A stretch of DNA of 32,000 bases. Source: Candidatus Saccharimonadota bacterium. GTDB taxonomy: Bacteria > Patescibacteriota > Microgenomatia > UBA1406 > GWC2-37-13. How positions within the stretch are numbered: the stretch's first letter is position 1; the number at the start of each line of letters is the position of its first letter. Below the pieces are notes generated by a model, which saw only the letters and a list, made by a program, of their open reading frames with translations, was not told the DNA's origin and searched no databases. The translations under genes and the position numbers were made by a program. The stretch lies in contig CP065004.1 of assembly GCA_016700135.1 (NCBI GenBank), positions 1 through 32,000 on the forward strand, in the 5' to 3' direction. This document shows positions 1 to 32,000 of the stretch, piece by piece.

Positions 1-2
1 TT

Positions 3-497
3 ATTTATTCACGCGGATATGAGGGAGAGCGTCTTTCAGCATCAATCGAGACTACCATTTTTCTCAGTGTCGTATACTTTCTTTTGGCCTGGGTGATCGG
101 GTGGCTAAAAGAAGAAATTGACCGGCTTATCGAGCGCGAAGCAAACGGTAAAAAGAGGCTCGAGACCATTTTTCAGCAGTTACCTGTAGGAGTATTAGTT
201 TCAGATAAAGATTTCTCAATTATTCAATCAAATCATCGTCTTTTTGAAATTCTGGGGATAAGCATACCTCTCGGGTTTAAAATGGATTCTGAAATATTAC
301 TTGACACTACAAATGCCTGTGAAAAAATAACCTTATCCGATTCTCCCATCACTCAGGCTATCAAAACAGGAAAATCCGTTTCTAACCGAGAGTTTGTCTT
401 TCAAAAAAAACGGAGACACCCGATATATTCAGGTCAGTGCTTCTCCGATCCGCAATCGCAACGAGGAAATTATTGCAGCAGCTTCCATTATTTCTGA
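3..497 (+). pseudogene. Sensor histidine kinase, N-terminal fragment (TM helix plus first half of a PAS domain). The 5' end lies outside the window and the reading frame breaks in an A8 run at 403-410.
   Basis: The frame is open from base 3 (IYSRGYEGERLSASIETTIFLSVVYFLLAWVIGWLKEE, a hydrophobic helix), so the TTG at 84 in the ORF track is unlikely to be the true start. LETIFQQLPVGVLVSDKDFSIIQSNHRLFEILG is PAS-like. After the A8 run the PAS domain continues only in the next frame. Confidence 0.6.
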
Positions 498-1209
498 TAT
501 CACCGATCAAAAGAAAATTGAACTCCGGAAGGACGACTTTGTCAATATGGCTTCTCATGAACTTAAGACCCCTCTTACCAGTATAAAACTGTATACCGAT
601 ATCATTGAACGCAAAATGAAACACTATCATGACCGGGAAATTCAGAAAATTATCGATAAAAATCAGGAACAAATCAGAAGACTGCAAATTCTGGTTGATG
701 ACCTTCTCGATGTTTCAAGAATCCAGACTGGAAAACTGACTTTTCAAAAGGAAATATTTGACATACACTCTGTCATTCAGGATACCATTGAACTTACCAA
801 AGAAGCCGCAGCCCATCATCCGATCGTATACAATCGAGGCAAACCTGTTCTTGTGTATGCGGATAAATTCAGAATTTATCAGGTTTTGACAAACCTCATT
901 ACCAATGCCGTCAAATACTCACCTAAAAACAGTGAGATCATTATCGTGACGGAGGTAGCTGATAAACAGGTCATTGTAAGCGTACAGGATTCAGGAATCG
1001 GGATACCGGAATCAGAACATGAAAAAATCTTTGAGCGTCTCTACCAGGTTTTTGAATCGGCCGATCAAAAATCACCCGGATTCGGGATGGGATTATTTAT
1101 TTCAAAGGAAATAATAAGAAAGCACAAGGGAAAAATATGGGTAGAAAGCGAACCGGGGAAAGGTTCTACCTTTTATATCTCGCTTCCTCTTGCGAAGAAA
1201 CCGTCATAA
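394..1209 (+). CDS. Sensor histidine kinase, C-terminal part (end of PAS, HisKA/DHp, HATPase_c). It continues the upstream fragment after a 1-nt frame shift.
   Basis: The end of the PAS domain reads KNGDTRYIQVSASPIRNRNEEIIAAASIISDITDQKK. The H-box is FVNMASHELKTPLTSI, the N-box is NLITNAVKYS, G1 is DSGIGIP and G2 is GFGMGL. The listed TTG start at 394 is probably an ORF-caller artefact; in-frame homology begins at about 403. Confidence 0.85.
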   Translation: MSFKKNGDTRYIQVSASPIRNRNEEIIAAASIISDITDQKKIELRKDDFVNMASHELKTPLTSIKLYTDIIERKMKHYHDREIQKIIDKNQEQIRRLQILVDDLLDVSRIQTGKLTFQKEIFDIHSVIQDTIELTKEAAAHHPIVYNRGKPVLVYADKFRIYQVLTNLITNAVKYSPKNSEIIIVTEVADKQVIVSVQDSGIGIPESEHEKIFERLYQVFESADQKSPGFGMGLFISKEIIRKHKGKIWVESEPGKGSTFYISLPLAKKPS

Positions 1210-2004
1210 CAATGATAAAATAATCGGCTTGATCTCAGGATGACAGGCAATAAGGCTATATCGTTTCTTTCTGTCTGACAAATCAAGTTCAATTTCCTTC
1301 CCTTTCCAGTCAAACACTACCCCTCCTGCCTCCTCAATGATGATTTTCCCGGCCGATATATCCCATATAAACGGTCCTTTATCAACGGATGTTCCAATCT
1401 CATTTCCGGCTACTTTTGCAAGATCGAGAGCTACTGCTCCGAAAGCACGTACGCCTCTATACGAAGGCATCAATTTTTCAATAAGCGGCAACTGATCGGC
1501 ATTCCGCATCGTCTCGCCGAAGTTGGTGCTCATCATCAAATTCTTGGTATCAAGGCGTTTCATGTTTAGAGATACATTCTTTCCTCCTATGATAACCATT
1601 GCCCCTCTCCCTTTTTCAGCAAAGTACATTTCATCATGGGCAGGTCTGTAAATCAACCCTGCCTGAAGTTCTCCTTTATAAAAATATGCCAGAGAACTGC
1701 AAAAATAATCTATTCCCGATGCGAAGTTTGAAGTCCCGTCGATCGGATCAATCACAAAATGATGCTTCCCTTCCGTATTCAGATCTTCTTCCCCGATAAA
1801 CCCGATATCTTCCTCATTGATCCCTTTCGATTTTTTCATTTCACGTACAATACACTGCTCCATCACATTCTGCGATTCTTTATCCGCTTTCGTGACAATA
1901 TTCTGATGATCTGTTTTGTGCGAAATATCAAGTTCTGTTGTACGGAAGTATCGCAGCTGGATTTTTGCGGCAGCACGGGCTGCATTTTGAAGGATATCGA
2001 ACAT
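1204..2004 (-). CDS. suhB: Inositol monophosphatase family protein (SuhB/IMPase-like)
   Basis: Family motifs are present: FIGEE, VIDPIDGTSNF and WDISAGKIIIEEAGG. The length of 266 aa is typical. Its stop overlaps the kinase stop by 6 nt (convergent). Confidence 0.8.
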   Translation of the reverse strand: MFDILQNAARAAAKIQLRYFRTTELDISHKTDHQNIVTKADKESQNVMEQCIVREMKKSKGINEEDIGFIGEEDLNTEGKHHFVIDPIDGTSNFASGIDYFCSSLAYFYKGELQAGLIYRPAHDEMYFAEKGRGAMVIIGGKNVSLNMKRLDTKNLMMSTNFGETMRNADQLPLIEKLMPSYRGVRAFGAVALDLAKVAGNEIGTSVDKGPFIWDISAGKIIIEEAGGVVFDWKGKEIELDLSDRKKRYSLIACHPEIKPIILSLL

Positions 2005-2267
2005 ACAGGCATTATACCATGCTTACAATGCGCAATAATCTCACCTGACAATCACACGAAGTAACCAAAATTTGTGAATGAAGTGGATGTTTGAGCTGAC
2101 AGGATTATGGCGAGTTCACTTCTGAACAAATTTTCGGTTACGAGTCATTCACTGTAAAACCTGAATCTCGTCCCGAGGGAGATAAGCCTTTGTCTCAAAG
2201 TTCAGGATAACAGAAATTGCGAACCATTCTCACCGTTCCTCTTTCGACATGATAAAATACTAAGTAT

Positions 2268-3278
2268 ATGAAATTACTTGTCACAGGAGGAGCCGGCTTT
2301 ATCGGCGCAAACTTCATCCATTACTGGTTGCGTCAGCACCCGGAAGATCAAATCATCAACTTTGATGCTCTGACCTATGCCGGCAATCTTGAAAACCTCA
2401 AACCCGTTGAAGAAAATCCCAACTACTCATTTGTTAAAGGCGATATCTGTGACCGGACGGCAGTTGATCAGGTCATGACAGAAGTTGATACCGTGGTCCA
2501 TTTTGCGGCAGAAAGTCATGTCGACAGATCCATTCAGGATGCCACCCCTTTTGTAAAAACGAATGTCCTCGGTACACAGGTTCTTCTGGAATCGGCATTA
2601 AAAAATGGGGGAAAAAGATTTCATCATATATCAACAGACGAGGTTTTCGGTGCGCTTGAACTCGGAACCTCCGAGAAATTCCATGTCGATACTCCCTACA
2701 ATCCCCGCAGTCCGTACTCAGCCTCAAAAGCAGGATCAGATCATCTTGTCCGTGCATATTACACAACGTACGAATTGCCCATAACAATTTCAAACTGTTC
2801 CAATAATTACGGTCCGTATCACTTCCCGGAAAAGCTCTTTCCTCTTGCGATAACAAATATCATTGAAGGAAAAAAAGTACCGGTCTACGGAGACGGCCAA
2901 TATGTCCGTGACTGGCTGTATGTCGAAGATCACTGTCTGGCAATAGATGCAATCCTGACCAAAGGACAAATCGGCGAGACATATTTGATCGGCGGTTTGA
3001 CCGATGATATTTCCAATCTTGACGCAATCAAAAAAATTCTTACGATAATGGGAAAAGGGGAAGACATGATCGAATATGTCAAAGACCGGCCCGGCCATGA
3101 CAGACGGTATGCTATTGACTGGAGCCGCACAAAAGAACAACTCGGATGGGAACCGCAGTATAATTTTGAAACAGGCATTGAAAAAACAATCCAGTGGTAT
3201 CGCGAAAATGACAGCTGGTGGCGGGATGTCAAATCCGGAGCCTATCAGGAATATTATCAGAAACAATACAATCAATGA
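2268..3278 (+). CDS. rfbB: dTDP-glucose 4,6-dehydratase
   Basis: The Rossmann motif is MKLLVTGGAGFIGANF. The catalytic YSASKAGSDHLVRAY (YxxxK) and the motifs DALTYAGN, HFAAESHVDRS, STDEVFG and RPGHDRRYAID are all classic RmlB. Confidence 0.93.
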   Translation: MKLLVTGGAGFIGANFIHYWLRQHPEDQIINFDALTYAGNLENLKPVEENPNYSFVKGDICDRTAVDQVMTEVDTVVHFAAESHVDRSIQDATPFVKTNVLGTQVLLESALKNGGKRFHHISTDEVFGALELGTSEKFHVDTPYNPRSPYSASKAGSDHLVRAYYTTYELPITISNCSNNYGPYHFPEKLFPLAITNIIEGKKVPVYGDGQYVRDWLYVEDHCLAIDAILTKGQIGETYLIGGLTDDISNLDAIKKILTIMGKGEDMIEYVKDRPGHDRRYAIDWSRTKEQLGWEPQYNFETGIEKTIQWYRENDSWWRDVKSGAYQEYYQKQYNQ

Positions 3279-4099
3279 AAATTGCAGTAACAGGTGCAAA
3301 CGGACTAGTCGGATCACGGATAGTAGAACTTTTGAAAAGCAAGCATGACATGATTGCTTTTGAGAGTCGTGATCTTGATATTACCGATAAGCCGACAGTT
3401 TCCTCTGTACTGGGAAAAACCGAATACGATCTGCTTTTCCATTTGGCCGCATATACAAACGTTGACGGCGCGGAAACCGAAAAAGAAAAGGCACATGATG
3501 TAAATGTCAAAGGCACAAAAAATCTTTTCGACGAGGTCAGGAATGCAGGCAAAAAAATGATATATGTTTCGACGGATTTTGTATTTGATGGGAAAATTCC
3601 ACCTTTTGATGAAAAAAGTAAACCGAATCCCATCGGATACTACGGACAAACGAAGTATGAAGGAGAGCAGGTTGTGGATAATCAGGCTATGATTGTCCGC
3701 ATCAGTTATCCATATGGATACGCTTCAGAAAAGAAGCCGGATTTCGTCCAGAGACTACGGAAAATCCTTGAACACAATAAACCGATCACCATGATCGCCG
3801 ATTCAGCAATGACCCCTACCTTTATCGATGATATTGCGATGGGACTTGAATATCTAGCTACTCATTACAAACCGGAGATTTATCATCTGGTAGGTACAAA
3901 ATCATATACGCCCTTCGAAGTCGGGACTATCATTGCGAAGCACTATGAACTGCCTGAATCACTTATCATGCCGACAACTTACAAAGAATATATGAAAGGA
4001 AAAGCCGAAAGACCGCAGTATTCGATAATTATGACATCAAAGAATATCTTCACACCGATGAAGACATTTGAAGAAGGACTTGCACTTCTGGATTCCTAA
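3275..4099 (+). CDS. rfbD: dTDP-4-dehydrorhamnose reductase (RmlD-type SDR)
   Basis: The start is placed at MKIAVTGANGLVGSRI, where the ATG at 3275 overlaps the rmlB TGA (ATGA), rather than the ORF-track start at 3218. STDFVFDG and YGQTKYEGEQ (YxxxK) match the RmlD substrate-binding family. Confidence 0.82.
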   Translation: MKIAVTGANGLVGSRIVELLKSKHDMIAFESRDLDITDKPTVSSVLGKTEYDLLFHLAAYTNVDGAETEKEKAHDVNVKGTKNLFDEVRNAGKKMIYVSTDFVFDGKIPPFDEKSKPNPIGYYGQTKYEGEQVVDNQAMIVRISYPYGYASEKKPDFVQRLRKILEHNKPITMIADSAMTPTFIDDIAMGLEYLATHYKPEIYHLVGTKSYTPFEVGTIIAKHYELPESLIMPTTYKEYMKGKAERPQYSIIMTSKNIFTPMKTFEEGLALLDS

Positions 4100-4104
4100 T
4101 CGGA

Positions 4105-5562
4105 CTACACCATCTGATTCGGAATTTCTACGATTTCCCGTGTTGACTCATTCAGCAGCACAGGTACAGGCAACAACTCTTTCTGTTGTACCAGTTTTGA
4201 AAATACTGTATTGTTGAGAATCAAATTCAAAAAGTTATAGTTCACTCCCCGATATCCGGTCATTGCTTTCTCATCATTAAGGACAGCTTGCGGGACAGCG
4301 GTTACTACAAACAATACATGAGGCTTCTCAGAATTATTAGCATGCAGTACTGCGTGCTGAATTTCTGCTTGGTCCAGTGCATCCTGTTCCGTTGACGGAC
4401 TTGCCTTCAGTGTCTGGTGTCCGGGATCAAGCTGGCCGACATGTATACCGTCAAACGATATGCTTCCGTACTTCTCACCGTGTGTCGCAAGCGGATGGTG
4501 AGGATGCCCCTCATTCATATAAAATCCGAGTAAATACTGATTCGCTAAATTCCTTGCTGCTGTATAGTAAAAGGCACGAACCTGATTATCCGTAAGCAAG
4601 TTCAGATTGGAATTTCTTATATACTTCTGCAGCTCATCAATAAACGGTTTATACTCCATGAGTGTTGATGAAATATGATAATTCATATCCTCAAACGGTA
4701 TAATTGATTCAGGCATGACGAATGATTCCTTAAATAGGCCTATCTTTGAGTATTTTTTTCCGTACAGATCCTGAATGTACGGACCGAATGACGGGAAAAG
4801 CCGTTGTGCAATATCAACGGTACTGAGCGGAGTTTCTTCATCATTGCCCATAAATGTCAGTCCGAGAGTATCAGTGTCGCTTAATCCCAACACCGTAACT
4901 TTCTTCATGGTGGGAAGTCTCAATTCTTTTCTTACAGCGTTAAATGAATCCCGAATTACCGCCTTCCGTTCCTGCAGTAGTTTGATTCCCGTTTTGACCA
5001 GATTTGCATCCGCCGGCAATGTGCCGTTGTTTTCCTGCATGATTAATCGTTTCAGCGCAGCACAGCCATGATCAAGTGGGGCTGATCTTGAAGTATGAAT
5101 CTTCATGAGTTCAAATATCTCACCTTTCTGCTTTGCTACTGACAAAATGGCCGCACGCAATCTTCCCGATGCAAGATGTTTTTTTCCGTTTCTGTAGATC
5201 AAAGTCGGTATTCCTGCAGATATTGACCAACGGCTGAAAACCTTTCCGTCCTGAATGACCCGGGATTCCCGACCGTCAATACATGCAATTTTCCCCGCTC
5301 TTACGTTCGGGAACAAATTTTTTGCCAATTGAGTAAAAAGCTGGAATTCCGGTGATAAATATTTCTTTGTAATAAACTCATGTCTGCCCAGGTATGAAGA
5401 AACCCTTTCAATATTCTCTTGGGAAAGCGACGATTTTGAAGAAAAGAACTCTTTGCAATAGGAACTCAGGTATTTGGTCAGTGCCGATTTATGATGTCTG
5501 TTCAGTGCATAGCGATGTACGGAAGAATCGTTAGCGTGTTTTGTTTGATTTTTATGTTTCAT
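4105..5562 (-). CDS. Hypothetical protein with a beta-carbonic-anhydrase / CsoSCA-like (carboxysome shell CA-like) metal-site signature
   Basis: This is a 485-aa uninterrupted ORF. Motifs are C94-I-D96-G-R98, F109-S-R111-W-S-I-S-A-G117, H156-TSRSAPLDHG-C167-AA (His-x10-Cys), LGLSDTDTLGL (225-235) and HGEKYGSISFDG (361-372). From memory these resemble Halothiobacillus CsoSCA segments. The functional call is inference. Confidence 0.55.
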   Translation of the reverse strand: MKHKNQTKHANDSSVHRYALNRHHKSALTKYLSSYCKEFFSSKSSLSQENIERVSSYLGRHEFITKKYLSPEFQLFTQLAKNLFPNVRAGKIACIDGRESRVIQDGKVFSRWSISAGIPTLIYRNGKKHLASGRLRAAILSVAKQKGEIFELMKIHTSRSAPLDHGCAALKRLIMQENNGTLPADANLVKTGIKLLQERKAVIRDSFNAVRKELRLPTMKKVTVLGLSDTDTLGLTFMGNDEETPLSTVDIAQRLFPSFGPYIQDLYGKKYSKIGLFKESFVMPESIIPFEDMNYHISSTLMEYKPFIDELQKYIRNSNLNLLTDNQVRAFYYTAARNLANQYLLGFYMNEGHPHHPLATHGEKYGSISFDGIHVGQLDPGHQTLKASPSTEQDALDQAEIQHAVLHANNSEKPHVLFVVTAVPQAVLNDEKAMTGYRGVNYNFLNLILNNTVFSKLVQQKELLPVPVLLNESTREIVEIPNQMV

Positions 5563-5741
5563 ACCGGGAATTATACTCCGATTAAATAATAGTAGATAAT
5601 TTACTCCCGTACTAACCGGTTCTCAATATATCACCGATATGTATAACGCTTTTTTACTATAGCTCCTATATTTAGGCTATATTTCTCACTTTACATTAAC
5701 TTAAAAAGAAAATTAACAATATCAATTAATTCTATAAGATT

Positions 5742-6935
5742 ATGCCCCAAACTGAGTACTGTCATAACCTCGGACCTGAACAACTTTCTTCACCGGAATT
5801 GGTGACGTTGTCACCTGAGCGTCTTTACAAAGATAATCAATCGTATCCTGCATACAATGCACGGGGTGAATGGGACGACTTGCATGATAAAGGAGAACTT
5901 GATCTGATATGGGGATGTGCCGATGCCCGGCTTATTTTACCGGCAAATGCTTTTTATCTGCGATCTATCGCGGCAGCCGGTACCAGAGAGCCGTTTATCC
6001 CGCTTCTTCAGTTTTGCCGGGGAGTCACAGTTGTGGCTCATTACGATGGGGAAACTGCATTGCCCGGTGTCCGACCGAACGGGTGCGGCGGACAGGACGG
6101 GAAAGCCCATTTAGAAAAAAACGGAAATTATGATCCTCATATCCACAAAGGAGATATTACCGAATTCGTCCATAACTTAGTCACTCATGAGGACCCGGTA
6201 TTAAACGCTGTCGTAACCGCCTCACAAATTGCACGATACACTGATACTCCGACCACTGCATTGGCACAGGATCATCTCACGGGTAAAAACAAAGTACTTG
6301 CCGTTTACTCCGATCGGGGAAGATCAGTCAACAGCTGCATCCCGATCGAACAGATGATTAAAGCAATGACCCAAAATAGTTACGATCCCGAAGCGGTCTA
6401 CGCGGAAGGAGTTCCGGCACTTGATACGGGAAGTATTCCTGAGTTTATCGCTGAGTTGCTGGAAAGAAAGGAACGGGTCCTGAGAGGAATAAACAGTGCA
6501 ATACCGAACCTGCCTTCATATCAAAAAATTCAAAATCCGCACACATTGCTTATATCAACTGACCCACGACCAGCAAAAGTCAAATATCCGAACACATTCG
6601 GATTTCCGAATCAGGTTTTTGCACTGCGGGGACCGCGCATGTATCATCAGGACAGAGGTTTTCAGATCAATGAACCGGCAATAGCTGAAATCACACAACA
6701 GGCGCAGTATGCTGTAACTCATGCACTTGAACATGCACAACAGCCCGGTTCATCCTTTAGTACTCTGCGGAATATTTTTGTTGAAACCCGGCATCCGGAC
6801 TCCAGCGAAGCCATCATTCAGTCTTTGCTCTCAAAACCGTGGATGCAGGATTTTCTGGCTTTGCCGCATGCTCAAATCCTTTCCGGCATCATCGATCAGG
6901 GAATATTGCAGGATTGTCAGAAAATTACTGTATAA
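5742..6935 (+). CDS. Hypothetical protein, a divergent paralogue of the neighbouring gene, with a beta-CA-like C-x-D-x-R / His / Cys-Gly-Gly signature
   Basis: This is a 397-aa ORF. Motifs are C59-A-D61-A-R63, F71-Y-L-R74-S-I-A-A-A-G80 and H100-x14-C115-G-G. The order and spacing match the protein at 4105-5562. C-terminal helices also look related (QAQYAVTHALEHAQQP against QAEIQHAVLHANNSEKP). Confidence 0.5.
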   Translation: MPQTEYCHNLGPEQLSSPELVTLSPERLYKDNQSYPAYNARGEWDDLHDKGELDLIWGCADARLILPANAFYLRSIAAAGTREPFIPLLQFCRGVTVVAHYDGETALPGVRPNGCGGQDGKAHLEKNGNYDPHIHKGDITEFVHNLVTHEDPVLNAVVTASQIARYTDTPTTALAQDHLTGKNKVLAVYSDRGRSVNSCIPIEQMIKAMTQNSYDPEAVYAEGVPALDTGSIPEFIAELLERKERVLRGINSAIPNLPSYQKIQNPHTLLISTDPRPAKVKYPNTFGFPNQVFALRGPRMYHQDRGFQINEPAIAEITQQAQYAVTHALEHAQQPGSSFSTLRNIFVETRHPDSSEAIIQSLLSKPWMQDFLALPHAQILSGIIDQGILQDCQKITV

Positions 6936-6980
6936 TTCTGTTACTTGTTTTTTCGCGTGCAATTATATATCATTTCACAT

Positions 6981-8276
6981 ATGACAATCACATTTATCGG
7001 CCATGGTTATGTCGGCCTTGTGACAGCCTGTGTCTTCGCCGACTTCGGAAATAATGTATGGGTTGTCGGGCGTACGCCTGACAAAATCGAGCGGTTGAAG
7101 AACGGAGATCCGCTTATTTATGAACCGGGCCTCGAAGAACTCCTCCAAAAGAACCTTGAAGCCGGCCGCATCCATTTTACGTTAGATTATGACAAAGCTA
7201 TTCCCGAATCTGATGTTGTGTTTATTGCAGTGGGAACACCTCCTACATCTACCGGAGAAGCAGATCTTTCATCGGTCCTTGATGTCGCAACCAATATCGG
7301 GAAAAATCTGAAAAAAGGGTATACTGTTGTCTCATGCAAAAGTACCGTTCCTGTGGGAACGAATCTGAAAGTTGAAGAAATTCTGAACAAAGTCAAACCT
7401 GAAGGAGCCGAAGTCGACGTCGCATCCTGCCCTGAGTTTTTGCGGGAAGGAACCGCCATCAATGATACCGTGTATCCTGACCGGGTAGTAATCGGATCAA
7501 AATCTCAAAAAGCAGTTAAGAAACTCCTAGAAGTTCATAAACCTCTCCCCGGAGAACGTGTTATTACTGACTTGGCAAGTGCTGAGATAATCAAGTATGC
7601 ATCAAACGCCATGCTCGCCACCAAAATCGCTTTTGCCAATCTGATTTCCCTGTATGCAGAGAAAACGGGAGGAGATATTGAAACCATCACAAAAGCAGTC
7701 GGCGCCGATAATCGTATCGGACACAAGTTCCTCAGTGCCGGGATCGGATACGGGGGTTCATGCTTCCCGAAAGACGTCATGGCCTTGAACGAAACAGGCA
7801 AACATCTGGAACTCGACACAGGACTGCTAGATGCCGTCGAACGGATAAACAGAACAGTACGGGATAATTTTATTCATAAAGTTAACGCAAATGTGAAAGG
7901 CAAGAAACTGGCGGCCTGGGGTCTGGCATTCAAGCCGAATACGGATGATATCCGTTTCGCTCCTGCTGTTTATATTATCGAAGATCTTTTGAAAATGGGA
8001 TACGAGATTAGTGCTTTCGATCCGGCTGCCATGTCCAATGTACGGCGCACGGTCGGTGACAAAATCACATATGTTGATGACATGTACGAAGCGGTAGAAG
8101 GGGCAGATGCGCTGCTGATTTTTACTGAATGGAATGAGTTCAAACAGGCTAATCTGGAAAAAGTAAAGAAAGCACTCAGCGCTCCGCTTATTATTGACGG
8201 ACGAAATCTCTATCAACCGCAGGAAATGAAAGATCGGGGATTTACTTATATTTCTACCGGAAGACAAGCAGTATGA
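6981..8276 (+). CDS. ugd: UDP-glucose 6-dehydrogenase
   Basis: The start is placed at MTITFIGHGYVGLVTA (ATG 6981, Rossmann GxGxxG). The catalytic-Cys motif GGSCFPKD and the FKPNTDDIR motif are present. The 12 codons upstream in the ORF track have no homology. Confidence 0.92.
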   Translation: MTITFIGHGYVGLVTACVFADFGNNVWVVGRTPDKIERLKNGDPLIYEPGLEELLQKNLEAGRIHFTLDYDKAIPESDVVFIAVGTPPTSTGEADLSSVLDVATNIGKNLKKGYTVVSCKSTVPVGTNLKVEEILNKVKPEGAEVDVASCPEFLREGTAINDTVYPDRVVIGSKSQKAVKKLLEVHKPLPGERVITDLASAEIIKYASNAMLATKIAFANLISLYAEKTGGDIETITKAVGADNRIGHKFLSAGIGYGGSCFPKDVMALNETGKHLELDTGLLDAVERINRTVRDNFIHKVNANVKGKKLAAWGLAFKPNTDDIRFAPAVYIIEDLLKMGYEISAFDPAAMSNVRRTVGDKITYVDDMYEAVEGADALLIFTEWNEFKQANLEKVKKALSAPLIIDGRNLYQPQEMKDRGFTYISTGRQAV

Positions 8277-9220
8277 ATATTCTCATAACGGGAGGGTCGG
8301 GCTTTATCGGCTCTCATCTGACGAGACATTACACGAATGCAGGACATCATGTATGGGTTGTTGACAATCTCATTACCGGAAACAAAAACAATCTTGCCGG
8401 TATTTCTCCTGACCTTCTGACTTTTGTAGAGCAGGATGTCTCAACATATGACCTGAAAGATATACCTCACGTTGATATCGCCTTCAATTTGGCATCTCCC
8501 GCTTCACCAGTACAATACAAAAAACATCCGGTCGAAACAATGCTTGCCAACTCTCAGGGCAGTTATCATCTTCTGGAGTTTGCAAGAGCAGGAAAATGTG
8601 ATCGCATAGTTCTGGCTTCAACATCGGAAGTATACGGAGATCCGCTCGAACACCCACAAAAAGAAACCTACTGGGGAAACGTAAATCCTGCAGGTGAACG
8701 GTCATGTTATGATGAAGCAAAACGCTATGCAGAAGCAATAACGATGACGTATCATATGAAATACGGGACACATGTCCGCATTGCCCGTATTTTCAATACG
8801 TACGGACCGAACATGGAACTTGATGATGGCCGCGTCGTTTCCAACTTTATCACTCAGGCCATTCAGGCAAAACCGATTACGATATATGGAGACGGATCTC
8901 AGACACGATCTTTTTGCTATGTTTCGGATCTTGTGCGGGGACTGGCAGCACTCGGCGAAACCGAAGGGATTGACGGCCAAACCATTAATCTGGGAAATCC
9001 GAATGAAAAGACCGTAAAGGAACTTGCCGAAATGATCAAAAGCATGGTACAAACAGGTTCAGAAATTGTCTATCATCCGATCGGTCAGGATGATCCGAAA
9101 AAGCGCAAACCGGATATTACCAAAGCACGTGAAATGCTGAACTGGCAACCTGAAATACATCTTGAAGAAGGGCTTACAAAAACTATTGAGTACTTCAGAA
9201 GTGCTCTTCACACAATATGA
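8273..9220 (+). CDS. uxs: UDP-glucuronate decarboxylase (UDP-xylose synthase)
   Basis: It aligns almost along its whole length with the UXS pattern as I recall it: ILITGGSGFIGSHL, NLASPASP, STSEVYGDPLEHPQKETYWGNVNP, CYDEAKRYAEA, RIARIFNTYGP, DDGRVVSNFI, YGDGSQTRSFCYVSDLV. There is an ATGA overlap with ugd. Confidence 0.88.
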   Translation: MNILITGGSGFIGSHLTRHYTNAGHHVWVVDNLITGNKNNLAGISPDLLTFVEQDVSTYDLKDIPHVDIAFNLASPASPVQYKKHPVETMLANSQGSYHLLEFARAGKCDRIVLASTSEVYGDPLEHPQKETYWGNVNPAGERSCYDEAKRYAEAITMTYHMKYGTHVRIARIFNTYGPNMELDDGRVVSNFITQAIQAKPITIYGDGSQTRSFCYVSDLVRGLAALGETEGIDGQTINLGNPNEKTVKELAEMIKSMVQTGSEIVYHPIGQDDPKKRKPDITKAREMLNWQPEIHLEEGLTKTIEYFRSALHTI

Positions 9221-10362
9221 AAAAAGCAGTTATAGTTTTACCGACATACAACGAAGCACACAATATCACAAAGCTGATCAATCAGATTTTTGATATTGCT
9301 GAAGGGATCCCGAACTGGGAAATTCATATCGTAGTCGTTGACAGTGACTCTCCTGATCATACCGGCAAGATTGTCGAAGATTTATACAACTCCGATAAAA
9401 AGAAATATCGCAATCTTCACGTCATTCATACAAGAAAAGAAGGATTGGGAAAAGCCTATATTGAAGGCTTTCAGACAAGCCTTGAAAAATTAAAGCCGTA
9501 TGTTCTTTTTGAGATGGATGCGGATTTGTCACACGATCCAAAGAAAATTCCTGAATTTTTGAAAGCAATTGAACGGGGTGCAGACTTTGTCATCGGATCC
9601 CGATACCGCCCCGGCGGATCTATTCCTGCCGATTGGGGGCTTCATCGGAAAGTATTTTCATTTTTTGCCAACTGGTTCATCAGGATCGGATATATGAAAT
9701 TCCGTATTACTGACTGGACGACGGGATACCGTGCGATCAAAGCCTGGGTCTTACGTGATAATCTGGCAAAACTCGAAGGGTACACCGGATATGTTTTTCA
9801 GGTGGCGCTTCTTGATAACGCTATTCTTTCAAAAGCGCGGATTGGGGAAGTGCCGATCAATTTTAAGGACCGCAAAGAAGGCGTCTCAAAAATTAACTCG
9901 CTCGAATACATTATTCAGACATTTATATATGTCATTCAGCATTCCCCTTTTGTGAAATTCTGCGTGGTCGGTGGGATCGGATTTATTGTCGATTTCAGTT
10001 TGGCTTACCTTTTTATTCACTCATTTAATATTTCGAAAGTATTGTCAAATATGATGAGTGCGGAAATTGCAATTATCTCGAATTTTATGCTGAATAATTA
10101 CTGGAGCTTTGCCCACAAGCGCATAAGAAGGTCTACTTCACTTCTCTTCAGTTTACTGAAATTCAATCTGGTTTCTTCAGGATCCGTTGTCATTCAGGGA
10201 GTCGGAATGTGGCTTGCTCTTACGATTTTCGGAGACCGCGTCCTGCATCTGAGTTCGCTTGAGCTGCATACGTGGATTATCTATAAGATCCTTATCATTA
10301 TTCTTGTGGTCATTCCCTATTCGTACTTCTTCTACAATAAGATCGTCTGGAAGGATAATTAA
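9217..10362 (+). CDS. Family-2 glycosyltransferase (polyprenol-phosphate sugar synthase type) fused to a C-terminal GtrA-like 4-TM domain
   Basis: The N-terminal part reads VVLPTYNEAHNI ... VVVDSDSPDHT ... EMDADLSHDP ... GSRY, which is the Dpm1/GtrB/ArnC-like GT-A pattern. The C-terminal FVKFCVVGGIGFIVDFSLAYLF ... NNYWSF is GtrA-like. There is an ATGA overlap with uxs. Confidence 0.82.
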   Translation: MKKAVIVLPTYNEAHNITKLINQIFDIAEGIPNWEIHIVVVDSDSPDHTGKIVEDLYNSDKKKYRNLHVIHTRKEGLGKAYIEGFQTSLEKLKPYVLFEMDADLSHDPKKIPEFLKAIERGADFVIGSRYRPGGSIPADWGLHRKVFSFFANWFIRIGYMKFRITDWTTGYRAIKAWVLRDNLAKLEGYTGYVFQVALLDNAILSKARIGEVPINFKDRKEGVSKINSLEYIIQTFIYVIQHSPFVKFCVVGGIGFIVDFSLAYLFIHSFNISKVLSNMMSAEIAIISNFMLNNYWSFAHKRIRRSTSLLFSLLKFNLVSSGSVVIQGVGMWLALTIFGDRVLHLSSLELHTWIIYKILIIILVVIPYSYFFYNKIVWKDN

Positions 10363-11276
10363 TTCACATCAACGTAGTCTCCTGATACCCAACCTTCCGT
10401 CCCGTCTGAAAGCTTGATCTGATACCAGCCGTTTTTCTCATCGGTGTATTCATATTCATCTCCGGGACTGACTTGATCGATCTGAGCACCGGACGTAGAA
10501 GGCTCGTCACGGACATTCAGAAATCCGGTCGGAGTATCGGATATCGTCAGTGTATTTTTAGTAGAAGTACTTGCTGACTTTGTATCTGAATCCGTTTCAT
10601 CGGTTTCTGACCCTTCCTCAGTCTCTGCAGAAGCGGATTCGGAAGCTTCTTTTTGCTGCTCAGTCAGTTCCTGCTCCAGAGTCTTGTGCGTTTTATCAAG
10701 GGCAAGCTTGAAGATGGCCTCCACTGAGTATCCTTTTGCCACATTTATCTTCTGTGTTCTTCTGAAAAAACCCGGCAGATACACGGCAAGTTCATGTTCA
10801 CCGGCCGGAACGTCTTTGAGAGTGAGCGGCGCGATACCTTTTTCATCATTGTCAAGAAATACAATTGAACCTGCAGGGTCTGTGACGACGGAGACCTCAC
10901 CGGTTTCTTCTTTGGGTTTCTTTTCCATTTTCGTGACGGTCAATATCTCGCCGGCTGATGTCAGGTCTGAAGTACCGAGTGCACGGCTGATATATGTAAG
11001 GGTATTGGCATGTACCGTGACTTTCCCTTCCCAGGAGACAGTTTTGCTGTCTTCGCCTTCAGGAATAAGTTTTATGGTGTATTCGCCGGGAGGAACCTTC
11101 TCTTCAAACGGTGTTTTTCCTTTGGGTTCATTGTTTATGAACACACCGGCTGTCGGAGATGAGAGTACTTTTATCCTCCCCAGCTGGTTTGTTTTTTCAA
11201 AAAGAAAGAACCGGACAAGGATGAACAGGATAAACACTGCAATAAGTGCAACAATGACAGTCAGCTTTCTTTTCAT
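10359..11276 (-). CDS. Membrane-anchored PEGA-domain protein with an acidic S/T/E linker and a C-terminal SH3b domain
   Basis: There is an N-terminal TM helix (LTVIVALIAVFILFILV) and two PEGA-like repeats (FINNEPKGKTPFEEKVPPGEYTIKL and FLDNDEKGIAPLTLKDVPAGEHELAV). The linker is EASESASAETEEGSETDETDSD. The SH3b-like C-terminus reads LNVRDEPSTSGAQIDQVSPGDEYEYTDEKNGWYQIKLSDGTEGWVSGDYV. Confidence 0.72.
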   Translation of the reverse strand: MKRKLTVIVALIAVFILFILVRFFLFEKTNQLGRIKVLSSPTAGVFINNEPKGKTPFEEKVPPGEYTIKLIPEGEDSKTVSWEGKVTVHANTLTYISRALGTSDLTSAGEILTVTKMEKKPKEETGEVSVVTDPAGSIVFLDNDEKGIAPLTLKDVPAGEHELAVYLPGFFRRTQKINVAKGYSVEAIFKLALDKTHKTLEQELTEQQKEASESASAETEEGSETDETDSDTKSASTSTKNTLTISDTPTGFLNVRDEPSTSGAQIDQVSPGDEYEYTDEKNGWYQIKLSDGTEGWVSGDYVDVN

Positions 11277-11367
11277 ATGCGTGTCTCTATTCTATCAACT
11301 TAAACCTGTTTTGCAATACAGTCAGATTGCGAATGCCGGGAAATGTATGCTAATATGACAATATGAT

Positions 11368-12714
11368 ATGAGAAAAAAACTTCGTTCTTTTATCCCTTAC
11401 CTCACTCTGATTATATTCCTTACAATCCTTTCGCTTATTGCCCACTCATTTCTGGAGGAAGAAAGTCATTTCATGCATGAAGTCGATTTTCAGCTTTTCG
11501 TGATAGGATCGATGCTGTTTATCGGCTACTACATCAATAGGATTGCCCCGAAAACAATAATTCCGTCTTTTGTTTGGGCAATATTTGCCGGGATGGCATT
11601 ACAACCGTTTCTGTCATTTTTTACGGAAGATGTTGAAAGTCTGAAAATTCTTATGGAGGTATTCGGAGCCATTATTCTTTTTGCCGGCGGACTTGAGATA
11701 CCGTTTCGCAATTTTCAAAAATGGTTTATGCCGATTGCCGCTTTGTCGCTTCTTGGTGTAATCATCAGTTCAGTCGGTTTTGCTTTTGTCATGTATGGGT
11801 TTATGAACCTGATGGGCAATTTTACTCCTGCACTTATTCCGTCTATCCTTATCCTCAGTGCGGCACTTGCCTCTACTGATCCGACGGCCATTATCCCGAC
11901 GCTGAAATCACTGAAATTTACCAGACCCGAGCTCAAACAAATCGCCATTTCCGAGTCAGCACTTACCGATGTCAGCGGAAGTATCTTCACCAGATTCCTG
12001 CTTCTTGCTTTGATTTCCGCTCCTGCCATGCAGACGGGAATTATCCCGTATTTTGTCCCGCTGCTTCAGAAAAGCACCTATGATGCTTTTGCTCTGCAGA
12101 TTATCTCAGGAATTCTGGTCGGATATTTCGGCTTTACTCTTATCAAAAGGTTTTACTACGGGCAGGAAAAGTCTGAAGAAGCGGATCCTGCACTTGTTCT
12201 TGCCGTACCGATATTTACGTTTGTTTTAGGGAACATACTCGGCGGGGCAGGTTTCTTAGCCGCATTTGTCAGCGGACTTCTCACTGAGGTCATCGGGGGC
12301 ATCAAAAAAATCTCTCATTTTTATGAGAGTATTCTGAATCATTTGATAAAACCGTTTATCTTTATCATTCTCGGTGCACTCGTCCCTGTCTCAACTCTTA
12401 TTCAGCTTGCACCCGTCGGCCTTGCCGCCGGTTTTATTTTTATGTTTGTGCTGCGTCCTATTGTCGTCTTTATTTCCCTAGCTCCCTGGTGGTATCAGGG
12501 AGTGTTTCAGATCAAAGATCTCGTATTTTTAAGTTTCATCCGGGAGACGGGAATCATTGCGGCAATACTTCTTGTTATTGCAGCAACCTTTGACATTATT
12601 CAGTCAGATTTTGTCATTGCGATCGGTATGTGGATCATTCTTCTTACGCTTATTCTCGAGCCTCCTCTTACTCCTCTTATCGCGAGGAAAATCGGTGTTG
12701 CCAAAGAAGCGTAA
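11368..12714 (+). CDS. Cation:proton antiporter, CPA1 (NhaP-type Na+/H+ exchanger) family
   Basis: The 448-aa protein is hydrophobic throughout, with at least 10 predicted TM segments. The ALASTDPTAIIP motif is typical of Na_H_exchanger family proteins. Confidence 0.8.
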   Translation: MRKKLRSFIPYLTLIIFLTILSLIAHSFLEEESHFMHEVDFQLFVIGSMLFIGYYINRIAPKTIIPSFVWAIFAGMALQPFLSFFTEDVESLKILMEVFGAIILFAGGLEIPFRNFQKWFMPIAALSLLGVIISSVGFAFVMYGFMNLMGNFTPALIPSILILSAALASTDPTAIIPTLKSLKFTRPELKQIAISESALTDVSGSIFTRFLLLALISAPAMQTGIIPYFVPLLQKSTYDAFALQIISGILVGYFGFTLIKRFYYGQEKSEEADPALVLAVPIFTFVLGNILGGAGFLAAFVSGLLTEVIGGIKKISHFYESILNHLIKPFIFIILGALVPVSTLIQLAPVGLAAGFIFMFVLRPIVVFISLAPWWYQGVFQIKDLVFLSFIRETGIIAAILLVIAATFDIIQSDFVIAIGMWIILLTLILEPPLTPLIARKIGVAKEA

Positions 12715-12773
12715 CATCAAAGTTTGAATTGCAGCAATGCGGTTTATCGCACCATTCCATCCGTGTTTATGGT

Positions 12774-14567
12774 ATGATTGAACTCATGACAAAGGAAAAA
12801 ATCCGTCAAAAAATCTCACGGGCTTTGCAAAAAATGGGAATGCCGACTGAAATGCTGAATGTTTCGGCTCCTGCACAGGAAGGGTTCGGAGATTACTCCG
12901 TATCGGTTGCTTTACAACTTGCAAAAACAACAAAAAGAAACCCTATGGAGATTGCCCAGGAAATAGCAGACAATATCGAAAAGGATGGGTTGATCGAGAA
13001 AGTGGAAGTTATGAAACCTGGATTTATCAATCTCTGGATTTCAAAAGATAAGTTACTGAATACTCTCCAAAATATCGATTCATCATTCGGAAACAACATC
13101 ACGTATCAGGGTAAAAGTATCATTGTAGAGTATTCCTCTCCGAACATCGCGAAGCCCTTTACGGTCGGACATCTCAGATCAACAATCATCGGTGACGCAG
13201 TAGCAAATCTGTTGTCTGCAACCGGTGCGACGGTATTTCGGGATAATCACCTCGGTGATTGGGGGACACAATTCGGAAAGCAAATATATGCGATCAAAAC
13301 ATGGGGAAACGAACAGCAAATTGAACTATCCGACAATCCGGTGAAAGAACTGGTGGCTCTCTATGTCAAATTCCATGAAGAAGCAGAGAAAGACCCGAAG
13401 ATTGAGGAAGAAGGAAGGAAATGGTTTAAGAAACTGGAAGAAGGAGATGAGGAAGCACGCCGTCTGTGGAAAAAATGTATCGATTGGTCATGGAAGGAGT
13501 TCAATAAAATATATGAAAAACTCGGTATATCATTCACAGAAAATGAAGGAAGAGGATACGGAGAGTCATTTTTTGAAGATAAAATGCAGCCCGTGATTGC
13601 TGAACTCCGCAAAAAAAATCTTCTGAAAGAAAGTAAAGGAGCTGAACTGGTGTTTTATCCTGATGACAAGCTCCCGCCACTTATGATTATCAAACAGGAC
13701 GGTGCGACATTGTACTCTACCCGTGATCTTGCCACTGATAAATTCCGACTGGAAAATCCCCGTTACGGGCAGGAAGTCATGATCATCAATGAAGTCGGAG
13801 CCGAACAGGCATTGTACTTCAAACAAATTTTTGAGCTTGAACAAATGCTCGGCTGGACAAAAGAAGGACAACGCATCCATATCAAGCACGGAATGTACCG
13901 ATTTAAGGATATGAAAATGTCCACGAGAAAAGGAAATACGATCTGGCTTGAGGATGTACTTGAGGAGGCAACGAAACGGGCTTTTGAACTAAGTAAGCAT
14001 GAAAGCAAATTTGAAGGATCTGAAGTGGTTTCCATTAACAATAAACACTCAGATTCTGCTAAAAAGAACATCATGGGTTTTGGCTTAAGAAGTAACGTCG
14101 CAGAAAAAGTAGGTATCGGCGCCATCAAATGGAATGATCTGAAAAGAAGCTCTCATCTGGATATCGTTTTTGATTGGGATGAGATTCTGAATATGCAGGG
14201 GAATTCCGGTCCATATGTCCAGTACACGTATGTCCGCTGTAAGTCAGTACTGAATAAAGTGAGCGTCGTCCCGAGCGAAGTCGAGGGATCCCTTTCATTC
14301 CACGAAGAAGAAACGGCAATTCTTCGCACTCTGATCAAATACCCTGAAGTTGTGACTGATGCCGCCAACAACTTTGCACCGAATTATATCACGACTTATC
14401 TGTACGATCTGTCACAGAAATATAATCTTTTTTATCAGAAGCATCAGATACTGAAAGAAAAGAAAGAAGATACAAGAAACTTCAGAATACTCCTTACGGA
14501 AAAAGTAGCCACAGTCCTTTCACACGGACTTTCCCTCCTCGGTATCGAGACCGTAGAGAAGATGTAA
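12774..14567 (+). CDS. argS: Arginine--tRNA ligase
   Basis: Motifs are MKPGFINLWIS, SSPNIAKPFTVGHLRSTIIGD (HIGH-equivalent), MSTRKG (KMSKS-equivalent) and a DALR-type C-terminus ending in M. The start is placed at ATG 12774 (12786 is an alternative). The ORF-track start at 12630 overlaps the antiporter and has no homology. Confidence 0.93.
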   Translation: MIELMTKEKIRQKISRALQKMGMPTEMLNVSAPAQEGFGDYSVSVALQLAKTTKRNPMEIAQEIADNIEKDGLIEKVEVMKPGFINLWISKDKLLNTLQNIDSSFGNNITYQGKSIIVEYSSPNIAKPFTVGHLRSTIIGDAVANLLSATGATVFRDNHLGDWGTQFGKQIYAIKTWGNEQQIELSDNPVKELVALYVKFHEEAEKDPKIEEEGRKWFKKLEEGDEEARRLWKKCIDWSWKEFNKIYEKLGISFTENEGRGYGESFFEDKMQPVIAELRKKNLLKESKGAELVFYPDDKLPPLMIIKQDGATLYSTRDLATDKFRLENPRYGQEVMIINEVGAEQALYFKQIFELEQMLGWTKEGQRIHIKHGMYRFKDMKMSTRKGNTIWLEDVLEEATKRAFELSKHESKFEGSEVVSINNKHSDSAKKNIMGFGLRSNVAEKVGIGAIKWNDLKRSSHLDIVFDWDEILNMQGNSGPYVQYTYVRCKSVLNKVSVVPSEVEGSLSFHEEETAILRTLIKYPEVVTDAANNFAPNYITTYLYDLSQKYNLFYQKHQILKEKKEDTRNFRILLTEKVATVLSHGLSLLGIETVEKM

Positions 14568-14571
14568 TTAA

Positions 14572-14850
14572 TTATTTTTTCGGAATATACACACCGTAAT
14601 AAGTATTGAATTCTGTAGGCATTTGAGAGGTTTTTCCCAACAAAGCGCCTTTATTTACATACTTGACTGCTTTTCCACAGAAAAATATCAACTCTTCTTC
14701 TGATTCAATATTATCTGCAACTGGATCTTGATATAAAATGTCTTCCACCCATTGATACCCCTTTTCTTCACAATTTTTTATATTTAAATCGCTTATTGCA
14801 GGATTTATAAGATCAGCAATCTGTTGAGGTGAAAGATTAAGTCTTTTCAT
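14572..14850 (-). CDS. Hypothetical small acidic protein (92 aa), orphan
   Basis: This is an open frame in a visibly AT-rich patch. No motif is recognisable and there is no SD. A TATAAT box ends 6 nt upstream of the ATG. Whether it is coding is unproven. Confidence 0.45.
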   Translation of the reverse strand: MKRLNLSPQQIADLINPAISDLNIKNCEEKGYQWVEDILYQDPVADNIESEEELIFFCGKAVKYVNKGALLGKTSQMPTEFNTYYGVYIPKK

Positions 14851-14870
14851 ATAAGTATTATAGTAGAAAT

Positions 14871-14943
14871 ATTGATAGCTCTTCTGTACTTCAGAACAAA
14901 TATGTGTAGCTCATATATGCTGTCAATGACAAGAGCTATCAAT
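14871..14943. repeat. 13-bp perfect inverted repeat separated by 47 nt, between the two orphan small ORFs
   Basis: ATTGATAGCTCTT (14871-14883) and AAGAGCTATCAAT (14931-14943) are exact reverse complements. The loop contains a second small palindrome, TGTCA-a-TGACA (14921-14931). Confidence 0.8.
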
Positions 14944-14963
14944 GGTTACGCTACACTACCAGA

Positions 14964-15185
14964 TCATCCTTTACCGCGTTTTCGCTCGGCGTTTTCGCCG
15001 GCATATCCTGAACGTTGCCTGTTCGGATCGTAGAACTTATGGTCGTGACTGTTTCCCTGCCCCGTGAACAGATTAAACTGCGGAAAGGGCATGTAGAACT
15101 GTTGACCATTTTGTCGATACGTCCTCGTCAGACTTCGAAAGGAAGCGCGTTGAGGCATGATCTTTCCCCATCCACCTTTAGCCAT
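14964..15185 (-). CDS. Hypothetical small basic protein (73 aa), orphan
   Basis: A canonical GGAGG (complement of 15191-15195) lies 5 nt before the ATG. It is the only clear Shine-Dalgarno among the roughly 20 starts I inspected. The protein is Gly/Gln/Arg-rich (MAKGGWGK ... AERKRGKG). I recognise no family. Confidence 0.5.
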   Translation of the reverse strand: MAKGGWGKIMPQRASFRSLTRTYRQNGQQFYMPFPQFNLFTGQGNSHDHKFYDPNRQRSGYAGENAERKRGKG

Positions 15186-15353
15186 CTTGGCCTCCGATTG
15201 AGTTGGAAAGTGACTTTACTTCGCACTGTGTCGGAATATAAGATTATGCATACAATCCTATTTCACTCTAGCGAAGCAATATTATTATACCATTACTCAA
15301 CTAATTTAATATAAGAAGTACTTATTGATTATATATAAAACTTGATCCTGTAA

Positions 15354-15905
15354 TCACTCACTCACGGTCGGACTGGGTGTTGGAGTATTGGTAGCTTCCG
15401 GCTTTTCTGTCGGAGTTACATCAGTTTCTTCTTCCTCTTCAGGAGACATAGACTCTCCGTCAGCATTGTTCTGTCCGACAATGACTACGACATCAGCATC
15501 GGTATCCATGTCCAGTTCTTCAACTGTACCCTCGACATCATACTCTTCTCCGATCACGTTCCGAAGTTCTTCTACCCATGACGGATCGACATCAGATGAC
15601 GCATAAATGACGGTAGCTTCATAATCATAGCTGTCGGCATTTGCAGTCCCGCTTACGGTAAATCCTGCATCCTCAAGATATTGCTGGACTTCTCCTGCTT
15701 TGCCCACGATACCGCTGCCGTTTTGTACCTCAATGGAGTACTGCGCACGGTCAACTTCCTGAGGAGTCGGTGTTGCGATCTCTTCCGGCGTAGGTGTCGT
15801 TGAAGTTTCAGTAACCGGCGTACTTGTCCGTGTTGACTGATAGTACAAATATCCTCCCGCTCCGATGAGCGCTACAATTATGACTGCGATTACTGCTTTC
15901 CACAT
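15354..15905 (-). CDS. Membrane-anchored LytR_C (LytR/CpsA/Psr C-terminal) domain protein
   Basis: It has an N-terminal TM helix (AVIAVIIVALIGAGGYLYY) and a T/P-rich linker. The core IEVQNGSGIVGKAGEVQQYLEDAGFTVSGTANADSYDYEATVIY is typical LytR_C. The tail is acidic and T/P-rich. Confidence 0.7.
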   Translation of the reverse strand: MWKAVIAVIIVALIGAGGYLYYQSTRTSTPVTETSTTPTPEEIATPTPQEVDRAQYSIEVQNGSGIVGKAGEVQQYLEDAGFTVSGTANADSYDYEATVIYASSDVDPSWVEELRNVIGEEYDVEGTVEELDMDTDADVVVIVGQNNADGESMSPEEEEETDVTPTEKPEATNTPTPSPTVSE

Positions 15906-15990
15906 AGGTATACATTTAAAAAATATGTAATGAAGTTTCCAAAACTATTATAACTCACTTATTAGATTTGGTGTCAAGGATTTGTAAGAA

Positions 15991-17691
15991 CTAAAGAATT
16001 ATTTTTTGTACAACGCCCTGTAAATCTTCATTTCCGTTCCATTTATTGATATCCAGCTGATAAACGACTTTGACGGTTTGACCTTTCGAAAGCTCCGGAA
16101 AAATTGATGCCTGACCGAATGCAATCATATCGATGGGAACGGATCTCATATCAGGCTGCTTCACTGAAAGTTTCAGATGATCCCTGTTTTTCCCGAGTAT
16201 TTTTGCATGCAATAGCTCAGCATCACTCATAAATACCGGCTTCGGATTTCCCACACCAAATGGTGCAAGGGTATCAATCAACCTGGACAATCTGACAGAC
16301 AGATTGCTGAGCGGAATCTGCATATCAGCTTGGATAATACGTTCCAGATCATCATCCGAAAGTTGTTTTGACGCTTTATCAATTGCCTTTTTCATAAAAA
16401 TATCAAGATTCTCAGCAGGCAGAGTAAATCCGGCAGCAGCCGCATGGCCGCCGTATCCTTTCAGATATTCCTGAAGACCGCCGAGAAACTCAGTGATATG
16501 AAAACCCGGGATCGAACGAACCGAGGCTTTGTAAAACCCGTCACCTCTTGTCATCACGATTGTGGGACGATAATATTTTTCCAGAATGCTTGATGCTATA
16601 AGTCCGATCACACCTTCATGCCAATGGTCAGAGTACAATATTAAAAGCTTTGGTAGTTCTTTCATCTTCTGGACCTGCACAACGGCTTCTTCCACCTGTT
16701 TTTTTACCAGATCCTGTCTTGTGGTATTCATCTCTCCGACCTTGCTTGCAAGTGCTGCCGCACGTTCTTCACTGGTGGTACACAGTAACCGGAGAGCGTC
16801 AATCGCGTGCTCCAGTCTTCCGACAGCATTGATTCGCGGGGCAATGATAAATCCGATTTCATACGGAGAAATGATTTTACCGTCAATTTCCGCCTGCTTG
16901 CAGATTTGACGGATCCCGTGACGCCGGACATGAGGGAATGCGGCAAGGCCAGCCCGGACGACACTGCGTGAAGGACCGACGAGCGGGACAAGATCCGCCA
17001 CAGTCCCGATTGTTGCGAGGGACAGATAATCCGTTTCAAAATGTCGCTTTAATTCCTTGACTTTTGTCTCGGATATCTGGTTTTTAAAATGAAGAAAAAC
17101 TTCTTTTGCGAAATAATATGCAGTTCCCGAACCTGACAGCGCCGGGATATGAAAAATTTCCTCTGCATCCTCAGGAATTTTTTCCTGTTTGTGGTGGTGG
17201 TCCGTGATGATGACTGGGATACCGATCGACTTAGCATATGAAACCTGTTCCACTCCCGTAATTCCGTGATCCACACTGATGATGAGTGCGGGATCAAATT
17301 CTTTTTTCACATTATCAATCCCTATTTTTGAAAATCCGTATCCTTCGTGCTGTCTGTGAGGGACATACGGCATGGCGTTGAATCCGATTGTATGAAGCGT
17401 CTCCCAAAGCACCGAACCGCCCGTGATTCCGTCGGCATCATAATCCGTATACACAACGATTGTTTGCTTTTTGTCAAAAATCTGTTGAAGCAGATCCATC
17501 GCGTGGTCAATCTGCCTTTTAGTAAAACCGAAATCTTTCAGAGTAAATTTCAGCGGAGACGGGGGATTGAGAAAGGTCTCTTTATCATTAATGTTTCGGG
17601 TTTTTAAAATAATATCCACAATCTCCTGCGGTTGTAGTTTTTCACCGGGTTTAATTGTGTGTTTTACTTGGATTTTCATTATTTTATTCAA
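15991..17691 (-). CDS. recJ: Single-stranded-DNA-specific exonuclease RecJ
   Basis: The DHH-family motifs are present in order: VVYTDYDADGITG, SVDHGITG, IITDHHH and GGHAAAAGF (DHHA1). The length of 566 aa is typical. Confidence 0.92.
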   Translation of the reverse strand: MNKIMKIQVKHTIKPGEKLQPQEIVDIILKTRNINDKETFLNPPSPLKFTLKDFGFTKRQIDHAMDLLQQIFDKKQTIVVYTDYDADGITGGSVLWETLHTIGFNAMPYVPHRQHEGYGFSKIGIDNVKKEFDPALIISVDHGITGVEQVSYAKSIGIPVIITDHHHKQEKIPEDAEEIFHIPALSGSGTAYYFAKEVFLHFKNQISETKVKELKRHFETDYLSLATIGTVADLVPLVGPSRSVVRAGLAAFPHVRRHGIRQICKQAEIDGKIISPYEIGFIIAPRINAVGRLEHAIDALRLLCTTSEERAAALASKVGEMNTTRQDLVKKQVEEAVVQVQKMKELPKLLILYSDHWHEGVIGLIASSILEKYYRPTIVMTRGDGFYKASVRSIPGFHITEFLGGLQEYLKGYGGHAAAAGFTLPAENLDIFMKKAIDKASKQLSDDDLERIIQADMQIPLSNLSVRLSRLIDTLAPFGVGNPKPVFMSDAELLHAKILGKNRDHLKLSVKQPDMRSVPIDMIAFGQASIFPELSKGQTVKVVYQLDINKWNGNEDLQGVVQKIIL

Positions 17692-17727
17692 ACAACTTCT
17701 TGGGTGTCAGGAATGAAGAACCCCGTT

Positions 17728-18708
17728 TTACTCCAGCATCTTCTCATCAGAAGCTGATAAAGAAGCCGTCGACTCTATCTTTTGTCCCAGCTTCGACAAA
17801 TGCTGCACAACATTCGAAGACTGATTGTACGCATTGCTGATGTGCTTATTCAGGACGGAAACTGCTTCTTCTGCCTTCTCATAATCATTCCTCATCGCCT
17901 GAAGCGTGGAGAGAATTTCTTTTGCCTGCTTCTGTATACGAGCTCCTTCATGCGAAATCAGAATCGCTTTCAGATATGCATAAAAACTCATCGGAGAAAC
18001 GGGAATCACCCGCATCTCTGCCGAATAATCATACAGATCTCCGTTATTGATAATTTCGTAATATACGCTTTCGGAAGGCACGTACATCAGCGCATAATCC
18101 AGTGTCCCTTCAGCAACAAGAATATATTTTTTTGAAATCGATACTATATGCTTTTTTACATCACGGACAAACTCCTTCTGCAGAAGTTCCTTCTGTGTTT
18201 CACCGTTCTCCTCTGCCATTTTCTTAAAGGTGGAAAGCGGAAATTTGGAGTCGATCGAGATAAGTCCCTGGCTGGTTTTGATCACCGCATCCACTCTCTC
18301 ACCGTTTTTAAATCCGTATTGCAGAGCATAGGTGTCAGACGGCAGTGACTGGGAAAGAAGTTCTTTCAAAACCTGCTCTCCGATATTACCGCGCAGTTTC
18401 GGAGACTGGAGAAATTGCTGAAGCTGCTGCATGGAGCGTCCAATCTCTGAAAATTCTCCTATACTTTTTTGCACACCCATCATTGCCTGCGCCGCCTTAT
18501 CAAGACGGGCGTTGAACATATCCATGTTGTGAGTCAGCTTCTGATCAACCTGACGATTGGATTCGCTCATTTGCTTGAGCCATTGCGTCAGTTCTTCCGA
18601 AATTTTAGTTTTTTCTTCAATGCGGTTAAACCACATACGAAGGACTACAAGTATGATGACTGTTGAAATAAGCACGAAAACATAAGGAAGAATATCCATG
18701 AAGTACAT
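17728..18708 (-). CDS. rmuC: DNA recombination protein RmuC
   Basis: It has an N-terminal TM helix, a coiled-coil region and an RmuC nuclease-like core (VDAVIKTSQGLISIDSKFPL ... ALMYVPSESVYYE). The architecture and length are typical. Confidence 0.85.
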   Translation of the reverse strand: MYFMDILPYVFVLISTVIILVVLRMWFNRIEEKTKISEELTQWLKQMSESNRQVDQKLTHNMDMFNARLDKAAQAMMGVQKSIGEFSEIGRSMQQLQQFLQSPKLRGNIGEQVLKELLSQSLPSDTYALQYGFKNGERVDAVIKTSQGLISIDSKFPLSTFKKMAEENGETQKELLQKEFVRDVKKHIVSISKKYILVAEGTLDYALMYVPSESVYYEIINNGDLYDYSAEMRVIPVSPMSFYAYLKAILISHEGARIQKQAKEILSTLQAMRNDYEKAEEAVSVLNKHISNAYNQSSNVVQHLSKLGQKIESTASLSASDEKMLE

Positions 18709-18748
18709 TATACAGTACTTGTCTTATGCGAAAAGAAGTTGAATGAAG

Positions 18749-19804
18749 TTAGATCAGACCGTCACTTTCCTGGAAGATTTTCGGTTTCAGATCATTTTCC
18801 TCTACAATGTTCCTTTGACCTTCCTGAGACTGAGGAGCTTTTTCGACCTCTTCAAGCTGGCGCTGTTGTTTTTCATCAGGTCTTTGCGGCATTTGCTGAG
18901 GCTGTACTGGTTTCTGCATCGGCTGCTGTTGCTGTTGTCCGAAATTCTGGAACGGATTCATCTGCGGGAATGAGGGTCTCTGGCCCATACCGGGTACCAT
19001 AGGCATCGGTTGCTGTTGCGGACGGGTAAATTGACTCTGTGTCGGTACCATCGGTTTCTTTACTGCTCCTGCACGAAGTAATGTTGCTACTGCTTCAAAC
19101 GTATCTGCATTGACTGAATATGCGGTAAAGTTGTTGGTTGCTGCCACAACTCCTGCATACAGATTGGTTGCGATATCTTTGTCAAGCTGTGCTTTTATTC
19201 CGTCGATTACTTTCAATACAAGCTCAGATGTAGAAGAACTTGTTTTAATGACATAATTGATCATTCCGTATGAATTGTTGATCAGATGTCTGTCGATATT
19301 GATGATGGTCTGTCCTTCAAAGTCACGCTGATTTTTCTGGTACAAATCACCGATTGCATTCAAATTCGGAGTGTCTATTGTGATAATAAATTCGATTTTC
19401 CCTCCGCTATAAGAGAATTGGACATCTTTCGGTTCAAGTTTTTCATGTCCTTCACGGGGGATAATAACCAGATTGAACCGTTCATTTTTGATATTATAGT
19501 CGACCTTATCGATTGCACCTTCTTCATACGGGAATGAAATCACAAGATTGTCTCCGCCCGTATTCAGCTCAGTTTTGATTTTATCAACTCCGACCAAATC
19601 ACTCTCCGGGACTGCCGAAGCAACAAGAGTCACATTTTTCCCCATTTTGGTAAGAGCCATATAAAGAGCGGTTCCCGCTGCAATGGCGTCTGAGGTGGGT
19701 TTGGTAGGAAGCACAATGATACCTGAGTCATTTTTTGCAATGACTTCCTTTATTTGTCCGATTGTTTTTGCAGCATCTTCCGGCTGCTGATTGGTGGGCA
19801 TCAT
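18749..19804 (-). CDS. NrnA-like DHH-domain protein with degenerate catalytic motifs, no DHHA1 domain and a Gln/Pro-rich C-terminal tail
   Basis: GIIVLPTKPTSDAIAAGTALYMAL sits where NrnA has H-x-x-P-D-G-D-A-x-G-S. IINIDRHLINNSYG sits where NrnA has the DHH motif. DIATNLYAGVVAATNNF is the NrnA linker helix. The last roughly 100 aa are low complexity (PQQQPMPMVPGMGQRPSFPQMNPFQNFGQQQQQPMQKPVQPQQMPQRP). Confidence 0.6.
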   Translation of the reverse strand: MMPTNQQPEDAAKTIGQIKEVIAKNDSGIIVLPTKPTSDAIAAGTALYMALTKMGKNVTLVASAVPESDLVGVDKIKTELNTGGDNLVISFPYEEGAIDKVDYNIKNERFNLVIIPREGHEKLEPKDVQFSYSGGKIEFIITIDTPNLNAIGDLYQKNQRDFEGQTIINIDRHLINNSYGMINYVIKTSSSTSELVLKVIDGIKAQLDKDIATNLYAGVVAATNNFTAYSVNADTFEAVATLLRAGAVKKPMVPTQSQFTRPQQQPMPMVPGMGQRPSFPQMNPFQNFGQQQQQPMQKPVQPQQMPQRPDEKQQRQLEEVEKAPQSQEGQRNIVEENDLKPKIFQESDGLI

Positions 19805-19819
19805 ATCCGTATAAAAATA

Positions 19820-21265
19820 TTATAGGATAAATTTTATCATATCACCAACCTTTATGTCAAGTGCAGGTGAAAATTGCATTCCGCACTCCTGGTCTTTCTT
19901 GACCTCCTGGACAGATTTAGCCCTGATCTTGAGGGAGATAAGGCGGCTTTTTCCTATAAGATTGTCACCGCGGTAGATTTCAGCGGGATCACCAATATTC
20001 ACTTTTCCCTTAGTAATAAGAGATCCGAAGATGGTCTCCCCTTCAATTATGAATGTTGCCAGTACTTTTGCCTGTGCTTTCAAATTCTTTTCCTGCTGTT
20101 CCTTTTCCATCAATAAGGCACTTACTTCTTCAAGTTCTTCCAGCAGTTCATAAATGATATTGTAGGTTTTAATAATAACTTTTTCTTGTCTGGCAAGCTC
20201 TTTTACTTCATTGTCTGAATGTACTGAGAATCCGATGACAATTGATTTGGTCGTTTTTGCCAAGAAAATATCAGATCTGTGGATATCCCCGACCGCATTC
20301 AGCCTTACTTCAATATTTTCATTCTTACTCAACGCATTGGTGATTGCCTCAAGAGATCCTTGTGAATCCGCTTTCAGCACGACTGAAAGCTTTTTTGTCG
20401 GTGCTTCACCGCTTAAAAATGCATCAAAATCGGCACGTTGCGGCCCTGTTGCCTGCTTTTCCTGTTCCTTAATTTTCTGTTCTTCCGATGTGATAAATGT
20501 CCCGACCTCAGGCATTTCTGAGAATCCTAAGAGCTCAAACGGAGTAGAAGGCTCGACTTCACGCAGTGTTTTCCCGAGATCATTGATAAGTGATCTGACA
20601 CGGACTTTGCCCTGATTTGTGTATACGTCGTCGCCCACTTTCAGCATACCGTCTTTAATGATGGCGCTTACAACGACACCCCGCTGATCTTTTTTTGTTT
20701 CAACAATATATGCAGATGCAGGATTTTCTTTTTTATAGGCAAGCTTCAGGTCGGATGCAATAAGCAGGATCGACTCAAGAAGTTCGGGTACGCCGTCTCC
20801 GCTTTTTGCTGAAATCGGCAAAGCGACAATATCTCCTCCCATTTCTTCGGTAATCACTTCATGTTTCAGAAGATCTCTCTGCACCCGTTTCGGATTTGCA
20901 GTCGGAAGATCTGATTTATTGAGGGCGATGATATACGGAATACCTGCACTTTTGATATGCGCGATTGATTCGATCGTTTGAGGCATGACGGAATCGGTTG
21001 AGTCAATGATCAGAATTGCAATATCCGCAACATTTGCACCTCTGGAACGCAGTTTTGAAAAGGCTTCGTGTCCGGGGGTATCAATGAAAGTAATTTTGTC
21101 CGTTTCATACCCTTTTATACCGGTATGGATTTCATAACCTCCGATACGTTGCGTGATACCGCCATGTTCTTTGGCAGCTATGCGGCTTTTTCTTATGGTA
21201 TCAAGAAGTGTTGTTTTTCCGTGATCCACATGTCCGAGTATTGTGACAATCGGCGGTCGTACCAT
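19820..21265 (-). CDS. infB: Translation initiation factor IF-2 (short form that begins at the G domain)
   Basis: MVRPPIVTILGHVDHGKTTLLD (G1) starts at residue 10. DTPGHEAF (G3) and NKSD (G4) follow. The C-terminal IF2 domains are present. The total is only 481 aa. Confidence 0.93.
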   Translation of the reverse strand: MVRPPIVTILGHVDHGKTTLLDTIRKSRIAAKEHGGITQRIGGYEIHTGIKGYETDKITFIDTPGHEAFSKLRSRGANVADIAILIIDSTDSVMPQTIESIAHIKSAGIPYIIALNKSDLPTANPKRVQRDLLKHEVITEEMGGDIVALPISAKSGDGVPELLESILLIASDLKLAYKKENPASAYIVETKKDQRGVVVSAIIKDGMLKVGDDVYTNQGKVRVRSLINDLGKTLREVEPSTPFELLGFSEMPEVGTFITSEEQKIKEQEKQATGPQRADFDAFLSGEAPTKKLSVVLKADSQGSLEAITNALSKNENIEVRLNAVGDIHRSDIFLAKTTKSIVIGFSVHSDNEVKELARQEKVIIKTYNIIYELLEELEEVSALLMEKEQQEKNLKAQAKVLATFIIEGETIFGSLITKGKVNIGDPAEIYRGDNLIGKSRLISLKIRAKSVQEVKKDQECGMQFSPALDIKVGDMIKFIL

Positions 21266-21326
21266 ATAAGTATGTGTAACTAGTAACGTATCGTTTTACA
21301 ACTATGAAGGAAGAAACAGCAAAATA

Positions 21327-22478
21327 TTATTTTTTACTTTTCTCTTCGGATGCATCAGCTTCTTCAGTTTCTTCAGAATGTTCCGTTTTTGCAGCTTCCG
21401 TTTCTGCGGACTGCTCTGCAGTTGCTTCCTCTCCCTGTTCTGATTCTACACTTTCAGAAGCTTCCGGCTGTTTTTCTTCAGCTGCTTCGGCTTTCTTTTC
21501 GTCCTTTTCTGACGGTATTTGTACTATGTCAATATCATAACCCGTAAGGCGTGCTGCCAGATTTACGTTGACGCCTCCTTTTCCGATAGCAAGAGGGGCC
21601 TGTTCTTCATTTACGGTGACCTTAGCACGATGTTCCTTTTCATCAATTTCGACTGAGATAACTTGTGCAGGAGATAAGGCGCTGATAATGAAAACTTTAT
21701 TATCTTCATTCCACTGAATAATATCAATTTTTTCTTTCCCGTTGAGTTCATCAGTGACTGTCTGCACCCGTACTCCTTTTTGTCCGACACATGCACCGAC
21801 CGGATCGACACCGCTCTGACTGCTGAATACGGCAATCTTTGCGCGTTCACCCGGTTCCCGGACAACACTTTTTATTTCTACTGTGCCGCTGTTTATTTCC
21901 GGAACTTCTCTTTTGAACAGTTCGGAAATAAGTTCCGGGGCTGTTCTTGAAAGGACAATTCGTGAATATCCTGCTTTTGAAGTGCCGATTTCTTTCAGAT
22001 AAAAGACATATCGGTTGTTGACAATATATGTTTCGTTGCGGATTTGTTCTTCCCGCGGCAGAACTCCTTCGGCCTTACCGAGATCTATATAAACATTGCT
22101 CATATCACGTCGGATTACACGACCGCGGATTATAGTACCGACCTGATCCTGATAATGAGAAATGACTGTTTTCTTTTCAGCTTCACGGATTTTTTGAATA
22201 ATCACCTGACGGGCAGTTTGGGCGGCGATTCTTCCGAATCCCGGAGGGGTAATATCTTCTTCTTCACGCATGATATGGGTCTCACCCGTATTAATATCGA
22301 TTTTTACTGATATACCGTTGTCTTCTTCAGGATCATCCGAAAAAAACTCAGGATGTTCCTTGCGGAATGCGGCCATAATGGCTGCTTCCATTGACTCGAT
22401 AACATCGTCAACACTTATTCCGCGCTCAGAAGCGACTTGGTTTAATGCTAATGCAAATTCACTTTTTACTATTACCAT
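21327..22478 (-). CDS. nusA: Transcription termination/antitermination factor NusA with an acidic C-terminal tail
   Basis: The start is placed at MVIVKSEFALALNQVASERGIS (ATG at 22478), not the ORF-track start at 22550, which would overlap radA. The NusA N-domain, S1 (GTIIRGRVIR) and two KH domains (GACVGQKGVRVQ and LAIGKGGVNVNLA) are present. The tail is E/A/S-rich. Confidence 0.92.
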   Translation of the reverse strand: MVIVKSEFALALNQVASERGISVDDVIESMEAAIMAAFRKEHPEFFSDDPEEDNGISVKIDINTGETHIMREEEDITPPGFGRIAAQTARQVIIQKIREAEKKTVISHYQDQVGTIIRGRVIRRDMSNVYIDLGKAEGVLPREEQIRNETYIVNNRYVFYLKEIGTSKAGYSRIVLSRTAPELISELFKREVPEINSGTVEIKSVVREPGERAKIAVFSSQSGVDPVGACVGQKGVRVQTVTDELNGKEKIDIIQWNEDNKVFIISALSPAQVISVEIDEKEHRAKVTVNEEQAPLAIGKGGVNVNLAARLTGYDIDIVQIPSEKDEKKAEAAEEKQPEASESVESEQGEEATAEQSAETEAAKTEHSEETEEADASEEKSKK

Positions 22479-22548
22479 AAAGCTAATTCTAACAGAAAAA
22501 CCGTGAAATTCAATGAAAGAACGCGCTTTATTCAGGTACAATATACCC

Positions 22549-23832
22549 ATGGCACAATACGTTTGTACAAACTGCGGTGAAGGAGCTGCGGCCTGGATGG
22601 GACGCTGCCCCTCGTGTCAGGAATGGAATACTTTCAAAGAATTAAAAGAAACCACGACCGGGAGGTCAAAAAAAGTCGAATCATTTGCCACAACAGCCTT
22701 CAAAGATATCAGAGCTTTGGATAAAAACCGTAAACCGACAGGACTTTTCGAACTTGATCGGGTACTCGGAGGCGGAATTGTTAGAGGTGCGGTTATTCTT
22801 CTGACAGGAGAACCCGGAGTGGGAAAATCGACACTGCTTCTGCAAAGTTTGAAAAATCTCACCACTCTGTATATTTCAGGAGAAGAATCAGCCGAACAGG
22901 TAAAAGAACGTGCTGACCGGCTGGAAATGGACGTGTCATCGTTTGTTTTTTCCGATACCCTTCAAGTTGAGTCGATCGTAAAAGGAGTTGAAGATTTAGC
23001 AGCCAAACCGGATGTAATCGTAATTGATTCCGTCCAAACTATTTATACAAAAAATGTTGAATCGCCACCTGGAAGTGTTTCTCAGCTTCGTGAGGCAAGC
23101 GCTGCACTGATCCGGCTTGCCAAGCAGTCCGGTATTCCGATCATTATTGTCGGGCACGTCACCAAAGAAGGCGATGTTGCCGGCCCCAAGACTCTTGAAC
23201 ACATGGTCGATGCCGTGCTGAACTTTGAAGGAGAAAAAATCTCCAATTTCCGCGTACTTCGAGCACAGAAAAACCGGTTCGGATCGACAGATGAGATCGG
23301 AATTTTCGAAATGAAAGGAGACGGATTGTCAGAAGTAAACAATCCGCTGGCATTTGTGGATGAAGATAAGAAACTTCACGTCCCGGGAAAAGCACTCGTG
23401 GGTATTATGGAAGGGAAACGTCCTCTCTTTTTTGAGATACAGACTCTTGCATCAACTTCATTTTTGCCGATGCCTCGCCGTGTGGTCAAGGGGGTTGATT
23501 ACAACAAAGTTCTGCTTCTGCTTGCCGTGATTGAGAAACACCTGAAACTGAATTTAAGCAAATATGACATCTACATAAATGTCATCGGCGGTGTTGATGT
23601 GAAATCTCCGGCTGCCGATTTGGGGATTGTGGCTTCCATTATTTCATCTGTGAAGAATGTACCTCTTTCCGGTTCAAGTATTTTCACGGGAGAAGTCGGA
23701 CTTTTGGGAGAAATCAGAAAAATTTACGGTCAGGAAAAGATTCTAAATGAAGCAAAACGTCTGAAGTTTTCACAACCTGTATCTTCTCTTACTGCCCGGA
23801 CCGTTAAAGAACTATATCAGATGATTCTTTGA
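22549..23832 (+). CDS. radA: DNA repair protein RadA/Sms
   Basis: The start is placed at MAQYVCTNCGEGAAAWMGRCPSCQEWNTF (C4 zinc ribbon). The Walker A motif is GEPGVGKST and the RadA motif KNRFG is present. There is a Lon-protease-like C-terminal domain. Confidence 0.93.
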   Translation: MAQYVCTNCGEGAAAWMGRCPSCQEWNTFKELKETTTGRSKKVESFATTAFKDIRALDKNRKPTGLFELDRVLGGGIVRGAVILLTGEPGVGKSTLLLQSLKNLTTLYISGEESAEQVKERADRLEMDVSSFVFSDTLQVESIVKGVEDLAAKPDVIVIDSVQTIYTKNVESPPGSVSQLREASAALIRLAKQSGIPIIIVGHVTKEGDVAGPKTLEHMVDAVLNFEGEKISNFRVLRAQKNRFGSTDEIGIFEMKGDGLSEVNNPLAFVDEDKKLHVPGKALVGIMEGKRPLFFEIQTLASTSFLPMPRRVVKGVDYNKVLLLLAVIEKHLKLNLSKYDIYINVIGGVDVKSPAADLGIVASIISSVKNVPLSGSSIFTGEVGLLGEIRKIYGQEKILNEAKRLKFSQPVSSLTARTVKELYQMIL

Positions 23833-24453
23833 TCATTCAAGCATATATTCTTCTACATGCAGCGTTTTTTTACCGTTTGGACCCGTAACTTCTATCTGAA
23901 GCGTATTAAGCCCTTTTTTCAAAGGAAATTCATATCTGAATAACCCGTGATCATCTGGAAACAGTTCCTCATTGTAGATAGATACTGTTGACTCAGGCTC
24001 GGTTTTGCCGATAATGGTAATTTTCTGAACATTTCGAAAAACGTTTTCTTTCGGCGATACGATCTCAACTCCCGGAGGAGAAAGATATTGATCAAACTGA
24101 TATCCGAAATATACGGCAAAAAAAACAAAAACAGCTCCCAGAATCACAAAAAGCAGCTTTTTCGTCTCGGGAAGGAGCTGCAGCGAGGGAAGTTTTTTTT
24201 TGAAAGTGACATCTTCTTTCTTTTCATAATCACGACGGAAGTATGCCATTGCCTTTTCCGGATCAATATCCAGGTATGAAGCATATGATTTGATTACTCC
24301 CGTGATGTAGACGCGGGAAGTGAATGCTGCCCAGTTTTCCCGTTCTATTGCACTTAAGTATCGTTCACGAATACGGGTGTCTTTTTCAGCCTGCTTAAGC
24401 GTGATGTTTTTCTGTTCTCTTGCTTTTCTGAGAAGTTTCCCGACGGTGATCAT
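23833..24453 (-). CDS. RodZ-like membrane protein (XRE-type HTH, one TM helix, C-terminal beta-rich domain)
   Basis: MITVGKLLRKAREQKNITLKQAEKDTRIRERYLSAIERENW matches the RodZ/HTH_25 N-terminus. The TM helix is LLFVILGAVFVFFAVYFGY. The C-terminal roughly 85 aa look Ig-like. Its stop abuts the radA stop (TGATCA). Confidence 0.68.
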   Translation of the reverse strand: MITVGKLLRKAREQKNITLKQAEKDTRIRERYLSAIERENWAAFTSRVYITGVIKSYASYLDIDPEKAMAYFRRDYEKKEDVTFKKKLPSLQLLPETKKLLFVILGAVFVFFAVYFGYQFDQYLSPPGVEIVSPKENVFRNVQKITIIGKTEPESTVSIYNEELFPDDHGLFRYEFPLKKGLNTLQIEVTGPNGKKTLHVEEYMLE

Positions 24454-24482
24454 GAAGATAGTAATTGGTTCAAATTAACACT

Positions 24483-24499
24483 GCGGGGGAAAACCCCGC
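24483..24499 (-). terminator. Short GC hairpin downstream of efp (possible weak terminator)
   Basis: GCGGGG-gaaaa-CCCCGC lies about 32 nt after the efp stop. The T-tract after it on the minus strand is weak (AGTGTTAATTT), so termination efficiency is uncertain. Confidence 0.35.
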
Positions 24500-24530
24500 T
24501 TCGATACTTACCTGATTATAAAAAATCTTA

Positions 24531-25097
24531 TCACTGAGATGCGCGGCCGGTATACTCGCCCGTTTCAGGATTGATAGTGATAATCTCTCCCTGTTTGATA
24601 AAGAGGGGAACCATCACTTTTGCACCTGTTTCAACCTCTGCCTCTTTTTTCGCATTACCGACTGTATCACCTCGGGCAGCATCATCAGTCTGCGTTATTT
24701 TGAGCGTCACACTGGCCGGAGGCCGAACACTCAAAGGTTTTTCATCCTGCATGTATACATACATTGTTTCGCCTTCTTTAAAAAACTGAATGATATCCCC
24801 GACCATATCAAGCGGGACCTCATATTGATTATATGACTGCTGATCCATAAAAATAGCATTCTCAGCATCTTTATATAGATACTGCATTTCGATACTGTTG
24901 ACCTCGACGGTTTCAACAAATTCATTTGATTTGAACGTATAGTCAATTGTTTTTCCCGATGATACATTCTTTATTTTGGTTCTCATCAAAGCCGAACCTT
25001 TGCCGGGAGAATAAAATTCCGTCTTCTGTACCTGCCAAATATCGCCCTGATACATAATAAACTCGCCTTTTTTAAGATTACCTGCCTGTACTGCCAT
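24531..25097 (-). CDS. efp: Elongation factor P
   Basis: The 188-aa protein has the pattern KKGEFIMYQGDIWQVQKTEFYSPGKGSALMRTKIKN, with the modifiable Lys in the PGKG loop (K33). The three-domain length is typical. Confidence 0.95.
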   Translation of the reverse strand: MAVQAGNLKKGEFIMYQGDIWQVQKTEFYSPGKGSALMRTKIKNVSSGKTIDYTFKSNEFVETVEVNSIEMQYLYKDAENAIFMDQQSYNQYEVPLDMVGDIIQFFKEGETMYVYMQDEKPLSVRPPASVTLKITQTDDAARGDTVGNAKKEAEVETGAKVMVPLFIKQGEIITINPETGEYTGRASQ

Positions 25098-25120
25098 AAA
25101 TTGAAAAAAATGCTAATAAT

Positions 25121-26122
25121 TTAAGAAATTGTGATTAATTTCAGATCTTCGATGGATTGTGCATCCAACAAAACCATTCCCAGTCTTTCGACGCCGATTG
25201 CTATACCTGTGCTGACTGGAAGTCCTTTTCGCAATGCATCAACAAATCCGCGGTCAATCGGATGATCTATTTTACCAGACTTTTTCCGTTCTTCATATTC
25301 ATCGGAAAGACGTTTGTCCTGTAAATCAGTGTCAGTCAGTTCCGAATAACAGTTGCCGAGTTCGACTCCTTCTATATAAAATTCAAATCTTTGAGCGGTT
25401 TTTCCGTCAGGGTTGGGGGTCGAAAGTGCCGCAAAACAAACCGGGTAATCATACAATACGGTAGGATGTCCGTTTGTACCGAGATGCTGTTCAATTTCCT
25501 GAGTGTACATTTGAGACCAGACATCTTCATAAGAAAATCCATTGACTACATATCCTTTTCCCGCTGCCTTCTTTAAAAATGCTTTCGTATCAAAAAGCTC
25601 TGACTCAGAAACCGATGCGTATTTCTGAAACGCTTCAGCGACAGTCAGTCCTTCCCAGGAATCAAGTGAAATCCGTTTTCCATTATAAGTTATATGTGTC
25701 GAACCGTGAAGTTTTCTGGACACAAATCTAAGCATTTCCAAGACTTCTTTTGCCATATATTTGTAGGTTTCACGGACTTTATAGAGTTCCAGCATCGTAA
25801 ACTCCGGAAGGTGTTTCGGAGAGTTCGGTTCACTGTTTCTGAAAGAACTGCCGAGATAGTAACAATCCCCAATACCTTCAGCAAGAAGCCGTTTGATAAA
25901 AAGTTCGGGAGACGGAGTCAGATACAGTTTTTCTTTGCGATCCATATATCTGAACTCTGTCTCAAACACTTCAAGATAGCTTTCAGGGATAAGTGCCGGC
26001 GAGAGGACCGGCAAATCAAGCTGTAGATATCCTTTTGATTGCAGGTATTCATGAACTGCATGTACGTAAGAAATGTACTGTTTATATAAAGAGATATGAT
26101 CTCCGTGCGTTTTTATGTTCAT
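25121..26122 (-). CDS. epmA: EF-P--(R)-beta-lysine ligase (EpmA/PoxA/GenX-type truncated class II LysRS paralogue)
   Basis: The 333-aa protein has only a class II aaRS core and no anticodon-binding domain. SSFRNSEPNSPKHLPEFTMLE (motif 2), QRFEFYIEGVELGNCYSELTD, HPIDRGFVDALRKGLPVSTGIAIGVERL (motif 3) parallel E. coli EpmA as I recall it. It lies 23 nt upstream of efp on the same strand. Confidence 0.82.
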   Translation of the reverse strand: MNIKTHGDHISLYKQYISYVHAVHEYLQSKGYLQLDLPVLSPALIPESYLEVFETEFRYMDRKEKLYLTPSPELFIKRLLAEGIGDCYYLGSSFRNSEPNSPKHLPEFTMLELYKVRETYKYMAKEVLEMLRFVSRKLHGSTHITYNGKRISLDSWEGLTVAEAFQKYASVSESELFDTKAFLKKAAGKGYVVNGFSYEDVWSQMYTQEIEQHLGTNGHPTVLYDYPVCFAALSTPNPDGKTAQRFEFYIEGVELGNCYSELTDTDLQDKRLSDEYEERKKSGKIDHPIDRGFVDALRKGLPVSTGIAIGVERLGMVLLDAQSIEDLKLITIS

Positions 26123-26128
26123 AAGGAG

Positions 26129-26977
26129 TTATAACTCACTCTTGAGTTCTTCAATAAGTTTTTTTGCTTTCCCCGAGAGTTTTGTCGGAGTTTTGATTTT
26201 GTATACGACGTAGTGATCACCGCGTTGCTTGGAGTTGGGATAAGGCATGCCTTTTTCACGGAGGCGCACGGTCATTCCTGACTGTGTCCCTGGTTTGATT
26301 TTCAGTTTCACTTCATCGTCGATTGTTTTTATGGTGACAACATCACCGAGCGTTGCCTGAGGGAATGAGATTTCCTGTTCGGTTATGATATCCTGACCCT
26401 GTCGCTTGAAACGGGGATCCGGCTTCACTTCAACAACGACATCAAACTCCGAAAATCGAATTCTTGAACCCGAATCGACACCTGCGGGAACTTTGATTTT
26501 ATGTTCTTTCCCGTTTATGACCGTCGACTTTGTGACACCTTTGACAGCTTCATCAAAACTCAAGTTCATCTGATAAACTGATCGTGTCTGTCGCTGTGAG
26601 CCGTAAGGAGACCGAGCTCCGAAAAACTGCTCAAAAATATCAAACGGATCCATTCCGCCGAAATCAAAATCAAATCCCTGACCTCCCATATTGGTATAGT
26701 AATACTGACCACCGAACGGTCCCTGTCCTCCCGGACCTCCTGATGCCCTGGCTCCGCCTGAAGTATAAGCCTGATGACCCATCTGATCATACATCTGACG
26801 CTTTTTTTCATCAGACAGGACTCCGTATGCCTGATTGATCTCTTTGAATTTTTTTTCAGCATCAGGTTCTTTATTCCGGTCAGGATGCCACTTCAATGCA
26901 AGCTTACGATAAGCGGATTTTATTTCTTTTTGTGTAGCGTTTTTGGATATACCAAGAGTTTCGTAATAATCTTTCAT
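26129..26977 (-). CDS. dnaJ: J-domain co-chaperone, class II (CbpA-like DnaJ without a zinc-finger domain)
   Basis: The J domain is [34 protein letters not shown] and a G/F-rich region follows. The C-terminal substrate-binding beta domains are present. The protein contains no cysteine at all, so it has no CxxCxGxG repeats. Confidence 0.88.
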
Positions 26978-26993
26978 AGATATACAAATAAAT

Positions 26994-27021
26994 GAGGGGC
27001 GAAAACGCGTTTTCGCCCCTC
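26994..27021 (-). terminator. Perfect 28-nt palindrome between dnaK and dnaJ; an intrinsic terminator or attenuator hairpin
   Basis: GAGGGGCGAAAACG/CGTTTTCGCCCCTC is its own reverse complement. On the minus strand it is followed by ATTTATTTGTATAT (T-rich). It starts 20 nt after the dnaK stop. Confidence 0.6.
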
Positions 27022-27040
27022 AGGTTGTTTCAATTCTGTC

Positions 27041-28933
27041 TTATTCTACCACTTCTCCCTCTTCAACATCACCTTTCTTTTCGTCATCTTTCTTGCTTTC
27101 ATCTTTTTTTTCTGATGTACCGGCCTCCTGAGACTGACTTTGATATGCTGCCTGACCGATCTGCTGCAGAGAAGTCGAAAGTTCTTCCGCCTTTTTGTCG
27201 ATCTCTTCTGCAGAAGACTCTTCTTTCGCAACAAGATCTTTCAGTTCTTTGACCTGTGTTTCAACCTGATCTTTGATTTTTGCGTCAAGTTTGTCACCGG
27301 CATCTTTCACGGCTTTTTCTGCAGTGTAAATCAGATGTTCGGCCTTGTTTCTTGCCTCAACTTTTTCTTTTGCCTTTTTATCTTCCTCAGCATGTTCTTC
27401 AGCCGCTTTCTTCATCTTTTCAATTTCTTCTTCGGAAAGTCCGGTACCGCCTTTAATGGTAATACTTTGAGATTTCCCGGTTGCTTTATCTTTTGCGGTG
27501 ACCGTCAAAAGGCCGTTCGCATCAAGATCAAACGTAACTTCTATCTGCGGCACTCCCCGCGGGGCCGGCGGAATACCGTCCAAAGTAAATGTACCGAGAG
27601 ATTTATTGTCCCGTGCCATCGGGCGTTCGCCCTGGAGCACGTGAATCTGCGTCTGGGTTTGATTGTCCTGTGCGGTTGAGAATACTTCCGATTTTGAAGT
27701 CGGGACCGTGGTATTCCGTTCAATAAGAGGCGTCATCACTCCTCCCAATGTTTCAACACCGAGAGTAAGGGGAGTCACATCAAGAAGGACAACATCTTTT
27801 GCCTCTCCTGTCAGAATTCCTGCCTGAATTGCGGCGCCGATTGCGACGACTTCATCAGGATTGACTGATCTGTTGGGATCTTTTCCGAAAAACTTTTTGA
27901 CTTCCTCAATAATTTTCGGCATTCGGGTCATACCTCCGACCATGATAACTTCATTGACGTCTTTTGCTTCGATGCCTGCATCTTTTAATGCATCACGCAC
28001 CGGTCCAAAACTTTGCTGGATCAGTTCATCTACAAGCGATTCAAACTTTGCACGGGTGATCTTCTGGACAAGATGCAGCGGCTGATTGTCCTGTACCGTA
28101 ACGTAAGGAAGGTTTATCTCCGCTTCCTGTGATGAGGAAAGCTCAATCTTAGCCTTTTCTGCTGCTTCTTTTAATCTCTGCAATGCTTGGGTATCTTTAC
28201 GAAGGTCTACACCATGTTCTTTCTTGAATTCATCAGCAATGTAGTTGATAAGCGCCTGATCAAAATCGTCACCGCCGAGATGAGTATCTCCGTTTGTAGC
28301 TTTTACCTCAAATACACCGTCACCAAGCTCTAGGATAGTGATATCAAACGTACCGCCACCCAAATCATAAACAGCAATTGTATGTGCGTGAGATTTTTCC
28401 AATCCGTAAGCAAGTGCCGCTGCAGTCGGCTCATTCAGAATACGCTCGACTTCCAGTCCTGCGATCTGTCCTGCCTGTTTCGTTGCCTGTCTTTGAGAAT
28501 CATCAAAATATGCGGGAACGGTAATTACGGCTTTCTCCACTTTTTCTCCGAGATACGCCTCAGCATCTTCTTTGATTTTCTTCAAAATCATGGCTGACAC
28601 TTCTTCAGGTGTATATTTTTTCCCTTCCACTTCCACAGCAACACGCCCCTCAGCTCCTTCCACGATTTTATACGGAAGAAAATCCTGCTCTTTTTTAACA
28701 GCCTTATCGTCAATTCTGCGACCCATCAATCGTTTAATTGAATAAATGGTTTTTGTCGGGTTGAGTACAAGCTGTCGTTTTGCCACGTCTCCGACGATTC
28801 GTTTAGTCGGATCTACAACTGAAGGAATGACGTTACGACCTTCCTGAGAATAAATAATTTTCGGTTTGCCTGCCTCCATGACGGCAACCGCTGAGTTTGT
28901 TGTTCCTAAATCTATTCCGATTGTTTTTGACAT
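27041..28933 (-). CDS. dnaK: Molecular chaperone DnaK (Hsp70)
   Basis: [26 protein letters not shown] and [12 protein letters not shown] are all present, which is full-length Hsp70 similarity. The tail is a K/D/E-rich acidic segment. Confidence 0.97.
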
Positions 28934-28965
28934 ACGTTTAAAATGAAATTATTAATACAGATTGC

Positions 28966-29460
28966 TTATGATTTTTTACTGACCCGTACTTTGCCCGGTC
29001 TTATGATCTGTCCGTCCAGTTGATATGCTTTCTGTAAGATATCAATCACGATATTATCTTCTTTTCCTTCTATCACATCTACAACTTCTGCCGTTTCAGG
29101 GTTATATTCAGTTCCCATAAGATCCAGCTCTTTCACACCCAACTCTTCAAGTGCCTTTTTGAATGAGCCGCTTATCATCTTCAGTCCGGGATCCTGATTG
29201 AACACTTCCGCCTGATTCAGGTTGTCAAGAACGGGAAGAAGTGTATAAATGATATCTTTTTTGAGTGATACCCTCATCCTCTGCCTCTCCTGATTCATCC
29301 GATGCTCCAGATTTTTGTAATCCGCAAGCGCACGTAAATATAAATTTTTGTACTGTTCAACTTCCTGGCTCAGTTCATCGTTTTGCGTTTGTTCATCCTG
29401 TACTGATTCTTCCTGAACGGGATGCTTCTCCTGTTTCTGTTTTTTTGACATAGTTCTCAT
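28966..29460 (-). CDS. grpE: Nucleotide exchange factor GrpE
   Basis: The coiled-coil N-terminal half reads YLRALADYKNLEHRMNQE, and the beta-domain has LQKAYQLDGQIIRPGKVRV. It sits between hrcA and dnaK. The start is placed at ATG 29460 (TTG 29463 or ATG 29451 are possible). Confidence 0.9.
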   Translation of the reverse strand: MRTMSKKQKQEKHPVQEESVQDEQTQNDELSQEVEQYKNLYLRALADYKNLEHRMNQERQRMRVSLKKDIIYTLLPVLDNLNQAEVFNQDPGLKMISGSFKKALEELGVKELDLMGTEYNPETAEVVDVIEGKEDNIVIDILQKAYQLDGQIIRPGKVRVSKKS

Positions 29461-29472
29461 CAAAATAGGTAA

Positions 29473-30213
29473 TTACTCCGAATACTCTTTTATGATGTCC
29501 TCAATAAGGTGCGAAAAAAAACGAACCTGAGGAACAATAGTATCATAATGTAAATGCTTGGGACCGACGATACCGATAATACCCCTAGTAGTCGGAGTCT
29601 CAAAATCGCCGAAAATACTGGCACAATTGTCAAAAACAGGATCTCTGAAATCCTCCGGCCCCAGGATAAAAAGCAGATCCTGATCTATTACCAAAGCTTG
29701 TCTTAAAATCTCTTCCCAGAAATTGATTTCATCCAGTCTGTTAAAAAGAGTTTTTGAGACATCCAGATTGAGGAATTCATCCTGCTCCAAAATGTGACCG
29801 ATACCCGCATAATACAAGTCACCGGAGTTGGTAGCCACAAGTGAGAGGAGGCCAGTCCGCTGTGCCAACACACGCGCTGCTTGGGACAGGACACGATGTT
29901 TTTTTTGTCTTTCATCCCAGATACTGTGTTTATATGCCACCTCGTCTACAGTTGACAACTCCTTTTCACGCATGACGTTGTTGATATAAAAACGATAACC
30001 CTTAGGAGAAGGGAGTCTGCCGGAAGAAAAATGAGTTTTCTGCAGGTAGGCTTTTTTTTCCAATGCAACCATTTCATTACGGATCGTTGCCGGAGATACT
30101 CCCAGTTTATATTTCTTTTCGATAATCTCCGAACCAACTGCCTGTCCGGTTTCGGTATGCTCTTTAATAATTGCCGTCAGAATATCAATTTGACGTTGTG
30201 TTAGTTCATCCAT
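29473..30213 (-). CDS. hrcA: Heat-inducible transcription repressor HrcA (short form, about 246 aa)
   Basis: LTQRQIDILTAIIKEHTETGQAVGSEIIEKKYKLGVSPATIRNEMVALEKKAYLQKTHFSSGRLPSPKGYRFYI is the HrcA winged-helix N-terminus. IIGIVGPKHLHYDTIVP is the conserved C-terminal motif. The start is placed at ATG 30213 (the ORF-track start at 30225 is a TTG). Confidence 0.88.
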   Translation of the reverse strand: MDELTQRQIDILTAIIKEHTETGQAVGSEIIEKKYKLGVSPATIRNEMVALEKKAYLQKTHFSSGRLPSPKGYRFYINNVMREKELSTVDEVAYKHSIWDERQKKHRVLSQAARVLAQRTGLLSLVATNSGDLYYAGIGHILEQDEFLNLDVSKTLFNRLDEINFWEEILRQALVIDQDLLFILGPEDFRDPVFDNCASIFGDFETPTTRGIIGIVGPKHLHYDTIVPQVRFFSHLIEDIIKEYSE

Positions 30214-30328
30214 GTTGGTATACAACTAGCGATTAACGAAGAAAATTGCTATAACTTCTATCTTCCGATGATTTTCAAAGACAGAACAAACAATACAGGA
30301 TATCAGTATCCTATATATTTCTTCATTA

Positions 30329-30355
30329 TTAGCATTAATATAGCAACTCTGCTAA
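30329..30355 (-). promoter_or_regulatory. CIRCE-like HrcA operator (27 bp, 9-N9-9 geometry, degenerate inner arms)
   Basis: On the minus strand it reads TTAGCAGAG-TTGCTATAT-TAATGCTAA, against the CIRCE consensus TTAGCACTC-N9-GAGTGCTAA. The outer 6 bp of each arm (TTAGCA/TGCTAA) are perfectly complementary. It lies about 115 nt upstream of the hrcA ATG and inside the promoter below. Confidence 0.6.
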
Positions 30356-30365
30356 TACATGTCAA
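30337..30365 (-). promoter_or_regulatory. Sigma-70-type promoter of the hrcA-grpE-dnaK operon
   Basis: The minus strand reads TTGACA (complement of 30360-30365), a 17-nt spacer, then TATATT (complement of 30337-30342). The -35 is consensus, the spacing is optimal, and the CIRCE-like element spans the spacer and the -10. Confidence 0.6.
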
Positions 30366-30372
30366 GCAGATA

Positions 30373-31398
30373 TTATTTTGCAGGCAGAGAATCGACTTCT
30401 TGATATACAAGTTCAGATACTTTCTTAATTGTCGCACTCAACCTCGTAAGATCTTCGCCGCTTGTCATGACACAGAGCAAATACGGACGCTCTGGATAAT
30501 AAACGATTCCGCAATCATGGAGTTGTTGTGTCGCTCTTCCGTCTTCAGTCGTGTATCCTCTTTCTCCGAACTTATGAGCAAGAATAATATCGTCGGGAAT
30601 CCCCGCACGAAGAGCACTAGTATATTCGACTTTAGAAAGGATACTTAGCGCCTGCTCTGAATACTCTCTTGTAAGGTAAGTGGCATTATACAAAATCCGG
30701 AAAAATGAAGCATACTCCTTCACCGTCATAAAATCTTCGGTACTACGTACACCAGGAATAGTAATTCCCAAATCTACATATACCATATCCATATCAGATT
30801 GTGGTAACTGACTGATTAATAGGAATTGTGATTGATTATCAGAGTTGATGATCATACGTGAAATCAGGTCAGATACTTTATACTTCTGATTCTCCAATAA
30901 GGTTTCCGTAGGGACTATATTCTGGGTAAGGCTAACAGATGCAAAGTCATCCGAATGAAATTCCAAATCCTTTGATAAAAGAGTCGGATCTTTCTCTGCA
31001 AGTTTATAATAAACCATCATTACGGGTACCTTTAGAAGACTCGCAGGAGAGAAAGCTTCCTTCTCGTTCACTCCCACCCACGCACCGGTATTCATATCCC
31101 GGAAATAGACGGAAACCCTATCAACGTTTTCATTTTTCTCCTCTTCCTCTATTAAATCATTAATTTTGTATTCCAGTTTACGAAACGACGTGAATTCATC
31201 ATTTTGAAAAAATTCACAATCAAGTATCGGATTCGTGAATACTCCACTTGTCGGATCATGTAAAATCGAAGAAAATATGTGTGATTTTTCTTCAGTAATT
31301 GTGTAGATTCTAAAGCCTAAGACCCCAATAAACAGGCCGAAAAAAAACATTGATGCGAGTATAATAAAGTTTTTATACTTTTTAAGGAGATTTATCAT
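30373..31398 (-). CDS. Membrane-anchored serine hydrolase, class A beta-lactamase / penicillin-binding-protein-like
   Basis: There is an N-terminal TM helix (FIILASMFFFGLFIGVLGF). The motifs are S-x-x-K (PASLLKV), S-D-N (INSDNQ) and a K-T-G-like HKFGE, in the order and spacing of the beta-lactamase fold. Confidence 0.68.
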   Translation of the reverse strand: MINLLKKYKNFIILASMFFFGLFIGVLGFRIYTITEEKSHIFSSILHDPTSGVFTNPILDCEFFQNDEFTSFRKLEYKINDLIEEEEKNENVDRVSVYFRDMNTGAWVGVNEKEAFSPASLLKVPVMMVYYKLAEKDPTLLSKDLEFHSDDFASVSLTQNIVPTETLLENQKYKVSDLISRMIINSDNQSQFLLISQLPQSDMDMVYVDLGITIPGVRSTEDFMTVKEYASFFRILYNATYLTREYSEQALSILSKVEYTSALRAGIPDDIILAHKFGERGYTTEDGRATQQLHDCGIVYYPERPYLLCVMTSGEDLTRLSATIKKVSELVYQEVDSLPAK

Positions 31399-31468
31399 AA
31401 AAAGATAGATAACAATTTCTCATTATAAAGGAGCCATATTAGAAAGCAATATATCAATTCACATCAGT

Positions 31469-32000
31469 ATGAAACAGCGAATCGGTGCACATCAGTCAAC
31501 ATCAGGAGGTTATCATAAGGCGCTTGAGAGCATTAATACCAAAGGAGGGAATTGTCTTCAAATATTTTCCAGTTCTCCTTTCACGTGGAGTCCGGCTCAG
31601 GTTGACAAAAAAACAACTGAGAAGTTCACCGCACTGAAAAACGAGCTTAAGATACGTCCTGTATACTTTCATGCTTTATATCTGGTCAATCTTGCTGATC
31701 CCGGCATCACCGGACAAAAATCAGTTGCAGCTCTTACTCATGAACTTGAGCTTGCTGCACGCCTTGAAGTTGTGGGAAGCATCGTGCACACGGGATCTTT
31801 TAAGAATAAAGATAAAACCGTTAGCTGCCGGGATGAACAATACTACCCGACTCTCCTAAAAAACATTAAAAAAGTCCTGTCTGAAACTCCTGATAATACC
31901 CTACTTATTTTGGAGAATGCCGGCAACAGAAAAATCGGACAAACAATTGATCAGCTTGCAGAAATAGTTGAAGATGTCAATGACCCTCGTGTAAGAATCT
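31469..32000 (+). CDS. nfo: Endonuclease IV (Nfo), 3'-partial; it runs off the window end
   Basis: This gene is not in the supplied ORF track because there is no stop in the window. My translation from ATG 31469 is MKQRIGAHQSTSGGYHKALESINTKGGNCLQIFSSSPFTWSPAQ...RPVYFHALYLVNLADP...GSIVHTGS...LLILENAGNRKIGQTIDQL. This matches the Nfo pattern IGAH.S..GG / .Q.F...P..W / H..Y..NLA / V.H.GS / EN.AG. Confidence 0.88.
   Translation, partial: MKQRIGAHQSTSGGYHKALESINTKGGNCLQIFSSSPFTWSPAQVDKKTTEKFTALKNELKIRPVYFHALYLVNLADPGITGQKSVAALTHELELAARLEVVGSIVHTGSFKNKDKTVSCRDEQYYPTLLKNIKKVLSETPDNTLLILENAGNRKIGQTIDQLAEIVEDVNDPRVRI

Follow-up and report, generated by a model that had tools for sequence, protein, structure and literature searches.

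The 485-aa protein encoded at positions 4105..5562 of the 32-kb window (the whole stretch of DNA analysed, 32,000 nucleotides) is predicted to be a zinc carbonic anhydrase, free-standing and cytosolic, from the CsoSCA lineage of β-carbonic anhydrases (β-CAs), a reading to which we assign a probability of about two in three. Judging from profile-profile scores, protein lengths and Pfam results, its family probably forms a third, longer clade of this lineage, next to carboxysomal CsoSCA and compact CsoSCA2. The homology to CsoSCA is visible solely by profile-profile and fold comparison.

CsoSCA was long regarded as a carboxysome-specific invention. The initial annotation took it to be confined to cso operons and a free-standing enzyme with this fold to be undescribed, but both statements are contradicted by the literature: free-standing CsoSCA2 homologues were published in 2022 as widespread and present in six CPR phyla (PMC9164163), and 'non-cso' CsoSCA sequences were described again in 2024 (PMC11086599). 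The new part of our result is a clade unseen by the Pfam CsoSCA models; the existence of free-standing CsoSCA relatives was already known.

The family and its detection

The ATG-initiated open reading frame lies on the minus strand, and its soluble product contains no hydrophobic segments. An identical database protein is listed as hypothetical protein IPM65_00025 (Candidatus Roizmanbacteria). The protein had been called an orphan, a description that does not hold, as it has ten close homologues and belongs to a family of at least 111 clusters (50% identity, E ≤ 1e-3). All named clusters are from Microgenomates/CPR, and the family has so far been found in Microgenomates-type genomes and on metagenome contigs, with the distant members all on Logan or JGI contigs. 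Four loci in GTDB genomes were matched by a seven-sequence subset of the family alignment, and a tblastn search of plasmids with the 485-aa query gave no match. Members in the 77-sequence alignment are 459–574 aa long (median 490).

Conventional searches detected little. The single 485-aa sequence had no significant match in Pfam, NCBIfam or PDB and none to the Pfam CsoSCA models even at E ≤ 10, and a profile of the ten close homologues returned nothing relevant from PDB. None of 95 family members matched a Pfam CsoSCA model at E ≤ 0.01, and neither the query nor any of these 95 matched the Pro_CA profile. Weak Pfam CsoSCA matches were seen in 4 of 77 members (best E 0.014). CsoSCA_cat was the most frequent weak match among the members, and against it the family consensus scored 14.1 bits (E 0.033; cut-off 21.5). 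When the family profile was run against PDB sequences, five CsoSCA entries appeared in a row, all below threshold; the top matches, designed armadillo-repeat proteins, were rejected as spurious, being due only to a repeated 30-residue stretch that contributed ~4–5 bits each time. The domain models thus miss the family, which in CPR genomes is therefore listed as 'hypothetical protein'.

The initial annotation had proposed profile searches against the CsoSCA and Pro_CA families; the Pfam models of both yielded no match at threshold, and the relation emerged from profile-profile alignment with hhalign. For reference, CsoSCA2 was represented by sequences of 335–344 aa from the supplement of PMC11086599 and carboxysomal CsoSCA by two full-length sequences from two plasmids. 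The family aligned with CsoSCA2 at a probability of 96.0% (E 4e-9, score 72.0) over 315 columns starting at query residue 53, and with the thin two-sequence profile of carboxysomal CsoSCA at 79% (E 1.6e-5) over 317 columns starting at residue 84. A control alignment with plant β-CA gave a probability of 0.24% and nothing alike beyond the CxDxR motif. CsoSCA and CsoSCA2 aligned with each other at a score of 78.9 (E 4.2e-10), so that by hhalign the family and CsoSCA2 lie about as far apart as do CsoSCA2 and the carboxysomal enzyme.

Fold and active site

A structure prediction followed by a Foldseek search, as the initial annotation had suggested, supported a CsoSCA-type fold. The AF2 model built from the 77-sequence alignment had a pLDDT of 94.5 and a pTM of 0.93, and its five best PDB matches were all CsoSCA (8thm, 2fgy and 9g4t), aligned over the full length with E values from 3.2e-11 to 7.7e-10. 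Single-domain β-CAs ranked below these (E ≥ 2.6e-3, TM to the query 0.17–0.26), and this order was already seen with an earlier model of low confidence. The CsoSCA matches had TM values of 0.51–0.57 over 473–524 columns at 11–14% identity; for the predicted model, such low TM (~0.55) and identity show a large divergence from the solved CsoSCA enzymes.

In the model, a helical N-terminal region (residues ~22–82, with helices 22–39, 48–68 and 71–81; positions 5317..5499, minus strand) precedes the catalytic domain, and extra helical elements occupy residues ~248–345. The C-terminal domain (residues ~361–485; 4108..4482, minus strand) is delimited by the model, Foldseek and hhalign as a β-CA-like half lacking a zinc site. 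Among the 77 sequences no second Cys/His site was found after residue 365: no column has Cys in 30% or more of them, and His peaks at 47% (residue 398) and 32% (residue 415). On the predicted structure, the C-terminal half is a defunct β-CA duplicate, as in CsoSCA, making the protein a fused pseudo-dimer.

Residue conservation was read from an alignment of 77 full-length members sharing 19–74% identity with the query; identity per column averages 24%. Apart from Met1, only C94, D96, R98, H156 and C167 are invariant (each 77/77), precisely the five residues whose conservation the initial annotation had proposed to check; H361 and E363 are present in 76 of 77 members and G97 in 75. The C94-I-D96-G-R98 motif (codons at 5269..5283, minus strand), which was correctly placed from the outset, lies at the end of strand 87–93 and holds the putative first zinc ligand and the Asp-Arg dyad; its three key residues align with C184, D186 and R188 of Thiodictyon CsoSCA, which are C173, D175 and R177 of H. 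neapolitanus. The segment H156-T-S-R-S-A-P-L-D-H165-G-C167-A-A was likewise found where it had been described, and the codons for H156 to C167 (5062..5097, minus strand) span the putative second and third ligands. In the model H156 ends strand 148–157 and C167 directly precedes helix 168–177. These two residues align with H252 and C263 of Thiodictyon CsoSCA (H242 and C253 of H. neapolitanus), with x10 spacing in both proteins, and in the 8thm profile alignment 'HtslsdpdhgC' is paired with 'HFSSLDPQHEGC'.

Other resemblances held to varying degrees. The likeness to CsoSCA that had been proposed for LGLSDTDTLGL (residues 225–235) and HGEKYGSISFDG (residues 361–372) was confirmed by alignment: 'DTDT' in the former matches the CsoSCA 'DTxTD' segment, and the latter contains H361 and E363, the counterparts of the two additional His/Glu active-site residues of CsoSCA. 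The H361-G-E363 codons (4474..4482, minus strand) lie where the C-terminal pseudo-domain begins and correspond to CsoSCA H397 and E399, and hhalign places these residues opposite 'GH-x-E' of CsoSCA and 'H-G-E-W' of CsoSCA2. The published active-site residues of CsoSCA are C173, D175, R177, H242, C253, H397 and E399 (Table 2 of PMC9164163), and all seven have conserved counterparts in the family. The stretch F109-S-R-W-S-I-S-A-G117, which had been equated with the F-V-x-R-x-A-G strand of β-CAs, is present, but only its final Ala-Gly is equivalent; the strand is poorly conserved, with R111 in 7, W112 in 47 and G117 in 50 of 77 sequences (Ser or Ala in the rest). Similarly, the H-x10-C spacing put forward as a sign of CsoSCA is common to the 485-aa protein and carboxysomal CsoSCA but is not a family trait. 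Among the 77 sequences, spacing is x9 in 30, x8 in 17, x10 in 16 and x2 in 4, and with extremes of x2 and x21 in the family it is not diagnostic.

Proposed function and relation to known enzymes

In the computed structure the chain comprises a short helical N-terminal region, a catalytic β-CA domain and a degenerate C-terminal copy. By analogy with the established β-CA/CsoSCA mechanism, Cys94, His156 and Cys167 would hold one Zn2+ whose fourth ligand would be water or hydroxide. An Asp96-Arg98 salt bridge is expected to hold Asp away from the metal, giving an 'open' (type I) site, and to orient the hydroxide on zinc so that it attacks CO2; run in reverse, the reaction would dehydrate HCO3-. 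His361 and Glu363 of the C-terminal pseudo-domain would complete the pocket, which in ordinary β-CAs is completed by the partner subunit. We expect the chemistry to be ordinary. Because shell genes are absent from the loci examined, no RuBisCO-binding N-terminus is evident and the housekeeping neighbours vary, the enzyme most likely keeps cytoplasmic CO2 and bicarbonate in equilibrium, in a Microgenomates (CPR) host with a small genome.

Like CsoSCA2, the protein occurs outside carboxysome loci, CPR hosts included, combines one active with one defunct β-CA domain and has all seven active-site residues, and CsoSCA2 is its best hhalign relation among the three groups compared. CsoSCA2 is defined by Pfam08936 membership and has an N-terminal domain of ~40 aa and shortened loops; the published list is drawn mostly from Parcubacteria-type CPR phyla and Proteobacteria, with Pacebacteria as its one Microgenomates lineage (PMC9164163). 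In contrast, the 485-aa protein is ~145 residues longer than the 335–344 aa of CsoSCA2: its N-terminus carries an additional helix, and the helices that separate the catalytic sheet from His-x-Glu form a far larger region. Its family also falls below the Pfam PF08936/PF20686 threshold. Since hhalign relates the family to CsoSCA2 slightly more weakly than it relates CsoSCA to CsoSCA2, a sister clade is indicated rather than a nested one.

Carboxysomal CsoSCA (CsoS3; 2FGY, 8THM and 9G4T; PF20686/PF08936/PF20687) resembles the protein in its three-part architecture and full-length structural match, in one-to-one alignment of the zinc ligands, Asp-Arg dyad and His/Glu, and in sharing H-x10-C and 'H-x-S-x-x-A-P-x-x-x-G-C-A-A'. 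It differs in its genomic setting, being encoded after csoS2 together with csoS4/csoS1 and cbbLS, whereas the 485-aa gene has no cso operon and no shell, CsoS2 or RuBisCO gene nearby, and in its N-terminal domain, which comprises ~144 aa (PMC9164163) versus ~85 aa (three helices) here. No obvious equivalent of its disordered RuBisCO-binding tail or of its 'hook' oligomerisation motif was noticed in the 485-aa protein. Canonical β-CAs (Pro_CA; CcaA 5SWC, pea 1EKJ and Can/CynT) share Cys-x-Asp-x-Arg, the His and Cys ligands, the α/β fold of the catalytic domain and, presumably, the chemistry, but match only one domain of the protein; they form homodimers that contain two zinc sites and have H-x2-C spacing, whereas the 485-aa protein is a predicted fused pseudo-dimer with one site and x10 spacing. 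DabA (PF10070) is likewise a highly divergent β-CA-like zinc protein, and some family members adjoin membrane proteins, in one case with PF00361. Neither the query nor the family members gave a sequence or fold match to DabA. DabA has ~800–1000 aa and, to our knowledge, is always paired with DabB, whereas the 485-aa gene has no DabB-type partner in the window.

A third clade would offer an extra outgroup for reconstructing the origin of the carboxysomal enzyme, for example the growth of its N-terminal domain, and would put the disappearance of the second zinc site earlier than the three-clade split. The family also suggests that carbonic anhydrase inventories of small-genome bacteria are incomplete, and its 77 sequences are a compact basis for a new HMM. 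We regard this as a useful result that will be of little surprise to specialists.

Gene neighbourhoods and alternative readings

The gene is located among rmlB/rmlD-like, ORFan, ugd, epimerase and glycosyltransferase genes, and the window also encodes housekeeping proteins (ArgRS, RecJ, RmuC, IF-2, NusA, RadA, EF-P, DnaK/DnaJ/GrpE and HrcA); neither tRNAs nor Rfam families were detected in it. The earlier remark that carboxysome genes are lacking nearby was borne out, with no shell, CsoS2 or RuBisCO gene in the 32-kb window or at any related locus examined; two genuine cso loci (L010 and L011) have the order csoS2-csoSCA-csoS4AB-csoS1. Four loci of homologues, which have three different flanking contexts, place the gene beside a conserved 240-aa protein and a conserved ~440-aa polytopic membrane protein, the latter having no Pfam, NCBIfam or PDB relative. 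At another locus (L013), NuoH-, HyfE- and HyfF-like (PF00361) and fused NuoC/D-like genes immediately precede a gene of the family in the same orientation. Other family members are found among QueA/TGT/Fmt or polysaccharide genes.

That the protein is simply an ordinary CsoSCA2 member (free-standing PF08936), with nothing new about it, is unlikely. CsoSCA2 is the strongest hhalign relation (96%, E 4e-9, with nearly all of CsoSCA2 covered) and shares the active-plus-defunct layout and active-site residues, and CsoSCA2 does occur in CPR phyla, Pacebacteria included (PMC9164163); however, 0 of 95 family members reach Pfam CsoSCA at E ≤ 0.01 (best E 0.014) when CsoSCA2 is Pfam08936 by definition, the lengths are disjoint (459–574 versus 335–344 aa) and the hhalign score of 72.0 (E 4e-9) falls short of the 78.9 (E 4.2e-10) between CsoSCA and CsoSCA2. 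A chance resemblance of motifs, or a pseudoenzyme with an unrelated non-catalytic role, is barely credible and has been largely refuted. Such a reading could draw on the lack of a significant Pfam, NCBIfam or PDB match for the single sequence and on CsoSX of Thiomicrospira, in which CsoSCA-like proteins have lost catalysis (PMC9164163), but CsoSX-type pseudoenzymes lack the very ligand and dyad residues (PMC9164163) that, besides Met1, are the sole invariant positions in 77 family members, with H361 and E363 in 76, and both the fold and the profiles point specifically to CsoSCA. If catalysis is accepted, the substrate might still not be CO2. The Cys-His-Cys/Asp-Arg site is also that of COS and CS2 hydrolases, the helical extras of the model (~248–345) could shape an access tunnel, and COS hydrolase structures are among the fold neighbours of non-cso CsoSCA (Pulsford Table S5; PMC11086599). 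A β-CA-fold hydrolase acting on COS, CS2 or cyanate-derived species nevertheless seems improbable to us, as the closest relatives by structure and by profile are genuine CAs throughout, the known COS/CS2 hydrolases are single-domain clade-D β-CAs and not CsoSCA-type, and no sulfur-metabolism genes were found near family members in any locus examined.

The neighbouring membrane proteins raise a different option, namely that the protein is the catalytic or soluble partner of a membrane system, either as an energy-coupled ('vectorial') CA or in an inorganic-carbon uptake module comparable to DabA/DabB or CupA/NDH-1. The recurrence of the 240-aa and ~440-aa proteins beside the gene in four loci with three flanks is consistent with this, as is the position of the L013 member downstream of the NuoH/HyfE/HyfF/NuoC/D-like genes, given that DabB and NdhD/F also belong to PF00361. 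Both partners are missing from the window and from its closest relative (L002), though, other members sit among the unrelated genes listed above, the genes of the trio are divergent or convergent and do not form a single operon, and the Hyf-like context is one case; we therefore give this option little chance. A bolder version, which we consider very unlikely, is that an ancient third clade of the CsoSCA lineage docks via its extra helices onto membrane complexes (the ~440-aa polytopic and 240-aa proteins in some Microgenomates and, once, a Hyf/Mbh-like complex with a PF00361 subunit), the 397-aa ORFan being a further divergent β-CA-like protein. If true, this would represent a new kind of energy- or transport-coupled carbonic anhydrase in CPR bacteria. 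A free-standing cytosolic enzyme remains our preferred reading.

The ORFan gene itself (5742-6935) is transcribed divergently from the 485-aa gene, and the 179-bp intergenic region defined by the two reading frames (5563..5741) presumably holds the promoters of both. Its 397-aa product contains C59-A-D-A-R, LRSIAAAG and H100...C114-G-G. We examined this ORFan and a 258-aa neighbour at L002 as candidate paralogues. BLASTP, a family-profile hmmsearch, PDB phmmer and hhalign alignments to the family and to CsoSCA all showed no significant similarity, leaving a paralogous origin unproven. The pair formed by the 485-aa gene and the 397-aa ORFan recurs in near-identical strains (L018 and L019).

The query family and its conserved residues

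A 485-aa protein of the CsoSCA (carboxysome-shell carbonic anhydrase) type is the product of an ATG-initiated gene on the minus strand at 4105-5562. An identical database record, hypothetical protein IPM65_00025, is assigned to a Candidatus Roizmanbacteria bacterium and comes from a contig of 1.45 Mb. The motifs quoted in the initial annotation, C94-I-D96-G-R98, F109...G117 and H156...H165-G-C167, are all present at those positions, and residues 225-235 and 361-372 read LGLSDTDTLGL and HGEKYGSISFDG, respectively. Since it lacks hydrophobic segments, the protein is presumably soluble and resides in the cytoplasm.

A word-indexed search recovered only 10 homologues (54-100% identity; the named ones are Roizmanbacteria and Woesebacteria). 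C94, D96, R98, H156, H165 and C167 are invariant in all 10, which says little given a mean column identity of 73%. An exhaustive search of 1.84 billion representatives with a profile built from these homologues yielded 111 clusters at E <= 1e-3 (97 of them at E <= 1e-10), most with lengths of 460-540 aa, and the protein is thus not the orphan it had been taken for. In an alignment of 77 full-length members (A3; 19-74% identity to the query, mean column identity 24%), only the columns M1, C94, D96, R98, H156 and C167 never vary, so that all five residues whose conservation the initial annotation had proposed to check are identical in 77 of 77 sequences. H361 and E363 are conserved in 76 of the 77. 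Together, C94, D96, R98, H156, C167, H361 and E363 are the same seven residues as those of the published CsoSCA active site (C173, D175, R177, H242, C253, H397 and E399; Sawaya 2006, tabulated in PMC9164163). Beyond residue 365, A3 contains no conserved Cys and His does not exceed 47% in any column; the second half therefore lacks a metal site.

Two other proposed resemblances fared less well. The His-to-Cys ligand spacing (query residues 156-167), originally read as a pointer to CsoSCA, varies within the family from x2 through x6-x11 up to x21, and four members of A3 have the canonical beta-CA spacing H-x2-C. The x10 spacing common to the query and carboxysomal CsoSCA is thus a coincidence and no signature. 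Along strand 109-117, which had been likened to a beta-CA strand, W112 (47/77) and G117 (50/77) are moderately conserved but the remaining positions are weaker.

Predicted fold and relation to CsoSCA and CsoSCA2

The AlphaFold model computed from the 10-sequence alignment was mediocre (pLDDT 66), with best PDB matches to CsoSCA (2FGY, 9G4T and 8THM; E 4e-8 to 8e-6) and then to the tandem beta-CA 1DDZ. The 77-sequence alignment gave a confident model (pLDDT 94.5, pTM 0.93), for which the best five Foldseek matches were all CsoSCA (8THM_C, 3.2e-11; 2FGY_A, 1.6e-10; 9G4T, 2.7e-10), with TM scores of 0.51-0.57 across 473-524 columns. Many ordinary beta-CAs followed, CcaA 5SWC first (2.6e-3), each matching one domain only. 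In this model C94 ends strand 87-93, H156 ends strand 148-157 and C167 directly precedes helix 168-177, a predicted placement of the ligands as in beta-CAs.

Profile searches had also been suggested in the initial annotation. With the single query, nothing significant was found in Pfam, NCBIfam or, by phmmer, the PDB. The family consensus matched Pfam CsoSCA_cat below threshold (E 0.033, 14.1 bits, cut-off 21.5), the commonest weak match among members was also CsoSCA_cat (4/77), and the 77-sequence profile matched five consecutive CsoSCA entries in the PDB (E 0.09-0.6, likewise sub-threshold) over the CxDxR...H...C region. We then used hhalign with two references: two genuine carboxysomal CsoSCA sequences encoded in plasmid-borne cso operons of Thiodictyon and Nitrobacter hamburgensis, and five non-carboxysomal PF08936 sequences, or CsoSCA2 (335-344 aa; data file S1 of PMC11086599), three of which are from Moranbacteria, Patescibacteria or an uncultured bacterium. 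The family aligned with CsoSCA2 at 96.0% (E 4e-9; 315 columns, query 53-469 on 12-345 of 350) and with carboxysomal CsoSCA at 79% (E 1.6e-5; 317 columns, query 84-472 on 175-508), and all seven active-site residues were aligned in both comparisons; the family therefore falls within the CsoSCA lineage. The control with plant beta-CA gave 0.24% (E 0.25, 14 columns), and carboxysomal CsoSCA aligned with CsoSCA2 at 96.7% (E 4.2e-10, 276 columns). In terms of sequence profiles, the family is about as distant from CsoSCA2 as CsoSCA2 is from carboxysomal CsoSCA. These results bear out the suggested CsoSCA-type fold and active site, and the family is best filed as a divergent third clade of CsoSCA-type beta-carbonic anhydrases.

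A free-standing CsoSCA fold is not, as had been supposed, undescribed: 'csoSCA alone' loci were reported in 2022 as 'extremely widespread', with products named CsoSCA2 (PMC9164163, Front Microbiol), and shorter 'non-cso' PF08936 members without the N-terminal hook in 2024 (PMC11086599). Hosts of CsoSCA2 include Falkow-, Magasanik-, Moran-, Pace-, Staskawicz- and Uhrbacteria, and the proteins, reported as unstudied, retain every catalytic residue, pair an active with a defunct domain, and have shortened loops and an N-terminal domain of 40 aa (PMC9164163); CsoSCA2 has since served as an outgroup (PMC12646314, 2025). Our literature search found no paper pairing CsoSCA with the exact phrase 'Candidate Phyla Radiation', nor any mention of Roizmanbacteria or Woesebacteria in that connection. 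New here is a clade beyond the reach of surveys based on Pfam. Its proteins are ~145 residues longer than CsoSCA2, and the model adds as new features a predicted three-helix N-terminal region of roughly 85 aa, compared with 40 aa in CsoSCA2, and a large predicted helical block at ~248-345. The family is of use in annotation and in tracing how the carboxysomal enzyme evolved.

The fold, domain layout and conservation of the seven residues are established computationally, and no unusual chemistry is expected. By analogy with the established beta-CA/CsoSCA mechanism, C94, H156, C167 and a water would hold Zn2+, a D96-R98 salt bridge would keep the site open (type I state), H361 and E363 from the pseudo-domain would complete the pocket, and zinc-bound hydroxide would attack CO2. 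Judged from the genomic context, the enzyme probably equilibrates CO2 and HCO3- in the cytosol of a fermentative small-genome bacterium.

Genomic neighbourhoods

The predicted carbonic anhydrase (CA) gene lies among rmlB/rmlD-like, ugd, epimerase and GT2/GtrA glycosyltransferase genes (assigned from a 98-100% identical strain). Farther along are genes for ArgRS, RecJ, RmuC, IF-2, NusA, RadA, EF-P, a class II aaRS, DnaJ/DnaK/GrpE, HrcA and a beta-lactamase-family protein. As the initial annotation observed, no carboxysome genes are nearby: genes for shell proteins, CsoS2 and RuBisCO are absent from the 32-kb window, and neither cso nor RuBisCO genes occur at any related locus examined. A form II/III RuBisCO nucleotide-salvage pathway occurs in CPR. 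The tRNA and Rfam scans of the window gave no match.

The related loci differ in their flanks. Genes rmlD and ugd flank the CA gene in the window, L002 and L018; L015 and L016 have the order QueA-TGT-small ORF-[CA gene]-Fmt; L017 has TGT and then thymidine kinase upstream; and L012 has an aminotransferase and polysaccharide genes. Such changing housekeeping surroundings are consistent with an enzyme that acts alone in the cytosol.

Two settings with membrane proteins are leads to a coupled system, not evidence for one. A conserved trio recurs at four Woesebacteria/Roizmanbacteria-like loci (L001:5627-7863, L005:5760-7938, L007:5684-7843 and L009:325-2562), which among them have three different flanks: ahead of the CA homologue stand genes for a conserved 238-245-aa protein, divergently oriented, and for a conserved 438-454-aa polytopic membrane protein with about 10-12 hydrophobic segments. 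Neither partner has a relative in Pfam, NCBIfam or the PDB, and the membrane protein could represent a CA-linked transporter not yet characterised. The window has a Na+/H+ exchanger family protein (448 aa, 11368-12714, plus strand; PF00999, E 6e-39) ~6 kb from the CA gene, with no detectable similarity to these ~440-aa proteins. At L013:2-5940, NuoH-like, hydrogenase-4 HyfE-like, HyfF-like (PF00361) and fused NuoC/D-like genes are followed directly, on the same strand, by a distant family member (P0018). This group-4-hydrogenase or Mrp-like module beside a CA-like gene is reminiscent of the DAB and Cup systems, as a single case.

Divergent from the CA gene in the window is a near-ORFan of 397 aa (5742-6935, plus strand), matched solely by a 98% identical copy in the strain-level contigs L018 and L019. 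It contains a beta-CA-like triad (C59-A-D-A-R, 'LRSIAAAG' and H100-x13-C114-G-G), an apparent and unverified likeness of motifs; BLASTP, hmmsearch, hhalign (against the family and CsoSCA) and phmmer against the PDB gave no significant similarity. The closest relative of the window locus, L002 (CA 75% identical, same rmlD/ugd synteny), has in this slot a different 258-aa ORFan (L002:7009-7785, minus strand) with the motifs 'GCMDRD' and 'GHNHKCG', followed by an IS66-family transposase (L002:5487-6935). The slot beside the CA gene seems to undergo rapid turnover.

Two GTDB MAGs with family members, L014 (CAYVAJ010000008.1) and L016 (CAYOZH010000003.1), are titled 'uncultured Gammaproteobacteria bacterium'. 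The label of L016 may be wrong, because its QueA-TGT-x-[CA]-Fmt order is also found in the Microgenomates MAG L015.

Follow-up and report, generated by a model that had tools for sequence, protein, structure and literature searches.

A fused two-domain member of the β-carbonic anhydrase superfamily, predicted to be active and encoded back to back with a second β-carbonic anhydrase-like gene

The window, that is, the whole stretch of 32,000 nucleotides analysed here, encodes a protein of 397 residues that we consider, with a probability of roughly 0.6, to be a cytoplasmic enzyme of the β-carbonic anhydrase (β-CA) superfamily, a pseudo-dimer made of one chain, which belongs to an unnamed family and is linked to a divergent second β-CA-like gene. 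Judged from sequence, the best reading is a predicted active cytoplasmic β-CA of a new subclass. The gene and the features of its N-terminal half are the following.

5742..6935, + strand: target open reading frame, complete, 397 aa, fused two-domain β-CA-like protein (from the list of open reading frames)
5799..6386, + strand: N-terminal β-CA-like domain with the putative zinc site, about residues 20-215, boundary approximate (from secondary structure and profiles)
5916..5930, + strand: C59-A-D61-A-R63, putative first zinc ligand and Asp-Arg dyad (from conservation and profile alignments)
5952-5981, + strand: F71-Y-L-R74-S-I-A-A-A-G80, middle motif (from the target translation)
6039..6092, + strand: H100-YDGETALPGVRPNG-C115-G-G, putative second and third zinc ligands with the 14-residue loop between them (from conservation)

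The reading frame starts with ATG at 5742 and ends with TAA at 6933-6935. Re-reading of the 397-residue translation found every residue named in an earlier note on this DNA in its place, with the first motif in the context W-G-C59-A-D61-A-R63-L, and the spacing H100-x14-C115 proved exact, V-V-A preceding H100 and G-G following C115.

The AF2 model of the target is confident (pLDDT 95, pTM 0.93), and its 15 best Foldseek matches in the PDB are all β-CAs, with probabilities of 0.82-1.0 and TMt of 0.32-0.46. The top match is the tandem β-CA of Porphyridium purpureum (1ddz_A; E 2.7e-10, probability 1.0, TMq 0.43, 502 aligned columns), which fits both halves of the target, and single-domain β-CAs cover about half of it (TMq 0.22-0.27, TMt 0.42-0.46); the TM-scores are modest (<0.5) and the rmsd values large. 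By this model the target is a member of the β-CA superfamily at the level of the fold. Both halves of the Porphyridium enzyme carry zinc sites with HxxC spacing, whereas the target, which resembles it in having two fused β-CA-like domains, holds its ligands in the N-domain only and is 14% identical in sequence. Since the best match is this tandem enzyme, the model makes the target most likely a single-chain pseudo-dimer composed of a zinc-site N-domain and a degenerate C-domain.

The family to which the target belongs was recovered by an exhaustive HMMER search. Against 1.84 billion representatives, phmmer found 215 homologues at E<=1e-3, of which 86 reach E<=1e-30, and most of the 150 matches listed are 370-410 aa long and aligned end to end. 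A word-indexed search did not recover the family: the target retrieved one 98% identical copy alone, and the family alignment two proteins. In the alignment of the target with 95 phmmer matches (96 sequences, mean column identity 25%), C59, D61, H100 and C115 are each present in 96/96 members, R63 in 94/96, G116 in 93/96 and G117 in 90/96. The middle motif is partly conserved, with I76 in 81/96 and A77 in 75/96, and with F71, R74 and G80 each below 70%.

Scans of Pfam, NCBIfam and PDB sequences with the target, as well as with the 485-residue product of the adjacent gene, gave no significant match, and NCBIfam gave none for the family. The Pro_CA model (PF00484) does not match the target at E<=10, i.e. 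it lies below the gathering threshold, and matches 3/96 members by hmmscan with a best E of 0.069. Keyword searches of the literature, on Pro_CA_2 and on carbonic anhydrases of CPR or Patescibacteria, returned nothing on the family. It is an unnamed branch of the β-CA superfamily, whose roughly 200 sequence clusters come from metagenome contigs of low GC. The window itself is assigned to Candidatus Roizmanbacteria by the label of its own neighbour protein; together with the low GC, this suggests that the hosts of the family are candidate-phyla-radiation (CPR) bacteria. The absence of database annotation, and nothing more, speaks for a motif arisen by chance in an unrelated or spurious reading frame, an explanation of negligible probability that is ruled out by the 215 homologues, the invariant residues, the confident β-CA-fold model and the conserved synteny.

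The N-domain of the model runs in the order helix, strand, strand, helix, strand, helix, strands. In common with canonical β-CAs (PF00484; 7cxw, Rv3588c 2a5v and psCA3 4rxy/5bq1), the target has an alpha/beta fold, the LxxN helix and, in the same order, the CxDxR motif, the (R)xIA strand and the V-x-x-H strand followed by C-G-G, together with the Cys/His/Cys and Asp-Arg catalytic set. It differs from them in having His-x14-Cys instead of HxxC, in lacking the canonical N-domain Gln before the first Cys (alignment to 7cxw), in replacing the homodimer by one chain whose second domain has no ligands, and in falling below all sequence-model thresholds. The family profile aligns to 7cxw in register up to the His (LxxN helix, CsDARv=CSDSRV, irsIA=HRNIAN, vvlgH=VVCGH), with an E of only 0.5 and an end before C115. 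Against Pro_CA_2 (PF20393, ‘putative carbonic anhydrase’), hhalign aligned the family in register with a probability of 27-35% and an E of 4e-4 to 7e-4, placing C59, D61, R63, H100 and C115 on their counterparts and CADAR on the CMDGR motif. Pro_CA_2 proteins are thus alike to the N-domain in their CxD(G)R and H...C elements, but they are single-domain proteins of about 125-130 aa with HGHxxC, and they are neighbours of the family rather than members; PF20393 gave no hmmscan match to the target or to the 96 family members. Taken with the fold match and the invariant motif, these in-register profiles bear out the earlier proposal of a β-CA-like protein with its ligands in canonical order; two outcomes named beforehand as counting against it are not seen, since the fold is not unrelated to β-CA and the motif residues do not vary freely.

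The C-terminal half contains the following features.

6387..6932, + strand: C-terminal domain, about residues 216-397, boundary approximate; degenerate β-CA-like, without metal ligands
6522..6572, + strand: Q261-K-I-Q264-N-P266-HTLLI-S272-T273-D-P-R276-P, probable relic of the β-CA ‘GQxP...CxDxR’ strand
6774..6788, + strand: I345-F-V347-E348-T349, counterpart of the strand that bears the His, here without the ligand

In the AF2 model, the C-domain repeats the order helix-strand-strand-helix-strand-helix-strand-strand, and an hhalign comparison of the N-half with the C-half gave no significant sign of a duplication at the sequence level. The column of Q264 holds Gln in 87/96 members and His in 3 more (90/96), P266 is found in 91/96, and position 272 is Ser or Thr in 88/96; in the strand that the model places at 344-349, E348 is kept in 80/96 and T349 in 89/96. 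In β-CAs, a Gln or His from across the dimer interface stabilises the transition state. Judged by its analogy to Gln151 of PSCA and to Leu658 in domain II of DabA2 (PMC13144422), Q264 is a candidate for this role, which would bring it into the active site of the partner domain.

The loop between H100 and C115 in the N-domain most often has the length x14, in 73/96 members, with the consensus [YFH]-D-G-x-T-x-x-P-G-x-x-P-x-G. It ranges from x2 to x24 across the family alignment, the canonical x2 being found in 2/96 members and x3 in one more. Because these three members have canonical H-x2/3-C spacing, we read the loop as an insertion, which amounts to 12 residues relative to the HGHxxC of Pro_CA_2 in hhalign. 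A long loop in place of the canonical HxxC turn counts against an ordinary CA, since it could alter the reaction at the site or act as a gate, as the loop region of DabA2 does.

The earlier note gave His-x14-Cys as the spacing of the β-CA-like site of DabA (H524/C539), and this is correct: the ligands of DabA2 are C351, D353, R355, H524 and C539 (PMC13144422). DabA2 (PDB 9RD0) forms the cytoplasmic part of DAB2, a complex for CO2 uptake. Its helical N-terminal domain of about 280 aa is followed by two fused β-CA-like domains, of which domain I holds the single zinc close to the interface between the two and carries a helix-loop-helix finger that inserts into the membrane (PMC13144422). Fused domains, a putative Cys2His site, the Asp-Arg dyad and the loop length are features of the target as well, and one could therefore see in it a minimal DabA-like core of a ‘vectorial’ CA that needs a membrane proton-conducting partner. 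We regard this as very unlikely. The two loops, GSSTTNNPHRAGLD in DabA2 (taken from the AlphaFold file accompanying PMC13144422) and YDGETALPGVRPNG in the target, are identical at 2/14 residues, which speaks against homology of the loops; since family members also differ in loop length (2 to 24 residues), the equal length is, on sequence, probably a coincidence. Moreover, the target has about half the length of DabA2 and lacks its helical N-domain, the β-CA N-helix starting at about residue 25 of the model. There is no room for a membrane-inserting finger, as 41 residues with one short helix separate C59 from H100, compared to the stretch from C351 to H524 in DabA2. DUF2309 has no match to the target at E<=10; a scan of the 96 members at E<=1 gave 29 families, and DUF2309 is not among the 25 of them that were listed. 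The family also keeps a Gln at the column probably equivalent to the strictly conserved Leu658 of DabA2. Finally, no membrane-protein neighbour is conserved and no DabB partner adjoins the target, whose neighbours in the window are a CsoSCA-like protein of 485 aa and a UDP-glucose dehydrogenase.

CsoSCA offers another precedent, in which a catalytic β-CA domain is fused to a degenerate non-catalytic C-domain and the ligands are spaced as H242-x10-C253 (PMC12646314). The target resembles CsoSCA (2fgy, 9g4t, 8thm) in its degenerate fused C-domain and enlarged His-to-Cys spacing, but differs from it in lacking a helical N-terminal domain and in having x14 rather than x10. No CsoSCA is found among the 50 Foldseek matches listed for the target; the same 50 contain no LCIB entry, and LCIB has no Pfam match either.

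We propose that the N-domain binds one zinc via C59, H100 and C115, and that the dyad of D61 and R63 would orient and deprotonate the zinc-bound water for the interconversion of CO2 and HCO3-. The ligand-less C-domain would stand in for the second subunit of an ordinary β-CA dimer and probably contributes Q264 to the active site, and the 14-residue loop would extend the canonical HxxC turn as an insertion particular to the lineage, probably forming a flap near the site. The motifs with their conservation, the assignment of the fold and the conserved gene pairing are observed; zinc binding, CA activity, these roles of Q264 and the loop, and any physical interaction are inferred. A functional link would tie the gene to a divergent β-CA-like gene, which usually encodes a Pro_CA_2 protein of about 130 aa and here a CsoSCA-like protein of 485 aa.

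4105..5562, - strand: divergent neighbour, 485 aa, CsoSCA-like β-CA fold, with C94-I-D96-G-R98 and H156-x10-C167
5563..5741, no strand: intergenic region shared by the divergent pair, 179 bp, AT-rich (from the sequence)

The 485-residue protein has ten homologues, in which its motif residues are invariant. Its AF2 model (pLDDT 66) finds CsoSCA first in Foldseek (2fgy, 9g4t and 8thm, E 4e-8 to 8e-6) and then 1ddz; the CsoSCA features, a 2fgy-type fold and His-x10-Cys, are those of this neighbour and not of the target. The two proteins had been suspected to be paralogues. BLASTP gave no match between them, and hhalign gave a probability of 5% over one C-terminal helix-strand stretch only; by these two comparisons they are not close paralogues but have the superfamily fold alone in common. 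The target had been called the more divergent of the two; if anything, it is the nearer to canonical β-CAs. A scan for promoters and terminators found nothing exceeding shuffled sequence, and promoter-like sites in 5563..5741 are no more frequent than in such sequence.

The gene pairing is conserved across family loci. A DNA-pattern scan of metagenome contigs returned 79 loci, comprising 30 distinct loci with a family member and 49 chance matches in high-GC DNA. Among the 30, Pro_CA_2 lies directly divergent upstream in 18 and another CxDxR protein in 3; six have none and three are not assessable. A divergent CxDxR protein, usually Pro_CA_2 of about 130 aa, is hence present in 21/27 assessable loci, and the 6/27 without a partner indicate that the pairing is not obligatory. 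The partners fall into three types, Pro_CA_2, a 285/298-aa family and the 485-aa family; partner proteins carry intact CxDGR and H...C sites themselves. As to the pairing proposed for this window, the divergent β-CA-like gene is indeed usual, but the 485-aa protein fills the position of Pro_CA_2 in this lineage only. On the best reading, a functional link joins the target gene to a second, divergent β-CA-like gene. Pro_CA_2 is the sole recurrent neighbour, the other flanking genes across the 30 loci being variable and of housekeeping type. At one locus, a gene resembling biotin carboxylase, a bicarbonate user, lies directly downstream of the family member, which is suggestive. A link to ion transporters was considered and dropped: the Na+/H+ exchanger of the window is unrelated to the membrane proteins that adjoin homologues of the neighbour.

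A partner that is this frequent and has an intact site of its own speaks for a rival reading. The target might be a non-catalytic or regulatory subunit, whose zinc site is structural or sensing and which forms a hetero-oligomer with the divergently encoded protein as the catalyst; catalytically silent β-CA-like domains are precedented in CsoSCA (PMC12646314) and DabA2 (PMC13144422). This is unlikely in our view. A purely structural site would need neither the nearly invariant Asp-Arg dyad nor the Gln/His candidate kept in the C-domain, six loci lack any partner, and the switching of partner type is hard to square with a specific co-evolved interface. Because the catalytic set is fully conserved, an active enzyme, which the earlier note had put forward as one option, is favoured on sequence over a regulatory pseudo-enzyme.

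COS and CS2 hydrolases retain the Cys/His/Cys and Asp-Arg set in a β-CA fold, and motifs alone cannot tell these activities apart from that of a CA. It is conceivable, but quite improbable, that the target is a hydrolase of this fold for such a small substrate, or catalyses another reaction, with the loop and the C-domain reshaping the tunnel. The conserved 14-residue loop adjoins the metal site, and two adjacent CA-like genes could mean different substrates; against this, no sulfur-metabolism genes were seen in the 30 family loci with their variable housekeeping flanks, and no COS or CS2 hydrolase is among the 50 Foldseek matches listed.

A bolder extension of the favoured reading, that of an active CA, would make the family and the back-to-back gene a two-component, possibly heteromeric system for inorganic carbon, which the contigs suggest to be CPR-specific. 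In it, the fused pseudo-dimer with its long gated loop would be a soluble relative of a latent catalytic core such as that of DabA, controlled by its partner instead of a membrane subunit. We hold this to be an unlikely elaboration.

The β-CA superfamily gains an unannotated branch of about 200 clusters that Pfam and NCBIfam models do not see, and genomes in which a protein of this family stands alone would now be scored as lacking a CA. The Porphyridium enzyme, CsoSCA and DabA being the first three, it adds a fourth independent case of the fused two-domain β-CA architecture with one site retained, and the natural loop series of a single family, x2 to x24, provides a system for probing the function of the His-to-Cys loop. 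Since the reaction is most likely that of an ordinary CA, the finding is of specialist interest rather than a new principle. The back-to-back pairing with the uncharacterised Pro_CA_2 offers a route to the handling of CO2 and bicarbonate in organisms of minimal metabolism.

The target gene and its neighbour are transcribed divergently from an AT-rich spacer:

4105-5562, minus strand: open reading frame of the 485-residue neighbour
179 bp, AT-rich: spacer between the two divergent genes
5742 (ATG) to 6933-6935 (TAA), plus strand: open reading frame of the 397-residue target

Scans of the target protein against Pfam, NCBIfam and PDB sequences gave no significant match, and a word-indexed homologue search returned only a 98% identical copy with the same synteny. 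Exhaustive HMMER search against 1.84 billion representatives retrieved 215 homologues at E ≤ 1e-3, of which 186 pass 1e-10 and 86 pass 1e-30. Among the 150 listed, the majority have 370-410 residues and align over their full length. The target is a member of a real but unannotated protein family. An alignment of the target with 95 of these matches has an average column identity of 25%.

Translation confirmed every residue that the earlier note had picked out, namely C59-A-D61-A-R63, F71-Y-L-R74-S-I-A-A-A-G80 and H100-YDGETALPGVRPNG-C115-G-G, in which the ligand spacing is exactly His-x14-Cys. In the 96-sequence alignment, C59, D61, H100, C115 and F339 are invariant, and at least 90% conservation is seen for R63 (94/96), G116, G117, D151, H178, Y220, P225, Q264, P266, F293, Q320, Y323, T349 and G387. 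The motif residues clearly do not vary freely among homologues, the metal-ligand set being invariant; conservation of the middle motif is partial, extending to I76 and A77 and not to F71, R74 or G80. As the homologue family is large and the site residues are conserved across it, the motif is far beyond chance.

The AlphaFold2 model of the target, predicted with the family alignment as input, has a pLDDT of 95 and a pTM of 0.93, with low confidence for the first ~20 residues. All of the best 15 Foldseek PDB matches are β-carbonic anhydrases (β-CAs), led by the Porphyridium enzyme (1ddz_A) with an E-value of 2.7e-10, a probability of 1.0 and a TMq of 0.43 over 502 aligned columns, followed by Rv3588c, psCA3, H. 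influenzae CA and Can2 (E 2.5e-4 to about 1e-2). Single-domain β-CAs span about half of the target (TMq 0.22-0.27 versus TMt 0.42-0.46), whereas the tandem Porphyridium enzyme covers about twice as much of it. The order helix, strand, strand, helix, strand, helix, strand, strand is present twice in the model, at residues ~25-200 and ~234-394. The predicted fold, the Foldseek matches and the conserved motif set support the original β-CA-like interpretation: the target belongs to a known superfamily, β-CA, as an unannotated, predicted fused pseudo-dimer whose His-to-Cys loop is long and variable and whose gene has a conserved second CA-like gene beside it.

The family profile aligned with the solved β-CA 7cxw in register as far as the His, at a statistically weak E-value of 0.5, over the N-terminal LxxN helix, CsDARv/CSDSRV, irsIA/HRNIAN and vvlgH/VVCGH. 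Comparison with the Pro_CA_2 (PF20393) protein set by hhalign (probability 27-35%, E 4e-4 to 7e-4) placed CMDGR and HGHxxC against C59, D61, R63, H100 and C115, with the target loop as a 12-residue insertion. The commonest His-to-Cys length in the family is x14 (73/96), with the consensus [YFH]-D-G-x-T-x-x-P-G-x-x-P-x-G, yet the spacing forms a natural series from x2 up to x24, being the canonical H-x2-C or H-x3-C in three full-length members (P0111, P0137 and P0152). The Pro_CA_2 alignment, these short spacings and the range to x24 together indicate that the long loop is an insertion into the canonical HxxC turn, variable within the family.

The spacing is also that of DabA2, whose site residues are C351, D353, R355, H524 and C539 (PMC13144422), so the earlier note gave H524/C539 correctly as His-x14-Cys. 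DabA2 consists of a 280-residue helical domain and two β-CA-like domains with one zinc (PMC13144422). Its loop, H524-GSSTTNNPHRAGLD-C539 in the AlphaFold file of that paper, is identical to the target's at 2 of 14 positions. Unlike DabA2, the target has no helical N-domain, membrane finger or DUF2309 match, and a DabB partner is absent, as had been remarked. Since the loops are so dissimilar, the loop length varies within the family and the other DabA features are missing, the common spacing is best treated as coincidence or convergence. That the target is a DabA-like latent core is thus, despite the identical spacing, very improbable.

The C-terminal domain has neither Cys nor His at the ligand positions. 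It retains Q261-x-V-Q264-N-P266-x5-[ST]272-T273-x2-[RK]276-P and I/V347-E348-T349, which we interpret as remnants of the GQxP...CxDxR strand and the His strand, respectively; comparison of the N-half and C-half profiles gave no significant signal. The transition state of β-CAs is stabilised by a Gln or His that is conserved among them, Gln151 in the enzyme from pea, and the DabA2 equivalent, Leu658, is located in the other β-CA-like domain (PMC13144422). The profile alignment to 7cxw shows no such Gln in the N-domain of the target, and column 264 of the C-domain is Gln or His in 90 of 96 members, from which we infer that Q264 might serve the N-domain site. By motif analogy, the target would keep Gln at the position of the Leu that is strictly conserved in DabA2.

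The neighbour is not a recent paralogue of the target, as had been considered: BLASTP found no match between them, and hhalign gave 5% probability, confined to a single helix-strand segment near the C-terminus. Ten proteins of 54-100% identity, with C94, D96, R98, H156 and C167 invariant, make up the neighbour family. They include proteins named Roizmanbacteria and Woesebacteria, and the homologue recorded as Candidatus Roizmanbacteria bacterium assigns the window to the candidate phyla radiation (CPR). The neighbour model has mediocre confidence (pLDDT 66); Foldseek matched it best to the full-length CsoSCA structures 2fgy (E 4e-8, TM 0.50), 9g4t and 8thm, then 1ddz. The neighbour's His-x10-Cys spacing is that of the CsoSCA ligands H242 and C253 (PMC12646314). 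The neighbour is therefore predicted to fold like carboxysomal CsoSCA; carboxysome genes are absent from the window. Given the near-null comparisons and the CsoSCA-like fold and spacing, the two proteins belong to one superfamily but are only distantly related within it, each joining a catalytic domain to a degenerate one.

Searching metagenome contigs with a back-translated pattern of the loop yielded 79 loci, 30 of which (GC 34-45%) hold a family member. The context census covered 30 distinct family proteins, from pattern loci and loci found by exact protein look-up.

Upstream neighbours of target-family genes
18/30 loci: ~130-residue Pro_CA_2 protein (GCMDGR...HGHxxCAGNP), divergent and directly adjoining
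1/30 loci: 485-residue CsoSCA-like protein (the window)
2/30 loci: 285/298-residue family (CVD[PG]R and H-x11-13-CGH), divergent, in place of Pro_CA_2 (L008 1499-2356, minus strand; L073 2049-2942)
3/30 loci: sequence too short to judge
6/30 loci: partner not seen

The Pro_CA_2 assignment is based on the example at L010 (E 1e-29 against PF20393). The 285- and 298-residue proteins match one another by BLASTP (2e-16), lack a Pfam match and align weakly but in register with the target family (hhalign, 8%). Four of the six partnerless loci (L039, L076, L090 and L097) have a common Tgt/target-family/Fmt arrangement, in which the upstream gene resembles queuine tRNA-ribosyltransferase and the downstream gene formyltransferase, both as identified by eye; no β-CA-like partner is present in the sequence available. 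Because the upstream slot recurs while other flanking genes differ (ATP synthase, ribosomal proteins, nucleotide-sugar genes), what is conserved is a target-family gene together with a divergently oriented gene for some small CxDxR protein. This supports the proposed pairing in a generalised form, as gene adjacency. The family of the 485-residue protein never adjoins other target-family members among the retrieved loci.

At L003 (4009-4785, minus strand), from a related genome with a 75% identical neighbour homologue and the window's nucleotide-sugar synteny, a 258-residue protein (GCMDRD...LLLAGGG...GHNHKCG) beside an IS66 transposase occupies the position of the target. A partial relative (CMDRR) lies just downstream of a target-family gene at L046 (3-365). 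These may represent yet another β-CA-like family.

In the window lineage, the pair lies inside a nucleotide-sugar cluster (RmlB, RmlD, UDP-glucose dehydrogenase, SDR and GT2-GtrA), a context not conserved elsewhere; the synteny of the dehydrogenase and SDR genes is common to L008 and L108 but absent from the other family loci. Genes further along the window include:

6945-8276, plus strand: UDP-glucose 6-dehydrogenase
8273-9220, plus strand: extended SDR resembling UDP-glucuronate decarboxylases
11368-12714, plus strand: Na+/H+ exchanger
12630-14567, plus strand: arginyl-tRNA synthetase, GTG start at 12630

The last two overlap by 85 nt, and the true synthetase start is probably further downstream. 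As its closest NCBIfam matches include the ArnA decarboxylase part and UDP-xylose synthase, the SDR, which lies two genes away from the target, may act as a UDP-glucuronate decarboxylase and so release CO2.

The catalytic set, comprising Cys/His/Cys, the Asp-Arg dyad and a candidate Gln, is complete and conserved in the family, the N-terminus (MPQTEY…) has no hydrophobic stretch as judged by eye, and the flanking genes vary and have housekeeping roles, which together point to a putative cytoplasmic carbonic anhydrase. A regulatory pseudo-enzyme, lacking activity of its own beside an adjoining CxDxR protein, appears unlikely with such a set, and a hydrolase using the same site for a different substrate, e.g. 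COS or CS2, quite unlikely. Directly downstream of one Pro_CA_2/target-family pair, at L092 (5614-7080, minus strand), lies a biotin-carboxylase-like gene (AccC subfamily model, E 1.6e-115, below the model's cutoff), whose enzyme would consume bicarbonate beside the putative CA module. The target is of moderate interest, chiefly for carbonic-anhydrase and CPR specialists.
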